A DNA stretch of 64,000 bases from the IMG/VR virus record IMGVR_UViG_3300042988_001200; one strand, written 5' to 3'. Below the pieces are notes generated by a model that worked only from the letters and a program-made list of their open reading frames with translations, did no database searches and was not told the origin of the DNA. Of this stretch, positions 1 to 64,000 are shown in pieces. This DNA is from a virus. Lineage: Duplodnaviria; Caudoviricetes. How positions within the stretch are numbered: position 1 is the stretch's first letter; each line of letters starts with the position of its first letter. A program made the translations under genes and the position numbers.

Positions 1-2651
1 AGTCCCATTTCTTTATTAAGGGCTTCTAGTCTAGCTATAAGAGTGTTAAGAGAAGCTCTATCCACTTTATTAGTCCATGAGGCTTTACTAGAGGATAGAG
101 AACTATCTACATTACCTACTTTAGTTCTAGTTAATCTAAACCACTCTCTTTCTAGGTGTTGACCCTCTGAGGCTTTAAAGTCCTCCATCTCCTCTGACAT
201 ACTATCTTTACTTCTATATAGAGTCCCCTCTCTTTCACCATATCTCCTCATATCTCTAGCTAGATTAATAATACCCACTTCCCCACTAGTAGTATCATCC
301 CCTACATCAAAGGCTAAGGAGGAACTACCAAAGTTAGATGAACCTTGTATAGCTCCTATATGTTTAAAGGAATCATCCTCCCCTCTATACCTTTGTATGG
401 CAAATATATTCTTTACATGACTCATAGTCTCTGTAACCTCTATAATATTCCCACTAGTTATAGCTAGTATCTGAAGGGCTGTTCTATAACTAGACTCACT
501 ACTTACCTTATTATAGAATCTGGATAATTTATCTCTAGGGTCAATGAATTTATCTATAGATACTCCATAGTTAACTCCCCCTTTATCTAATCCTAAAAGA
601 TTAATAAGGGCTTTAGAGTCTCTATTTACTGCATTAGTAAGAGTTCTTAGAGAACTACTGTATCTATCTTCAAATACCTTAGAACCTAATCTAACAGTAG
701 ATTCATAATCTAGGGAGGTGTTCTCCATTCTACCTAGGAGATAACTAACTTTCTCTATAGTAGGTTCTAGAACTTTATCTCTATAGTTTCTAATATCAAC
801 AGAGACATAGGCTCTTCCCTTATTAACTAGCTCAAAGAACTTATATTGAATCTCACTTCTATAGATAGAGTCTCGGTTATTACCTTTATTCCTTATTAAG
901 AATGTTTCTATAGGTATAGTTCTAGATTTACCAGAGGGACCAAACTCTCCACTATAATCCCCTTTCTTACCATAATAGATATCATCATCTAGTTGAAGGA
1001 GCCATACCTGGTTAAGGTTAGCGTATAGTTCTATAGGTTTATCATATGTAGATTTACTAGAAGCATATTTAATCATAGTCCTAAGTCCCTGTCCTATATC
1101 CCCGGCATTACCTATTTGATTACCAGTAACAGCTCTTCTAGTTTTAATCTCATTAAGAGCTATCATCCTAGCTTGGAGGTATAGATGTGTATCTATATAC
1201 TCCTGTTTCTTCTCCTTTGTCATAGAACTAGAGAAGGAGCTTCTTATATCTAAAGCTGTTCTTTTAACTCCATCCATATCTGGAATATAGTAGCTAGATG
1301 AATTAGGATTTATTCTATCTAGTCTATTATGAAGAATGATTACTTCTTCATAGTTAGACCCTGCTACTGAAGGACTATTACCTACTGGAGAAGTTAAGTT
1401 AAAGGAGCCTAACATAGCAAACTTCTCAGTAGTATATAACTTAGGGTGATAGCTGCCACTATCTATAAACTCTAGGTTCATATTAGGTAGATAGTTAGCT
1501 ATAGTGTTATTTATATTACCTGGTGATGTAAGAGTCTCTACATCATTAACTCCTAGGGATATAAGTTTCTCTTTAACAATATCCTTTTGAACTCTATAAA
1601 TCCTTTCCATAATAATAATATTAGGGCCAAGGATTTGATGACCCACCATATTAGCATTACTTCCATTAGAGGGGGCAGCTAGTCTAATACTAAACTTAAA
1701 GTCTCCAGAGGCTATTCTACTAGATTCCCTCTGTAGTTTAGATACTAGTACATCAGATATAGTCTTATTCTGAAGTTGAAATAGGTCTATAGTTAGTTCT
1801 TTATCGGCACTTTCTATAAAAGCAATAGCCATTCTCACACCGGGTTTATATACATAATCACTCTTATCTAGTAACCTAGTGGAGAAATCTTTGACATAAG
1901 AAGTAGATGTAGTAAACCCATAATCCATCCTTTTTAATAGAATCTCTGGATCTGTTCTTATTAATTCATCATGTATCTTGTTAACTCTATTAGTAACTTG
2001 ATACTCTTCTCCAGTTAATAAGTGATTTAAAACCCATCTTCCCTTAGCCATTCCATCTAAATCATTAATATTAGGATTCTCTTTTAGTATCTTAAGACCC
2101 CCATATATGTTCTTATTAACTTCATTACTAACTACTTCAGTAGTGTCATGGTCAAATAAATATCTATATGCAACACTGGAAGTATACCTTTCATACTCTA
2201 TTCGGCGCTTATCCTTTTCCTTCTCAGATAGAGTTGACTCAAAGAAACCATCATTTAATCCAATATTAAACTCTCCAGTTATACGATTAATGGCCTTTAT
2301 CCCACTAGTTGATAGGTTGTATAAATCACTTGAAAAGGCAGAGAATGCGTTTCTAGCTAGAGCTCTAGCTGCTTCTTCATATACATCTACCTTATCCTGT
2401 AGAATATCCTGTTTAACAACTTGTTTTATATAATCCCTTCTTTGAACCTCTTCCTTCTCTGTGTAATAACCCCTATAGTTCTTACTAGAACTTACTCCAA
2501 AATCCTGATTATATTTATCATCATATTGTTCATTAAAAAGGAAATGGGTATTAATAGTATCTTTTAAATGGTCTCTTATTCCTTTCTCATAGAAAGAACC
2601 ACTTAATATTCTATTATCTGTAGGGTTATTACTCCAATTAGGATAGTGCAT
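1..2651 (-). CDS. Large protein (N-terminal >=883 aa, runs off window) with two phospholipase D/nuclease-type HxK..GSxN motifs; candidate tape-measure/ejection protein
   Basis: Manual translation from ATG at 2651 (MHYPNWSNNPTDNR...) is stop-free to base 3. Motifs HPKLYTTEKFAMLGSFNLT (His codon 1446-1448) and HVKNIF...GSSNFG (His codon 417-419). Absent from ORF track, presumably because no stop lies in the window. Confidence 0.8.
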   Translation of the reverse strand, partial: MHYPNWSNNPTDNRILSGSFYEKGIRDHLKDTINTHFLFNEQYDDKYNQDFGVSSSKNYRGYYTEKEEVQRRDYIKQVVKQDILQDKVDVYEEAARALARNAFSAFSSDLYNLSTSGIKAINRITGEFNIGLNDGFFESTLSEKEKDKRRIEYERYTSSVAYRYLFDHDTTEVVSNEVNKNIYGGLKILKENPNINDLDGMAKGRWVLNHLLTGEEYQVTNRVNKIHDELIRTDPEILLKRMDYGFTTSTSYVKDFSTRLLDKSDYVYKPGVRMAIAFIESADKELTIDLFQLQNKTISDVLVSKLQRESSRIASGDFKFSIRLAAPSNGSNANMVGHQILGPNIIIMERIYRVQKDIVKEKLISLGVNDVETLTSPGNINNTIANYLPNMNLEFIDSGSYHPKLYTTEKFAMLGSFNLTSPVGNSPSVAGSNYEEVIILHNRLDRINPNSSSYYIPDMDGVKRTALDIRSSFSSSMTKEKKQEYIDTHLYLQARMIALNEIKTRRAVTGNQIGNAGDIGQGLRTMIKYASSKSTYDKPIELYANLNQVWLLQLDDDIYYGKKGDYSGEFGPSGKSRTIPIETFLIRNKGNNRDSIYRSEIQYKFFELVNKGRAYVSVDIRNYRDKVLEPTIEKVSYLLGRMENTSLDYESTVRLGSKVFEDRYSSSLRTLTNAVNRDSKALINLLGLDKGGVNYGVSIDKFIDPRDKLSRFYNKVSSESSYRTALQILAITSGNIIEVTETMSHVKNIFAIQRYRGEDDSFKHIGAIQGSSNFGSSSLAFDVGDDTTSGEVGIINLARDMRRYGEREGTLYRSKDSMSEEMEDFKASEGQHLEREWFRLTRTKVGNVDSSLSSSKASWTNKVDRASLNTLIARLEALNKEMG

Positions 2652-2679
2652 AATATAAATACAATTAAGAATAAGATAT

Positions 2680-2862
2680 ATGAATAAAGATTTACAAGAA
2701 CCTCTATATAAAGAATGTAGAGGTAAGACTTTAGATAGTCGTATTAAATCTGCCCCCTTTTCTTATAGATACTTTTCTATAAGGTCATATAAGTCTAATT
2801 CCTTTGAGGAAATGGAGATAAAAAGACAATTAGAAGAGGAACTATATTATACGACTATTTAA
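2680..2862 (+). CDS. Hypothetical protein (60 aa)
   Basis: ORF with AT-rich leader and TATG start context; no recognisable motif. Confidence 0.45.
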   Translation: MNKDLQEPLYKECRGKTLDSRIKSAPFSYRYFSIRSYKSNSFEEMEIKRQLEEELYYTTI

Positions 2863-2903
2863 TTATGTTATATTAGAACAAGTTATATATTAGTAATATA
2901 AAT

Positions 2904-3344
2904 ATGAACACATTAAGTAATGTAGCTTTAGGTCCTTTTGAGTTACCCTCTGGAAAGGTAATTACGTTTAGAACTTTATCTTTTAAAGAAAGAAGAGAAT
3001 TGCTTTCTAAGTGGCAGAAGAATGATGGTAGAACCCAAGGTTATCTTCTAGAAGAATATTTTATGGCTGCTGCTTTAGTAACAGAGGATAATCAAGGAGT
3101 TATTGATGAGTATCAATCTTCAGATGGTTATATTGCTAGACTTGACCATTGGTCAATGAAAGATACCTCTTATTATATGGAAGCCTTTATTATCATTAAT
3201 GGTGTAGGTGAGAGAGAAAGACCTAATATTGAGGCAGAGGTAAAAAAAATACTTGGGGTTACTCCAGGTACACCCTTACCCCCTCCCCCACCCGTTTCTC
3301 AGGAGAGTACCTCCTCTCTACCCAAAGGGCTAAAGATTATGTAA
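2904..3344 (+). CDS. Tail assembly chaperone (gpG-like, short form)
   Basis: 146 aa; N-terminal 'FELPSGKVITFRTLSFKERRELL' resembles myophage TACs; in-frame slippery A AAA AAA near the 3' end. Confidence 0.7.
   Translation: MNTLSNVALGPFELPSGKVITFRTLSFKERRELLSKWQKNDGRTQGYLLEEYFMAAALVTEDNQGVIDEYQSSDGYIARLDHWSMKDTSYYMEAFIIINGVGERERPNIEAEVKKILGVTPGTPLPPPPPVSQESTSSLPKGLKIM
3242..3248 (+). other. Programmed -1 ribosomal frameshift slippery site (A AAA AAA)
   Basis: GTA AAA AAA ATA in frame 0. The -1 frame opens after TGA at 3230-3232 and is stop-free into ORF 3431..3874. Possible stimulatory stem GGGGT(3255-3259)/ACCCT(3272-3276) or ACCCC(3278-3282), 6 nt downstream. Confidence 0.75.
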
Positions 3345-3874
3345 TTCCTCCCATCCAAGTATGGGGAGTATTAGATGTTTATTATTCATATGAACTAAAT
3401 AATCTATCTACATTATTCCCCACACCTTTAATGCCTATAGCTCCACTATTATATATAGGGTTAAAAGAAAGATATCTTATTAATATACCTATAGATACAT
3501 TAAGTAGAGCTATAGATAGTCTAAGATTTATTCCTCCTTCCTATGCCGGTTCTTTATACTATGACCCTAATATCCCTTATTACTTTAGTTTATTAGTTGA
3601 TGCTATTTCCACTAATATAGTAGAGCAGACTCAACTAGATAACTGGATAAGAATATGTCAAGTATGTCCTCTACCCTTATTTCAAGATATAGCTTATTTA
3701 GAGTTAGATATCTTTTGGAGTACAGCTATAGCTAAGGCGGTAGATAGTTATGTTAGAGAGCAGAATAAGAAACAGGATGAAGTAATGAAGAATCTAGAGA
3801 AGAAGTTAATTAAAGAGGATATACCTACAAGTAACTTTAATCACATACCCATGCCCAAGAATTATGGAATGTAA
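3248..3874 (+). CDS. Tail assembly chaperone frameshift extension (gpT-like part of a 323-aa G-T fusion)
   Basis: -1 frame NTWGYSRYTLTP...TPLMPIAPLL... is continuous with track ORF 3431..3874. Confidence 0.7.
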   Translation, partial: NTWGYSRYTLTPSPTRFSGEYLLSTQRAKDYVIPPIQVWGVLDVYYSYELNNLSTLFPTPLMPIAPLLYIGLKERYLINIPIDTLSRAIDSLRFIPPSYAGSLYYDPNIPYYFSLLVDAISTNIVEQTQLDNWIRICQVCPLPLFQDIAYLELDIFWSTAIAKAVDSYVREQNKKQDEVMKNLEKKLIKEDIPTSNFNHIPMPKNYGM

Positions 3875-3880
3875 ATAAAT

Positions 3881-5257
3881 ATGGATAGAACTCCAGTAGA
3901 GAATAAGACAACACAACTAGAGAGTAGCCCTCCTAGTATAGATTTAATCCCTTCTTATAAAAGGAAACCCCCAGTAATAAGACAGATGGGTAGAACCACT
4001 TCTTATATCTCTACTGGAGATGACCTCTTTACCTCTTGTGTTAGACCTAGTATCCAACAACTATCCTTATGGGATTCAGCTAGAAGGAAAGAACCTATTC
4101 TATTTGATGGGTTACAAAAGATGGTAGGAGCTGTTAGAGCTAAGTATGCTGGATGTAGTCATCCAGACCCTATTATTAATACTTTTGTTAATAGAGTTCT
4201 AGAGAATAGAATACTTGAATGGGTAGGCTCTATAACTAATACTATGCTATGGAGTGGGTTCTGTGTAGGAGAGATAGTCCATGAATATAAGACTGGTATT
4301 AATGGGGAGAAGCAGGTATGGATAAAGGACTTTTTTACTTACCACCCTATAGAGCCTAGATTTATATTAAATAAACAGGGACTTCTTACTCATGGCGAGT
4401 TAATGGAAGAAAGTTCTTTATCTACAGGTATATGGGTTCCAGCTCCGGAGTATTTATCATCTAAAAGAGCTATAAATCATTCTTTTACAGGTAGTCATGT
4501 TAGATTACCTAAGACTAAAGTTTTTCATATAGCTTTTAATTCAGAAGGTAATAATCCTTATGGAATGTCTCAATTAGAAGCTGCTACTAAATATCATATA
4601 TATAAAGAAACCTTCTTAGAGATGGAGGCAGCCGCTCTTGATAGATATGGGACTCCCCTTATTTACTGTACTGTACCCTTACAAAAGACTAAGGAATCAG
4701 TGCAAGAGCCTGATGGTTCTATAAGGGACCTTTATTACCATGAAGTAATAAGTAATCATCTAGCTGATTTGAGGTCACAGCAGACCATAGTTTTATCTTA
4801 TGCTGATAAAGATAACCCACCTAAGTTAGAGGCTCTTACTACAGGTAATAACTTTAGTGATACGTTTAATATGGGTATAGAACTCTGTGATAGTAATATG
4901 ATGATAGCTCTAGGTATACCTAATCTAATACTAAAAGATAATAATCAGGGGTTAGGGACTGGTGGTGCAGCAGAGAGACAAATGGAGGCATTCCATTTAT
5001 TTATTACAGATATATTTAATACAGTAACTAATAAGATAATAGAACAGGTTATTACTCCTTTAATTCTATGGAACTTTGATATAGATAAGCATCCATTAGC
5101 TACTCAACCTGTTACCTTTCTATCTAAACCTATTAGATGGTCAGAGAATCAGGTTCTGGTTAATGTTATTAAAACACTAACAGAACTTAATTATATAAAC
5201 CCAGAGGACCCTAAACATAAGGCTTGGGTACTAGATATGTTTAATATACCTAAATAA
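3881..5257 (+). CDS. Portal protein (DUF935 / Mu gp29-like)
   Basis: Motifs 'AALDRYGTP' and 'GTGGAAERQMEAF...NKIIEQVITPLILWNF'; size and position before protease and capsid. Confidence 0.85.
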   Translation: MDRTPVENKTTQLESSPPSIDLIPSYKRKPPVIRQMGRTTSYISTGDDLFTSCVRPSIQQLSLWDSARRKEPILFDGLQKMVGAVRAKYAGCSHPDPIINTFVNRVLENRILEWVGSITNTMLWSGFCVGEIVHEYKTGINGEKQVWIKDFFTYHPIEPRFILNKQGLLTHGELMEESSLSTGIWVPAPEYLSSKRAINHSFTGSHVRLPKTKVFHIAFNSEGNNPYGMSQLEAATKYHIYKETFLEMEAAALDRYGTPLIYCTVPLQKTKESVQEPDGSIRDLYYHEVISNHLADLRSQQTIVLSYADKDNPPKLEALTTGNNFSDTFNMGIELCDSNMMIALGIPNLILKDNNQGLGTGGAAERQMEAFHLFITDIFNTVTNKIIEQVITPLILWNFDIDKHPLATQPVTFLSKPIRWSENQVLVNVIKTLTELNYINPEDPKHKAWVLDMFNIPK

Positions 5258-5259
5258 AG

Positions 5260-6282
5260 ATGCCACAAGTATTTCATAAAGATATAAAGCCTCAAGATGT
5301 ACACCCCCCCTACTCTTTTATATTTAATACAGCAATACAAAGAGAGGCTGCTCTTGTTACTAATAATGATATTGGGAAACTAGCTAGACAAATAGATGAG
5401 GATTCTATATATATACTTACATCTACAGCTCCTACTTGGATAAAACTATTAATGCAAGGGGATAGTACCTTTCCTTCTGGTATAGCTGGTGGGGATTTAA
5501 GTGGAGTGTATCCTAATCCTAGAGTTATAGCAGACTCTCATAGTCACACCCCAGGTTTGACTGTTCCTTTATATCCAACTACTTTACCCCCTTCAGGTAT
5601 AGCTGGAGGAGATTTAACAGGTTCTTATCCTAATCCTGAACTATCTAATACTGGAGTAATACCTGCTTTATATCACTATCCTTCTATAGAAGTGGATAGT
5701 AAAGGAAGGGTAAGATCTATACAAAGTAATCCTAAAGGAGAAACTAATTTAGGTACTTCTTTAGGTAATGGATTACCTATATATAAAGATAAGCAGGGAT
5801 TTAATCTTTTATTTAGGTCTATTAAAGGAGAGGGGGGTATAGATATAACTAATGTACTAGATACACTAGTAGTAAGACCTGGGAATAATCTAGCGCTTTT
5901 ATCGGGTTCTACATTTACAGGTCCTATATCTACCCCTTCTCTGGCTTCTCCTCTAATAGAGACTAGTAGATTAGTCTCTAGTATTTATATGTCAGGTACT
6001 GGGGGTTCTTGGAATATAAGAGCTCAGGATGGGAATATACAGACTAGAACTATAGCTAGTTCCTGTTATATATCCTCTATCTCTGGTTGTAGAGAAGGAG
6101 AAAGATACACTCTAGTGATTAGACAGAATAGTATAGGAGGACATAATATTACCTTTAGTCAAGAGTATAAATTTTGTAGAGGAGACACTTTATCTATATC
6201 TCCTAATAGTATATCTACTATAGATATACTAGTTACTCACTTATCTGAGTATTTATGTACTATAAAAAAAGATTATATATAA
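5260..6282 (+). CDS. Fibre/whisker-like virion protein
   Basis: Two GIAGGDL(S/T)GxYPNP repeats, an 'LLFRSIKGEGGIDI' fibre repeat and a C-terminal 'GNIQTRT..ERYTLVIRQNSIGGHNITF' domain typical of phage fibres. Confidence 0.6.
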   Translation: MPQVFHKDIKPQDVHPPYSFIFNTAIQREAALVTNNDIGKLARQIDEDSIYILTSTAPTWIKLLMQGDSTFPSGIAGGDLSGVYPNPRVIADSHSHTPGLTVPLYPTTLPPSGIAGGDLTGSYPNPELSNTGVIPALYHYPSIEVDSKGRVRSIQSNPKGETNLGTSLGNGLPIYKDKQGFNLLFRSIKGEGGIDITNVLDTLVVRPGNNLALLSGSTFTGPISTPSLASPLIETSRLVSSIYMSGTGGSWNIRAQDGNIQTRTIASSCYISSISGCREGERYTLVIRQNSIGGHNITFSQEYKFCRGDTLSISPNSISTIDILVTHLSEYLCTIKKDYI

Positions 6283-6283
6283 A

Positions 6284-6703
6284 CTACAATTTACGGGACA
6301 TAAGGTATTGGCTAGATAGTTGATTAAGGTGTAAATATCCTTGAGCCATAAGTATATGGATACAGGGAGCTTTACTTTTAGAGAAGGAGTAGCAGGTACA
6401 AGAGGAAAGATTAGCTGGTAATTGATATTCCTCCTTAGTGTTAACACATAACCATCCATTAGATATAGGTATAAGAAGATACCCTTTATAAATTAGATAA
6501 GCATATGTAAATACCTTAATCATATTAGAAGGGGAGTCCCATAGTTTATTAATATTAAATTTATATTTTCTTTTAAATAGATAAAATGATAAGGATATGT
6601 TATCCTTTTCTTCCTCTAGATTTATATTAGATATAGACTTATTAAGATAATCAAATAAAAGAAAAAAAGCAATAGGAGATGTAGATTTAGAATCAAGTAA
6701 CAT
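6284..6703 (-). CDS. SWIM zinc-finger protein
   Basis: CTC-x9-CIH (CxCx(n)CxH) motif near C-terminus; start codon uncertain. Confidence 0.7.
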   Translation of the reverse strand: MLLDSKSTSPIAFFLLFDYLNKSISNINLEEEKDNISLSFYLFKRKYKFNINKLWDSPSNMIKVFTYAYLIYKGYLLIPISNGWLCVNTKEEYQLPANLSSCTCYSFSKSKAPCIHILMAQGYLHLNQLSSQYLMSRKL

Positions 6704-8086
6704 ATGAATAAAATTCCATTAGAGATAGAGAGTAAGAATATATTAAATATACCAGTAGCCAAGGTTGGTAAATGGTATAGGAATAATAGAGTTATATCAT
6801 TTACCATGAAGGACTTAAAGTCTATGGTAGATAACTTTAAGAAGAGGGTTCTGTCTTTTAATCCTTTTTTAACCTATGGTCATTTAGTTGATACAGCTTC
6901 AATAGACTCACATAGAAAGAAGGGAGATATATTAGATTTATATATTAAAGGAAATACTCTATGGGCCAAAGCTATAACAAAAGAAGATACTTATGAAAGT
7001 ATTTTAAAAGGAGAATATGAACACTCATCAGGAGAGTTTATATTAGATTATACTAATCCTAATACTGGAATGAAGACTGGAGCTGTTTTATTAAGATTAG
7101 CTCTTACTAACTCTCCCTTTTTACCATTAGGTAAAATCGAAGCTCTGTCCTTAGATGTAAATGATAATATTGAAGTATTTAGTATTCAAGTAGATGTACC
7201 TAAAGTTATTATGGAAAATATAGAAGAAGTTAATCCTATTAAGGAACCTTTAGAAGATTCAACTGTTATAGAAGTTCCTCTAGAACAATCTAAAGAACCT
7301 GAACCTATTACTGAAGTTCAAATAGAAGCCTCTTTAGATTCTAAAGTAGAAGAGTTTGTAGTAAAGTCTACTTCTAAAGCAGAACCTTTGGTAAAAGAAG
7401 AACTTTTAACTAAAGAGGAATTAAAGGTAGAACCCCCAGTAGAAGTTGTCCCACAATCTCCTACTTCTAAAGAAGATAATAAAGAAAACTTATCAATATC
7501 ACCAAAAGAAAAACCCAATAAAAAGAAGAATATGCCCCAAATTAGTGACCCAACCCCTAATGAAATTAATATTCAATCTCTAGTAGATTCATTAAAGACT
7601 CAATTAGAAGCTACTTATGCTGCTCAACTAGAGAGACTAAGTATTCAAAATGAGAGTCTTGTAAAGCAACTAGAGGCTAAAGAGACACAAGTTGAGGAAC
7701 TTTCAGTACAAGCTAAGACTCAAAGTCTATCTTTATCTGCTACTCATCAACAGATGTTACATGTACAGGATGGAATCTTTGAAGATTATTTAATTGCTAA
7801 TGGAGCTCCTCCTGTTATTATCAATAAAGCTAAAGAGTTAAGAAATGCTATTCTAGCTGGAGATAATATTATTAAATTATCTAATGATGAAGGTCAAGAA
7901 GTAGAATATACATATTCTCAATACATCTCAGACCTAGTAGTATCAGCCCTAAAGATTTATCCAATTGAGCCCTCTCAAACTGGAGTCTCTAGATTCTCTA
8001 TTACAAATGCTCCCTTTGATTCCAATGGTTCCCATTTATTTTTAAATGAGATTATTCGTAGAAACAAAGAAAAGGTTAATAAATAA
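6704..8086 (+). CDS. Prohead protease/scaffold (Mu gpI-like)
   Basis: 'IPVAKVGKW', 'LTYGH', 'YEHSSGEF...GAVLLRLALTNSPFL'; acidic linker and coiled-coil C-terminus; directly upstream of capsid gene. Confidence 0.85.
   Translation: MNKIPLEIESKNILNIPVAKVGKWYRNNRVISFTMKDLKSMVDNFKKRVLSFNPFLTYGHLVDTASIDSHRKKGDILDLYIKGNTLWAKAITKEDTYESILKGEYEHSSGEFILDYTNPNTGMKTGAVLLRLALTNSPFLPLGKIEALSLDVNDNIEVFSIQVDVPKVIMENIEEVNPIKEPLEDSTVIEVPLEQSKEPEPITEVQIEASLDSKVEEFVVKSTSKAEPLVKEELLTKEELKVEPPVEVVPQSPTSKEDNKENLSISPKEKPNKKKNMPQISDPTPNEINIQSLVDSLKTQLEATYAAQLERLSIQNESLVKQLEAKETQVEELSVQAKTQSLSLSATHQQMLHVQDGIFEDYLIANGAPPVIINKAKELRNAILAGDNIIKLSNDEGQEVEYTYSQYISDLVVSALKIYPIEPSQTGVSRFSITNAPFDSNGSHLFLNEIIRRNKEKVNK
7532..8086 (+). 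CDS. Putative nested scaffold protein (in-frame internal start MPQISDP...)
   Basis: In-frame ATG after A-rich leader (aaaaagaagaat ATG) at the start of the coiled-coil region; analogous to Mu I/Z. Confidence 0.45.
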   Translation: MPQISDPTPNEINIQSLVDSLKTQLEATYAAQLERLSIQNESLVKQLEAKETQVEELSVQAKTQSLSLSATHQQMLHVQDGIFEDYLIANGAPPVIINKAKELRNAILAGDNIIKLSNDEGQEVEYTYSQYISDLVVSALKIYPIEPSQTGVSRFSITNAPFDSNGSHLFLNEIIRRNKEKVNK

Positions 8087-8131
8087 AACTACCCTTTTAA
8101 TTTATATTTAAGTAACTATTAATAAATAAAT

Positions 8132-9397
8132 ATGCCAGTTCCAAATAATACAAACTTTTCACCCTGGGCCTCTCCTCTTAGTCCTATTAGACCGGACTTA
8201 ATTCCTTCTGAACCTATTTATACAGAAGTAGCTAGAAGTTTTATTCCTAATGTTGGTCAATCCCCCCTAACTGAATTATTCCCTATTGAGGAAATTCTAG
8301 AACGTACTGTTATTATCAACCAATACTTTGAAGCTGCCTATTCTATTTGGCCACTTGTTGATTGGGGTAAGCCTGATGTTGTAACAGGTTTTAATAAAGG
8401 GGCTATGCAAACAAGAAGCTATCAACCCCTTGTTATTCGTAATACTAAGGCTCTCTCATATGGAGAGATGAATATTCGTCTTCGTAGTGGTACTAATGAA
8501 AGATGGAGACCAGAAGAACAAATTGTTAGTGTTATTGAAGGTATGGTAAGAGAACATAACCTAACATGGGATGTATATCGTACTATGATGCTTCAAGGTG
8601 GTATTGACCATAGTGATAGTCAAACAGGCTCTTCCGCTAGAGTACCTGCTGAAATCCCTCTTCATAACATCTGGAATTGGTCTGTATCATCTGGTTATAA
8701 GGGTAGAGCTGATTCCTCTGTATTTCTAGATATTACAGATAACAACTCAGTACAACCTACTTCTCAAGGTACTCCTTGGACCCACCCTAATGCTGATGTC
8801 TTAGGTACTATACAAAAGATTAGTAGTTATTTCTCTACTACTAATAAGAGTATGCCTACTGATATCTATATGTCTAGAGAACTAGCTCATATCCTAGCTG
8901 GTAATAACCAGGTTAAGATGGCTAGAGGAGCTACTGTATTTGGTTTACCAGGTGGAGCAGTTTCTAGAGATACTCCAGACCCAGACTTATCTAGAATGTT
9001 TAGTATGGATAATATGGGTCTATCATCTATTAATGGTCTTCCTGTTAAGATTATTGATACTATCTATAGAGACCAAGCTACTGGTTTAATGCGCTCTGCA
9101 TGGCCTAAGAATAAGGTAGTAATTGCATCTAGAGTAGCTCCAGATGGTTCTCCTGAAGCTCCAGGTAGAACTCAGTTCTGTATATCTGAACAAGCAGGTA
9201 CTTCCTCTGGTCTATGGGTAAGAACTATTGATAACTCTGTACCCCCAGCAGCCCCTGCTATGATGATTCAAATGGGTAATGCTGGTCTTCCATATCTTAA
9301 ATACCCCTATAGAGTTGTTCATATGACAGTATCTAGTGTGGCTGATGTTAATGCTAGATTAGGTGCTGTAGGGGACCTAAGTTTTGGTGTTGTATAA
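8132..9397 (+). CDS. Major capsid protein (HK97 fold, Phage_cap_E-like)
   Basis: 421 aa after protease; features such as 'TELFP', 'EHNLTWDVYRTMMLQGG', 'TDIYMSREL' and 'INGLPVKIIDTIY'. Confidence 0.85.
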   Translation: MPVPNNTNFSPWASPLSPIRPDLIPSEPIYTEVARSFIPNVGQSPLTELFPIEEILERTVIINQYFEAAYSIWPLVDWGKPDVVTGFNKGAMQTRSYQPLVIRNTKALSYGEMNIRLRSGTNERWRPEEQIVSVIEGMVREHNLTWDVYRTMMLQGGIDHSDSQTGSSARVPAEIPLHNIWNWSVSSGYKGRADSSVFLDITDNNSVQPTSQGTPWTHPNADVLGTIQKISSYFSTTNKSMPTDIYMSRELAHILAGNNQVKMARGATVFGLPGGAVSRDTPDPDLSRMFSMDNMGLSSINGLPVKIIDTIYRDQATGLMRSAWPKNKVVIASRVAPDGSPEAPGRTQFCISEQAGTSSGLWVRTIDNSVPPAAPAMMIQMGNAGLPYLKYPYRVVHMTVSSVADVNARLGAVGDLSFGVV

Positions 9398-9415
9398 CTC
9401 TAATCTCTAATAAAT

Positions 9416-9450
9416 ATATATATTACTAATTACCTGTTAGTAATATATAT
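9416..9450 (+). terminator. 14-bp perfect stem-loop between capsid and next gene
   Basis: ATATATATTACTAA (9416-9429) / TTAGTAATATATAT (9437-9450); no U-tract, so could be a stabiliser or attenuator. Confidence 0.5.
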
Positions 9451-9483
9451 ACTATTAATAAATAATATCTATTAATAAAGTAT

Positions 9484-10989
9484 ATGCCATCACTTTCAAC
9501 TGGTTTAATCAATAATTCACAGGTTCTAGTAGGAGCAAGAACCTTAGCTGCATCAAGTCCTTATATTCCAGGTGCAGTATTACAAGCTCCTAGAGTAGTG
9601 TTACATGACCCTATTACTCTTGCAGCAGCAATGGCCTCTGCTACTGCTTGGAATGCTTCTACTACCACTTCAGCTACCCCTAATATCATCTCCTTTGTAG
9701 GAGGTTCTATTGAGTTTGGTGGAATGGTCTTTCCATTAGATACTGGTCCTGCCACTGGTTCTAATAAAGTAGGTAATGTATCTATTGACTTAGATTATCT
9801 ATATAGTCAACTATGTATTAAAAATACAGTCTGTCCAGAGTATATTATAGCTGCTGTACCTAGATATGATGAGGCTATGACTGAGCAAGAGGCTAGAGCT
9901 AGAGGTTTATCCTTTTATCTATCCTTAGCTTCTACTGGCGAGTTTGTAGCTCGTAGAGTTATTAATGAGGCTTGTATGGGTACATATTGTGGAGCAGGGG
10001 GTATTGAAGGTCTATACATGAAATACATCAATGGGTGTGCTGATTGTGATGAGATTAGTGTATTATTTGATTGTCTTAATGATACTTGTTCTAAGGGTAT
10101 GTGTATTAAAGGAGTAGCTTTTATCCTAGCTGAATCATGCCCAGCTAGTAACTGCTGCTCCTCTAGTGCTAACTACACTAAATGTGAACTAGAACAGATT
10201 CTAGCTACTCTACCCTCTGTACAGAGTGTAAGACTCTTTCCAAGAGTAGGGGCCTTTGGTACTGATATTGGTGTTACTACAGCAGGTATGTACACTCTTA
10301 ATGAGTTTTTTGGTACTGTAGCTACCCCCACCCCATTCCCTGACGATACTACTGGTACAGCCGGGTCTAATAGTTCATTCTTAGGTTCACCTTCTATTGG
10401 TTCAGATTTTGGAGAAGAGAATGGTCCTGGTTCTCAGTTATATAGACTACAATCTATATCCTTTTTTAAGGATGAGGCAGCAGTAAATAGCTGTGACTCC
10501 CCTGTAGTAATTCAGAGTCCTTCCTCTATGGCTCAAGTTAATGCTACTATTGATAGATTAACCTTTGTAGACCCTAACACTAATCCTTGTGTAGTTAATT
10601 GTGGCTATGGATGGGATGCTAATGAAATTAGGATTGTAGCTAGAGAGTATGATTTATCCTGCTGCAACTTTGACCCCACTAATCAAGGACACTATCCTAA
10701 GATTAGTAGGTATATTACTAAGAGAGATGCTATTGGGGCTCCTTGGTTAGGTCGAGTTAATCCAGCCTATAGTGAAGATAGTCAAATTTCTCTTAGACTA
10801 CCTAATGTCTCTAGTGGTGGGGGTGCTTTACATTACTATGCTAATCCTATTGGGATTATGAAATTCTCTATTAGATCCTTAACTGCACCAGTAGCCCCTA
10901 ATACTGCTGTTACAGATCCTAATCCTAACGTCATAATTGATCCAGCTAGTGTAGTATTAATGCCTACCTTCTTTTTAGGTAATGGTTAA
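9484..10989 (+). CDS. Cys-rich virion protein, probable head decoration/cement
   Basis: Follows capsid gene; structural-gene codon style; 18 Cys in 501 aa. Confidence 0.5.
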   Translation: MPSLSTGLINNSQVLVGARTLAASSPYIPGAVLQAPRVVLHDPITLAAAMASATAWNASTTTSATPNIISFVGGSIEFGGMVFPLDTGPATGSNKVGNVSIDLDYLYSQLCIKNTVCPEYIIAAVPRYDEAMTEQEARARGLSFYLSLASTGEFVARRVINEACMGTYCGAGGIEGLYMKYINGCADCDEISVLFDCLNDTCSKGMCIKGVAFILAESCPASNCCSSSANYTKCELEQILATLPSVQSVRLFPRVGAFGTDIGVTTAGMYTLNEFFGTVATPTPFPDDTTGTAGSNSSFLGSPSIGSDFGEENGPGSQLYRLQSISFFKDEAAVNSCDSPVVIQSPSSMAQVNATIDRLTFVDPNTNPCVVNCGYGWDANEIRIVAREYDLSCCNFDPTNQGHYPKISRYITKRDAIGAPWLGRVNPAYSEDSQISLRLPNVSSGGGALHYYANPIGIMKFSIRSLTAPVAPNTAVTDPNPNVIIDPASVVLMPTFFLGNG

Positions 10990-11024
10990 TAATCCCCTTA
11001 CTTTATCTGTATAATTAGTATTAA

Positions 11025-11060
11025 GCTATGTAAGATATAAGAGTTCTTACATAGCATTTT
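11025..11060 (+). terminator. Rho-independent terminator
   Basis: GCTATGTAAG / CTTACATAGC 10-bp inverted repeat followed by ATTTT. Confidence 0.7.
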
Positions 11061-11083
11061 AATATTAAATCTTTTAATTAATT

Positions 11084-11701
11084 ATGATAAGTATTATTAG
11101 TAAAGCTACATTTAAATATGTTTTTAATGGTGTATCCTATTGGGTACATTCTGGAGAGGTTATTAATATAGACCCTAGAATTCCAGAGAAGAGAGAATTA
11201 CTTAAGTATTTTCTATCTAAGGACTTTGAATCTCTTAGGAAGTTCTTTTATATTGATTTAAATGAGGCTAAGAAGTATTTAACTCAAGAGGAGATAGAGG
11301 ATTTCTCTAAAGATAAAGATAGTTTATATTTAGAGGTTCCTTCTAGTTTCTATCAACCTATACAAGAAGCCTTACCTAATTCCTTTATTAAAGAAGTAGA
11401 AGAGGTTAAATCTGAACCTAAGAAAGAGATTAAGGCTTCTTCTTTAGATTCTATTAAACTTGTAGAAGATAAAAAAGAGTTTGTAGAGATTCATAGTTCT
11501 ATTCCAGAACTAGATTCATTACATAAAGAAGAAAAGGAAAAGGAGGATAGTAGAAGGGAGGAACTAGAGAATAGTCATTGGAATAAGATTAAGAATATAG
11601 CTGAAGAAATGGGCTTACAGTATTCAAATAAACCTGAGACTATTAAGAAGATACTTGAAAAAGAGTTTAATAGAACAGAAGACTCTTTAGATTTTATCTA
11701 A
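11084..11701 (+). CDS. Hypothetical virion protein; N-terminal domain shared with fibres, C-terminal HeH/Rho-N-like helical motif
   Basis: N-terminus aligns with 43749 and 46098 proteins; C-terminal 'WNKIKNIAEEMGL..NKPETIKKIL'. Confidence 0.5.
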   Translation: MISIISKATFKYVFNGVSYWVHSGEVINIDPRIPEKRELLKYFLSKDFESLRKFFYIDLNEAKKYLTQEEIEDFSKDKDSLYLEVPSSFYQPIQEALPNSFIKEVEEVKSEPKKEIKASSLDSIKLVEDKKEFVEIHSSIPELDSLHKEEKEKEDSRREELENSHWNKIKNIAEEMGLQYSNKPETIKKILEKEFNRTEDSLDFI

Positions 11702-11764
11702 TATTTAGACTCATTAGTTTATCTATTGGAGATATCCTTTATCTCCAATTTATTAATTATATTT

Positions 11765-13429
11765 ATGAAAGTAAATACTAGCCCAGAGATTTTATCAATA
11801 ATTGACTCTCCAATATTTTATGAAAGGGTAAGACAATACTCACTTATTATTAATGAATCAATTAGTAATATAACAATAAGAGATATAACTGTTAATGAAT
11901 CAATACCAAGAATAGTATTTAGATTAGCTTTTGCTAAGGATAAACAGGGTTATCCAGTGTTTAAAGGTATAAGTTCTAATACAGAGAATCTGGAGTTTAT
12001 TATCTATTCTTTATTAACATCTTCTATATTTATAGATAACTTTATTAGATTAGCCTCTTGTTATACAGCCTCTAAATTAATAAGGTCTATACCTTTAAAC
12101 GGGGACCTTAAACTATTAGATGTTGCTAATAGGATAGAACAGGAAGCAAATGAAGAGATTAATCTAGTTATAGGGGTTCTATCAGAGGATTCAGCTAAGT
12201 ATATTAATGAGAGTTTACTACAGTTATCTAATAGAGAGGGTAAGCTATCTTTATCTTCTACACCAGCTTTCTATATATCTCAAGAGATTAATTATCTAAC
12301 TATTCCCTCCAATGCCTTTGATTTAGTAAAAGAGGATATAGCTAGGATTAATAATGTTAAGACTTATCCTTCTATTTCCATACCCCCTGGCTATAATGGT
12401 TATTGTTTATTTACTCTAACTTCTAATAAAGAGTCTAAGTTATATGAGGAGTTAGTGGAACTAGAGGATAAAGAGGATATAGATTCAATAGTATATAAAC
12501 TAGGAACTTTATTTAATCAAGCCTATAAGAATCTAAACTCTAATCTTCTATGTACTACTAATATAGATAATATTAAGAGTGTTGAACTTAAGTATTTAAA
12601 ACAAGAACTTTATCCTAATTCAATAACAAATAATGAGAAACAACTAGTCTTTGTTTTATCTACTAAAGTTCACTTTCTTAACTTTACAGCTAGGGAACTA
12701 TCCTCTTTTATTAATAGAGAGTTTATAAGTATTCTATTCTTCCTATGTCCTATCACTATTCAAGACCCTTTATCTAATAGGTCTAAATGGTTAAGAGGGG
12801 TTCCTGGGATTATAGCTGGTATTAATCCAGACTATAAATCCTTATCTAACAAGGGACCTCATTCTCTATTTATTGATGTAGAGAAGGGTTCGGTTATTCC
12901 CTCTGCTACAGATACAGAGGATGAAGTTAACACTTTCTATTTCTCAAATACTCAACCTATAAGTGGAACTATAACAATTAGAGCTTCTAGTGCTCCCTTT
13001 TCTAATAACATATCCTCCTGGAATCTTACATTTAATGGGGCTAATAGTGAACAAATAGCTTATGAAATCCTTAATTCAATCTATGAAAGAAGAGATAATA
13101 ATGAGTTAATAGGTTCTTTACCTTATAGTAATGCCATATCAATTGTCCCCTTTGTATTAACAAATGAGGAGGTTCGGATAGTAATAGATATATTTAATCC
13201 AATAGAAGAATTACTTATTGGTACAGGTAGTAGTAAGAAGATATTAACTTCATATAAGAAAGGTAATAGGTCTATAACAGTAAAGAGTCAGTTAGATTAT
13301 GTTAATTATGCAAGAAATACTAAAGAGGAGGATAAACCCTATAGTGTTGGATTATCAATAAAAGCTAATGAATCAAATCTTATGGTTAAAGCAAATCAAA
13401 GAATTAAATATATAGAAAGAAGATGTTAG
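11765..13429 (+). CDS. Probable head-tail connector/neck protein
   Basis: Position between head and sheath genes. Start moved from 11726 (TTG) to the TATG start at 11765. Confidence 0.4.
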   Translation: MKVNTSPEILSIIDSPIFYERVRQYSLIINESISNITIRDITVNESIPRIVFRLAFAKDKQGYPVFKGISSNTENLEFIIYSLLTSSIFIDNFIRLASCYTASKLIRSIPLNGDLKLLDVANRIEQEANEEINLVIGVLSEDSAKYINESLLQLSNREGKLSLSSTPAFYISQEINYLTIPSNAFDLVKEDIARINNVKTYPSISIPPGYNGYCLFTLTSNKESKLYEELVELEDKEDIDSIVYKLGTLFNQAYKNLNSNLLCTTNIDNIKSVELKYLKQELYPNSITNNEKQLVFVLSTKVHFLNFTARELSSFINREFISILFFLCPITIQDPLSNRSKWLRGVPGIIAGINPDYKSLSNKGPHSLFIDVEKGSVIPSATDTEDEVNTFYFSNTQPISGTITIRASSAPFSNNISSWNLTFNGANSEQIAYEILNSIYERRDNNELIGSLPYSNAISIVPFVLTNEEVRIVIDIFNPIEELLIGTGSSKKILTSYKKGNRSITVKSQLDYVNYARNTKEEDKPYSVGLSIKANESNLMVKANQRIKYIERRC

Positions 13430-14160
13430 ATTCTTATCCAATAACTACAGCAGTACCTTCCTTACCTTTCTTATGTAGATATATATTCAGACTATTATCT
13501 ACACATCCCCTAATAATAAATCCACCTATATATCACCCTGTAACAGGAGAAAGAGTTTATATAAAGGGATATAAGTTATTTAATGGTATAGAGACTAATC
13601 TAGGTTTATATTGTTCTATATTTCCTCACTCTACTCCTACTGATGGTATAAGTCTACCTAAACCAGCAGATACATCTACTTCTGTTCTATTTGAGCCCCA
13701 AGGTAATGGGTATGATTTAGCAGTATACCATATAGCTCTTAAACTTCACTATAATTTTTCTATATTAGGTAATAAGGAGACTAATAATGACCTTATAGCT
13801 GTACCCTTAGATGCTGCTATACACCCATCTCAGACTCCATATGCTAGAGAGGGGTCTAGAGAGTTAGAACTATACTACAGTCCAAGTCTATACATTATTG
13901 GTGAGTATTTAGAGTTAATACGATTAGCTATTTTAGATAAAGAACATACATTTTCTATGCCATCTGTTTTTAGAACATCAGATATACCAAGAAATATACA
14001 GGTTCTTTATTTTAATTTAAAGACTCCACCTTGGGAGAAGGATAAGGCTTTATATTTCCATGAAGGAGAAATACTTATTCGTATTGATTCAATCCTATCT
14101 AAAGAATGGAAGAGTCAATTTGAAGTTCCCACTGCTTCCTTCCAAGTCTCCGTTTTATAA
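13423..14160 (+). CDS. Probable tail completion/terminator protein
   Basis: Immediately upstream of sheath; size and beta-rich pattern fit. Confidence 0.4.
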   Translation: MLDSYPITTAVPSLPFLCRYIFRLLSTHPLIINPPIYHPVTGERVYIKGYKLFNGIETNLGLYCSIFPHSTPTDGISLPKPADTSTSVLFEPQGNGYDLAVYHIALKLHYNFSILGNKETNNDLIAVPLDAAIHPSQTPYAREGSRELELYYSPSLYIIGEYLELIRLAILDKEHTFSMPSVFRTSDIPRNIQVLYFNLKTPPWEKDKALYFHEGEILIRIDSILSKEWKSQFEVPTASFQVSVL

Positions 14161-14179
14161 TCTTTATTTAATATTATTT

Positions 14180-17161
14180 ATGTCCATTCCATATATTAAA
14201 TTCCATGAAGTAAATGATAGTACCTCACCTATATCTCCTAATGCTAGAAATAGAATTCTTATAGCTGGAGAGTTCTCTAGAGGACCAGCTAATGAGGTAA
14301 GGTTTATAGCTAACTATAAGGACTTCTCTGATAGATATGGTTCTGATAATGCTATAGGTTCAACAGCCTTCCAAGCTGCATGGGACCAAGGGGCTAGAGA
14401 CTTTGCTCTATTAAGAGTTCTAGGAGCAGGTTCTCCAGCTAAGGGTTATATAGACTTTAATGGTTATGCCTCTAAGTCTAATGATATGGTTCTAGCTATG
14501 AGATTTATAGGGGACCCTGTTATTAGAAGTCTTAGAAAGATACCTACCTCTATTACTACAACTGGTAACTATGTAGGCTCTGTCTCTGGTAGATACTGGT
14601 TTAGAGTTGATGAGAAAGATGATAAAGGTTATTACAATGTAAAATACGTATTTGTACCTATTGGGATAGAGGGTTATATAAACTGGTATCCACAGAGTAG
14701 AACAGACAAGAATTGGAGTGTAGACCCAACCTTTCCCTTTTCAACTATAGGTGCAGCTTTAATTCAAGAGACATCTAATCTATCCTCTATATCATCTTCT
14801 CTTCTACAGTTAGTAGGAGCTGAGCCTATAGTGTTCTCTAACACTTGCTTAGATTTAGTACAACCAGGAATGACTTGTGGACAGGCTCAGGTTAATGGTT
14901 GGAAAGTTGTTATTGAAGTAGGGGATATGAGGTGGATATGGCATACTGATAGTGCAGGAGCTACTAAGTTACTAGATAAGAATAACTCTGGATATACAGG
15001 TAATATCCCTGTTATAGTTCCAGGTACTAATGGTGTTGCTTCCTTTAACACTATGGATGGAGTCACCCTAACCTCTACCCAAACAGGACAGGATATACCT
15101 GCCTCTGGTCTATTTGCTAATTCTACTACTGCTGGAGCTATTAACCCATATATCATTCCAGTTACTGAATCCTTTATATTCCATGAAGAGGATACTGGGG
15201 CTCCTATATCTGTGGATAATGGGGTGTTTGTTAGATTTGATAATGCTTCTACACAACAGTCTATTCAATTAATGAATGGGGATATGTGGACTGTTAGAGT
15301 TAACTTTGATAAGTTTGATATTCCTATTTATGATGGAGCAACCCCATCTCAAGTTGTTACTTCCATAATGGAGGTTACTCAAGGTAGAGAGCCTATTGGG
15401 TTAGTAGAGAGAAATGAACTAGATAATGGTCTTATATTTGGTTTAGATGAGACTTTCTTTAATGGTTCTATAGGTAATAACTATTCATATTATGTAGAAC
15501 TAGCTGAACCAGATGGAGAGGTAATCACCCAAGCCTCCTTCTATAGTGGTGAGTTATATATTCAAGTTCCTATCAGATATGGCATATATATCAAACCAGG
15601 GGCTGTTGTTTCTTTAGTAGAGAGTGGGGGTATCTATGGGGTAGTTAATGTCTCTAACCCTTTTGACCCTAATGCTAATAAACCTATTAGTAGAAACATC
15701 CTTAGTCCTAATACTAGAGTTACTAAGGTAGATGCTCCTATCTATGGTGGGGGTCTAGCTACTATATGGTTAGATAAACCCGTGATATCAGACTTTGATA
15801 GTATAGGTCTATTCCATTTTGCTAATCCTAATGGTCTATCTATCTCTACCTATACTAGCTATATGGCTAAGTTTATGCAAGGTGGACAGAATGGTCCTAC
15901 TAGAGCTTCTAGAGACTTATATACAATGGAGGGACTTCCCCTTGTATCTCTATTTGCTATATCAGAGGGAGCGTGGGGTAATAACTTAAGAATCTCTTTA
16001 TATCCCTTTGATAACAAGTCTTTTAGATTAATGATAGTAGACCTTAATAAGAATAACTTTGACCCTCCTTTAGCAGATGAGATGTTTAATGTCTCATTCG
16101 ATAGGATAGATGAGCAGGGTGGACTTATAGACCTTTCTACATCTAAGTTTATAAGAGGGGTATTTCTACCTAAGTATATTAACAGAAACTTTAATGTTTC
16201 ATTATTAAGAAAGAGTCCTATGAGGTTAGCTGCACCTGATGATACAGCTACTGACCCTTCAGACTTTGCACATCCTGAGATGTTTGGTCCTAGAGTTCTA
16301 TCTACTATTACTCTTGAAGGAGGCTTTGATGGTCCCCCACCTACTGATGCTGACTATATAAGAGCTATAGATTTATCTAAATCTAGTCCTGTTAATATGC
16401 TAGTTCTACCAGGTATATATAGTCCTGTAGTTAAACAAAGGATGATAGCTGCTGCTAATGGTGCTGATGAGTTTGAAGGTCTACGTATAGCTATACTTAA
16501 TGCTCCTCCTAGATTAACTCCAGAAGCAGCTAGAGTAGAATCTATAGGTTATGACTCTAAGAGAGCAGTTCTATTAGCTGGATGGTCTACTTATGGTGGA
16601 GCTCTTAATGCTCAGAGATATGGCCTATCTCCAGATGCTCCCTATGCTGGGAAATTAGCTTCTATACCTATTTATGTAGGACCCCATGCTCGTTCTAGTA
16701 GTGGACCTGTATTTGGATTAGCTGAGGTAGATACTCAACCATACACTTCTAAAGCTCAATTAGAGATGTACCATGATGCAAGGATGGAGGTTATTATGTT
16801 AGACCCCATATCCCTATCCTTTAACTTCCTTAATGGTAGAACTACTAGTATGCTAGCTGCATGGGAGAAGGTCTCTTTTACTAGAGTAGTAGATATGATT
16901 CGTATGGACCTAGCTAGAAGTCTTAATCAATATAAGAGTGAACCTAACACTCCTAGATTAAGACAGAGGATAGCTTCTTCTATTGATGCTTATCTAGGAA
17001 CTCTATTTAGAAATGGGGTTATAGCTCTATCTACTACAGCTAGTGTTAATGCTAATCCTCAGAATCCAGCAGGTATACAAATTAGCTTCTCTGTCGTACC
17101 TGTGTACTCAGCGGATTATATAGATGTTTATATTAGTAGAGCTGATTTAGGAGTTTCATAA
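14180..17161 (+). CDS. Contractile tail sheath protein
   Basis: 'IAGEFSRGP..EVRFI...DFSDRYG' N-terminus; C-terminal 'RVVDMIRMDLARSLNQYKSEPNT..LRQRI...YL'. Start likely 14180 (MSIPYIKF), not 14060. Confidence 0.93.
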   Translation: MSIPYIKFHEVNDSTSPISPNARNRILIAGEFSRGPANEVRFIANYKDFSDRYGSDNAIGSTAFQAAWDQGARDFALLRVLGAGSPAKGYIDFNGYASKSNDMVLAMRFIGDPVIRSLRKIPTSITTTGNYVGSVSGRYWFRVDEKDDKGYYNVKYVFVPIGIEGYINWYPQSRTDKNWSVDPTFPFSTIGAALIQETSNLSSISSSLLQLVGAEPIVFSNTCLDLVQPGMTCGQAQVNGWKVVIEVGDMRWIWHTDSAGATKLLDKNNSGYTGNIPVIVPGTNGVASFNTMDGVTLTSTQTGQDIPASGLFANSTTAGAINPYIIPVTESFIFHEEDTGAPISVDNGVFVRFDNASTQQSIQLMNGDMWTVRVNFDKFDIPIYDGATPSQVVTSIMEVTQGREPIGLVERNELDNGLIFGLDETFFNGSIGNNYSYYVELAEPDGEVITQASFYSGELYIQVPIRYGIYIKPGAVVSLVESGGIYGVVNVSNPFDPNANKPISRNILSPNTRVTKVDAPIYGGGLATIWLDKPVISDFDSIGLFHFANPNGLSISTYTSYMAKFMQGGQNGPTRASRDLYTMEGLPLVSLFAISEGAWGNNLRISLYPFDNKSFRLMIVDLNKNNFDPPLADEMFNVSFDRIDEQGGLIDLSTSKFIRGVFLPKYINRNFNVSLLRKSPMRLAAPDDTATDPSDFAHPEMFGPRVLSTITLEGGFDGPPPTDADYIRAIDLSKSSPVNMLVLPGIYSPVVKQRMIAAANGADEFEGLRIAILNAPPRLTPEAARVESIGYDSKRAVLLAGWSTYGGALNAQRYGLSPDAPYAGKLASIPIYVGPHARSSSGPVFGLAEVDTQPYTSKAQLEMYHDARMEVIMLDPISLSFNFLNGRTTSMLAAWEKVSFTRVVDMIRMDLARSLNQYKSEPNTPRLRQRIASSIDAYLGTLFRNGVIALSTTASVNANPQNPAGIQISFSVVPVYSADYIDVYISRADLGVS

Positions 17162-17193
17162 TTGATTATACTTATTCACATTCATAAATTTAT

Positions 17194-18009
17194 ATGGCTT
17201 GGAAAGATACTTATTCACAATATACAGATTCACTTTATTGCTCTCCAGTTAATAATACGGGTCTAGACCCATTACAGGGCTTTGACTTCTTTGTATGGGT
17301 ACAGGATGTATGTACTGGTAAAGTAGCATGGTTTGGTCTATTTCAATCTCTTACATTAAGTATTAGAGATGCTACAGAGACATATCTAGAGTTGGGTCAG
17401 AGATTACCCATTCACCTTAATGGTGAAATTCAGATAGCCTGGGTATTAGAACAAGGTCTAGTAGATATGAACTTTGTAGAAAGAGCCTTTGGTACTAGTT
17501 GTCTTAGAAGAGACATGTATATTACCAGAGGTCCTAGATTTCAAATATCCTTTGATGCCAATGCTCAAGAATTAGAGAACTTTAATACAGGAAATGTGGT
17601 TGGTAAATTAGATAGAGGAAATACAGGGGGTCAAGGAACAGGTGGTACAGGATTAATTTCTAGACAAGGCTCAGATGAATACTTTAGTTTTCCAGAGGCT
17701 GCCTATGCTACTAGAAATGGGGGACCTGATGCTGGTAAGAAAGGTCCTACAGCGGTAGGTAGATATGATGTACTTAGATGTAAACTAGATTCTATATCCA
17801 TTGGTATTATGCCCGGAAGAAGAGTAGTAGCTGTTAGATGGGAAGGTGTAGCTGAAGGTATATGCTTTGTACCAACTAGTGTTCAGACATTTAAAACTGA
17901 TAGAGCCAGATTGGGTAATGCTTCTTCTGGTAACTTTGTTAATGGTATTGACTTTGCTAATGGAGCTCCTGGGGCTCTTACTACTATGACTGCTGGAGCA
18001 AGTCAATAA
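17194..18009 (+). CDS. Tail tube protein
   Basis: Directly after sheath; 'DPLQGFDFFVWV..FQSLTLSIRDATETYLELG' tube-like pattern. Confidence 0.8.
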   Translation: MAWKDTYSQYTDSLYCSPVNNTGLDPLQGFDFFVWVQDVCTGKVAWFGLFQSLTLSIRDATETYLELGQRLPIHLNGEIQIAWVLEQGLVDMNFVERAFGTSCLRRDMYITRGPRFQISFDANAQELENFNTGNVVGKLDRGNTGGQGTGGTGLISRQGSDEYFSFPEAAYATRNGGPDAGKKGPTAVGRYDVLRCKLDSISIGIMPGRRVVAVRWEGVAEGICFVPTSVQTFKTDRARLGNASSGNFVNGIDFANGAPGALTTMTAGASQ

Positions 18010-18026
18010 CCCCAACCTATTAATTT

Positions 18027-18068
18027 AAAAAGCTATCTTATCTATTAGAATAAATAAGATAGCTTTTT
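18027..18068. terminator. Bidirectional Rho-independent terminator
   Basis: AAAAAGCTATCTTAT / ATAAGATAGCTTTTT 15-bp perfect inverted repeat after tube gene. Confidence 0.8.
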
Positions 18069-18074
18069 ATTTAT

Positions 18075-20081
18075 ATGAAACAATATAATCCAAATTGTTC
18101 AGTACCTGCTGCTGCCATTACATATGCTGGTGGGTTAACAGGTAATCAACCTATACTCTTTACCACTCAATACGGGCATGTAGATACAGGAGTTGGTCCT
18201 AGTGGTACAAAGGAGGATAAGTATGCAGATAGACCCCTAGAATGGGCTATTAACTATATAAAGGTTACTATAGTAAGGGACTGGAGTAGTTCTATAGCTA
18301 ATATCATGTTAACTTCTAGTATCCCCTCTAACCTATGTGATTGTCCTCCATTACCTAATCTATCTAAGATAAGAGGTGGTAACTACCCTTATCTAACAGT
18401 AGAGGATGAAATACGTATATACATGGGTTTTATAGGGGCAGTAGGTCAACCTATAACGGCTGATATGTTAGATGAGATACCAGTAGACCTATGTCCAGAG
18501 GGAGTGGAATGTGGGATACCTAGTGGTGAATCCTTTAAGCAAGACCCTAATAAACCCTTATGTCCTGTATTCTGGGGCTTTATAGATAACATCTCAGTAT
18601 CCGCTGATATTAAGTCTGGATATAGAGTTCTTATTCAATGTAGAGATAGAACCAGGGTCTTTAGTGATACTAAGATAATCTCTATCCCAGCTCTCTCAGG
18701 TAGAAGTAGAAACCTAACAGATAAAGGGGTTAAGACAGGTTTAGCTGATGGTAGAAGAGAGGACATTCTTATACAAGTAGCTAGAGCTGCTACTGGTAGA
18801 CTATTTGACTCTACTGGTAATGTTCTATATCAATCTACTAGTAAGGATGGTAAATCAGATACATGTTGGAAACCTGTAATAGGGGGTTCTGATTTATTAG
18901 AGGAGAATAAGTATCAGCCAGGGTGGGGGGAGTCAGGAGTTCAGTACAAGCCTTCAGAGTTAGGGGTTATGAGGTATACAGGGTTTGAGGGGGATGTAGT
19001 AAGTGGGTTAACTAGAGTATCTCCACCAGAGGACCCAGCTTTATGGATAAGAGAGGCTATGTTTAAGATTATGCTTCCTTATTCAGAGCCTAGGTTCCAT
19101 ATGTGGGTACAGAGACCTCCCTTAGTAGCAGTGGCAGGAGCTGCTGTATTTCAGATAAAGGAAAAAACCCCCATAGAAGTAATGACCTTTCTAGCTAATT
19201 CAGAGGAGAGACCTACTGACTTCTATGCTTCTCATGTTAATGGGGATTTTATATTTGCACCTAGGATGTTAGATACTAGTGGATTCTATGACCCTAATAG
19301 ATTCTATAGAACCTATTTCTATAATAGTTACCCCAGGACTTTATCTAGTAATCCCCCCTCCCCTAATCAGATGATAATAAGCATGAGGTCTGTAACTTCA
19401 TCTCTAGCAGCCTTTAATAGATATGTTCTTATAGATGCTACTACAGAAGGAGCTTCTAATGCTTTCCTAGATAAGCTAGTTCTATCAATGGAAACTACCC
19501 CTTGGTCTTTAGATGATAGAGATGTTAAACCTCCTTGTAGAGTTCAGATTATCTATGATGGTAATTTAACAGCTTATGGTAATGAGGACTATCAACAAGC
19601 GGGTGCAGCTATTACTGTAGCTCTATCTCATGCTAGAACTTGGTCTAAGGAGTTACAGGGTATACAAATAACTATAATGGGAGACCCCACTCTATATCCT
19701 AATGAAGCTATAAGAGTTTATAATACAGTTCTCCATGATTATGCTACTAGCTTTAATCCTGGTACAGTAGAGAGTCAACAAGTAGCTGTAGATAATTTAG
19801 CTAGAGTAGAGAGCTTGTTTAATGATGAGGAGTTTGTTAAGAAGGTTATGACTCTTTCCTCTAATAAGAAATATAAACTAGATAACTTTGATAGTCAACA
19901 GGCTAAGACCTTAAAGGATGAGGCTAATGCCCTTTTTAATAGTCATATGATTCAATCTAATAAAGACCCAGATAACCTTATTCTACCTGTCTATAAGATA
20001 AGGTCTGTACAACATACTCTATCAGTAACAGGTAACTCCCCAGGCTTCTTTACTAAATTAGAATGTATAGGGGATTATTGA
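18075..20081 (+). CDS. Baseplate hub protein (gp27/gpD-like)
   Basis: 'FWGFIDNISV...YRVLIQCRDR' and 'QITIMGDPTLYPNEAIRV...YKIRSVQHTL...FFTKLEC' hub-type motifs. Confidence 0.7.
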   Translation: MKQYNPNCSVPAAAITYAGGLTGNQPILFTTQYGHVDTGVGPSGTKEDKYADRPLEWAINYIKVTIVRDWSSSIANIMLTSSIPSNLCDCPPLPNLSKIRGGNYPYLTVEDEIRIYMGFIGAVGQPITADMLDEIPVDLCPEGVECGIPSGESFKQDPNKPLCPVFWGFIDNISVSADIKSGYRVLIQCRDRTRVFSDTKIISIPALSGRSRNLTDKGVKTGLADGRREDILIQVARAATGRLFDSTGNVLYQSTSKDGKSDTCWKPVIGGSDLLEENKYQPGWGESGVQYKPSELGVMRYTGFEGDVVSGLTRVSPPEDPALWIREAMFKIMLPYSEPRFHMWVQRPPLVAVAGAAVFQIKEKTPIEVMTFLANSEERPTDFYASHVNGDFIFAPRMLDTSGFYDPNRFYRTYFYNSYPRTLSSNPPSPNQMIISMRSVTSSLAAFNRYVLIDATTEGASNAFLDKLVLSMETTPWSLDDRDVKPPCRVQIIYDGNLTAYGNEDYQQAGAAITVALSHARTWSKELQGIQITIMGDPTLYPNEAIRVYNTVLHDYATSFNPGTVESQQVAVDNLARVESLFNDEEFVKKVMTLSSNKKYKLDNFDSQQAKTLKDEANALFNSHMIQSNKDPDNLILPVYKIRSVQHTLSVTGNSPGFFTKLECIGDY

Positions 20082-20113
20082 TAGTATATAAAGGATATAT
20101 ATAAATAATAATT

Positions 20114-22750
20114 ATGTATAACGATGATGGAGAGTTAGGAAGAAGAAGGCAGTATAACAATAGGATGGAGAGTTCTACTAAAGCTGTAAGGGGTAACTTT
20201 GAGATTCTATATGGGAAGATAGTGGGACTTATAGGCGCTGAGAGTTATGAACATAAAGGGTTTAACTATCAAGTAGAGCTTATAGATACAGGACAGTATA
20301 TTTTATGTAGAAGGTTACTACCCTATGCTTCATATGAGGGAGTAGGAGTTTATCATCCAATGGAGGTAGGAGACCCTGTAGTAGTAGCTGTTAAGAATGG
20401 GGTTATGAGAGATGGGTTGATACTAGGCTCTTTTTTTACAGAAGGTAACTACGAAGAGTTCTATGTAGATGGATTAGGTGGAGAACCCACTCAATATAAT
20501 CAGGGGACTCTAAGACAGATGGAGAATAATGCTCCTAGTGTTCATCCTAATAGAGTGGCTCAGCCAGACTCCTTCTTTCATATAGTAGGGGGAAAGAATG
20601 TATTAGAGGCATTCCATGACCCCTCTCTTACTGATGGAAGTATAGATAAAAGGGCTCTTAAAAGGAATCAACCTGTATCCATAGAACTAAAGAATAGATT
20701 AGGAGACTGGTCTCAATGGGTTTCTGGGGATGCTATTATCTACTCAGACCAGGCTATTATTCTTGCTTCTAGTATGAGTGGAGCTTCTATTTGTAAGAAG
20801 CAAAAGGAGATGGTAGAGTATTATGAACAAATGGCTAAGGACTTAGAATCCTATCTATCCGATAGTAGGTCCTATTCCCCTATTGATTTATCTCAGGGGG
20901 TAACAGGTTTAATATCTGTTACTACAGAGGGGAATATTCCTTTAACAAGTGAGTTAGATGAGGATAAGAGGGTAAAGATTAATAAATCAAAGGAGCATAG
21001 GTTAAGAAGATATATAAATGGGTATGAGAATCCAGACTTTCTACAATGGGCCCCTTTTATTGAATATCATTTAGTAGAGATAAAGAGGTTAGCAGAGGAG
21101 GCTAGAAAGGGGTTAACTAATTGTAAGGAGAGTGAGTATTTAGTTAATAGAGAAACAGAGGTTAGTAAAGAAATAAATAAAGAACTACCCTCTAATGACC
21201 AATGTCAGGTTCTATCAGATAATGGTGCAATAGATGATAAGTATATAGAGTCATTAGCTGAGCATTCTATATGTAAGAAAGGGAATACTAAACACTATCC
21301 TTATGTAAAGTGGAAGGCTAATAAAGAAGACTTAGTTAAGTTAGATAGTCTAGCTATTAAGGGTAAAGAAGAAAGGTTAATTCATAAGGATATAGTTACT
21401 CCTTTAAAAGAACTCTTTGATAAAGCTAAGAAAGTTGGTATTAATCTAGCAGCTACTTCTAGTTATAGAGATGAAGATACTTTAGAAGATTCAAATAAAA
21501 GAACTTGTACAGACCTTGATGAGACCTCTATCAAATCAGTTGCCCCTTATACTCATAGTGAGCATATAACTGGTTATGCTCTGGATATTGTAGATAGAGA
21601 TGATGCAAGTACCCATTCCTTAGATAGTAAGGTAAATAGTAAAGCCTGGGAGTGGTTAGGTAAGAACTTAAAGGATTCGGACTTTGAGTTGTCATTCCCT
21701 AAAGATAATAAACAGGGAGTAAACTATGAACCTTGGCATATTAGATATATAGGAGATAAGCTCCCTAAGTTCTTAGCAGTAATGTTTGCCTATACAAGGG
21801 GTAACACTGATTTAATTAAGGAGTTAGTAGGTAAGTTATGTAAAGATAGACCCCCAGAGTCTAACTCTAATACTAATAAAGGGAAAGATAGAAGTGATTT
21901 AGATATTGATTTACTTATAGATAAGGTCACTAAGGCTAATCCTACTCTAGTCTCTGATAAGACTGGGATTCATTCTTTTGGAGTAATAGGTAAAAAGACT
22001 TTTTTATCTAAGAAAGCTAAAGAGAGTATAGGTCCAGCATCTATTATTAAGTTGAATATAGCTCTAGCCTTTGATAGTTTGATGAAAGGAACTCCTTTAA
22101 CTCAATTAAAAAGAAAGTTTGATATAAGTAAATTTCCCATTGAGGTTATAGCTGAGGGAGACTCTTTTAATGGTAGGTCTGTATTCCTTTTAGAGAATCT
22201 AGTAGAAGCTATGTTAAAAGATAGTTCTAATACTGCAACTAATATTCTTTTTCTTTTATTAGGGGAAAGAGATGATGGTAGGGGTAACTCTGTATTTAAT
22301 AGAGATAAGTCTAATGAAACTCTAAAGGGAACTAGTCCTTCTACTGAGTTTAATAGGTTATTATCTTCTACTAGTGAAGCCGAAAAAGCTAAGGATACTA
22401 CCAATAAATCTACAACGGAGGATGCCCTTAATGCTATGTATAAACTAGCTATATCTAATGTTCCATTAACTAAGGAGATTAGTATTCCCGCATTAGGGGA
22501 AGCCGAGAGACCTTCTGGATTACAGAAAGTAGAGCTTAATAAGATAGGTTGGAATAGTTATGCTAGTGGTAATGTTTGTTTATATAAAGGTAAGAAAGGA
22601 AGGTTTGTTATAGGTGGATTTACTAACTATGACCCATCTAAAGAAACAGACTATGACTTAAAACTATTAACTCAGGCTTCTAATTTAGCTATTAAAGCTC
22701 TAGAAAGTGGTATTGAATATATAGAACAAATGGAGATAGAGGGATTTTAA
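20114..22750 (+). CDS. Baseplate spike-like protein (gp5/gpV OB-fold) fused to M15B (VanY-like) peptidase and class A beta-lactamase/PBP-A-like domain
   Basis: N-terminal 'YGKIVG...HPMEVGDPVVVA..NG...GLILGSFF'; SEHITGYALD (21557-21586) and EPWH (21728-21739); SIIK (22040-22051), SSN (22223-22231), KIG (22541-22549). Confidence 0.8.
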   Translation: MYNDDGELGRRRQYNNRMESSTKAVRGNFEILYGKIVGLIGAESYEHKGFNYQVELIDTGQYILCRRLLPYASYEGVGVYHPMEVGDPVVVAVKNGVMRDGLILGSFFTEGNYEEFYVDGLGGEPTQYNQGTLRQMENNAPSVHPNRVAQPDSFFHIVGGKNVLEAFHDPSLTDGSIDKRALKRNQPVSIELKNRLGDWSQWVSGDAIIYSDQAIILASSMSGASICKKQKEMVEYYEQMAKDLESYLSDSRSYSPIDLSQGVTGLISVTTEGNIPLTSELDEDKRVKINKSKEHRLRRYINGYENPDFLQWAPFIEYHLVEIKRLAEEARKGLTNCKESEYLVNRETEVSKEINKELPSNDQCQVLSDNGAIDDKYIESLAEHSICKKGNTKHYPYVKWKANKEDLVKLDSLAIKGKEERLIHKDIVTPLKELFDKAKKVGINLAATSSYRDEDTLEDSNKRTCTDLDETSIKSVAPYTHSEHITGYALDIVDRDDASTHSLDSKVNSKAWEWLGKNLKDSDFELSFPKDNKQGVNYEPWHIRYIGDKLPKFLAVMFAYTRGNTDLIKELVGKLCKDRPPESNSNTNKGKDRSDLDIDLLIDKVTKANPTLVSDKTGIHSFGVIGKKTFLSKKAKESIGPASIIKLNIALAFDSLMKGTPLTQLKRKFDISKFPIEVIAEGDSFNGRSVFLLENLVEAMLKDSSNTATNILFLLLGERDDGRGNSVFNRDKSNETLKGTSPSTEFNRLLSSTSEAEKAKDTTNKSTTEDALNAMYKLAISNVPLTKEISIPALGEAERPSGLQKVELNKIGWNSYASGNVCLYKGKKGRFVIGGFTNYDPSKETDYDLKLLTQASNLAIKALESGIEYIEQMEIEGF

Positions 22751-22752
22751 TT

Positions 22753-23220
22753 ATGAAATATAAACTATTAGTTGTTATACATGAGTCTTTAATAACCTTT
22801 GAAGAAGTGTTAGAACTAGTGCAAAGTTCTAATATTCAGGGGACATATCATTCATTTATTAGAAGAGATGGAGAGATTATTTATTTAGAGGAGTCTACTA
22901 AGAATGTAAATGCAGCTATGGAATCTTCTTTTAATGGAGAAGAAATACTAGGTTCAGTAGACCCCTTTGCTTATCATATATGTCTAGAAAGTCCTATTAA
23001 CTGTCCTATTAAAGCAAGAGAACATCTAGGATATACAGACCAACAGTATTACTCATTAGCCTGGTTGATAGCTAGTTTAAATCCAGAATCTAATAGGATA
23101 GTTAAACATAAGGATATAGACACTTCTGGAACTATTTATGATCCTAGGAGTTTAGATATTTTAAGGGTTAAGTCTGATATACCCAAGTTCCTAGCTCATG
23201 TTAAACCTATTACTATATAG
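22753..23220 (+). CDS. N-acetylmuramoyl-L-alanine amidase (Amidase_2, cyanobacterial-type)
   Basis: 'VVIHES', 'YHSFIRRDGEI', 'FAYHICLESP', 'GYTDQQYYSLAWL', 'IVKHKDID'. Confidence 0.75.
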   Translation: MKYKLLVVIHESLITFEEVLELVQSSNIQGTYHSFIRRDGEIIYLEESTKNVNAAMESSFNGEEILGSVDPFAYHICLESPINCPIKAREHLGYTDQQYYSLAWLIASLNPESNRIVKHKDIDTSGTIYDPRSLDILRVKSDIPKFLAHVKPITI

Positions 23221-23222
23221 AT

Positions 23223-24443
23223 ATGAATGTATTTGAAAAGTATAATGCTCTTAGAAGTAATAAATATGTAATAGCTGTACTAAATCTAATATCTTATTAT
23301 GAATCGGGAGGGTATGGTCATAAGGGATTAGAACAGTATCAAGTGTCATGGGGTGGAGTGTTAGTAGATTTAAAGGCTAATGCTCCTAAACACCCTTGGC
23401 CTGGGGGTGGATGTGCTGAGAGTACAGCTCTACCTAGAGCTGTAGGTAGATATCAATTCTGTGGATATGTATGGGATGAGATATTAACTTATCAGGGATT
23501 AGAGAATCTAGATTTTAGTAATCCAGTACACCAGGATGTAGCTGCTATAGCAAGAATGGATGTGTTTAGAAAGAAACTAGACTTAGTTCTAGAAGGTAAA
23601 ATGCTAGAGGCTATTATAGGTACTGATGTAGAAGCAGATGGTCTATCTTGGGAATGGGCAGGTCTACCTCCTGGTAGGTATAGGGAGAATAGAAATGTAC
23701 CAATAGAACCTGCTGAGAGAATGCTAGCTGAGTTCTTAACATCTAAGTTACCCTCTGATGGGGGTGATGGCACTTATAAAGGGGGAGGTTCCTCTAGTAA
23801 TGGAACTAATACAAGTATTAGTTCGGATGGTTTATCTATTTCTACAGGTCCCTCTTCTATCCTAGGATTTAATATAGAAACAATAAGGAGTGAGCTATGT
23901 TATTCTATGAGATTCTGTAAGGTACTAGGAGGATTTGTTCCTACTAAAGCAGAAAGGATTCTAGGAGGCAATCCCTCTTTGAATGGTTCTTTAACAGTTT
24001 TTTCTCCAGGTTCTAATACTGGTTCTACTCCAGGGAAAATGGGTAAGTTTACTCCCAAAGAAGGTTTTATTAATCCTTGTCCTTCTATAGCTATGAATAG
24101 TCCTTTTGGTTGGAGATGGGGAAGAATGCACTGGGGTCTAGACTTTGCAGGGCCTATAGGTACAGATATAATGGCTTCTGCTGATGGTGTGGTGGATGAA
24201 GCTGGATGGAATGATGGGGGTTATGGTAATTGGGTTATTATTGTTCATCAAGATAGTCCTAGAACTGAGACTCTGTATGGTCATATGGACACTACGCCTT
24301 TTGTTAAAAAGGGAGACAAGGTTAAACAAGGTCAGGTTATAGGACCTATGGGTACTACTGGGTTTAGTACAGGACCTCATCTTCATTTTGAAATAAAACT
24401 AAATGGTGAGAAAGTAGACCCAGCCCCTCTTATTGGTTTATAG
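23223..24443 (+). CDS. Lambda-type lysozyme + M23 peptidase fusion
   Basis: 'ISYYESG...AVGRYQF...W...DFS...QDVAA' at N-terminus; HWGLD, 'GGYGN' and 'STGPHLHFE' M23 motifs. Confidence 0.88.
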   Translation: MNVFEKYNALRSNKYVIAVLNLISYYESGGYGHKGLEQYQVSWGGVLVDLKANAPKHPWPGGGCAESTALPRAVGRYQFCGYVWDEILTYQGLENLDFSNPVHQDVAAIARMDVFRKKLDLVLEGKMLEAIIGTDVEADGLSWEWAGLPPGRYRENRNVPIEPAERMLAEFLTSKLPSDGGDGTYKGGGSSSNGTNTSISSDGLSISTGPSSILGFNIETIRSELCYSMRFCKVLGGFVPTKAERILGGNPSLNGSLTVFSPGSNTGSTPGKMGKFTPKEGFINPCPSIAMNSPFGWRWGRMHWGLDFAGPIGTDIMASADGVVDEAGWNDGGYGNWVIIVHQDSPRTETLYGHMDTTPFVKKGDKVKQGQVIGPMGTTGFSTGPHLHFEIKLNGEKVDPAPLIGL

Positions 24444-24445
24444 AT

Positions 24446-25015
24446 ATGAAAGAACTTATATTTAAAGAACTTAATTCATCTAGACATTTCTCTACTAGAC
24501 ATATAGATTTCTTATCTCTTCTCCTAGATTCTTCCTATACAAAGGAAGATAAAGAGTTACAAGATGCAAGGTCCTATATCTATATCCTTCTAAATTTAAA
24601 ACCAATAGAAGTTCTTATAGTCTCATATCTAATAGAGAAACAGGATATATTCTACTCTAAATCTAACTCTCTAAACTCTAAATCTATATCTAATCCTATA
24701 TCTAGTATTAGTATTCTTAATGCTATCTTCCTAATTCATAATCAGAAGTTATCTAGTGAGTATATAAGATTAGTTATGTTAGAGGGTTTAACTCTCTCTA
24801 AAGAGTTAGAGATATATGGATATAGAGTTAAGATTCCTTCTATATCTAATTGGAATGGAGGGACTTTCTATAGAGTTATGAGTGATTTAGGTATAGATTA
24901 TGAAGGTAAGAGTAAGATAGATAGTCTAGATTTTATATTAAGAAGGCTAGAATATGAAGAGAAGATTATAAATAATGCTTTAGTTATATATGAAAGATTT
25001 AGAAAATATAGATAA
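24446..25015 (+). CDS. Hypothetical protein
   Basis: ORF packed tightly in operon. Confidence 0.55.
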   Translation: MKELIFKELNSSRHFSTRHIDFLSLLLDSSYTKEDKELQDARSYIYILLNLKPIEVLIVSYLIEKQDIFYSKSNSLNSKSISNPISSISILNAIFLIHNQKLSSEYIRLVMLEGLTLSKELEIYGYRVKIPSISNWNGGTFYRVMSDLGIDYEGKSKIDSLDFILRRLEYEEKIINNALVIYERFRKYR

Positions 25016-26090
25016 TAATCTATTAGATAAAGAGCTTTTATCTAGAAGAAAGATTAGTTTTTTATATAAAAGATTAGAGGATATTAACAGAATTCATATA
25101 AAGGATACTAATTATCTAGCTACTTCAGATAGATATATATCTATAATTGAGTCATTAGCCATTAGTTTATTAACTATTCCCTGGGATAGAGATGCTAAAT
25201 CTAGAGAGATAACTAGAGCTTCCTCTATTATTCATATGGATTATTTTATTAATAATGACTATTTAGATTTTATTCATAGTAGAAAGATAAACCCTTGGAT
25301 AGGTAAACCTGGAACTTTATTAGGAGAACTACTACTAATGGATAATCTAAATAGCTATCTTAGTATTCACCAAATGTTAGATAAGTGTGTTACCCAGGCT
25401 CTTATTCGTAATAATCTTCAATGGTTTATTAATAGAAAGCTAGATGAAGCTATAGAGGATGAATTATATACAAACATAGAGATTAGATTACAAGTCTTAA
25501 CTAACCAATCCAGATTTATTAAAAGGCTTTCTCAATGGACTCAATCTATTAATTCACTAGATACAAGTAATAAATCCAGTGAGTTAGATGTCATATTACA
25601 GGATATAAAACTCATTCTTTATAGAAATGGATACCAGTATATAGAGGAAGTAGAGAGTGAATCTATATTATTTCTAGACCATTCTTATAATCTTGGACAA
25701 CTTATTAGTGAATTAATAGATAAAAGAAGGAGTATTTCCCTAGGTTTTAATCAACCTTCTAATACTAAAGAGGAGGCTATTATGTTCTTTTTAGAGATAG
25801 TATCTCCATCAATGGATAGATTAATAGTTCAAAAGATAGTAGATGAAGTTAAATCCTTCTTTCTACCAGGAGGTATTGATTATTACTTAGTAGTAATGTC
25901 TGCTCTATATCTGTCTAGAGCTCTAAGTCTATCTATATATACCTCTGATATAAAGAATATTAAGTTTAATTTATATCTAGCTGGCTATCTATTAAGAAAA
26001 AGTAATATAAGAAGTTTAAATATTCTAGGTAATAACTGTTGTTATAGCTCTAGTTTAAAAGATAAAGAACCTATTAGAATACCTCTATGA
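24990..26090 (+). CDS. Hypothetical protein (helical)
   Basis: ORF overlapping neighbours in operon. Confidence 0.55.
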   Translation: MKDLENIDNNLLDKELLSRRKISFLYKRLEDINRIHIKDTNYLATSDRYISIIESLAISLLTIPWDRDAKSREITRASSIIHMDYFINNDYLDFIHSRKINPWIGKPGTLLGELLLMDNLNSYLSIHQMLDKCVTQALIRNNLQWFINRKLDEAIEDELYTNIEIRLQVLTNQSRFIKRLSQWTQSINSLDTSNKSSELDVILQDIKLILYRNGYQYIEEVESESILFLDHSYNLGQLISELIDKRRSISLGFNQPSNTKEEAIMFFLEIVSPSMDRLIVQKIVDEVKSFFLPGGIDYYLVVMSALYLSRALSLSIYTSDIKNIKFNLYLAGYLLRKSNIRSLNILGNNCCYSSSLKDKEPIRIPL

Positions 26091-29000
26091 CCACTCCAAA
26101 ACCCACAGAGACTAATAAAGAAGTAGCTCCTAAAGAAGTAGCTAAAGATACAGATAAGACTTTAAAAGAAGAGAAGGCTAATACTGATAAGGAAACAGAT
26201 AAAGCAGAGGAGACAGTAGAAAGTAGTAATACTAAGAAGAGAAAACTATTACCAGCTAATATCCTTACAGAGCCTAGGTTATTAATGAATGGGGGTACTC
26301 CTCAGACAGAGACTCTTAATGTAGTAGAGGAGGTTACTGTTAAGGTACAACAAACAGCAGAGGCTAAGGCTAAGGCTGCTAGTAAAGTGTCAAAGGAGAA
26401 GAGTTTTCCATCCCAATTAGGTACAACTCTAATTGAGATGACTAAGAGTTTATTTAACTATCAAAGGTTATTTACTTATGAACCTAATATAGAGAAACTT
26501 AATCAGGCTGCCCTTAATACTAATGAGGGTAATACCACATCTATAGTCTCTAATAAGGGTATACAGATATCATCAGCCTCGTCCTTGGATTTGTCTAGTC
26601 TTACAGCTAGTTCTGTCCATGCTCCAATGGTTATAACCAATAGCTCTACTACCTATAATAAAAGTGAGGCTTTCTACTCTCTAGGTAATACTAATCAGAG
26701 TAGATATGAGCTGTCATATAACCAGAGTAATAAGTTTATTAATACAGGTAAACATAATCTAGATATATTCTCTCTATCAGAAGATAAGAGTCGAAACAAG
26801 ATTCTAGAAGCTACTATTGATTATAGTGAGACCTCCCCCTCTATATCTAGATATTCATCTACTGATAACACCCTAACAGATAATCATAAGTTACAGGTAG
26901 CAGAGGACTCTTTATATCAAACTCAGACAGGCTCTATAGTTATAGCTAATGGAAGACCTATAGCTGATAACATTCCCTCCCTTTTATCTTTTCCTATTAC
27001 TGGTATTAACCCTAATCAAAGTCTTATGGTTATAGGAGAGGGTACTATAACTACTAACTCCTCTAAACAAATAAAGAATACTGTACCTAGAATGACCTCT
27101 GTAGGTAAGTTTATAGAGAATATAGCTAAGGATAAGGCTGTGACTCTTACAGACCTACATAATGTATATTCTGACACCTCTGTTATTCTAGGGAATAAGG
27201 GATTTATATCTGGTACTACTCTTAAATCAGCTACCACTCTTATAGGTAAATTCACCTTCTTGGGAGGATTTCTAAGTGCTGTCTATACAGGTAAATCTCT
27301 TATATCTATTGCTAAGAACGTTTTATCTAAAGTAGAAATACCTATTAAACTCCCTATTCCCCCTTTACCATCTAAGCCTAAAGGATATGACTCTAAGGAT
27401 ATAGATGATTGTATTCCTAAAAGTCAGAAAGAAGAGGATGAGATTGTAGAGGATTATCATAATCAACCTATAGACCCTACTCTATACTATGTTCCTTATT
27501 TAGGGGATTTAGAGGAGTATGAAAGTCTAGGAGATACTGTCCCTAAACTCTTTATCCTTAGAAGGAATCTTAGAAGAGTTGATAGAGAAGTAAATAAGGT
27601 AAGTAAAGAGATATTAAAGTATAAGGCTTATAGTTCTCAGTTTAATGAACTAATACAAATAAAGGTAGATTTAGACCTTAGATTTGTAGGGATAATTAAT
27701 AAAATAAGAGCTTTAGAAGCTAAGTTAAGAGCTTTGGGTATAGATACAGAACAGTTTGAGTTTAGTGAGCCTACCCTAGATTCTGTAATTCTCTATGATA
27801 ATAATGATGCTCCTATAGATGCTGGTATAGATACAGAAAGAAGGGTTTCTATACCTCCTAGTAATAGAGAGGATTCTACTACTCCTCTAGAGGAACAACC
27901 TTCTAGGAGTTCTACTACAGGAGATAATTCTAATGAAGAGAGCGAGGACTATCAACAGTATAGAAAGAATAGAGATACTCTTCCTTCCTTGGAACAGGAT
28001 GCTTATAAAAAAGAGAAGGAGTTATCTTCTAATAAATCTACAGGTAATACTGTTCAAGCTAGTGAGGAGAGTGGTTCCTTAAGTAGTTCAGCCTTTACTA
28101 CTAGAACTACTTCTCTAAGATATGAACTTAGTTCTAAGAGGGAGATAAAGGGTATAGAGAGTAGTAAGAAACCATCACTAGCCCCAGGCTCTTATTTAAA
28201 TCTTTTTAGTCAGGATGTAGAAGATACTGATGAAGAGAAGCAAGAAACAGAGAATAACTCTATATCTACTCTAGGGGCCTTTGAGAAACTATCTTTATCT
28301 ATATTTACAAAGGCTGTGGATGAGTTAGATAGCTTAACAGACCTTGATAAACAATTACTAAAAGAGAAAGGAGATGCCATTATTAAAGAGATACAAAGGA
28401 GTAAATCCTTTAAAGGTATAGCTACTGCATTAGGTCTAGATAAGAAATATGATGAGGTTATAGAAGGTCTAGATAAACAATTAACTAATCATATAGGAGC
28501 GGGCTTCCTTTGTTTATTAGATAAAGGTATATCTAAGGCTAAAGGGGCTAGTAATAGATATATTAATAATCTAGAGAGGATACAAGATATTGTAGTAAAT
28601 ATACCTAATAGAGGCGTAGAGTCAGGAGAGGACTTTGGTAGAGACCTATTATTTACTCTTAATAAATCTCAAGACCCTATAGGAGATATTAAGAAAGTGT
28701 TTACTCGTTCTCTTATAAGGAAGTATGGTTTAACCCCTGGTATTAACCCTTCTATTCCAGACCCCTATAGTGGTTTATATAAGACTCAGAAGGCTATAGA
28801 TGGGGATTTAAGGAATATAGAAAGTCTTGTATCTAGTCTAGTAGAGGACATTATTAAGGATAAAGAGGTTGTTATAGAGGCTTATGATGAACATGTTAGA
28901 CCTCTAGTTAAAGATGTAGTAGATACTTATAAAGAAAAAGGGTTTAGTGGTTTAGTCTCTAGAGTTACTCAGGATACAGAAACTAAAGAGTTTATAAAGA

Positions 29001-29212
29001 ATAAAGTAGAGGATTTTATAGATAGTAAAACTAAGGCTATTGGTGGGATTAATACTATTAAGAAGATACCTAAACTTATAAAACTATTAACTAAGTATGA
29101 TATCCCTATCCTAGAAAGAGTTAACACTATTATGGATTGTTTAGATATATTGGAGGAAGCTCGTAATATATTTAATCCTGATATATTAGAGGATGTAATT
29201 ATTAATAACTAA
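26087..29212 (+). CDS. Large tail/baseplate-associated protein with Ser/Thr-rich putative beta-helix and helical C-terminus
   Basis: 1041 aa inside baseplate cluster; charged disordered N-terminus, S/T/N-rich short-strand region, coiled coil. Confidence 0.45.
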   Translation: MTTPKPTETNKEVAPKEVAKDTDKTLKEEKANTDKETDKAEETVESSNTKKRKLLPANILTEPRLLMNGGTPQTETLNVVEEVTVKVQQTAEAKAKAASKVSKEKSFPSQLGTTLIEMTKSLFNYQRLFTYEPNIEKLNQAALNTNEGNTTSIVSNKGIQISSASSLDLSSLTASSVHAPMVITNSSTTYNKSEAFYSLGNTNQSRYELSYNQSNKFINTGKHNLDIFSLSEDKSRNKILEATIDYSETSPSISRYSSTDNTLTDNHKLQVAEDSLYQTQTGSIVIANGRPIADNIPSLLSFPITGINPNQSLMVIGEGTITTNSSKQIKNTVPRMTSVGKFIENIAKDKAVTLTDLHNVYSDTSVILGNKGFISGTTLKSATTLIGKFTFLGGFLSAVYTGKSLISIAKNVLSKVEIPIKLPIPPLPSKPKGYDSKDIDDCIPKSQKEEDEIVEDYHNQPIDPTLYYVPYLGDLEEYESLGDTVPKLFILRRNLRRVDREVNKVSKEILKYKAYSSQFNELIQIKVDLDLRFVGIINKIRALEAKLRALGIDTEQFEFSEPTLDSVILYDNNDAPIDAGIDTERRVSIPPSNREDSTTPLEEQPSRSSTTGDNSNEESEDYQQYRKNRDTLPSLEQDAYKKEKELSSNKSTGNTVQASEESGSLSSSAFTTRTTSLRYELSSKREIKGIESSKKPSLAPGSYLNLFSQDVEDTDEEKQETENNSISTLGAFEKLSLSIFTKAVDELDSLTDLDKQLLKEKGDAIIKEIQRSKSFKGIATALGLDKKYDEVIEGLDKQLTNHIGAGFLCLLDKGISKAKGASNRYINNLERIQDIVVNIPNRGVESGEDFGRDLLFTLNKSQDPIGDIKKVFTRSLIRKYGLTPGINPSIPDPYSGLYKTQKAIDGDLRNIESLVSSLVEDIIKDKEVVIEAYDEHVRPLVKDVVDTYKEKGFSGLVSRVTQDTETKEFIKNKVEDFIDSKTKAIGGINTIKKIPKLIKLLTKYDIPILERVNTIMDCLDILEEARNIFNPDILEDVIINN

Positions 29213-29213
29213 T

Positions 29214-29708
29214 ATGGACTCTTTATCTCTACTTTATCTACTAGAAGACCTTCCTAGATATATTCAATACATCAATCTTTATAATGATTTAAACCCAGAA
29301 GAGCCTATTATTCTACCAAAGAACTGTCAATTACCTAGAGAAACCTCTATAGCTTCTACTTGTTTACTTAATGGAATAACTAATAATCAGGTCTCCTTTA
29401 GTTATATAGAGAGACCTAAGTACCCTCCTACTATTAATAAAAGTAAGTTAGTTATTAAACCAAAGAGCTATATAAGACTCCTAGATAACTCTTATCATTA
29501 TCCTTATATATCAAACCAGGAGTTTATACCCCTTTGTTTAGTTAGTGTAATAACCCAATACGACACTCAATCTAACCAAGGAATTGCTTATATGAGTCCT
29601 AGAGATGTGTATGTTATAGATGCTTTCTCTGTACTAAGGAAGATAAATACTATTCAATTAGGCTCTTTATACTCTATTAATCTAGAAGATTGTTATATTG
29701 ATTATTGA
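29214..29708 (+). CDS. Hypothetical protein
   Basis: ORF in operon. Confidence 0.5.
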   Translation: MDSLSLLYLLEDLPRYIQYINLYNDLNPEEPIILPKNCQLPRETSIASTCLLNGITNNQVSFSYIERPKYPPTINKSKLVIKPKSYIRLLDNSYHYPYISNQEFIPLCLVSVITQYDTQSNQGIAYMSPRDVYVIDAFSVLRKINTIQLGSLYSINLEDCYIDY

Positions 29709-29709
29709 T

Positions 29710-30039
29710 ATGTTAAGTATAAGTAAACCCCCTTTCTATGACTATAAAGGCTTAGTTCTTTTAATAAAGAATGTAGATAAGATAGGTAAAAGAGTTAATA
29801 TAAGCCTTTATGAAGAGGATTTAAGTTGTATTAATTCTCTATTTACTCTTATAAATGAATATATAAATGTACCTAAAGGAGAGAGTTTATTCCAAAAGGA
29901 GATAGATATTACCCCCTTTCGTATCTATAAGATAGAACTTATATATGAAGATAATAGAACTTCATTAGTGTTAACTCCTAATAAAGGACAATTAATAGTC
30001 GGAGTTCCCTATTCTTCTTACTCTTATCTAGAGATATAG
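29710..30039 (+). CDS. Hypothetical protein
   Basis: ORF in operon; ATG at 29710 preferred over TTG at 29698. Confidence 0.45.
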   Translation: MLSISKPPFYDYKGLVLLIKNVDKIGKRVNISLYEEDLSCINSLFTLINEYINVPKGESLFQKEIDITPFRIYKIELIYEDNRTSLVLTPNKGQLIVGVPYSSYSYLEI

Positions 30040-30083
30040 AGCTATATTTTATATAGATTAATAGAAGATAAATAGGAGACTAT

Positions 30084-30536
30084 ATGAAAGATTTAGCTTT
30101 AAAAGATGGAGATATAAGTCTAGGTGTAAGTGAGTTAGTTCAACAAGAGTATGGAACTAGGAGAGTAAAAGACCTTTTAGTTATAGATAAAGAGACAACT
30201 CTTAAGAGATTATTAAAAAGAGCTCTAATAACTCCTATTACTTATATAGGTAGAGAGGTAATTAATTATGATGAGGGTTCTGATAGGTTAGATTTATATT
30301 ATGGTAATGGATTATATCTAGAGTTATCTGAACCATTAACTCCTGAGTGGTTAGAAAGAGCCAATAGTCATATAAGAAAAGCTCTTGCATTTTTACCTCC
30401 CGATATTCAAGTAAATAATACTAAGGTAGATATTGTATCAGAGTCCTCTGTATCTATAGTAATAACATACACTTTTAATAATCAATTAATGACTATACAA
30501 GAACTTATAGATATAAATAATCTATCTATATCTTAA
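30084..30536 (+). CDS. Baseplate wedge gp25/gpW-like
   Basis: 'MKDLAL.DGDI', 'LYYGNGLYLELSEP' and beta-rich C-terminus; precedes gpJ; AGGAG SD present. Confidence 0.7.
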   Translation: MKDLALKDGDISLGVSELVQQEYGTRRVKDLLVIDKETTLKRLLKRALITPITYIGREVINYDEGSDRLDLYYGNGLYLELSEPLTPEWLERANSHIRKALAFLPPDIQVNNTKVDIVSESSVSIVITYTFNNQLMTIQELIDINNLSIS

Positions 30537-30542
30537 ATAAAT

Positions 30543-31598
30543 ATGATACCTAAGACTACAGAACAGATTATTCAATTATTTAGAAAGGAGTTATCTACCT
30601 CTGGCTCTGAACTAGCTAACTTCTATAGATATAGTAATCTTCATTTAATATATAGGTCTATAGCCTCTATACTCTCAGAACAGGATACAGATATAAAGAT
30701 AACAAAGGATACAGGGTTTATATCTACTAGTACCGGAGAGGATTTAGATTATATAGGTAGAGACTTTAGTGTTTATAGAGATGAAGGTAATAAGGCTAGA
30801 GGATATGTACTAGCATCCAACTCTTCTCTAATAGAGATACCTCCTGGCACTATATTAAACATTGCTTCTCAGGCTCTTCAATATGAGACCTTAGAAAGAA
30901 GGGTTCTATCAAATAACATACCTCAGAGTATACCTATAGTTTCTCTATCTAGTTCCTCTCTATATAACATTAGTGCTGGTACTGTTTTATATAACTCTAT
31001 ATTCCCCTCTACTTCCTTTATAGTAGGTAGATATTCCACTAATGGTAGATATTATCCAGACTTAGTAGGAGGCTCTGATTTAGAAGAGGATGACTCCTTT
31101 AGAGATAGGATTCTAAGAAAGATTGTAGGTACAGAGTTTGGTACTTATGGAGCTATATATGATGCTGTTAAATCCCTACCATTTATTAGCCAGGTAATAA
31201 TAAAGGATTCCCTTCCTGTACCTGGCTATTTTACAGTATATATAGATACAGCAGATACTGTAAATATAAATACAGTTAGAAGACTTGTTAATAATATTAA
31301 ACCTATAGGAGTGGGATTTGTTATTAGACCTATTCTCTATACAAGTTTCTCTATAGTAGCTAGAGTAAGGGTTAATAGAATAGAGGAGGGGGTTCTTAAT
31401 AATATAAAGACTAGAATAAGGGATTTAACTACAAATCTAAGGGTAGATGAACATTTATCTAGGGATTCTATTCTTGCATCTATTATGAGAGTTAATGGAG
31501 TTATATCTGTATCTTTAACCTCCCCTTCTGGAGATTTAATACCAGCCTCTCAACAGGTGGTATCTATAGATAATATCCAAATAGATTTATATGAATAA
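30543..31598 (+). CDS. Baseplate J-like wedge protein
   Basis: 'STGEDLDYIG...R..G.KARGYV', 'GGSDLEEDDSFRDRI', 'GTYGAI..AVKSLP'. Confidence 0.9.
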   Translation: MIPKTTEQIIQLFRKELSTSGSELANFYRYSNLHLIYRSIASILSEQDTDIKITKDTGFISTSTGEDLDYIGRDFSVYRDEGNKARGYVLASNSSLIEIPPGTILNIASQALQYETLERRVLSNNIPQSIPIVSLSSSSLYNISAGTVLYNSIFPSTSFIVGRYSTNGRYYPDLVGGSDLEEDDSFRDRILRKIVGTEFGTYGAIYDAVKSLPFISQVIIKDSLPVPGYFTVYIDTADTVNINTVRRLVNNIKPIGVGFVIRPILYTSFSIVARVRVNRIEEGVLNNIKTRIRDLTTNLRVDEHLSRDSILASIMRVNGVISVSLTSPSGDLIPASQQVVSIDNIQIDLYE

Positions 31599-31603
31599 AA
31601 TAT

Positions 31604-34600
31604 ATGCTTACTTGTATTGAAGCACTAGAGAAAATAAGTTCCCTATCTGGATTAGATTTAGATGAATCTATAGATATTTCAATAGAGTCTGGGAATCAGT
31701 ATAGTTCTATTAATTATATATCTGGTTATATCAAGGGATTAGATAATGGAACTTCCTTTTCTAATTATGAGAGTGGGGTATATGAGAAAGAATGTTCTAT
31801 ATCTACTGGTATGTGGGTATATAAAGATAAGGTAGTTACAGATAACTCCTGGTGTTTGAAAGACTGTTATGAGCCTTATACCCCTATATGTAAGACTAAG
31901 GAACCCATCTATATAGACTATATATATGAACCAGATGTCTTTGAATCCAACACTTATGAACAGAGGTTAATATATAAAGAATCTTTTAAACCCTGTGGAT
32001 GGGTAGATACTCCAGAACCATATATCCCTACTTATGAAATCTATAACTCTATATATGAACAAGGTAACTCTATCCTTAATCAATATTCAATCTCTAAAGG
32101 TTTAATCCCTATAGAGATATATGATAACTGCTATGAAACTTGTTATCAAACAGAGACTATAGAGTTAGATAGAGAGTATTCATTTGTTATAAATAAGTCC
32201 ACTTGCTATGAAGAGGGGGTCTATGAGAATTGTTATACAGAGGGTTATTTTGTATATTGGCAGACTTCTTTTATATATGAAGAATCCTGCTATGACTCTT
32301 GTACAGTTAATAGTTTATTTCCTTTATTCTTCTTTACTAGAAGACAGGATACATGGTTATTAGAAGATGTCTTTTGTAAGGATATAAATACACCTACTAG
32401 ATATATAGATAATGATGGTCATCTTATTAATATTGAAGTATCTAGTTGTATAGATAAAGAACCATTACTCTGGAATGATGATTTATTAATAGACCAAGAC
32501 TGGTTAGAGTCTGATGGTAGTAGCTGCTTTGATAACTGCTATGAAAAGAGATATTACTATTATGATGAGGATAGGTATGTATACCAAGAAGGAGTTTATG
32601 AAAGTGGTGTATATACTAAAAGAGCTCTTCTAATGTCTCTTCCCTTTATGGATGTCCAATGTCCAACCTGTAATATATCTTCTAATTGTTTAGTATCTTT
32701 CTTAGGGAATATTATTCTAGAGCATCATTATAATTTAGAGGTAAGGGGAATGACAAGAGTACAGGATTACTTATATAGTAAATCTAGACCTCTAGAGATA
32801 TTAGATTCTTGTTGTACTAGACCCTATGTAGTTAATGACCAGCTCGTAAGGATTAATGGAGATGTTATAGAGATATTCCAAGAGGGTTTATTAAAAGATG
32901 ATTATCTTTATTCATTAGATATTGGATACACTATAGAGAGTACCAATGAGTTTATCCCTATTCAATCTAATGTTCCTATATCCCTTAATGGTTTCTACTC
33001 TTTATCTAGCTATATACCAGAGGGGATTAAGACTTTAATTCTATATAAATCTAATTATTACTTTAAGAAGGAAGTAGTAAGATTCTATGGAGCTTCATCT
33101 TCTAATCAATTTCTTATTCAGGATTCTTTATCTTTATTTAATAGTGTAACTAATACAACTACTATTGAGGATATAAGTATATCTCTTATATTGTTACTAT
33201 TATCTTCTTATAAAGAGTCTAAACCTTGTTCTACAGTTATATCTTTTAAGTCTTTACATCCATATATAAAGTCAGTTATAGATAATAATCTAGACATTCT
33301 ATCTACATTAATTGATAACTCTAATGATAAAAGAAGGGGTTCTATACCTAAGCAAGTAAGGTCTAATACTAAGCCAGAACATATATATGATGATAGTTAT
33401 TATCTAGAAAAGAGGGTTATTACTTGTTATGAAGAGGGGGTTTATAGTAATAAATGCGACTTCTTATGGGATGAATCCTTGATTATTGGGGATGAAATGT
33501 ACTGTTTATCTAGTTGTTTTAAGGAATCTATACTGGATTTCTCTATTAATAGAGAGGTGGATAATAGGTCTATAGCCTGGTTATTACTTGCCTATCTAAC
33601 ATATACAGAGGTTATTAATACAAATAAATATCAGTCTTCTATTGATTTATTATATGAATATCTCATTTCAGAAATAGATTATACTAATAAATTTATATAT
33701 AAAGGTTACTCTCATTCTGATATATATAGTAATTCCACTAGGTTAGAACTGATAGATACTTCCACTAACATAGCTGTTTGTATAGCCCTACTAAAGCATT
33801 ATTCAGTAACATCTAACTCAATATCCCTACTTTATGCCTCTAAACTAAAGAGATATATCTATCAATACCTTTATTCTAGAGATGATAACTTATTCATGGA
33901 TGAAGGTTACTTTACTTTAGATAGTAATTTATATGGTCTATGGCTATCTTTAGAAGTTAATGAAGCCCCTGCTGTAGAGACTATATTAGACTTCTTTACA
34001 ACTAGTCTTAATGAAGTATCTACTAATGTATCTATAAAGATAGATACTATAGATAATGAAGATATTCTTTTATTAGATAACTCCTATATCTATACAAATA
34101 TAGAATCTATATCCTTAAGAAATAATATAAAGGTTAATAATCTTTTATACTATCTGTTTAACTACTCTTTACAACAAGGCTATACCCACTCCTTCTTTAT
34201 ATTTAAAGATACAAGTCTAGATAGTAATATAGGTATTGCTAGTTGTTTATCTGATAGTTTATTTGAACATGAGTTGTTTAGAACTTATGGATATGAAGAT
34301 ATAGAAGTTTTAGAGACTAGTGAAGCTCTAATAGAAAATAGATTAAGGGATATGATGCCTATAGGATTTGACTGGTTTAGTAGAGAATCTTTAACTAGAC
34401 AAGGAAATATAGGTAATCTCTTAGGCTCTGTAAGTGGAAGTTTAGCTCTTAATAATGTTTCTATAAAGAGAATAAAGGATTCTATATCTTTAACTAATAG
34501 TAGGACTTATTCTATTAAGAGATGGGAACAGGATTTGAAAATGGTTAGATGGGAGTCTGAGACCTATACAGAATACAAGGATAGAGTGAGAAAGTTTATA

Positions 34601-35128
34601 AATAAGCCGTATATTATAAATCAAGCTATTCCTTATTTATTAAGTTTATATAAAATTGATGTAAAAAAACAATGGGATTGGAGTAGTAATATTACAAATA
34701 AATATAATTCTTTGTTCTTCTCTACTTCTAATGCTTATATTCAAGAAACAGATACAGTTATTAACACTCATATACTAGTAGTTAATTTCCCTATAACTCC
34801 CTCTCTTTATAGGTCTATAGAAGAGGTTAAACCTATAGGAACAAAGGTTATATTTGATTGGCAGTTAGATATAGAAACTTGTTTAATAGAACAAGAGTTA
34901 GAACCCTCTATAGTAGACCTTTCTACTGTTCAGAGAATACCTTCTTATTTCATAAATGAAGTATGTTGTAGTAGTAATAGTTGTAGAGTCTTAATGAAGA
35001 TAGAACTAGAGTTTGCTGTTCCCTACCCTCTTTATTTAAATAAGGATTCTATTCTAGGTCTAGAACAAGAAAGTGATAATCTAACTATTATAAGGGCTAA
35101 TAATCTTTATAGTTATTTTTATAAGTAA
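31604..35128 (+). CDS. Baseplate wedge protein (gpI/gp7-like C-terminus) with Cys/Tyr/Glu repeats and helical-toroid-like domain
   Basis: Follows gpJ; C-terminal 'IKRWEQDLKMVRWESETYTEYKDRV...IEEVKPIGTKV'; repeated (C)YE(E/S)GVYE. Confidence 0.6.
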   Translation: MLTCIEALEKISSLSGLDLDESIDISIESGNQYSSINYISGYIKGLDNGTSFSNYESGVYEKECSISTGMWVYKDKVVTDNSWCLKDCYEPYTPICKTKEPIYIDYIYEPDVFESNTYEQRLIYKESFKPCGWVDTPEPYIPTYEIYNSIYEQGNSILNQYSISKGLIPIEIYDNCYETCYQTETIELDREYSFVINKSTCYEEGVYENCYTEGYFVYWQTSFIYEESCYDSCTVNSLFPLFFFTRRQDTWLLEDVFCKDINTPTRYIDNDGHLINIEVSSCIDKEPLLWNDDLLIDQDWLESDGSSCFDNCYEKRYYYYDEDRYVYQEGVYESGVYTKRALLMSLPFMDVQCPTCNISSNCLVSFLGNIILEHHYNLEVRGMTRVQDYLYSKSRPLEILDSCCTRPYVVNDQLVRINGDVIEIFQEGLLKDDYLYSLDIGYTIESTNEFIPIQSNVPISLNGFYSLSSYIPEGIKTLILYKSNYYFKKEVVRFYGASSSNQFLIQDSLSLFNSVTNTTTIEDISISLILLLLSSYKESKPCSTVISFKSLHPYIKSVIDNNLDILSTLIDNSNDKRRGSIPKQVRSNTKPEHIYDDSYYLEKRVITCYEEGVYSNKCDFLWDESLIIGDEMYCLSSCFKESILDFSINREVDNRSIAWLLLAYLTYTEVINTNKYQSSIDLLYEYLISEIDYTNKFIYKGYSHSDIYSNSTRLELIDTSTNIAVCIALLKHYSVTSNSISLLYASKLKRYIYQYLYSRDDNLFMDEGYFTLDSNLYGLWLSLEVNEAPAVETILDFFTTSLNEVSTNVSIKIDTIDNEDILLLDNSYIYTNIESISLRNNIKVNNLLYYLFNYSLQQGYTHSFFIFKDTSLDSNIGIASCLSDSLFEHELFRTYGYEDIEVLETSEALIENRLRDMMPIGFDWFSRESLTRQGNIGNLLGSVSGSLALNNVSIKRIKDSISLTNSRTYSIKRWEQDLKMVRWESETYTEYKDRVRKFINKPYIINQAIPYLLSLYKIDVKKQWDWSSNITNKYNSLFFSTSNAYIQETDTVINTHILVVNFPITPSLYRSIEEVKPIGTKVIFDWQLDIETCLIEQELEPSIVDLSTVQRIPSYFINEVCCSSNSCRVLMKIELEFAVPYPLYLNKDSILGLEQESDNLTIIRANNLYSYFYK

Positions 35129-35166
35129 TATTTATTTATAATATTATTAACCTATAAAAAGTTAAT

Positions 35167-36273
35167 ATGTTTGATTTAATAATTGTAGGGGCTGGACCTA
35201 GGGGTATAGGTTTAGCCCTTCAAGCTATAGAGAGAAGTTTATCTGTACTAATAATAGACCCAGAACCTTTATCTACTTGGAGGAATATCCCAATAGATAT
35301 AAATATGAGAAGTCCTATAGGATTTGATTTAGTATCCTTTATGCCAGAGTATAGACAATATAGTTTATCAACTTATCTAGGTTCTTATCAAGAGTTTAAT
35401 AATCAAGAGGATATAGAAAGGTCTACGAGTGTAGTAACTAGACAGCACTTTATTAACTATATGGAGTTTATGTGGAGTAGAGTTTTATCTATATGTAGTT
35501 ATAAACAGGACAAGGTTATTAACATATGGCCTAATAAAGTTATGACTACTAAGGAAGTATATAGAGGTAAGAATGTGGTTATAGCCTATTCCCCTATTAA
35601 GGCTAAGAACCCTAATTGGTTGAATCTAGAGTTAAAGAGAAAGCTAGTTACTGCTAAGGATATAGATTCTATAAATAACTCTCTTATCTGGGTTATAGGT
35701 AGTGGACAAAGTGCCGCAGAGTATGTTTATTCTTTATGTTCTAAAGGTAATACAGTCTATTGGTTTAATAAGAAAACTCCTAGAGTAGACCAGTACCCTG
35801 CGCCTAGTTATAATCATTGGGGTTATAAGAGTGCTCTAGGCCCTTACTATAGGAGTATTAAAGAGAATAAGGAGGCAGCTATGAGATATATGAAGGATAT
35901 AAAGAGATGGCAACCATCTATTACTCCAGATATAGATACTAAGTTATCTACAGTTAAAGATAGATATAAGGTTATACTAGATAACCCCTCTTCTATAGAG
36001 GTAAATATGGATTATATTTTTCTATGTAATGGAGTTAACTCTAGTGTTGATTTAGTACCATTAGCCTTACCAGTAGATAGACATATTTATAACAATGATT
36101 TACCTCTTTTACATACAGGATTTAGAAGCTCCTTATCTAACGAAAGGAGTGGAGGGAAGGGGGGTTATATCTTTACAGGGTTACTGGCTTCTTTATATGA
36201 TGGACCTAGGCAAGGAAGTTTAATCTCTATAGGGTTAACATCTAAAGAGATATTAGATAATATTAATTTATAA
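35167..36273 (+). CDS. FAD/NAD(P)H-dependent monooxygenase, lysine/ornithine N-monooxygenase (IucD/PvdA/SidA)-like
   Basis: GAGPRG FAD motif; 'W..IP...MRSP..FDLVSF.P.Y..YSLSTYL'; 'RQHFINYM'; second Rossmann motif 'VIGSGQSAAE'; 'IFLCNG'. Confidence 0.75.
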   Translation: MFDLIIVGAGPRGIGLALQAIERSLSVLIIDPEPLSTWRNIPIDINMRSPIGFDLVSFMPEYRQYSLSTYLGSYQEFNNQEDIERSTSVVTRQHFINYMEFMWSRVLSICSYKQDKVINIWPNKVMTTKEVYRGKNVVIAYSPIKAKNPNWLNLELKRKLVTAKDIDSINNSLIWVIGSGQSAAEYVYSLCSKGNTVYWFNKKTPRVDQYPAPSYNHWGYKSALGPYYRSIKENKEAAMRYMKDIKRWQPSITPDIDTKLSTVKDRYKVILDNPSSIEVNMDYIFLCNGVNSSVDLVPLALPVDRHIYNNDLPLLHTGFRSSLSNERSGGKGGYIFTGLLASLYDGPRQGSLISIGLTSKEILDNINL

Positions 36274-36277
36274 ATCT

Positions 36278-36781
36278 ATGGATAAGTATGAGTTTAACTT
36301 AAGAGATACTACCACTTATATATCTAGATATAAGAGGTTATTAGTTTATTTAGAGGGTTCCCCTAGTTTTTATATAGGAATAGGTTATTCTTCTGAGGCT
36401 AATAGTATTAACCCTTCTGAGAGTTTAGAGGATATAAAGGGGTTAATAGGTATAAGAAAGATTAATAAATTAATTCTAGTAAAAGAATCTTCCTGTGGTT
36501 CATATAAGATAAATAATAGATTATGGGAAGAGGATAATACTAAACCTACACATCTTTATATCAATGCTTTTATTAATAGAGATGACTTTAACTTCTCTTT
36601 CTTTAATATTATTGGTATTATAAGTAATCCTATTTTTAATGTAGAAAATAATAAGGATATCTATACTTCTTTAGAAGTTGTTAATCCAGGTATACTTCAT
36701 TGGGTGGCTTATATGACTACTATTTCTAGATTAGAAATAACTTATAAATTACCAGAACTTAATCTTTTAATTAAAATATAA
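36278..36781 (+). CDS. Probable baseplate wedge protein (gp8-like)
   Basis: 'SFYIGIG...P...IKGLIGIRKI' pattern; precedes DUF4815 gene. Confidence 0.45.
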   Translation: MDKYEFNLRDTTTYISRYKRLLVYLEGSPSFYIGIGYSSEANSINPSESLEDIKGLIGIRKINKLILVKESSCGSYKINNRLWEEDNTKPTHLYINAFINRDDFNFSFFNIIGIISNPIFNVENNKDIYTSLEVVNPGILHWVAYMTTISRLEITYKLPELNLLIKI

Positions 36782-36783
36782 TT

Positions 36784-39700
36784 ATGAACTTATATAAGTA
36801 TAAAGAGAACTCTTTATATAAAGATAGATTTACTCCTGATTCTAATTGGTTAAAGGTTCTATTTACTCCTGGAAGACCTGTTCAAAGTGCTGAACTTATA
36901 GAGCTTCAATCTATTATTAGACATAGTTATAAGCTAGGGATGGATAAGGTTCTAGGAGCTTTATCTATAGTTCAAGGTCTGAACTATACTCTTTCTATAG
37001 AGGAAGACACCACTTTTATATCTATATCAGAAGGAATAATATATACAGAAGGCTCTTTTATACCAGTTAAATCTAAGGATTTAGAGTTTAGTCTTAATGA
37101 AGAGGTCTCTATTGGAGTTTTATTAAATGAAGTTATTATTACAGAGAATGAAGATAACTCTCTTAAATCTAACCATCCTTATGGTTTACCAGGAGCCCAT
37201 AGACTAGTTTGGGAAGGAGATATCACTCTTAATAATCCCTTATCCTTTGAGATATATAGATATGAGAAGGGAGAAATAATTCAATCTAATAATTATCCCT
37301 TTAAAGAATTACTATCTGAGATATCTACTTTTATAGATTCTATATATGGTTCCTTCCTTTTATATGGATTAAAAACCTCTTTTATCTCTACACAAGAACC
37401 CTTATCTGAATCTATTACTGTAGATAACTCTAGCCTTATATCTGATATAAACTCGATTGAATCTCAAATATCCTCTTTGAAGATAAGGAAGAGAGACCTG
37501 GAATCCTCTATTAATCAACTAATATCAAGTAACTTATCTAGTAATTTAATCCTAGCTGAGACCTATATTCAACAACTAAGAGAGGCTAATCAAGAAGAAA
37601 CTACCCTTTCTAACTCTCTATTAGAAAAGAGAATAGCTTTATCTAGATTAATAGAGCGTAATCCTATTAACTCTAGGAGTATAGTTAATTTATCTATTAG
37701 TCCAGGTTCAGCTTTTGTAAAAGGATATAAAACTATTAAACCATACCCATCCCTTATTCAATATCCTTATTCTATAGAGACTAAAGAGGTTAAAGGAGCT
37801 AGGTTTATTAATAGCTCAACCTATATTCCATCTAAGTTATCTCTTATACCTTCTATAGATTATGCAACTATAAAGGCAGCTTCTATTAATATATCTATTA
37901 AGTTTAATCAAATTATATTTAATAATCAGCTTGTAGATGTTGTTATACAAGCAAATACATCTTCTTTTTTATCTATAGAAGATATTATTAATAGCATAAG
38001 TGCTTTTGAATTAAGCTCTTTAACCCTTACTTCTACAGTATTGAATCAGGCTAATATTTCCTTATCTCCTATAGAAATAAAACAATTATTATCTCTTAAC
38101 TTTAATATTACAAAGACTAACTCTAATTCTATAACTATTCAAATAAAGGATTCAAGCTCTAGAACTTCTATTAGATTAGATACTTATTCTAGTTCTCAGT
38201 ATTTATCTTGGAGTCAATCTACTAGTTTTAGTTCTATTAGTAATATAAATAGATATCTATTACCTAGTGTAAATGTTAGTAAGATAACTAGAATAGTAGG
38301 AGAGTTAAAAGCTGATGGCTATAGATTAACTAGAGGGGAGTCTAATAGAGATTTTCTAGGAGAGGATTCTATATTCTCTTTACTATTAGTTTATCAGGAT
38401 AATACTATTTATATTCCAGGAGTGGATTATCGATTAGATACTCAACAATATATTAATTGGATAGGTAATAAACCTCAACCCGGAGATTCTTATTATGTAA
38501 ATTATATGTATACAGAAGAATTATCAAAAGATGAGTATTCTATATCTAATAATGAAATATTAATTAATATCCCTATTCCCCCCGGTTATGGGTTTGAAGT
38601 AGATTATCTCTATTCCATAGATAAGAAACTAACTGTAACTATAGATACTAATTCAGATATAGAAATCTATGAGACTTCTATACCGGAAGGGGTTCTCTCT
38701 CTATCTAATGTCTATATAAAAGGGAAGGAAGTAGAAGTAGTTGAACTAGATAATAAAATTCCTTCTCTATCAGATATATATTTATTATCTCAACAAGTAG
38801 ACCAACATACTAATCTTCTTAATACTCTTTTATCTAATCAAGAACAATATCTTGATAATCAAGAGAATAACCTATTGGCAACTTGGAATATAGATTTATC
38901 TACTTTTAATGATATTGATATAGATTTAACTACAGGGGCTATAGATGTATTTATTAAATCTTTTAATCCTTCATTTAGAACAAAAGAGATATCTATATTA
39001 GCTAATGACTGTTACAAGGATAAATTAAATCTATGTAAGTTCTACACTTTACCTTTTATATCTATACCTTTTATATCTAATAATAGAGCTACTAGGTATA
39101 TATCTAGTTATGGCTATAGTAATATATCTACTTATATTTATCCAGCTTTTCTATGGGCTAATAATGATAGTTCTTATCCTTATCTTGCTAATAATGAAAA
39201 TGTAGAGGGGGAAATAACCTGTTCTATATATAAGGAAATGAATGAAATATTAGATTCTATAGATAGTAAATACTCTGTAGATACTTATAATCCTTTAGGT
39301 AATATAGTTCCAATAGAGTATACCTTTTACCTTTTAGTAGAAGGCTTATTAACATATGAAGATGGAATAACTATTCTTTTTGATTCTAAATCTATACCTT
39401 CTATTAATCTTATTAAAGGTTCTGTAATTAATAATATATTAAGAGCTGATGTTAATGGCGTTATATACCTATCTTTACTTATATCTATACCCCAGCCTGG
39501 TAATTATTTAATATCTATATTTAACTCTAGATTTAATAAATCTATTAATTTACCTATATACAATAGTTATGAGTTACCTATATATAACAATTTAAGTAAG
39601 TATGATTATAGAAGTAGAAAGAGAGAGATAGAAATTAATAATGAGGGAGTTACTACTTCTTTTAGTGCTATAAATCAATACTTTAATACAACTAGGGACT

Positions 39701-40689
39701 TCTTTATAACTAAACTAGAACTTAGATTAAGAGAAATTGGTAACAATAATTTAATAGTTGGTATAGATAAACTAGGTCTAAATAGTATTCCAGAATTAAG
39801 GTTAGTGGAATCTAAACCTAATGATTATTATTACTCAAACGACTCTTCTGCTATTACAACTACAGAATTTCTATATCCTACTTTGATAAATAAAGGAGAT
39901 TATTCTATTGGAATAGATGGAGAAGAATATAAATTATACGCTTCTTTTAATCAAGAGAAGGATTATCTTACTGGTTCTTTATTTAACTCCTATAGTTTAT
40001 TATCTCAAGATAGGTTATTTATTAGTAAAGATGGTAAATCTACTAGTGAATTATTATATACTAATCTCTCTTATCAAATATATAGAGCCGAGTTTATAGT
40101 AGGTTCTAGTGTATATATTCCTTTAGGGGTCTACGGTTTATCTAATGGATTTACTAATATAAGTCATTTTTCTTATAATACTAAGGATATAGTACCCCCA
40201 GGAACCCTTATTCAATATGAATATAAAACAAGTTCAGATTGGATTCCCTTTAAATCTAATACTATAACTAGACTTATTTCCATAGCTCCTTCTATAGAGT
40301 TAAGAGTTTTAATTAATTCATCTTCTTCCTTTGTATCTCCAATAGTAAATATAGAAGGTTCTACTATAGCTTTATACTCCGATAATTCTACTTATAAGTT
40401 ATATACAGAGAGCAAATCCTTTCCCTTTACCTTTAATAAAGTTGTAGTTAAAGTAGATATATATAACAAGAAGGATGAAGATACTTTATCTTTATATAAC
40501 TTAAAGACATTAAATAATGAGATTCAGTCTCTTCAATTTGTATCTTCTATTAATAGAAATACCTATATAACCAGTGAGTATAAGCTGGAACAAGGTTCTT
40601 TAGATACTCTAAATCTAGTTTTTGATTGTTATTCCCCTGGTATTGATAAGTTAATCCTAAGAAATATAAGAGTATATATATATGGATAA
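36784..40689 (+). CDS. DUF4815-family virion/baseplate protein
   Basis: 'YKDRFTPDSNWLKVLFTPGRPVQSAELIELQSII' matches the DUF4815 N-terminal motif. Confidence 0.75.
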   Translation: MNLYKYKENSLYKDRFTPDSNWLKVLFTPGRPVQSAELIELQSIIRHSYKLGMDKVLGALSIVQGLNYTLSIEEDTTFISISEGIIYTEGSFIPVKSKDLEFSLNEEVSIGVLLNEVIITENEDNSLKSNHPYGLPGAHRLVWEGDITLNNPLSFEIYRYEKGEIIQSNNYPFKELLSEISTFIDSIYGSFLLYGLKTSFISTQEPLSESITVDNSSLISDINSIESQISSLKIRKRDLESSINQLISSNLSSNLILAETYIQQLREANQEETTLSNSLLEKRIALSRLIERNPINSRSIVNLSISPGSAFVKGYKTIKPYPSLIQYPYSIETKEVKGARFINSSTYIPSKLSLIPSIDYATIKAASINISIKFNQIIFNNQLVDVVIQANTSSFLSIEDIINSISAFELSSLTLTSTVLNQANISLSPIEIKQLLSLNFNITKTNSNSITIQIKDSSSRTSIRLDTYSSSQYLSWSQSTSFSSISNINRYLLPSVNVSKITRIVGELKADGYRLTRGESNRDFLGEDSIFSLLLVYQDNTIYIPGVDYRLDTQQYINWIGNKPQPGDSYYVNYMYTEELSKDEYSISNNEILINIPIPPGYGFEVDYLYSIDKKLTVTIDTNSDIEIYETSIPEGVLSLSNVYIKGKEVEVVELDNKIPSLSDIYLLSQQVDQHTNLLNTLLSNQEQYLDNQENNLLATWNIDLSTFNDIDIDLTTGAIDVFIKSFNPSFRTKEISILANDCYKDKLNLCKFYTLPFISIPFISNNRATRYISSYGYSNISTYIYPAFLWANNDSSYPYLANNENVEGEITCSIYKEMNEILDSIDSKYSVDTYNPLGNIVPIEYTFYLLVEGLLTYEDGITILFDSKSIPSINLIKGSVINNILRADVNGVIYLSLLISIPQPGNYLISIFNSRFNKSINLPIYNSYELPIYNNLSKYDYRSRKREIEINNEGVTTSFSAINQYFNTTRDFFITKLELRLREIGNNNLIVGIDKLGLNSIPELRLVESKPNDYYYSNDSSAITTTEFLYPTLINKGDYSIGIDGEEYKLYASFNQEKDYLTGSLFNSYSLLSQDRLFISKDGKSTSELLYTNLSYQIYRAEFIVGSSVYIPLGVYGLSNGFTNISHFSYNTKDIVPPGTLIQYEYKTSSDWIPFKSNTITRLISIAPSIELRVLINSSSSFVSPIVNIEGSTIALYSDNSTYKLYTESKSFPFTFNKVVVKVDIYNKKDEDTLSLYNLKTLNNEIQSLQFVSSINRNTYITSEYKLEQGSLDTLNLVFDCYSPGIDKLILRNIRVYIYG

Positions 40690-42928
40690 TAAAATATTGT
40701 TCCAAGAAGGTACTAGTTTAACTTTTCTAAATAGGGTTCAAGATACTTTGAATCAAGACCTTTATACTCTTTTTAATACTCTATACTCTGTTTTCTTATA
40801 TATAAATAAACCTTTAGTTGTTATAGAAGAAGATAAAGGAAGAGTCTTTGTATCCTCTGGTTCTATTTATATCTATCTAGATAAGGGTTATTTTATTAAC
40901 TTCCCCTCTTCTTATATACCTATAAGATCTAATAACTTTATTATTGGGTTATCTATTAGAACTATAGAAGAACCTAGTGGGGACCCTCAATTAGAAGATA
41001 TACCCCTTTCCTCTGTTCTAGGTTCATCTAAATTAGTTATTGAATCCACCGTTTCATCCTTTCAATCTTCTAATGATGTTATTCCAATAGCCTTTATAGA
41101 AGATAATAAAGTTGTTTATATTCCTAATAGATACTCTAATATTCAATCTACTATTTATGAATATTGGAGTTCTATTTTTGGATTATATATATCTAAGGGA
41201 TTCTATTACTCAATTATTGATAATAAAATAAAGATTTCTCCTGGGTTGGCATATATAAATCAATTAGTTATAGTAAGAGTTCCCACTATATTAGAGTTAA
41301 AACCTGGGAATATTATGTTAAACTCTCTAGGTGATATTTATTATGAAGAGCCTGTTACTATACCTTTATCGGATATCTCTTATATATATTCAGACTTAGA
41401 TGAGGTTATAGATAATGATTATAATTCTTTAATAGAAGTAGATGTATCTTCCTTTAGTTATATAAGTGAACCATTATCTATACCTTTATTTAATATAGAT
41501 ACTAATTTAAATATAATTCCCACTTCTAATAGAGTTATAGACATTAAAACTCTTAAGGAGAATATAAATATTAATACTCAATTAATAAGTAAATATCTAA
41601 ATCTTTTATCTATAACTAGACAAATAAGTATTAAAAAAAGTAATTTAATAGTAGAGAGTTCTATTAAGGATACTAATAGTGACCCTTTCCATCCAGAATC
41701 TAAGTTTGAAATATCTAATAACCAGGCTATTCCTACTATAGATTATGAGAGTTTTAGTCTAACTTCCTTTGTTTCTATTAATACCTTTAGGTCTAATGGT
41801 TGGATAATACCTCTGCATAGTAAGGATGATTCTATATCTAAACCTAAACAAGAGGAGTTAATTCTTCCACCTTTATCTAGATTTCTACTTGTATATATAA
41901 GAGGATTAGATATAAATCTTGGTTTATATCAATTAGAAATTGTATCTACTCATAGTATTCAACTAGATAGAACTCTTGTTCAATCTCTTAATATAGGTCT
42001 TTATACCTCAATAAATACTTATAGTCCAGATGAGAGAGGTAGATTATCTATAACTATAAAGACTCAACTAGCTTATATAAAGATTAATTCTTACATATTA
42101 GAGTTAGATACAGAGCATCATCTATTAGAAAAGCAGGGTGAGGTTATATTAAAACAGATACAAGGTATAGTTTCTAGTACAGAGGATTACTGCTGGATTA
42201 CTAATAATAAAGACACTTTAGTTCCATTATCTATTAATCTAATAGGTTTTTTAAGTAAGGTTATAGATAGTAATAGTAGTTTATTTATAGTTAAATACAC
42301 TTTATTTAACCAAATAGCTATAGATAAGTTCACCTCTATAAGTGATAACTATTATATTCATGGTTCTAGATTAACTCTTTATGCTAATAAAGGAATTAAT
42401 ATAGATTACTCAACAGTTAGATTACCAATATCTAATACTAAGTTATATATAGATATTAATAGAGAATATGAAGTTAACTATACTAATTGGAATATAAATA
42501 AAGAGGGTTCTCTTATTTATAGGTACTTAATTGATGGCAAAGAAGTCCTTTCTATAGATAATAAGAGAAGGTTTAGAGCTGAAATAGAGATAAAACCCTT
42601 TGCTATTGTTAAGGAAAATTCTACTTTTAATATAGGTCAGACTAATGGAATTGGTATTTATATATCCAGAACTTATAGTGTAGAGATATATAAACAAGTA
42701 GAAGTTATATTAGAAGGTCTTGTATCTAATGCTTATATAAGTAGTAATGAGGGTCAAACCTGGGATGAGATGTTAACTATAGATAATAAAACCTTTAGTA
42801 TTGATAATCTCCCCCCTTTAGTTAATATAGAAAGAGGGGATGGAACTATAGAAGTCCTAGAGAGAAATACCATTAAGTTAAAGATAGAGATGACTAATCT
42901 TAAAGGTTTCTCTATATATCTATATTAG
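40682..42928 (+). CDS. Tail/baseplate structural protein (possible DUF4815-related)
   Basis: 'KILFQEG..LTFLNRVQD', 'IKISPGLAYIN' motifs echo the upstream protein. Confidence 0.5.
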   Translation: MDNKILFQEGTSLTFLNRVQDTLNQDLYTLFNTLYSVFLYINKPLVVIEEDKGRVFVSSGSIYIYLDKGYFINFPSSYIPIRSNNFIIGLSIRTIEEPSGDPQLEDIPLSSVLGSSKLVIESTVSSFQSSNDVIPIAFIEDNKVVYIPNRYSNIQSTIYEYWSSIFGLYISKGFYYSIIDNKIKISPGLAYINQLVIVRVPTILELKPGNIMLNSLGDIYYEEPVTIPLSDISYIYSDLDEVIDNDYNSLIEVDVSSFSYISEPLSIPLFNIDTNLNIIPTSNRVIDIKTLKENININTQLISKYLNLLSITRQISIKKSNLIVESSIKDTNSDPFHPESKFEISNNQAIPTIDYESFSLTSFVSINTFRSNGWIIPLHSKDDSISKPKQEELILPPLSRFLLVYIRGLDINLGLYQLEIVSTHSIQLDRTLVQSLNIGLYTSINTYSPDERGRLSITIKTQLAYIKINSYILELDTEHHLLEKQGEVILKQIQGIVSSTEDYCWITNNKDTLVPLSINLIGFLSKVIDSNSSLFIVKYTLFNQIAIDKFTSISDNYYIHGSRLTLYANKGINIDYSTVRLPISNTKLYIDINREYEVNYTNWNINKEGSLIYRYLIDGKEVLSIDNKRRFRAEIEIKPFAIVKENSTFNIGQTNGIGIYISRTYSVEIYKQVEVILEGLVSNAYISSNEGQTWDEMLTIDNKTFSIDNLPPLVNIERGDGTIEVLERNTIKLKIEMTNLKGFSIYLY

Positions 42929-42941
42929 TTTTAATCATAAT

Positions 42942-43030
42942 AGAGTAATAAATAGTAGAAAGTCCTATGAGAATTATAAAGAGTAATAAATCAAGTCCTA
43001 GTAATGTAGTCATATATAAGAGTAATTTAT
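42942..43030 (+). repeat. Three imperfect AGAGTAAT(A/T)(A/T)AT repeats at 38-39 bp spacing
   Basis: Units start at 42942, 42980 and 43019; first two also share AAGTCCTA. Confidence 0.45.
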
Positions 43031-43092
43031 ATATAGAAGAATTAAAGAAAGAGATAGAAAGATTAAGGCATGATAAATCTAGTCTAGATTAG
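42967..43092 (+). CDS. Small hypothetical ORF (41 aa)
   Basis: MRIIKSNKSSPSNVVIYKSNLYIEELKKEIERLRHDKSSLD; TATG start; below ORF-track threshold. Confidence 0.3.
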   Translation: MRIIKSNKSSPSNVVIYKSNLYIEELKKEIERLRHDKSSLD

Positions 43093-43656
43093 GTCTTTAC
43101 TCGGTCTAAGGATGTATTCTATAACACTTTTTATTCTATTCTTTAGTTTCTTATTTTGTAAAGGTAGATCAGAGACCTTTTTTAAGTTTATAATCTTATG
43201 AACTCTTAAATATTTTTTAGGACTATCTCTATATACATGAGTTTCTATATTGAAGGGTTTAATATAAGATTGAAGAATAAAAAGATTTTCTACATTTTTA
43301 TTCTCAATTTCCATATAATGCTCTTTCTTATTATTTTTATTTTTTATATGTATAATTTGAGATTTACTATCAAAGATTCCACATATAAACCCTATGTTTC
43401 TAATCTTTTCATCTTTAAATTTATAAGTTAAATCACTTAATAAATCTATCTTATAATTAGTCTTTTTTGCAGTAGAAATAACTAACTCAAATTCTTGGTC
43501 TAAATCTTTTAGAAAGTTTACAAATATGTCTAGAATATCCTTATCTTTTATATTAATAAGATTTTTTACTCTAGTAGCTATAAAGAAAGCTCCCTCTAAC
43601 CAACCCATTTTATAATCTAAATGGTTTTCTTCAGTAAGAATAAACTTCTTTCTCAT
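43084..43656 (-). CDS. Free-standing LAGLIDADG-type homing endonuclease (possibly degenerate)
   Basis: 'DYKMGWLEGAFF' and 'IGFICGIFDSKSQI...MEIENKNVENL..LQSYIKPFNI' DOD-like motifs; A/T-run-rich composition unlike neighbours. Confidence 0.65.
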   Translation of the reverse strand: MRKKFILTEENHLDYKMGWLEGAFFIATRVKNLINIKDKDILDIFVNFLKDLDQEFELVISTAKKTNYKIDLLSDLTYKFKDEKIRNIGFICGIFDSKSQIIHIKNKNNKKEHYMEIENKNVENLFILQSYIKPFNIETHVYRDSPKKYLRVHKIINLKKVSDLPLQNKKLKNRIKSVIEYILRPSKDLI

Positions 43657-43748
43657 TATAGTTTTTAATATGTTTCTTATTTATTATAACTACCTCTTAT
43701 TACCTCTATTAATTTATAAAGGTAATATTAATACTAATATTTATTTAT

Positions 43749-45839
43749 ATGAATAAAATAAAGGTAACTGTTCTTAAACCTTTCTCCTATATATTTGCTG
43801 GAACTACTAAATATATGAGAGAGGGTCAGATAGTGTATTTTGATCTTAATAATAGTTCAGAGTCACAGGAGGCTTCTTATGTTACTAGTTCCTCTTTCCC
43901 CTATAGAGCTTTTATATCTGTAGAGTTTGTTAACTCTAGTGAGAATTGTGGAGACTCCTCTTCTGGGAGTGGAGGTTCCACTGGAGGGGGTTCTGGTACA
44001 GGTGGAACCGGAGGTAGTGGCTCTGGAGGAACTAATCCTCTAGGTAGATGGTTAGGTGCCTATCCTACTGCTCCTAGTAATCCTAGTCTTAATGATTTCT
44101 ATTACAACACTTCTACTGGACAACTTCTATATTGGAATGGTTCTAGTTGGTCTCTCTTTAATTCAGGTACAGTGGGTACTGGGGGGGGCTCTAATGGTGG
44201 GGGTTCTGGTCAATTACCTCCTATACAGGGAGACCTTTTATTACTACCTAATAATGAGTTACAGATAAGACCAGGAGTTATATCAGATGCTGATATTAAT
44301 CCTAATGCTCGTATTAAGTTATCTAAGTTAGAGGTTAATCCTTTAGATAGGATTAATCATACAGGAGTACAGACTAGTAGTAGTATTGTAGATTTCGATT
44401 CTAGAGTAAGGTCTAATAGCTTATCTATGTTTAAACCTGCTACTAGTTCATTATCTATGGGGGGATATAGGATAACCGATTTAGATTACCCCTGTGATGC
44501 TGATGATGCAGTACCTAGAGCTTATGTAGATGCCAGATTAAATAGTATAGACTTCTGTTCTTTACTTCCAGTTTCATGTGACCTATCTCTTAATGGTTAT
44601 AAGATAACTTCATTATCAGAACCCTCTAATAATGAGGATGCTGTTAACTTAGGGTATATGAAGGAATATATAACCAAATCTCTAGGATTATATTCTAGTG
44701 TTAGATTATTAGCTAATTATTCGCTTAATAGTCCTAGTGGTACTTCCTATGTTATAGATGGTAAACAAGTAAGAATAGGAGATAGAGTTCTTTTATCCTG
44801 TGAAAGTGACCCTAGGATGAATGGAGTCTATATAGTTAGTAATGGTTTATGGTTTAGGTCAGAGGATACAGACTCTAATGTAGAAATAGCACCAGGTAGA
44901 ATATTCTTTGTTACAGATGGTAATCAATTTAATAACTCTGGGTATGTAACTTTCTCTCCAGATAATCCTATAGTTCTAGGTATATCTCCTATCTATTTTA
45001 ATAAATTCACTGGTCTATCCCCCTCTAATATTGGTCTGGGTCTTCATCTAGTTAATAATAGATTAGAAGTTAAACCTTCTATAGGTCATACTATTGTTAC
45101 TACTAATGGGGTGGAAATAGACCCTACATGGTCAGGTTCCTCTTCTATTTCTATACTAGGTAATATTACTCAGGGAAGATGGACAGCTAATCCTATAGAA
45201 ATAGCTTATGGAGGAACAGGGGCGGGAAATGCTTCTCAAGCTAGGATTAACTTAAGAGCAGCTTCTTCTGGAGTTAACTCTGATATTACTGCTATAGAAG
45301 GTTTAAGTGTACCCCTTAGTGTAGACCAGGGTGGTACTGGTGGTTGTACTCCAGATGAGGCTAGATTTAATCTACAAGCTGCTGATTGTATTAATGGAGT
45401 ATCTACTTGTATAACTCAATTACCTAATCTTGTTGGACCTATTGGTATTCATCAAGGGGGAACTGGAGCTACTAATAGAGATACAGCTAGATTTAATTTA
45501 TTAGCAGCTAAGAGTGGAGATAATTATGACATTACATCACTCAATGGATTAACCACTCCTTTGTCTATACTACAAGGAGGGACAGGTGCTACTACAGCAC
45601 TTCAAGCTCTTACTAATTTAGGAGGAGTTTCTAATGCAGCTAATATTGGTATTGGTTCTGCTATATTTGCACAGAAGAATGGAACAGTATTAGAGTTTAG
45701 AAATATAAGAGTTAATCCTGGTATTAGTATTCAGATAGTAGGTAATGATATAGTTCTATCTCCTAACTTAATAGCAGGGGCTGGTATTCAACTTAGTACA
45801 GTAGGTAATGCTATACAAATAGTTAACTTAAATCCTTAA
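43749..45839 (+). CDS. Fibre protein 1
   Basis: Gly-rich linker, 'NPLDRINHTGVQ', repeated 'GGTGA..A..AR.NL.A' fibre repeats, 'LEFRNI' repeat. Confidence 0.75.
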   Translation: MNKIKVTVLKPFSYIFAGTTKYMREGQIVYFDLNNSSESQEASYVTSSSFPYRAFISVEFVNSSENCGDSSSGSGGSTGGGSGTGGTGGSGSGGTNPLGRWLGAYPTAPSNPSLNDFYYNTSTGQLLYWNGSSWSLFNSGTVGTGGGSNGGGSGQLPPIQGDLLLLPNNELQIRPGVISDADINPNARIKLSKLEVNPLDRINHTGVQTSSSIVDFDSRVRSNSLSMFKPATSSLSMGGYRITDLDYPCDADDAVPRAYVDARLNSIDFCSLLPVSCDLSLNGYKITSLSEPSNNEDAVNLGYMKEYITKSLGLYSSVRLLANYSLNSPSGTSYVIDGKQVRIGDRVLLSCESDPRMNGVYIVSNGLWFRSEDTDSNVEIAPGRIFFVTDGNQFNNSGYVTFSPDNPIVLGISPIYFNKFTGLSPSNIGLGLHLVNNRLEVKPSIGHTIVTTNGVEIDPTWSGSSSISILGNITQGRWTANPIEIAYGGTGAGNASQARINLRAASSGVNSDITAIEGLSVPLSVDQGGTGGCTPDEARFNLQAADCINGVSTCITQLPNLVGPIGIHQGGTGATNRDTARFNLLAAKSGDNYDITSLNGLTTPLSILQGGTGATTALQALTNLGGVSNAANIGIGSAIFAQKNGTVLEFRNIRVNPGISIQIVGNDIVLSPNLIAGAGIQLSTVGNAIQIVNLNP

Positions 45840-46011
45840 TCTTACTCTTTATATAACAACTATTATTACTACTATATTTACAGATTCTATCCTTTACTTG
45901 CTCCTCTTTCATTTCTTTATTCATACTGGTTACATAAATATCCCTAATTCCATGAATAATCTTAATAGAACAAACAGGACAAGATAAACAATCTCCAGGA
46001 AAAATAGACAT
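45823..46011 (-). CDS. Small Cys protein (CPVC...RICKY...C)
   Basis: 62 aa; resembles, from recall, a small conserved cyanobacterial family; TATG start. Confidence 0.55.
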   Translation of the reverse strand: MSIFPGDCLSCPVCSIKIIHGIRDIYVTSMNKEMKEEQVKDRICKYSSNNSCYIKSKIKDLS

Positions 46012-46097
46012 ATCTTTATATGTATGTTTTTATTTATGATAATAATATCCTATTTGATTAGGATATAAAGAAATTCCATAGTACATAAGAATAATAA

Positions 46098-49000
46098 ATG
46101 AATACAAGAATAGCAGTTAATATATTAAAACCCTTTAGACATATCTATGGTAATAAAGATGTTCAGATGAAGGAAGGACAAGTCTATTACTTAGATATTA
46201 GTAAGCCTGATGATAAGAATGAGCTTATATATATGATGGGTGGTAGTTTTCCTTATAGATTCTTTATTTCTATAGATATAACTCCAGAGTTACTAGATTT
46301 ACTTAATGACTCTAAATTTGATGTCTATTCCGTTCCTCCATCAGCTCCAGTTCAAGGTCAAACCTACTTTAATGATGTAAGTGGTATTCCCTATATCTAT
46401 AATGGTAGTTCTTGGACGCCTATGACTGGTAGTGGAGGAGGGGGTGGAGGCACACCCACTGTAGTCCCTGCATTATTTGGAGATGTAACTTCCGATGGTT
46501 ATAGTAATAATGTACAGATAGTACCAGGGGTTATTACAGATGCTGATATTAGCCCTACAGCAGGTATTCAACTTAGTAAACTAGCTACTAATCCTTTAGA
46601 TAGAACTAATCATACAGGTACTCAATTAGCTTCTACTATATCTAATTTTATTCCAACTGTTCAAACAGTTCCAGTTAACCAATTAGCTCCTGCTACTGGT
46701 AACTTGAATATGAATAACTATAGGATTATTAACCTTGCTAATCCTATATCTGGTTCTGATGCAGCTAATAAACAATATGTAGATTCAGCTATAGCTGCTG
46801 TAGGGTTCACCTCCCCATTACCTCTTAATAAGGGTGGTACAGGGGTAGCTGCTACTACTGGAGTAGAGGCTCTTAACGCATTAGAAGGTGTATACTCTGG
46901 TAGAAATTTACCTGTTAGTGGCACTCCTCCTCTTAATAGTGGTAGAGTTTTTGCTCAGAAAAGTACAGGTACAGGTTCTACACCCTCTTATCTAGACTTT
47001 AGAAGAATAGTTGTTACAGCTCCATTAAGTATTATAGAGAGTGCTGATGCAATTACTATTGGCTTTACTGCAGGAGGGGGTACTACTTTAGATATAAACA
47101 CAGCTTTAAGTGGTTATCCTTTATCTATAGTTAATGGCGGTACGGGTGCTACTACAGCTACTAACGCTAGAGTTAATCTAGGGGCAGTAGGTAGAGGGGA
47201 GAACTCATTAGCACCTAGCACTACAGTAGGTAATGTGTTTAGAGATGTTGTTAATAGTGGTGGAGACATTACTATGAGATTTAACTCTCTTAGTGAAGTT
47301 CCTCTTGGAGGTATTGATATTAATGAAACAGGTGGGGTCATTCAACTATCTGTTAGACAATCAGACCTCTCCTTAGCTAATATTGGGGGTTCTATTGACC
47401 TTACTAGTAGTCAGGTTACAGGGGTACTACCTATAGCTAAAGGAGGTACTGGGGCTACTACTATTAGTGGTGCTAGAGATAATCTTAATGTTGTTTATGA
47501 TGCCAGACTTATTACTGGGGCTACTGGTCAATCAGTATTATCCACTCCTGCTGTAGTTCAACAAATAGGGGATGGGGGCATTATTAATATGAAAGGGATT
47601 ATTGCTGGTAGTAATATTACTATTACCAGTAGTGGTACAGATTTAACCATTAATTCAACTGCCACTTCTACTATCACAGCAGCTAACCTAGGTACAGGTG
47701 ATGGTAAACCCTATCATAGTGTTACTGGTACTACTCTTAACTTTAGATCAGTACAAGAAGGAATGGGTATAGATGTTGTTAATAGCATTAATGATATAGT
47801 TGTTAATCTAAGATCTTCATATATTGGTACTACTGGAGCTAGAATAGCTAACTTACCATTAGCAGCTAGCTCTCCTCTAGAGTTTAGAACCCTTCTTCAG
47901 GGAACTGGTATTACTATTACAGAGAACACTAATGACATCACCATTAGTTCTACTGGAGCTTCTACTGTATTTAATGTAGGTGGGAAGCCTGGACAGGTAT
48001 ATAGAGACCTACTTAATGGGATTCTTAATCTTAGAACTATAGGTGGAGCTACTGGAACTATTAACCAGGATGGTCTCCTAGTAACAACTGTAGGAGATGA
48101 AATTCATATTCAATCTAATATAGTAGATGCTGCTTCATTAGCTACTGGACAACATATCCTAACTAACACCACCCCCATTACTACTACTGGTAACACTCTT
48201 AACTTTAAAGGTGTACTAGCTGGTAAGGGTGTCTCTCTAGCCTCTTCCACTGGTACTGATGTAGTTATAGATGCTTTATTAGCTTCTGTAGGTCCAGGTG
48301 TACCCACCCTAGTATCAGCTAGCCCTGCTGTTGGAGCCCCTTATCAATTAAAGACTGTACAAGCAGGTACTGGTATTACTGTTACAGATAATGGAACTTC
48401 TATTACCATAGCTTCTAGTAGTACAGCTATTACTGGGGATTATGGGTTATTACTAACTGGTTCTGCTATGAAGGTAGAGGCAGTTAATCTAGGGGGTCAA
48501 CAAGTTGTATTAGCCAACCCCACTGGTGGTATTAATGACCCAATGAACTTTAAAGGGTTAACAGCAGGTAAAGGGACATCCCTAGCTCTATCTACTGGTA
48601 CAGAGATTATTATAGATACCCTTATAGCTTCTATAGGCTCTGGACAAACTCTATTAGGTACAGCTCCTACTAATGGTCAGCCCTTTAACTTTAAGTCTCT
48701 ATTAGCGGGTACTGGTATTACATTAACCCCTGCTGCTGACTCTATTACTATAAGTTCTAGTGCCCCCACTGGAGCTGTTAATGTAGGTACTGGTCAACAG
48801 GTCTATAAAGCTCTTAATGCTGGTGTCCTAGAGTTTAGAACTATTCTAGGGGATTATGGTATTAATGCTACTACTGTAGGGGATACTGTTAATATTGCTG
48901 CTCATGCAGAGAACTTACCTGGTGCTGGTCAATTAGTTCTATCTACTGCTAGTCAGGGTAGTGCTGACCCATTAAGATTTAAGAACATTACTCCTGCTCC

Positions 49001-49631
49001 TACTAACCCAGGTATTAGTGTTACTGCTGATGTAAATAACATCTTCCTCCAAGCTCATGTAAGTGGAGTAGCTCAAGTAGGGACTGGTGTATCATTAACT
49101 ACATCTGTTCTACCTTTAACCCCTGGTTCTATCCTTAATCTAAGAACTGTTCTAGGTGGATATGGTATTAATGCGGCTCCCTCTACTTCTACTAATGAAG
49201 TTCTAATCTCAGCCCATGCAGAGAATATTGGTACTGGTGTAAATGTTTTATCTAATCCTACATCTACTACAGATACGGACCCAATGAAGTTTAGAAAGAT
49301 TTTAGCGGGTCCTTCTGGAAGCATAACAGTAAATGTAGTTACAGATGATATTGTTATTGATTCTACTGGAACTGGTATTGGATACTCTACATCTGCTGCT
49401 CTTGCTCCTGTAAGTAATTTAGGTATCCATAGATGGACAGTTACTCATAATCTGGGTTTACCCTCACCCTTTACTCAATTTACATTCTCAGCTTATGATT
49501 CAGTAACTGGAGATTATATAGTAATGGATAATATTACAGGAGTAGATGGTAACACTGCTGTTTTTACTATAGTAACAGGTGGTGCTTCTCCATCCACAAG
49601 CACTCATTTCCGTATTACTAAAGCTCTATAA
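46098..49631 (+). CDS. Fibre protein 2 (paralog of fibre 1)
   Basis: Same N-terminal domain and 'NPLDRTNHTGTQ'; many 'L.F(R/K).l.aG.Gi.it' repeats; C-terminal 'VTHNLG' domain. Confidence 0.8.
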   Translation: MNTRIAVNILKPFRHIYGNKDVQMKEGQVYYLDISKPDDKNELIYMMGGSFPYRFFISIDITPELLDLLNDSKFDVYSVPPSAPVQGQTYFNDVSGIPYIYNGSSWTPMTGSGGGGGGTPTVVPALFGDVTSDGYSNNVQIVPGVITDADISPTAGIQLSKLATNPLDRTNHTGTQLASTISNFIPTVQTVPVNQLAPATGNLNMNNYRIINLANPISGSDAANKQYVDSAIAAVGFTSPLPLNKGGTGVAATTGVEALNALEGVYSGRNLPVSGTPPLNSGRVFAQKSTGTGSTPSYLDFRRIVVTAPLSIIESADAITIGFTAGGGTTLDINTALSGYPLSIVNGGTGATTATNARVNLGAVGRGENSLAPSTTVGNVFRDVVNSGGDITMRFNSLSEVPLGGIDINETGGVIQLSVRQSDLSLANIGGSIDLTSSQVTGVLPIAKGGTGATTISGARDNLNVVYDARLITGATGQSVLSTPAVVQQIGDGGIINMKGIIAGSNITITSSGTDLTINSTATSTITAANLGTGDGKPYHSVTGTTLNFRSVQEGMGIDVVNSINDIVVNLRSSYIGTTGARIANLPLAASSPLEFRTLLQGTGITITENTNDITISSTGASTVFNVGGKPGQVYRDLLNGILNLRTIGGATGTINQDGLLVTTVGDEIHIQSNIVDAASLATGQHILTNTTPITTTGNTLNFKGVLAGKGVSLASSTGTDVVIDALLASVGPGVPTLVSASPAVGAPYQLKTVQAGTGITVTDNGTSITIASSSTAITGDYGLLLTGSAMKVEAVNLGGQQVVLANPTGGINDPMNFKGLTAGKGTSLALSTGTEIIIDTLIASIGSGQTLLGTAPTNGQPFNFKSLLAGTGITLTPAADSITISSSAPTGAVNVGTGQQVYKALNAGVLEFRTILGDYGINATTVGDTVNIAAHAENLPGAGQLVLSTASQGSADPLRFKNITPAPTNPGISVTADVNNIFLQAHVSGVAQVGTGVSLTTSVLPLTPGSILNLRTVLGGYGINAAPSTSTNEVLISAHAENIGTGVNVLSNPTSTTDTDPMKFRKILAGPSGSITVNVVTDDIVIDSTGTGIGYSTSAALAPVSNLGIHRWTVTHNLGLPSPFTQFTFSAYDSVTGDYIVMDNITGVDGNTAVFTIVTGGASPSTSTHFRITKAL

Positions 49632-49640
49632 ATATAAATT

Positions 49641-49862
49641 ATGAAGAAACTAATTGTTGAATTAAGAAATTATGCTGCTTCCAAAAGTCTTAAGATGGAA
49701 GAAGTTGGTTGCTATAGAGTTGATATTGAAGGGGATCATTACTTAGAAGAAGAGTACCTAGCTCTAAAGGCTCTACCTTCTTCTAAAGAAGTTTCTACCT
49801 CTATCCCTTCTATAGGTGAATATCCAGTGGTTCTATATGTTAAATCAGAGGTTAATGACTAA
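49641..49862 (+). CDS. Hypothetical protein (possible fibre assembly factor)
   Basis: Directly after fibre 2, before terminator. Confidence 0.5.
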   Translation: MKKLIVELRNYAASKSLKMEEVGCYRVDIEGDHYLEEEYLALKALPSSKEVSTSIPSIGEYPVVLYVKSEVND

Positions 49863-49886
49863 TCAAATATATGAATAATTAACTAT

Positions 49887-49918
49887 AATAAGGGGGTATA
49901 AATACACCCCCTTATTTC
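49887..49918 (+). terminator. Rho-independent terminator
   Basis: AATAAGGGGGT / ACCCCCTTATT 11-bp inverted repeat followed by TC. Confidence 0.7.
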
Positions 49919-49919
49919 T

Positions 49920-50348
49920 ATGAGTTCAACTTTATATATTCAATCTTTTATATCTAAATTAGATAAATCTAAGGATACTCTAGAACTTAGACAAGAAGGT
50001 TTTAAAGTTAATAAGATATTTAATTATCTGTCTTCTAAACTTAAGGATTCTCTTTCAGAATATAAAATAAAGACCCTGGCTATCCTTTTACAACATCAGT
50101 ATGTAGAAGGTTTTACTATGGATGAACTAGTATCTGTAGGTTCCTTAAGAATAGACTTATTTAGTCATAATACTAATGAAACTATTAGACCTGCTATATG
50201 TGCTAATAGTTACCTCTATGATACAGGCTCTGGTAAAGTCTATGATGACCTCTATTCTAAAGGCTTATCTAGTTATCAAGTTAATTATTTGATATCTTCT
50301 AATAAACGCTCATTAACTAAGTTTGTTATAGATTGTTTATCTTTATAG
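49920..50348 (+). CDS. Hypothetical protein
   Basis: ORF with TATG start. Confidence 0.5.
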   Translation: MSSTLYIQSFISKLDKSKDTLELRQEGFKVNKIFNYLSSKLKDSLSEYKIKTLAILLQHQYVEGFTMDELVSVGSLRIDLFSHNTNETIRPAICANSYLYDTGSGKVYDDLYSKGLSSYQVNYLISSNKRSLTKFVIDCLSL

Positions 50349-50623
50349 GTAGATATTTCTTTTAGGTTATAGAGTTTAAGTATAACTCTATCTCTTATAA
50401 CTTGATATAACTTATCCTTTATATTTATCTCAGATATAGGGTAAGACTTGTTGTTATATATAATCCTATCTACCTTTATATCCTTAACCTGTATATCTTT
50501 ATAAGGATATCTATAAGTATAAATACTTAAACCTAGATGAATATATATAAGCCATACATCTTGATGATTAGTTAACCAAGATGGAGGGTTTTTATCTATA
50601 GTTATATTAGTAATTTTATTCAT
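50285..50623 (-). CDS. Hypothetical protein
   Basis: Antisense ORF occupying the gap; convergent overlap with 49920..50348. Confidence 0.5.
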   Translation of the reverse strand: MNKITNITIDKNPPSWLTNHQDVWLIYIHLGLSIYTYRYPYKDIQVKDIKVDRIIYNNKSYPISEINIKDKLYQVIRDRVILKLYNLKEISTYKDKQSITNLVNERLLEDIK

Positions 50624-50627
50624 ACAT

Positions 50628-53444
50628 ATGAGTTGTAGATTAGAAAAATCTCAAAAGGAAGAAATACTGAGAATTGTATCTGCTATCGTAGGTCCACCTG
50701 CTCTTTATAAGGGTAAAAACTATGGTTTAAGTTTACAAGATATTAATTTAAGATTAAGTACATCAAAATCTGATGGAAACCCTTTGTCAGATAATGTTAT
50801 AGAAGATTATCATAAAGGAGTTATAAGATTACTAAAAACAGCATATTCTAATATAATCAAAGATTATAATGCGGGTAATACTAAGGATAAAAATACTCTT
50901 AAGCCTATAGCTCAATCTTTATTTAATTTATTTAATACAATAACTAATAAAAACTCTTGTAAGGATACTATAGGTCAAATAGAGGATTTTAAGGCTATAC
51001 TGGCTGCTACTACAACTAATACTGGAGCTGCTACTTCTCCTGCACCTACAGCTCCATCTCTACCAAGCTCTACTACTTCTAATACCTCAACATCTACCGG
51101 AGCTACACAGGCCACATCTACAGCTCCTCAACCTACTATATCTCAATGTGCTAACCCATATAAGGATAGATGGGGTGTTAAGTTTAGATATCTAGATAGT
51201 AAGACTGGGGTTACATGTGGAACATCTACTAATACTACATCTACTCTTAAGGAATGGTATCTTACCCTTCTACCAGCTATGAGAAGCGTTATGCCTAATA
51301 ATGGAGGACAGGATGTACCAGGAGCATTACCAGGTCTTCAATTTCAAATAAGAAGTAATATAGCTAAACATAAGATTCCAGGATTCCAACCTCTTTATCA
51401 ACATCTAGGGGTAGATTCTATTATCATTACTCTAATAGGTACATTTACTGGGGATGGGGGTTTAGGTTCTACCTATGATGTATCTACTAAATCTTCTACT
51501 AGTCTAGGTGTTTCATATACACCTTGGGATAGTAGAACTCCAGTTAACCCTATATGGAATGAAATAGTCCCTACTCATAATAGAGCTGCTAGAGGTACTG
51601 TCACTTTAGATGCTAATGGTAATGTTGTTCCTTTAGCTTCTAGTTCTTATAATGCTACTACTGGAGGAGGAGTTAATGGAGGAGGTATAGGTATTAATGA
51701 CAGTATCACTAATGTATCTACAGGAGACCCCAATGTGTTTATGACTAAGGATTTAACTAGAAATGGTATGTGGAATAGAGATGGTTGTCCTGGTGATTGT
51801 GAGCCTTATAATAAGGAATATAATGCTTATTCCTCTAAGGATGGTTCTATTACTATGAATAATCCTAGACAAATACTTAATAAAGACCAGGATGTATTTG
51901 GAGCTTATACATTAAGAGAGCTAGCCGCCTATAATGACTCCTACCATGAGTTTATTTCCTTCTATAAAATGGCTATACATGAAGCTAGAGAACTAGAGAT
52001 AGAGATTAATCTAAGACGTAATAGTGATGGATTAAACCCCCAGGTTAATAGCTTTCTTCAATATGGTAGAGATGCTGTAGGTTATCTAAGGAATGATGCA
52101 GGTAATCCCTACTTTAAAGGAGTAGTAAAGAATATGAGAGTGTTCCATGCTAGAAGTGATAGAACTTGGTATTCTATGGAGATAGAGGTGACTGATTATG
52201 GTATGGCTGGAGGACAGGCTCTTAATCTTACTAATAGAATAGAAGAACAGGCTAAGAAAGCTATAGTTGCTAGTGTGGCTGCTGTTAATAAGAGTAGAGC
52301 TGAAGCAGGGTCTTTGGGGTTAAAAACATTTGAATTAAGTGTAGACCCTGAATGTTTAAGGAAATTTTTAAAAGAAAAGTATAATGGACAACTTCCGGCT
52401 TATGATTATACAGAAGATAAAAAGTTTGTATATGGTAAATCTTATGTATTATGGTTGTTAGAAATAGGTACTGAAATAAATTTAATAAGTGAAATAAATA
52501 ATTCTAGATTGACTATAAAAGCTAATTCTAATCAACCTAGTATAGTTACAACTCCTCTTAATACTAAAGGATACTTTTTTGATTCTAAAACTGGATGGGG
52601 AGCTAAAAATGAAGTTATATTAACTCCCGATTCTTTAATTTTAGAATTACTTAATTATTACAAAGAAGCTCCTAATTTCCTTACTAAAACAAAACAGGAT
52701 ATTATTAATATTGTTAATAATCCTAATGTAATAATTAATAGTGTAAATCTAGATAAAGTAGAAAAGGAATCCGGGTGTCCTCCAGCTAATAATAAATCTC
52801 CCTCTTCTTCAGAGCCTTCTACTCATATTCCAGCTTGGGGAGATAACACATTTGAAGATTATAATGAAACCACTCCTACTGAATCTAGACCAGTAACATC
52901 TGCTACTTCTAATCCAGAGACTAAACCCCAGGATAATAAGGATAAAAAAGATGGTTCAACAAGTTCTATTACACCAGAGGGGCTTCCTATGATTGCTGAA
53001 GGAGATGGAGATTACCCTCCATCTGAAAGACCCCTTCCATATAGTAATGATATAAGAAAATGTATTTTTAATGAATTTATAAAAGATTCAGGTTGGATTG
53101 ACTCTAGAACAAGACCTCTTTATCCTATAGGGGCTCTGCTTAGAGAAGGATTAGAAATGGATAAGGGCTATCTTGATTATGTTATAAGAACGCTGGATAA
53201 ATTTCCTCCCTCTGAATATAATCTTGTAAAAAATGTAATAGGAAACGGTAGTTTAACTATTGTTTTAAATGGTGAAGATATTTCTAAAGGAGTTTTAATG
53301 GAACTTCAAAAAATACATGATTTAAAAGATACTAATAATGAAGAGTCAGAAAGACTAAAGAACTCATTAGTAAATTATATATCAAACCCTTCTATTGTTG
53401 TTAGAACTAGAGAATATGAAAAATGGTTATCAAATTGCAGCTAA
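50628..53444 (+). CDS. Tail protein with P2 gpU-like/tube-initiator-like central domain
   Basis: 'SNIAKHKIPGFQPLYQHLGVDSIIITLIGTFTGD' resembles gpU-type domains; flanked by low-complexity linkers. Confidence 0.45.
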   Translation: MSCRLEKSQKEEILRIVSAIVGPPALYKGKNYGLSLQDINLRLSTSKSDGNPLSDNVIEDYHKGVIRLLKTAYSNIIKDYNAGNTKDKNTLKPIAQSLFNLFNTITNKNSCKDTIGQIEDFKAILAATTTNTGAATSPAPTAPSLPSSTTSNTSTSTGATQATSTAPQPTISQCANPYKDRWGVKFRYLDSKTGVTCGTSTNTTSTLKEWYLTLLPAMRSVMPNNGGQDVPGALPGLQFQIRSNIAKHKIPGFQPLYQHLGVDSIIITLIGTFTGDGGLGSTYDVSTKSSTSLGVSYTPWDSRTPVNPIWNEIVPTHNRAARGTVTLDANGNVVPLASSSYNATTGGGVNGGGIGINDSITNVSTGDPNVFMTKDLTRNGMWNRDGCPGDCEPYNKEYNAYSSKDGSITMNNPRQILNKDQDVFGAYTLRELAAYNDSYHEFISFYKMAIHEARELEIEINLRRNSDGLNPQVNSFLQYGRDAVGYLRNDAGNPYFKGVVKNMRVFHARSDRTWYSMEIEVTDYGMAGGQALNLTNRIEEQAKKAIVASVAAVNKSRAEAGSLGLKTFELSVDPECLRKFLKEKYNGQLPAYDYTEDKKFVYGKSYVLWLLEIGTEINLISEINNSRLTIKANSNQPSIVTTPLNTKGYFFDSKTGWGAKNEVILTPDSLILELLNYYKEAPNFLTKTKQDIINIVNNPNVIINSVNLDKVEKESGCPPANNKSPSSSEPSTHIPAWGDNTFEDYNETTPTESRPVTSATSNPETKPQDNKDKKDGSTSSITPEGLPMIAEGDGDYPPSERPLPYSNDIRKCIFNEFIKDSGWIDSRTRPLYPIGALLREGLEMDKGYLDYVIRTLDKFPPSEYNLVKNVIGNGSLTIVLNGEDISKGVLMELQKIHDLKDTNNEESERLKNSLVNYISNPSIVVRTREYEKWLSNCS

Positions 53445-53760
53445 AAGGAACCCTCCAATATACATTCTTAAAAACCAACTATACAAAGAGTCCAACTCTC
53501 CTATTTATTCTTATATTCCTATAATTAAATATATAGAATACCCCTCTATTTTTAACTCTAAAGAACAGTATCTTACACCTTATGACTATTACTATTACCT
53601 TTTTAATCTAGGTACAGACACTAAAAAGACTCTTGAAGATATTAGATATAGAAGGTTCAAGGGTATAGCTGTAGATTTAGATGCTTTGTATAGGTACTAT
53701 AAAACTAATGTTAAGGTTAAGGAGAAATACTTTAAACCTATAGTTTATGGTAAGTTATAG
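53416..53760 (+). CDS. Hypothetical protein
   Basis: ORF; ATG at 53416 preferred. Confidence 0.4.
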   Translation: MKNGYQIAAKRNPPIYILKNQLYKESNSPIYSYIPIIKYIEYPSIFNSKEQYLTPYDYYYYLFNLGTDTKKTLEDIRYRRFKGIAVDLDALYRYYKTNVKVKEKYFKPIVYGKL

Positions 53761-54246
53761 ACTACATAAGTTATATAAATACTCCCTTAGAACCTTTAAC
53801 TTTTCATAATCTTTATCTATTAGATAAGTCTTCTTTATATCTTCTAATACTTTATTAGCTATTAACTTATCTTTAGATAATAGAATAAAGTGTCCATTTG
53901 TACTTTGTTTAAAGGAATATTCATAATCTATAGGACATTTAGTTATTAGAACTCTATTATCTTTATACTCTAATATGTCATAGTTATATATTTTAAAGGG
54001 TGTAATACAGAGTTCTAGGTCTATATAGTCCTTATTTGGAGATAGAGTTACATAACTTTCATCAGTTCTTATTGCTTCTATATAGGCTCTAGATTCCATA
54101 AAAGGGTATTTAGACTCTAGGATACGTAGGTTATTAATATGAGCAACTACCCTTTTAGCTTCATCTAAATCTCTATAACACCCTATTAACTCATTGAAAT
54201 CTCTTTCTATATAGACAGCATACTGGGTTATTTCTTTATATTCCAT
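53755..54246 (-). CDS. Hypothetical protein, paralog B
   Basis: 'QYAVYIE..ELIGCYRDLDEAKRVVAHIN' shared with 54236..54766. Confidence 0.6.
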   Translation of the reverse strand: MEYKEITQYAVYIERDFNELIGCYRDLDEAKRVVAHINNLRILESKYPFMESRAYIEAIRTDESYVTLSPNKDYIDLELCITPFKIYNYDILEYKDNRVLITKCPIDYEYSFKQSTNGHFILLSKDKLIANKVLEDIKKTYLIDKDYEKLKVLREYLYNLCSL

Positions 54247-54766
54247 CTTTCCTAAAGTTATATAGATAATCAATAAGGTCTTTTAATCTATTAAAATCTT
54301 TATCTAATAGATATTTATCTTCTAGTTCTTCTAACAGCTTCTCAGCTATTGATTTATTTCTAGCTATGATTACAAAGGGGTAGATCCCTTTATTAGGTTT
54401 AATTAAGTATTGAAAGTTAGAAGGTACATTAGCTTCTAGTATAGAAACATTACTCTTTTTAATTTTATAATCCTCTACTCTAAAGGATAAAACATATAGT
54501 TCTAGGTTTATATATCCCTCTTTATAAGGAATATTAATACATTCAAAGGGGGTATTTATTACATCTAAATAAACAGTATAAGTAGAATAAGATAACTTAT
54601 CATATAAAGTCTGACCATTAATATAAGCAATTAGGTTCTTAGCCTCATCAATATTATTAAAACAGCCTATTATTTCTCTAGGGTTAGGTTCATTATAGTT
54701 ATCTCCTGTTCCCTTAGAGTTGTACTCCATATAGACAATATACTGTTCAATTGTTTCATTAGACAT
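54236..54766 (-). CDS. Hypothetical protein, paralog A
   Basis: 'QYIVYME..EIIGCFNNIDEAKNLIAYIN'; end-to-end similarity with downstream gene. Confidence 0.6.
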   Translation of the reverse strand: MSNETIEQYIVYMEYNSKGTGDNYNEPNPREIIGCFNNIDEAKNLIAYINGQTLYDKLSYSTYTVYLDVINTPFECINIPYKEGYINLELYVLSFRVEDYKIKKSNVSILEANVPSNFQYLIKPNKGIYPFVIIARNKSIAEKLLEELEDKYLLDKDFNRLKDLIDYLYNFRKDGI

Positions 54767-54831
54767 AGGATAAAACCCCACTTATACGTTAGTATTTAGA
54801 CTATAGAATAAAGATAAAAGAACTATTTAAT

Positions 54832-56160
54832 ATGAGTTTATATGAAGATTATTACTATAACTTAATAGATAAAGTAAAGGATATAGAAGAAAGACCCATA
54901 CAGAGTATAAGTTTATTCATTAGTGAAGTTAGATTACAAAGACTGAACCATCCAGACTTCCCTTTTTATTACAAAGATATACCAATAGATAATCTAAAAA
55001 GCTCATTAAGTTGGATGGAACTAGTTAGTATAGTTAAGAATGAGAACTTTGAATATCTTAATACTCAATATATAAATGAACTTTTATATGAAGATAGACA
55101 GATAATTGGTAATGAAGGTTTAGTCAATCAAGACAATATTATAGATGAATACTACCTTTATGGCGATAATGATGGGGAATATGTTTCTATCTATAACAGT
55201 AATACCACCTTCTTTACTAATAAGAATATAAAAGTATGGTGCTTCTGTGATAACACTTCTATATCTCTATCTAATAGAAGGTATATATATTTACCAGTAA
55301 GTGAGAGGATAAGTTCTCATTTATCGTCTATACCTAAATATAAAGAGTGGAATATTTCTAGTGGTTATATAGGATATAAGGAGCCTAATGACCCTTTTCT
55401 TATTATTGGTAGAGTAGAACAGTGGTATAATTGGTATTCCTTAGTAGGGAGTGCTAAGAGTCACCCCTTTAATAAACATCTAGAGTTTACTAATAGAGTA
55501 ACAGAACAGGGTTATGACAAGGAGTTACTTTATGAGTATATAGATAATAAAGGTTTATTAGGTAGAGTGGGTTCTAGATATTTATCTATATATAAACCTA
55601 TAGATTTAAGTGGTCCTATAGGTTTAGCTAGAACATTAATAAAGGACCCTTGCTATGACCAGTATATAGGAGGTATACCCTCTAAGGGTTACTACCCATA
55701 TGACATAGGAGAGTTCACTGGTTATATAACCCAGGAGGATTATTTAGATAAACCCTGTTTCTTATATAAGAAGGGTATAAACTCCTGTTTCCTTAGTTTC
55801 TCCCCTCCTTCTAACTATATAGACTTTCCATTAGAGACAGGGATATATATACAAGAACAATATTGTAAGGAGAAGGTTTATATACCAGACCCATCCTCTA
55901 GATGCTCATGGGAATTAGTTATACAGGATTTCACCTGTTCTCCCTCTTTGGATAACCAGGACTTAATAGACCAATGTTTGATACTAGGGAATAACTCTTA
56001 TATCAATAACCAAATAAGTGGGTTAATGAATGATATAACGTATATAGTAGATGAATTCTTTTATTTCTCTTGTGTAAGAGATTTATTAAATCTACAGGAT
56101 ACTTTATACTCTGATACAACTTTAATAAACAATAGTTATTATATAAATACTAAAAGATAA
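54832..56160 (+). CDS. Hypothetical protein (probable virion)
   Basis: Translationally coupled (TAATG) to fibre-like gene. Confidence 0.55.
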   Translation: MSLYEDYYYNLIDKVKDIEERPIQSISLFISEVRLQRLNHPDFPFYYKDIPIDNLKSSLSWMELVSIVKNENFEYLNTQYINELLYEDRQIIGNEGLVNQDNIIDEYYLYGDNDGEYVSIYNSNTTFFTNKNIKVWCFCDNTSISLSNRRYIYLPVSERISSHLSSIPKYKEWNISSGYIGYKEPNDPFLIIGRVEQWYNWYSLVGSAKSHPFNKHLEFTNRVTEQGYDKELLYEYIDNKGLLGRVGSRYLSIYKPIDLSGPIGLARTLIKDPCYDQYIGGIPSKGYYPYDIGEFTGYITQEDYLDKPCFLYKKGINSCFLSFSPPSNYIDFPLETGIYIQEQYCKEKVYIPDPSSRCSWELVIQDFTCSPSLDNQDLIDQCLILGNNSYINNQISGLMNDITYIVDEFFYFSCVRDLLNLQDTLYSDTTLINNSYYINTKR

Positions 56161-58010
56161 TGTTTAATTTACAAGTTAATAAAGCAGTAGTAGGTTCAGC
56201 TAACACTCAGATATATGAGGATCCAGTAGTAGGTAGTAATGGTACTGCCGTTCTTATGAGATATAACCACCTTATAGATGATTTAGAACAAGCTCTACAA
56301 AGTGTAATACCTATTACTAGAGGAGGATTAATAACTCTAGATATTAACTCTAATCCCTATGAGATTAATAAAGGATTAGAGTCTTATTGTTTAGTAGTAG
56401 ATAATGGCACATCTAGTGGTTTATCTTATAGAGAGAGAGTGGACCTTACTTCTAATCAATCTATAGGGGGACTTAAAACCTTTACAGGGATTACTACCCT
56501 AGCCTCCGGGTTTGTATCTAATGCTACATCCTCTATTAATGGGGGATTAACTATAACCTCCACTCTATCGGCTGGAGCTACTATTATTAATGGCAATATT
56601 AATGTTAAAGGAAGTTCCTTATTAGAGACTAGTGTTACAGTTGGAGGCTTATTAACTACATCTAGTCTACAAGTAACTAATGTTTCTACATTAAATGGAG
56701 GGTTCACTTCTAATGCTAATAGTTTAATTAGTGGAGATTTAATTATAGATAACAATCTAATAGTTGACCAATCTATAACTTCTAACTCTCTTATTACTAC
56801 CTCTATATCTATACCCTCTGTATTTAGTTCCTCTTCCTCTGGTACTACAGTAATAGGTAACTTTACTTCTACCTCTATTACTACTGGTAATCTATCAGCC
56901 TCTACTACTACTATTACAGGACTTGCATCTATATCTAATAGCCTATCTGTTACTGGTAAGACTACAACTGGTAGTTTAGAGGTAGATAGTAATGCTTTAT
57001 TAGAAGGGGTTCTATCAGTAAATGGTAATAGTAACACTAAGGGTATAACTAATATAGGTAATATTACTAATACTGGTAATGTTAATATTACTGGTCAACT
57101 AATAGTATCTGGTTCTACTACTTTACAAGCTATTACAGGCACTAGTATTAGTGGAACTAATCTTAATATTAGTGCTACTGGGTTTATATCTTCTATTGAT
57201 AGTGATTCCTTAGAATCTAATTCTATATCTACTAATACTCTAACTGCTACTGGTAACTCTAATCTAGAGGATATAGAAGCTAGTAATATTAATTGCCAAT
57301 CTATTACTTCCTTAGCTAGTTATATAGGAGTAGCTTCTGGTACTTCTCTATCTCTATCTGGAAATCTATCTACTAACTCTTTATCAGCCTCTATCACTAA
57401 TCTAGCTTCTCTAACAGTTACAGGTATATCTAACCTTAATCAATTAAATATAACTAGTAACTTATCTGTTATAGGTAATGGTGTAATTAATGATTTAGAG
57501 ATTAAGGGAGACTGTTTAGTTAAGGGTAGTCAGGTTATAGAGGATGGGTTATTAGTTATAGGTAGTATACAGGGTAGTAATGTTAGTGGTACTAATACAG
57601 GGGATGAGGGTGAAGCTACTCCTATAGAGTTAGGGGTAGTAAGGGTTGATATTAATGAAGTTAATCCTTTAGTTTATACAAAGACTACAGTTGATTCTAC
57701 TTTTATAAGAGTGGATAATAAAGGTCAGATAGATGGAGTAGCTCCCTTAAACTCTTCTTCTAAAGTTCCTTTTATACATTTACCTTATATAGTAAGTAGA
57801 TATACTACTACTTTTAATGAGAGTAATAGAGTGAGTAATAAGGTTTTAATAGAACATTTACTTAATACTAGAACTCCTGCCTCTATAACTATATGGAATG
57901 ACCAGTATGAAGTAATGAGTTTACCCATTAGAAGTACAACATTAGACCATATAGAGATAGATATTAGTGTAATTATAAATGGAGACTGGACTATTAAAAT
58001 ATTAAATTAG
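56160..58010 (+). CDS. Fibre/spike-like protein with long Ser/Thr/Gly beta-helix-type repeats
   Basis: 'QSIGGLKTF' fibre motif, repeated 'l.vtG.t...sl' units, 'GTNTGDE', 'GVAPLNSSSKVP', 'IEHLLNT'. Confidence 0.6.
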   Translation: MFNLQVNKAVVGSANTQIYEDPVVGSNGTAVLMRYNHLIDDLEQALQSVIPITRGGLITLDINSNPYEINKGLESYCLVVDNGTSSGLSYRERVDLTSNQSIGGLKTFTGITTLASGFVSNATSSINGGLTITSTLSAGATIINGNINVKGSSLLETSVTVGGLLTTSSLQVTNVSTLNGGFTSNANSLISGDLIIDNNLIVDQSITSNSLITTSISIPSVFSSSSSGTTVIGNFTSTSITTGNLSASTTTITGLASISNSLSVTGKTTTGSLEVDSNALLEGVLSVNGNSNTKGITNIGNITNTGNVNITGQLIVSGSTTLQAITGTSISGTNLNISATGFISSIDSDSLESNSISTNTLTATGNSNLEDIEASNINCQSITSLASYIGVASGTSLSLSGNLSTNSLSASITNLASLTVTGISNLNQLNITSNLSVIGNGVINDLEIKGDCLVKGSQVIEDGLLVIGSIQGSNVSGTNTGDEGEATPIELGVVRVDINEVNPLVYTKTTVDSTFIRVDNKGQIDGVAPLNSSSKVPFIHLPYIVSRYTTTFNESNRVSNKVLIEHLLNTRTPASITIWNDQYEVMSLPIRSTTLDHIEIDISVIINGDWTIKILN

Positions 58011-58011
58011 T

Positions 58012-58554
58012 ATGATAACTACAACAAGTAGAGAGATATTAAATCATTTAATAGAGGATTATCTAATAGATAATCTAGGATGTTTTCTTATATATTTACC
58101 AGAATTAGGCATAGATGATACTCCAACTGTGTTGGAGTATGAGAGAAGAAGAGATTTAACTATGAGTGAAGCTATCAATTATGAGATAGGTAAATATAGT
58201 CTTAATGGTTACTCGAGGTATATATTTAGGAGAGAAGAGATAGATTTAAAGAGGACTAATAGTCTAACAAGTATAACTATTAAACCTTTTTTCCAAGCAG
58301 TTGGAGATTATATGGAACCTTTTACCCATATATGTTTAGCTAGAGGATTATCTAGTGGAACTATAACTAATGGAAATAATAGAGGGAATCCTATAGGTTC
58401 ACTTATATTAACTAAGCCAGTACCTACTAATATTCTTCCTTCTATACCGGGTAGATTTGATATTCCAACTGGTTCTCTAGCTTTATATTTAGCCAATGGT
58501 ACTAGATATGAGACAGATATAAGTCTAGTAATTAGTACAAAGAATATGTTATAG
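58012..58554 (+). CDS. Hypothetical protein (probable baseplate-associated)
   Basis: ORF in operon. Confidence 0.5.
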   Translation: MITTTSREILNHLIEDYLIDNLGCFLIYLPELGIDDTPTVLEYERRRDLTMSEAINYEIGKYSLNGYSRYIFRREEIDLKRTNSLTSITIKPFFQAVGDYMEPFTHICLARGLSSGTITNGNNRGNPIGSLILTKPVPTNILPSIPGRFDIPTGSLALYLANGTRYETDISLVISTKNML

Positions 58555-58556
58555 AT

Positions 58557-59516
58557 ATGTTAACTAAGAGGCATTTATTAGAGTTAAGAAGAAAGTTCTA
58601 TTATACTTCTAGTGCTTTTGGAGGACCAGAAAATCTAATAGAGATATTGGAAAGAACTAATATAACGGGTATAGAAGTAGAAAGACAGGTTTATAGAATC
58701 TTATCTCATCCAGGAGAAGTAAAGGTTATAAGTCCCTGGGGCTTAGTATTAGATTTAATGAATAGGGATTATACAGGTATAAGTAGAAGTGATTCTATAT
58801 TAATAAAATACCCCTATGGAGTATATAACTCTAGAGGAGAAATCTTATATAAAGTAAAGAATCATAATGGTTACTTTGGTCTTAGTAGTCTAGATAAAAC
58901 TCTGGTCCTTCAATCTAAGACAGGGGAGATGTTTTATCTTAGATATAGCTCTATAGAAGGGGAGATGGTAGTTCTACTTATAGTAAATAATCTGGCTCTG
59001 GAGAATGCTTATCCTAATGTTATATCTGATAGAGACTTTATAGAACCTCCTCCTCTTAGAGATGAACAGTCAGGATTTAATTTTGAGAGACCCGCTATAG
59101 AACCTTTTAAAAGATGGATTAGACTTAATACTTCTAGTCTTACTTCTAAATCTAATATTCTAGTTCATCAGTTAATAGGCTCCCCTACGGTTATACCTTC
59201 TATAGAACAACTTATAACCAATACTCAGGTAGTTACAGAGGAGATTTTAATAGATAAGGAAATAATCATTTACTTAAAGAAGTCTGGATGGTTATGTATG
59301 AGACAGGGTAATAACCTTTGTGTATTTGATAATTTAACAGGAGAAGGTGTAGATAGAGTTATAGAAGCTAAGAGAGGAATTTATTACATAGCTGTAGGAG
59401 ATGAGATTAAAACTAGTATTAATATAAGGCAGGAACTGGGTCTTGTTTCTAGAGTACCTGTTAATTTATCTACAGATGATTCTATTAGTCTAGTAGGGGG
59501 TATAACTTATGCTTAA
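58557..59516 (+). CDS. Hypothetical protein upstream of terminase
   Basis: ORF overlapping TerL start; no TerS motif recognised. Confidence 0.5.
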   Translation: MLTKRHLLELRRKFYYTSSAFGGPENLIEILERTNITGIEVERQVYRILSHPGEVKVISPWGLVLDLMNRDYTGISRSDSILIKYPYGVYNSRGEILYKVKNHNGYFGLSSLDKTLVLQSKTGEMFYLRYSSIEGEMVVLLIVNNLALENAYPNVISDRDFIEPPPLRDEQSGFNFERPAIEPFKRWIRLNTSSLTSKSNILVHQLIGSPTVIPSIEQLITNTQVVTEEILIDKEIIIYLKKSGWLCMRQGNNLCVFDNLTGEGVDRVIEAKRGIYYIAVGDEIKTSINIRQELGLVSRVPVNLSTDDSISLVGGITYA

Positions 59517-61278
59517 AAGGAATAAAAATAAAGGTAATAATACAAGTAGTTTACTAGCTTCATTAATAAGTGAGGCTAGTACCTCATTAGAGGCAGATAG
59601 CAATCTTTCTATAGTAGAGTTTGCAGAGGATATTTTATTTAATAGTAGAGTAAACTTGTTTCCTCAACAAAGGGCGGTGTTAAAGATATATAACAATGAG
59701 GATATAAATGAAGATGAGGAGAATATATTAAACGAGTGGTTTAATGAAGGTAAGACTACATGGAGGAAGGGTAGGGTATATAGTGATTTAGTTCTAGAAG
59801 CTGGTAGGGGTTCTGGTAAGAGTGTATTGGCAGCTATTATAGTTCTTTATGAGTTCTATAAGTTAATCTCATTAAAAGAACCTGCTTTATTCTATGGACT
59901 TATACCTAATGACCCTATATCCATATTTGTTATAGCTAAGAGTGGAGACCAAGTAAAAGAGACTTTATATGCAAAGATAAAGGGTTATGCTGAACAGAGT
60001 GAATACTTTAAAGCTCTAGTAGATAATGAAAAGATAACTATACAAGAAGAGATGATTAGATGTAAGGATAAGAATATAGCTATATATGCTAAACACACTA
60101 ACTCCTCCTCTCTAGTAGGTTATACCCTTAAGTGTTTAGTTCTAGATGAAGTGGCTAGATTTGATACTAGATTAGATGAGTATGGGGACCTTACTTCAGC
60201 GGCTGATGATATCTTTTATAACGTAGGTAAGGGTGTAAAGAGATTTGGAGCTAAAGGTAGAAGAGTAGCTATATCTAGTGCTTGGAGAGTTAATGACCCT
60301 ATAGAAAGACTTCTTAAAACAGCAGATAAGGACCCAGAGACTATTGGATTTAAATTATGTACTTGGGATATTAATAAAAGACCAGAGTCTACTAGACAAT
60401 CTCTTAACTCTGAATATCTAAAGGACCTTACTAGAGCTCAATTAGAGTATGAGGGCATAAGAATAAATAATAAGGGCTCTTCCTTTATATTAGAGGAACT
60501 TATAGATAAATGTACTAAAGGTTTATCTATGATAGATACAAAGGAGATAAATTTAGACATAGGGGATAGAGGTTATGTAGGACAAAAAGTATTAAGAATA
60601 GAAAAAGATAGAGAGACCCCTTGTTTTATTCATATAGATTTTAGTGTTAAGAGGGATGCTACTGGACTAGCTATAGCTTATCCTTATAAAGTAGATGATA
60701 GGTACTTAATTAATGTAGGAGGTTTAATTAAATGGACTCCATATACAGATGATAAAGGAAAGAAAAGGTTAATAAACTTTAATAATATAGAAGAAGTATT
60801 AATGATTCTAGCTCTTAATAGGAATATATTAAAGATGACATTTGACTCTTTTAGTAGTGCTCCAACTATTCAGAAGCTATATACATTAGGTATAGACACT
60901 CAAGAGGTGTCTGTTTCTAGAAGTAGTCAAGCTGAGTATTTTACTTTATTTAGGGATTTATTAAACCAGGAATTAGTTATTCTACCTAAAGATTCAATAT
61001 ACTTTTCATCTTTAAAGTCTGAGTTATTGGGCATTAAGATGAATGAAAATCTGTCTATAAGTCATGGACTACAAGGGAAAGATATATCAGATGCTGTAGT
61101 TAATAGTGTGTTTCAGTGCTATAACTATATAGTTAATTCTGGTTTAACCTTTAACAATACTAATAATATACTAGTTAATCCTAGTCTTAACTCTTTTATA
61201 AATATAATTAATTCCCCTTATAATATAGGTTCTAGTGTTAATAGATACCGTTCTCTTAAATATAAACGTCTTATTTAA
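59509..61278 (+). CDS. terL: Terminase large subunit
   Basis: Walker A 'AGRGSGKS', Walker B 'LVLDEVA', coupling motif 'ISSA', nuclease 'HIDFSVKRDATG' and 'KDISDAV'. Confidence 0.93.
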   Translation: MLKRNKNKGNNTSSLLASLISEASTSLEADSNLSIVEFAEDILFNSRVNLFPQQRAVLKIYNNEDINEDEENILNEWFNEGKTTWRKGRVYSDLVLEAGRGSGKSVLAAIIVLYEFYKLISLKEPALFYGLIPNDPISIFVIAKSGDQVKETLYAKIKGYAEQSEYFKALVDNEKITIQEEMIRCKDKNIAIYAKHTNSSSLVGYTLKCLVLDEVARFDTRLDEYGDLTSAADDIFYNVGKGVKRFGAKGRRVAISSAWRVNDPIERLLKTADKDPETIGFKLCTWDINKRPESTRQSLNSEYLKDLTRAQLEYEGIRINNKGSSFILEELIDKCTKGLSMIDTKEINLDIGDRGYVGQKVLRIEKDRETPCFIHIDFSVKRDATGLAIAYPYKVDDRYLINVGGLIKWTPYTDDKGKKRLINFNNIEEVLMILALNRNILKMTFDSFSSAPTIQKLYTLGIDTQEVSVSRSSQAEYFTLFRDLLNQELVILPKDSIYFSSLKSELLGIKMNENLSISHGLQGKDISDAVVNSVFQCYNYIVNSGLTFNNTNNILVNPSLNSFINIINSPYNIGSSVNRYRSLKYKRLI

Positions 61279-61283
61279 CTTTA

Positions 61284-61973
61284 ATGTTTACTTGCCCAAT
61301 CCCCAATTGTTACTCTTTAGCCTCTACTCCAGAGTGTATACCTGTAGTTTCTTATATAGATTCATGCTTTTCCTATGAAGACCCTCCCATATCCTTACCT
61401 ATATTAGAACCTATTATGTTAGCTCCTAGGTTCTATATAGAGGTTTCTACTAAAGGAGAAGCCTCTTTCATTTATAAGATTGATAAGTATGGGTTACTTA
61501 GTAATTATATTCAACTGCTTTTAAAACCTAATAAAGAGTATAAAGTTAAGTATTTTCAATGGAAAAAGGTTATATCTACTTCTATTAATACAAGTTCATT
61601 AACTAAAATTTTAATAAAAGAGGAGATATGGAAGATTCCTTCTTCCTATTTATTGCTCCAAAGTCTTAGTTTAATTAGAAAAGATGATGATTCTAGTTCA
61701 TGTATTGATGACTTTGATGTTATAGATAACCCTTTTATTCTTAATCCAACTATTAATATAGAACCTAAGTATAAAGGAAACCTTATTTATAAGACTCTTA
61801 ATCTACCTATTTGTACTTATACTAATGAAAGAGTTGTATCTTCTATAGGAATTGGATGGTCTAATGCTCCTAAACCTGGAACTAAATATTCTATTTCATA
61901 CTACCAACCACTAGATATTAAACAAGTAATAACTAATACTAATCATATAGATTTAACTAATATATACACCTAA
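61284..61973 (+). CDS. Hypothetical protein
   Basis: ORF in operon. Confidence 0.5.
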   Translation: MFTCPIPNCYSLASTPECIPVVSYIDSCFSYEDPPISLPILEPIMLAPRFYIEVSTKGEASFIYKIDKYGLLSNYIQLLLKPNKEYKVKYFQWKKVISTSINTSSLTKILIKEEIWKIPSSYLLLQSLSLIRKDDDSSSCIDDFDVIDNPFILNPTINIEPKYKGNLIYKTLNLPICTYTNERVVSSIGIGWSNAPKPGTKYSISYYQPLDIKQVITNTNHIDLTNIYT

Positions 61974-61974
61974 T

Positions 61975-62421
61975 ATGACTAATCTAACCTTTACAAATAA
62001 CCAATATGATATTAAAACCTATGCTGTTAGAACTATATTACCTAGTTTAAGTGTATTAGGTAAAGCTATAAAGATGGATATAGAGGACTCTAGATTTGTT
62101 CTTAAAGGAGTGTTTACTACAGAGTTCATTCTTAATAAAGCTATAATAAGTTACTTTATTCCCTCTAAACCTAGTCCTTTCTATGCTAATAAACCTGTAT
62201 GTCTAGTAGGTAATATTACTGGACCAGCCCCAGACTTATATATTCAAGCGGCTAACTCTTCTTTTATAGAAGGGACTATAAGTCGTTTAGTATATATAAA
62301 TGAGTGGTATCAGGGTGTAAATCCTTTTACTCAAGCTAGAAATCCATCTACTGCATTCGACTTTTTTAAACATCTATTAGCCTCTAACATAGAAGATGTA
62401 ATTAATTACCCTAATCAATAA
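61975..62421 (+). CDS. Hypothetical protein
   Basis: ORF in operon. Confidence 0.5.
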   Translation: MTNLTFTNNQYDIKTYAVRTILPSLSVLGKAIKMDIEDSRFVLKGVFTTEFILNKAIISYFIPSKPSPFYANKPVCLVGNITGPAPDLYIQAANSSFIEGTISRLVYINEWYQGVNPFTQARNPSTAFDFFKHLLASNIEDVINYPNQ

Positions 62422-62425
62422 CTAT

Positions 62426-62968
62426 ATGCCACACCCATGTACTAACTCTTGTTCTCCTAATAATAGATGTAAAGATAGACCTCATGCTGGTCTATCTTTT
62501 AGACTACATAAGGATGATTCTATTTATACCCCTATCATAGAAGCTAGAACTCTAAGAATAAATCATTTATATGAATGGGAACTAGAATCTGGTTCTGCCT
62601 ATGAGTCCTCATTCTTCTCATCTATAAAACTACAATATGACCAGATTCTATCTCCACCAGCTATGCAACCAGCATTTAATATAGAACCTCTTATCATATC
62701 CTTCCACTCCTCTGACTTCTATAAAGTAGATTTATCTAACGCCTCTTTACCTGAATATATATCTGGTATATATGTTCTCACTAATGTGGTTATTAAAGAA
62801 ATAGCTTTAGACCAGGACTGTTGTTGTAATAAGATGAAGGTAATAAAAGCTAGAGGAACGTTTGATTGTGTAACAAATATAGATACAGTACCAGATAAAG
62901 ATTGTAGGGTTGAGGTATATCCAATACCAGTTCCAGTTAGTATTAAAGAATGTAATAGTTGTGATTAA
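62426..62968 (+). CDS. Hypothetical Cys-containing protein
   Basis: ORF in operon; C-x3-C-x5-C N-terminus, CCC and terminal CxxC. Confidence 0.5.
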   Translation: MPHPCTNSCSPNNRCKDRPHAGLSFRLHKDDSIYTPIIEARTLRINHLYEWELESGSAYESSFFSSIKLQYDQILSPPAMQPAFNIEPLIISFHSSDFYKVDLSNASLPEYISGIYVLTNVVIKEIALDQDCCCNKMKVIKARGTFDCVTNIDTVPDKDCRVEVYPIPVPVSIKECNSCD

Positions 62969-62970
62969 TT

Positions 62971-64000
62971 ATGTCTTCTTCTTCTCTTGATAGGTCTTTA
63001 AATTCTAGATATAATGAGGAGTCTTCTTTATCTAAGGCATTAAGAGACCCTGTTAGTATAGCACTAGCTGGAACTGCCGCTATGGGTGGTGTATTAGGAT
63101 CTATTAATTTCTTTAATAAAGTTAGAGATGATTATTATCATCCTTTTACTAGCTTCTTAAGAGATAGATTGAATGCTGATATTACACTAGAGGTTCCTTA
63201 TGACTATTACGATGAACCCTCAGCCTCCCGTTCAGAGAATACAACAAGAAAAACTAATAATCTAACAGAAATAGACCTTACTCCTACTCCTTCTTCCTCT
63301 GGTGATGTACCAGAGACTAATATCTTTATTAGGATAAATAATTGGATGACTGAGAGGAGACAGGAGCGTATGAATCAAAGATACGGTTCTAGTAATCCCG
63401 CACCTAATACTTCTAGCACCCCCTCTAGACCTACATCTAATACTAATACTCCAGCACCTAAACCCTCAATACCTCAGCCCATAACTCCTCCCCCAACTAA
63501 TCCCTCTTATTCAATACCAGACCCTTGGCTTGATACTTCAACTAGTAATACTCCCCCTACTAGACCTTCTATTGTTCCTGCTTCTGTTAATTCCCCATCT
63601 ACTCCAGTTAATAAAACTGTTCTTCCTTCTAATTCTGGAGTATCTATTAATCCTCCATCTATCTCTAGAGCAGCTCCTAGTGTACAGGTTAATAATGTTA
63701 TCCCTAATAAAAGACCGTTAAATCTTAATTCATTACCTCCTTCTAATAAGGTAATGGGTAGTATAGGTATAGCCGCTCTTAGTTATATAGGGTTAGGGGT
63801 TCTATTAAGGGGGCCTGATTATTTATCTTATACCTCTAGTGGGTTTACTAGTTTCCTAGGAGGATTAACTACAAATAATCCATATAAGGATGTAATACTA
63901 CCAGGGGGTCATAGAGTTATTCCTAGTCTATCTAATAGAACTCTTATGAGTAACTCTAGGTCTGATACTTTTATAGATGGTTATAAAGTAATGGATATAT
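62971..64000 (+). CDS. N-terminal part of a Pro/Ser/Thr-rich protein with two hydrophobic Gly/Ala segments (runs off window)
   Basis: Manual translation MSSSSLDRSLNSRYNEE... stop-free to 64000; 'IALAGTAAMGGVLGSINF' and 'IGIAALSYIGLGVLL'; missing from ORF track. Confidence 0.7.
   Translation, partial: MSSSSLDRSLNSRYNEESSLSKALRDPVSIALAGTAAMGGVLGSINFFNKVRDDYYHPFTSFLRDRLNADITLEVPYDYYDEPSASRSENTTRKTNNLTEIDLTPTPSSSGDVPETNIFIRINNWMTERRQERMNQRYGSSNPAPNTSSTPSRPTSNTNTPAPKPSIPQPITPPPTNPSYSIPDPWLDTSTSNTPPTRPSIVPASVNSPSTPVNKTVLPSNSGVSINPPSISRAAPSVQVNNVIPNKRPLNLNSLPPSNKVMGSIGIAALSYIGLGVLLRGPDYLSYTSSGFTSFLGGLTTNNPYKDVILPGGHRVIPSLSNRTLMSNSRSDTFIDGYKVMDI

Follow-up and report, generated by a model that had tools for sequence, protein, structure and literature searches.

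Why should a gene that resembles the enzymes of siderophore synthesis lie in the middle of a phage baseplate operon? Phage baseplates are regarded as purely mechanical devices, equipped with at most cell-wall hydrolases. The question is raised by a window of 64,000 nucleotides (the whole stretch of DNA analysed) from an uncultured cyanophage, the tailed-virus record IMGVR_UViG_3300042988_001200, in which an initial annotation had noticed a siderophore-type N-hydroxylase among the wedge genes and had speculated that it modifies amines of the virion, possibly for iron binding. The gene is an ATG-to-stop reading frame with exactly the limits first noted for it (35167..36273, plus strand, as are all the features described below), and it encodes a protein of 368 amino acids (P0001). 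Its GC content is 0.33, it is separated by 38 nt from the gene upstream and by 4 nt from the gene downstream, and its codon usage correlates with that of its neighbours at 0.89, inside the neighbours' own range of 0.76-0.96. The impression that it shares the strand and codon style of the flanking wedge genes was thus correct.

P0001 is a two-Rossmann flavoprotein whose closest structural and profile relatives are the N-hydroxylating monooxygenases (NMOs) SidA, PvdA, DesB and DfoA. It exceeds the Pfam gathering cut-offs both for Pyr_redox_3 (52.8 bits, E 4.5e-14) and for Lys_Orn_oxgnase (PF13434; 46.2 bits against a cut-off of 21.3), the latter match being confined to residues 1-196, and no NCBIfam model reaches its cut-off. 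A profile of its family aligns over the full length of the protein (residues 1-368) with that of 74 classical NMOs (hhalign, probability 99.9, E 3.5e-30). The AF2 model (pLDDT 91.5) has the three-domain NMO fold with a shortened small substrate domain; its best matches among solved structures are all NMOs (SidA, PvdA, KtzI and DesB, E 1e-14 to 1e-16 in Foldseek), and VIA-align gives DesB a Z score of 29.2 (338 aligned residues, rmsd 3.0), SidA 28.2 and Lys 6-monooxygenase 26.2, compared with 23.8 for SMFMO, the best match outside the NMOs, and 23.3 for Bdr. The best PDB sequence matches are diamine hydroxylases, DfoA (E 3e-16) and FbsI (2.4e-14); the profile match to 4usq (E 3.4e-7) is weaker than that to DfoA. 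Fold, FAD and NADPH motifs, and the Pfam, Foldseek, VIA-align and hhalign results all bear out the IucD/PvdA-like character originally ascribed to the gene. Other candidates were tried and rejected. The small bacterial type II FMOs, the ArsO-like proteins and the YpdA/Bdr-like reductases are of similar length (~320-370 aa) and give weaker matches in both sequence and structure; a relative from a Paenibacillus ars island is only 26% identical to P0001 (E 7.8e-5). A disulfide-reductase chemistry like that of thioredoxin reductase was dismissed, as the family alignment contains no invariant Cys and the structural similarity is lower.

The cofactor motifs of P0001 are those of a classical NMO. Its FAD-binding GxGxxG motif, located by motif table and alignment, reads GAGPRG (residues 8-13, 35188..35205), with G8 and G10 shared by all 76 intact family representatives and by 9/9 NMO outgroups; its NADPH-binding motif GSGQSAAE (residues 178-185, 35698..35721) is identical to that of nine aligned classical NMOs, and the family also shares with NMOs the elements “W”, “R..F..Y” and “TG”. 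The substrate side of the protein is different. HMMER and hhalign comparisons with DfoA, FbsI and DesB identify MRSPIGFDL (residues 47-55, 35305..35331) as the counterpart of the NMO active-site strand “LQ(V/T)PF..DL”. In NMOs this strand carries a Gln together with either a Lys, in enzymes of amino-acid substrates, or an Ala, in those of diamines, and in SidA it is the Lys that binds the amino-acid carboxylate. P0001 has R48 at the position of the Gln and F53 at that of the Lys or Ala, both residues recur in every intact member (the family strand being MRSPxxFDL), and the pattern “LQ(V/T/I)(P/S)F..(K/A)DL” is not found in the family. The hhalign gap pattern further reveals a remodelled helical subdomain (residues ~205-262, 35779..35952, with YPxPS..W..KS and WQPSITP) where NMOs have a larger substrate-binding insert, and it is mostly here that the family is ~70 aa shorter than its NMO relatives. 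Finally, alignment shows a family-specific C-terminal motif, G..A...DGPRQGS..S...T (residues 338-358, 36178..36240), that NMOs lack except for G346.

The family to which this protein belongs, that of Ma-LMM01 gp106 (PHROG 29209, E 3.3e-48), is small and distinct, with ~60 clusters among 1.84 billion representatives. P0001 is 35-69% identical to its members, which are separated from everything else by a clear gap in sequence score (E 1e-12 or better within the family, 1e-7 or worse in the next tier). The only named members are Ma-LMM01 gp106 (YP_851120; 35% identity to P0001 over 98% of the length) and its kin in MaMV-DC, MaMV-DH01 and the Microcoleus phage My-WqHQDG (WOL31317), which lie in the same slot upstream of the same tail genes; gp106 and its kin have 337 residues compared with 368 for P0001. 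Their records bear homology labels only (“putative lysine/ornithine N-monooxygenase”, which dates from 2008, or “pyridine nucleotide-disulfide oxidoreductase”). We found no paper that discusses the function of the gp106 family, the sole mention encountered being an abbreviation on a map. The carriers are bloom-relevant cyanophages of Microcystis and Microcoleus, plus a Calothrix provirus, and in cellular genomes the family is confined to such prophage-like regions. A scan of species-representative bacterial genomes gave no true member; the matches were classical NMOs sharing GSGQSAAE, which were then used as outgroup in comparing profiles and in building the tree. An admittedly weak search for longer, fused forms (645-2000 aa), any fusion to a structural protein included, found none.

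In which genes is this family embedded? Upstream of the flavoprotein lie a gp25-like wedge protein (30084..30536; PF04965, E 2.5e-4, below the Pfam cut-off, with its position conserved in all loci), a Baseplate J-like wedge protein of the T4 gp6 type (30543..31598; PF04865, E 2.5e-14) and a large wedge protein of 1174 aa (31604..35128), which has no Pfam match and was assigned to the T4 gp7 or Kayvirus TmpF position by gene order and homology to its equivalents in relatives. Downstream there follow a 167-aa “BW3TFN” connector like T4 gp8 and A511 gp105 (36278..36781; PF25691, 27.5 bits against a cut-off of 27; PHROG 1394, “virion structural protein”), a DUF4815 tail-fibre-network protein of 1301 aa resembling A511 gp106 and Kayvirus TmpG (36784..40689; PF16075, E 1.2e-44), and a second distal baseplate or fibre protein of 748 aa, identified by its conserved position and by jackhmmer in related loci (40682..42928), whose start overlaps the DUF4815 gene by 8 nt. 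The N-terminal DUF4815 domain occurs in 780 phage records (tblastn), mostly of Herelleviridae, and the flavoprotein in 10 of 50,697.

This arrangement, an A511/phage-K-type baseplate module, is remarkably stable. At 27 loci from ~17 independent lineages the order is gp25-like protein, Baseplate J, large wedge protein, zero to four variable genes, flavoprotein, connector and two DUF4815-type proteins. In Ma-LMM01, unlike this phage, three extra genes separate the large wedge protein from gp106. The slot is invariant even at 25-40% identity, and the linkage to wedge genes, which the initial annotation had singled out as a test, is conserved in every relative with usable context. The connector gene follows directly in 15 of the ~17 lineages; in most, its start overlaps the stop of the flavoprotein gene, and in three more the two are 4-6 nt apart. 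The exceptions, L006 and L013, have no connector downstream of the flavoprotein gene, and the 217-aa protein found there in L006 could not be accepted as a diverged connector (hhalign probability 0.2, no Pfam hit). Expression follows the same pattern: in RNA-seq of Ma-LMM01 infection, gp106 falls in subclass cluster 2/B5, with a profile like that of nearly all of gp099-gp110, and gp104, on the opposite strand, belongs to subclass B3 (PMC5780444, supplementary file 4). Prediction of a complex of flavoprotein and connector (alignments A3 and A2) returned a score of 0.00, “no answer”, and speaks neither for nor against binding. For phages of the Ma-LMM01 type, a literature search turned up neither a virion proteome nor a structure of the baseplate.

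The corresponding module of A511 and the Kayviruses (phage K, A3R) has the order BmpB, TmpF, BmpC (gp105-like) and TmpG (gp106-like, DUF4815), with homologous connector and DUF4815 proteins, whose roles in the A511-type baseplate have been described (PMC11406892, PMC10811340; also the source of the nomenclature used for A3R). There is, however, no gene between TmpF and BmpC. Staphylococcus phage A3R thus has the same module (BmpA, BmpB, TmpF, BmpC, TmpG, of which four bear annotations as virion components) lacking only the flavoprotein, which must therefore be a lineage-specific addition of the cyanophages, placed exactly at the junction of wedge and connector.

Such constancy bears on the possibility that the gene is an auxiliary metabolic one, a small-molecule N-hydroxylase of diamines or amino acids that acts on host metabolism during infection and merely rides in the morphogenesis operon. 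The homology-based annotation in Ma-LMM01, MaMV-DC and MaMV-DH01 says as much, and the diamine hydroxylases DfoA and FbsI are the nearest PDB sequences; auxiliary genes, however, usually move or drop out, whereas this one has kept its slot, it has no pathway partners of the IucA/IucC or IucB type in the phage record and no relatives in cells outside prophage-like regions, and members that have lost their enzymatic residues (see below) are nevertheless retained. We judge this reading to be distinctly improbable.

Does the locus have anything to do with iron? The whole 171.9-kb phage record contains no match to IucA/IucC (PF04183) or to an IucB-type acyltransferase (PF13523), which extends to the entire record the lack of an NIS synthetase and an acyltransferase first remarked on for the window. 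The family thus differs from the NMOs in having no siderophore or natural-product neighbours: at all 27 loci its neighbours are tail genes, and the module contains no conserved gene related to iron. The adjacent Cys/Glu/Tyr repeat protein had been suggested as the enzyme's partner. The large wedge protein does carry four Y(E/Q)(E/S)GVY repeats, but of the 27 related loci, all of which have the flavoprotein gene, only that of this phage has such a YEEGVYE-type repeat, and the proposed link was abandoned. The suggestion of a DNA-modification enzyme fared no better, since neither the fold nor the surrounding genes give any hint of nucleic acid. Because the linkage to wedge genes is conserved and these siderophore partner genes are absent, a role related to the baseplate is much more likely than one in ordinary iron metabolism. 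A baseplate role could itself involve iron, in the manner of the “Ferrojan horse” hypothesis already present in the literature (10.1101/674382). The enzyme would then make hydroxamate-type iron ligands, either on proteins of the tail or on a polyamine carried by the virion, through which the particle would bind Fe and engage TonB-dependent hydroxamate receptors. The NMO ancestry of the protein and its position among distal baseplate proteins are in keeping with this idea. A hydroxamate, however, requires N-acylation after N-hydroxylation, for which the record offers no IucB-type enzyme, and the missing iron genes, the solitary repeat and the cofactor-less occupants of the slot all speak against it, so that we hold an iron or siderophore-mimicry system to be very improbable.

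Seven of the 87 family representatives (P0085, P0087-P0090, P0092 and P0093) lack the FAD, NADPH and active-site residues; a comparison of 83 full-length representatives found these motifs intact in 76. The positions mostly lost, which the family otherwise shares with NMOs, are G10 (retained in only one of the seven), W38, L55, R92, G142, G180, Q181, E185 and G289, with G180, Q181 and E185 mostly or wholly gone. Residues elsewhere persist: G338, D345, G346, R348, Q349, S351, S354 and T358 in the C-terminal motif, which is kept in 71-100% of these members, and W218, P250 and P254 in the helical subdomain, where, together with I252, they are conserved family-specific residues that survive even here. 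One degenerate member is confidently predicted to have the NMO fold (pLDDT 92.2; KtzI Z 28.5), and all four with usable context lie in the same baseplate slot. The seven are only 20-45% identical to one another, which implies long-standing maintenance; the tree that nests the degenerate members within the family has only moderate support (0.78-0.86). In ~8% of family clusters, then, the cofactor sites have decayed and both protein and slot have persisted, which suggests that the core role shared by the family needs no catalysis. This points to a non-catalytic core function, a possibility that the initial annotation had not considered. The retention of the protein in relatives without cofactor sites makes it probable that its central task lies in the construction or formation of the tail tip, and not in siderophore synthesis.

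A purely structural interpretation would nonetheless be too narrow. The cofactor motifs are near-perfectly conserved in ~90% of members, so catalysis or cofactor binding must matter in most lineages. The strong purifying selection on the FAD, NADPH and active-site motifs of most members, P0001 included, suggests that P0001 probably still binds both cofactors. The explanation that we favour, with a probability of about 0.45, is therefore a composite one: a structural or assembly protein of NMO ancestry, associated with the baseplate, that in this phage probably continues to bind its cofactors and is possibly catalytic. In the Ma-LMM01-like cyanophages, a descendant of the NMOs would have settled permanently among the baseplate genes. 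It would be produced alongside the proteins of the wedge and the tail-fibre network and would have a physical role at the periphery of the wedge, either structural or in assembly, beside the gp8/gp105-like connector. Docking would probably involve the family-specific C-terminal motif and the retained residues of the remodelled helical subdomain. During assembly of the baseplate inside the cell, where NADPH and O2 would be available, P0001 may retain the ability to oxidise an amine, carried by a partner protein or by a bound ligand. Against this explanation, A511/K-type baseplates assemble without any such flavoprotein; the two lineages with no connector downstream, the moderate support of the tree, the failure of the weak search to find a fusion and the Ser at residue 142 of P0001 (see below) also count against it.

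If catalysis were the whole story, the protein could be a soluble enzyme that stays outside the virion and uses FAD, NADPH and O2 at assembly time to N-hydroxylate or otherwise oxidise Lys or other amines of baseplate and fibre proteins. This is the original proposal without its iron, the degenerate copies being leftover, chaperone-like binders. Its attractions are the prevalence of intact NMO-type motifs, the co-transcription and translational coupling with baseplate genes, and the altered substrate side (Lys to Phe, Gln to Arg, a remodelled insert), which would fit a new, non-amino-acid substrate. Seven lineages nevertheless retain the protein with no cofactor sites, no invariant Lys is visible in the alignment of the adjacent connector, and we know of no flavin N-hydroxylase that acts on protein side chains; the reading is credible but unlikely.

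It is rather improbable that P0001 is instead built in fixed stoichiometry into the periphery of the baseplate, carrying FAD and either altering the particle chemically or enabling it to sense its environment, even when both versions are taken together: one in which N-hydroxylated amines on tail-fibre-network proteins serve as iron-binding groups, the other in which a redox or light sensor gates adsorption. In the latter, bound FAD or NADPH would report redox state or blue light and gate fibre deployment, which would account at once for the conserved cofactor sites and the structural position. Position and motifs are all that speaks for such a sensor, members without cofactor sites would have lost their sensing, and no photoreceptor-type features were seen; the idea would be pure conjecture and we consider it extremely improbable. 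As such an FAD-carrying component, P0001 would provide the first demonstration of a redox flavoenzyme incorporated in a phage tail, and its N-hydroxylating version would give the “Ferrojan horse” its first enzymatic basis.

There are precedents for enzymes with a second, morphogenetic role at the junction of baseplate and fibres. The T4 RNA ligase gp63 also promotes tail-fibre attachment, and old reports placed dihydrofolate reductase in the T4 baseplate, a claim that, to our knowledge, modern baseplate structures have not borne out. The folds are unrelated to that of P0001 and, unlike it, the T4 enzymes are encoded outside the wedge operon. The GMC-type oxidoreductases of mimivirus (qu_946/qu_143, R135) form the genomic fibre and surface fibrils and still bind FAD (PMC9512402, PMC11042495). 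As we envisage for P0001, an FAD-dependent oxidoreductase fold was recruited there as a virion building block; however, flavoenzyme superfamily, virus realm and structure all differ, and incorporation into the virion, inferred for P0001, is proven for mimivirus.

The family label has been attached to Ma-LMM01 gp106 and its kin since 2008. New here are the conserved slot in ~17 lineages, the Kayvirus module that lacks the gene, the cofactor-less members and the absence of IucA/IucC/IucB-type partners, a result that corrects an annotation suggestive of siderophore metabolism. With a redox-enzyme fold that keeps a single place in the wedge operon throughout a whole cyanophage lineage, baseplates would gain a new kind of component, be it a building block that bears cofactors, an enzyme that modifies tail proteins during assembly or a sensor. 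Because the slot is filled by intact proteins in some phages and by naturally “dead” ones in others, structural and catalytic roles can readily be compared and, as Ma-LMM01 and MaMV-DC can be cultured, the question is directly testable.

P0001 itself has some peculiarities. Alignments show a nine-residue insertion (residues 322-330, 36130..36156) that is modelled with low confidence (pLDDT <50 at residues 327-330) and has no counterpart in 92-99% of the 76 intact representatives. Its residue 142 is a Ser, at a position occupied by Gly in 97% of its intact relatives and in 9/9 aligned NMOs.

The uncultured source phage is related to Microcystis phage Ma-LMM01, and the window covers bases 19823-83822 of its 171.9-kb IMG/VR record, the estimated completeness of which is 89%. 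At 35167-36273 (+) lies an open reading frame of 368 codons, ATG to stop, whose product Pfam groups with the two-dinucleotide-binding flavoproteins; Pyr_redox_3 (52.8 bits) and Lys_Orn_oxgnase (46.2 bits, limited to residues 1-196) both match above their cut-offs. The AlphaFold2 model, built with 22 homologues in the alignment, is confident (pLDDT 91.5, pTM 0.89), and its top structural matches are all N-hydroxylating flavin monooxygenases (NMOs). Foldseek E values ranged from 1e-13 to 1e-16 for SidA, PvdA, KtzI, DesB and FbsI. An exhaustive VIA-align search gave DesB (Z 29.2), SidA (28.2), Lys 6-monooxygenase (26.2) and NbtG (24.6); small bacterial FMOs and Bdr came next, at Z about 23. The family profile matches 74 classical NMOs over its full length (probability 99.9, E 3.5e-30). 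The initial annotation of an NMO-like gene within a baseplate operon is thus borne out, as is its remark that strand and codon usage resemble those of the neighbouring genes; spacing and GC content agree as well. Residue 142 (35590-35592), which is Gly in 97% of intact relatives and in all nine aligned NMOs, is Ser in the window's copy and in its closest relative, P0002. This copy also has a nine-residue insertion of low model confidence (residues 322-330, 36130-36156), missing in nearly all relatives, just before the C-terminal motif.

The family to which this flavoprotein belongs is distinct, small and restricted to phages. When 1.84 billion cluster representatives were scanned exhaustively with HMMER, 60 proteins matched at E <= 1e-10, nearly all of 320-383 aa, below which the matches fall sharply to E >= 1e-7 and to other proteins, several of them longer. 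Homologues occur in 10 of 50,697 phage records (eight of Ma-LMM01/MaMV-type Microcystis phages, MaMV-DH01 and Microcoleus phage My-WqHQDG). The match to PHROG 29209, a group of "unknown function", has E 3.3e-48, and no NCBIfam model is matched at its own cut-off. Family members are about 70 residues shorter than NMOs, mostly after the NADPH domain, where NMOs have a larger helical insert; the Gln of the NMO "LQxP" motif is replaced by Arg, and a Phe occupies the position of an Ala in diamine hydroxylases and of the Lys that binds the carboxylate in SidA. The C-terminal motif DGPRQxS..S...T is the family's own. Among the weakest matches of a word-based search were cellular proteins of comparable size (about 360 aa) with about 25% identity; one, an ArsO-like flavoprotein of Paenibacillus sp. 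GXUN7292 (locus L112, 8001-9110), adjoins a MarR regulator in an arsenic-resistance island with ArsB, ArsP and LMWPc. The sole cellular record found for the family itself is a contig of Calothrix sp. FACHB-1219, where IMG/VR places it inside a 71-kb provirus. There (loci L004/L027, JACJQF010000002.1, 3950-25059) the entire gp25-to-DUF4815 module is present with an intact flavoprotein, so relatives of this lytic-looking group may be temperate or may share their tail module with a prophage.

The position of the gene was compared across 27 related loci, in which open reading frames were called and then matched to the window's baseplate proteins by iterated profile searches; four more loci were added to cover distant family members. 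Linkage to the wedge genes is conserved throughout: after the gp25-like protein, Baseplate J and the large wedge protein come zero to four variable genes and then the flavoprotein, followed by a gp8/A511-gp105-like BW3TFN connector (PF25691) and two large DUF4815-type proteins. The stop of the flavoprotein gene and the start of the connector overlap by 1-26 nt in most lineages compared, and three further lineages, the window's among them, have a gap of 4-6 nt. Only the related lineages L006 and L013 have other distal proteins downstream. In these (L006, 10001-21095) an intact flavoprotein precedes small unrelated proteins and giant fibre proteins bearing Toxin_R_bind_N, Laminin_G_3 and F5/8 type C domains, and the connector and DUF4815 proteins are absent after it. 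In RNA-seq of Ma-LMM01 infection, the family member gp106 shares the expression subclass and time course of nearly all of gp099-gp110, and gp104, on the opposite strand, falls in subclass B3 (PMC5780444, supplementary file 4).

The module is of the A511/phage K type. At 30084-42928 the order of the genes, together with the homology of the DUF4815 and BW3TFN proteins, shows that the baseplate is of the type found in the Herelleviridae; papers call Ma-LMM01 T4-like. The N-terminal DUF4815 domain occurs in 780 phage records, for the most part Herelleviridae; in A511, gp105 serves as the anchor of the receptor-binding proteins, and the second baseplate layer consists of gp106 (PMC11406892; PMC10811340). 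Staphylococcus phage A3R has BmpA, BmpB, TmpF, BmpC and TmpG in the module's order, four of the five being annotated virion components, but its TmpF directly precedes BmpC and the flavoprotein slot is empty. The flavoprotein is thus a lineage-specific insertion at the exact wedge/connector junction.

A motif table of 87 family representatives, 83 of them full-length and compared, separates two kinds of member. In 76 of the 83 the motifs GxGPRx, Asp31, (M/L)RSP, FDL and GSGQxxAE are essentially invariant at only 35-40% overall identity. The other seven (P0085, P0087-P0090, P0092, P0093) are degenerate: six have Asn or Ser where the FAD motif has its second glycine, the NADPH motif has become GSEEEH, GSNDYQ, GTDEYQ and similar, the NMO-shared W38, R92, G142, Q181, E185 and G289 are lost, and in six no Pfam oxidoreductase match is found. 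These seven, 20-45% identical to one another, keep W218, P250, P254 and the C-terminal motif. P0085 is predicted to retain the NMO fold (pLDDT 92.2; KtzI, Z 28.5), from an alignment that included intact relatives, and all four degenerate members with usable context occupy the same slot, ahead of the connector and a DUF4815 protein. Because intact members share their motifs exactly with cellular NMOs, the change can sensibly have run only towards loss; in a FastTree phylogeny rooted on NMOs, six of the seven nest within the family with moderate support (0.78-0.86).

Such long persistence without cofactor sites calls for a non-catalytic job in the slot, and the pseudoenzymes argue that the family does more than chemistry; that about 90% of clusters strongly conserve the catalytic apparatus argues in turn that chemistry or cofactors matter. 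We suggest that the family is a baseplate-associated protein of NMO ancestry, acting at the wedge periphery as a structural component or assembly factor; since its presence in the virion is inferred, we assign this reading a probability of about 0.45. Most members, the window's included, would still bind FAD and NADPH, and intact ones may perform an oxidation during assembly. In mimivirus, GMC oxidoreductases that retain FAD make up the genomic fibre and the surface fibrils (PMC9512402; PMC11042495), a precedent for an FAD-holding building block. A soluble enzyme modifying tail proteins at assembly time would agree with the intact motifs, but requires the dead copies to be relic binders and seems unlikely. 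An ordinary auxiliary metabolic gene fits poorly with the invariant slot and the pseudoenzymes, and its IucA/IucC- and IucB-type pathway partners are missing from the record, which makes it quite improbable; a flavin sensor is pure speculation and very improbable.

The initial annotation had proposed virion modification, possibly for iron binding or siderophore mimicry, with a Cys/Glu/Tyr repeat protein as partner. This protein, in the large wedge position (31604-35128, +), has four Y(E/Q)(E/S)GVY repeats (residues 55, 202, 327 and 609), often flanked by Cys. The repeat was found in none of the equivalent wedge proteins of the 27 related loci (L010 had one unrelated single match), so that among these loci the proposed partner repeat occurs only in the source phage; the 171.9-kb record also lacks an IucB-type acyltransferase, and we consider the proposal very doubtful.

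A homology label has stood on Ma-LMM01 gp106 in GenBank since the genome was deposited, and in one preprint the gene appears as an abbreviation on a map; our literature search found no text on the function of the gp106-family gene, nor a proteome of virions or a structure of the baseplate from this phage group. To our knowledge, it has not been described that the family stands apart from NMOs, that it holds an invariant position within a baseplate module of A511 type and that some members are naturally cofactor-less. Elsewhere in the tail region, a 1177-aa protein (46098-49631, +) has a faint match to STN, the N-terminal short domain of secretins and TonB receptors (E 0.003; 17.7 bits, below the cut-off of 28.4).
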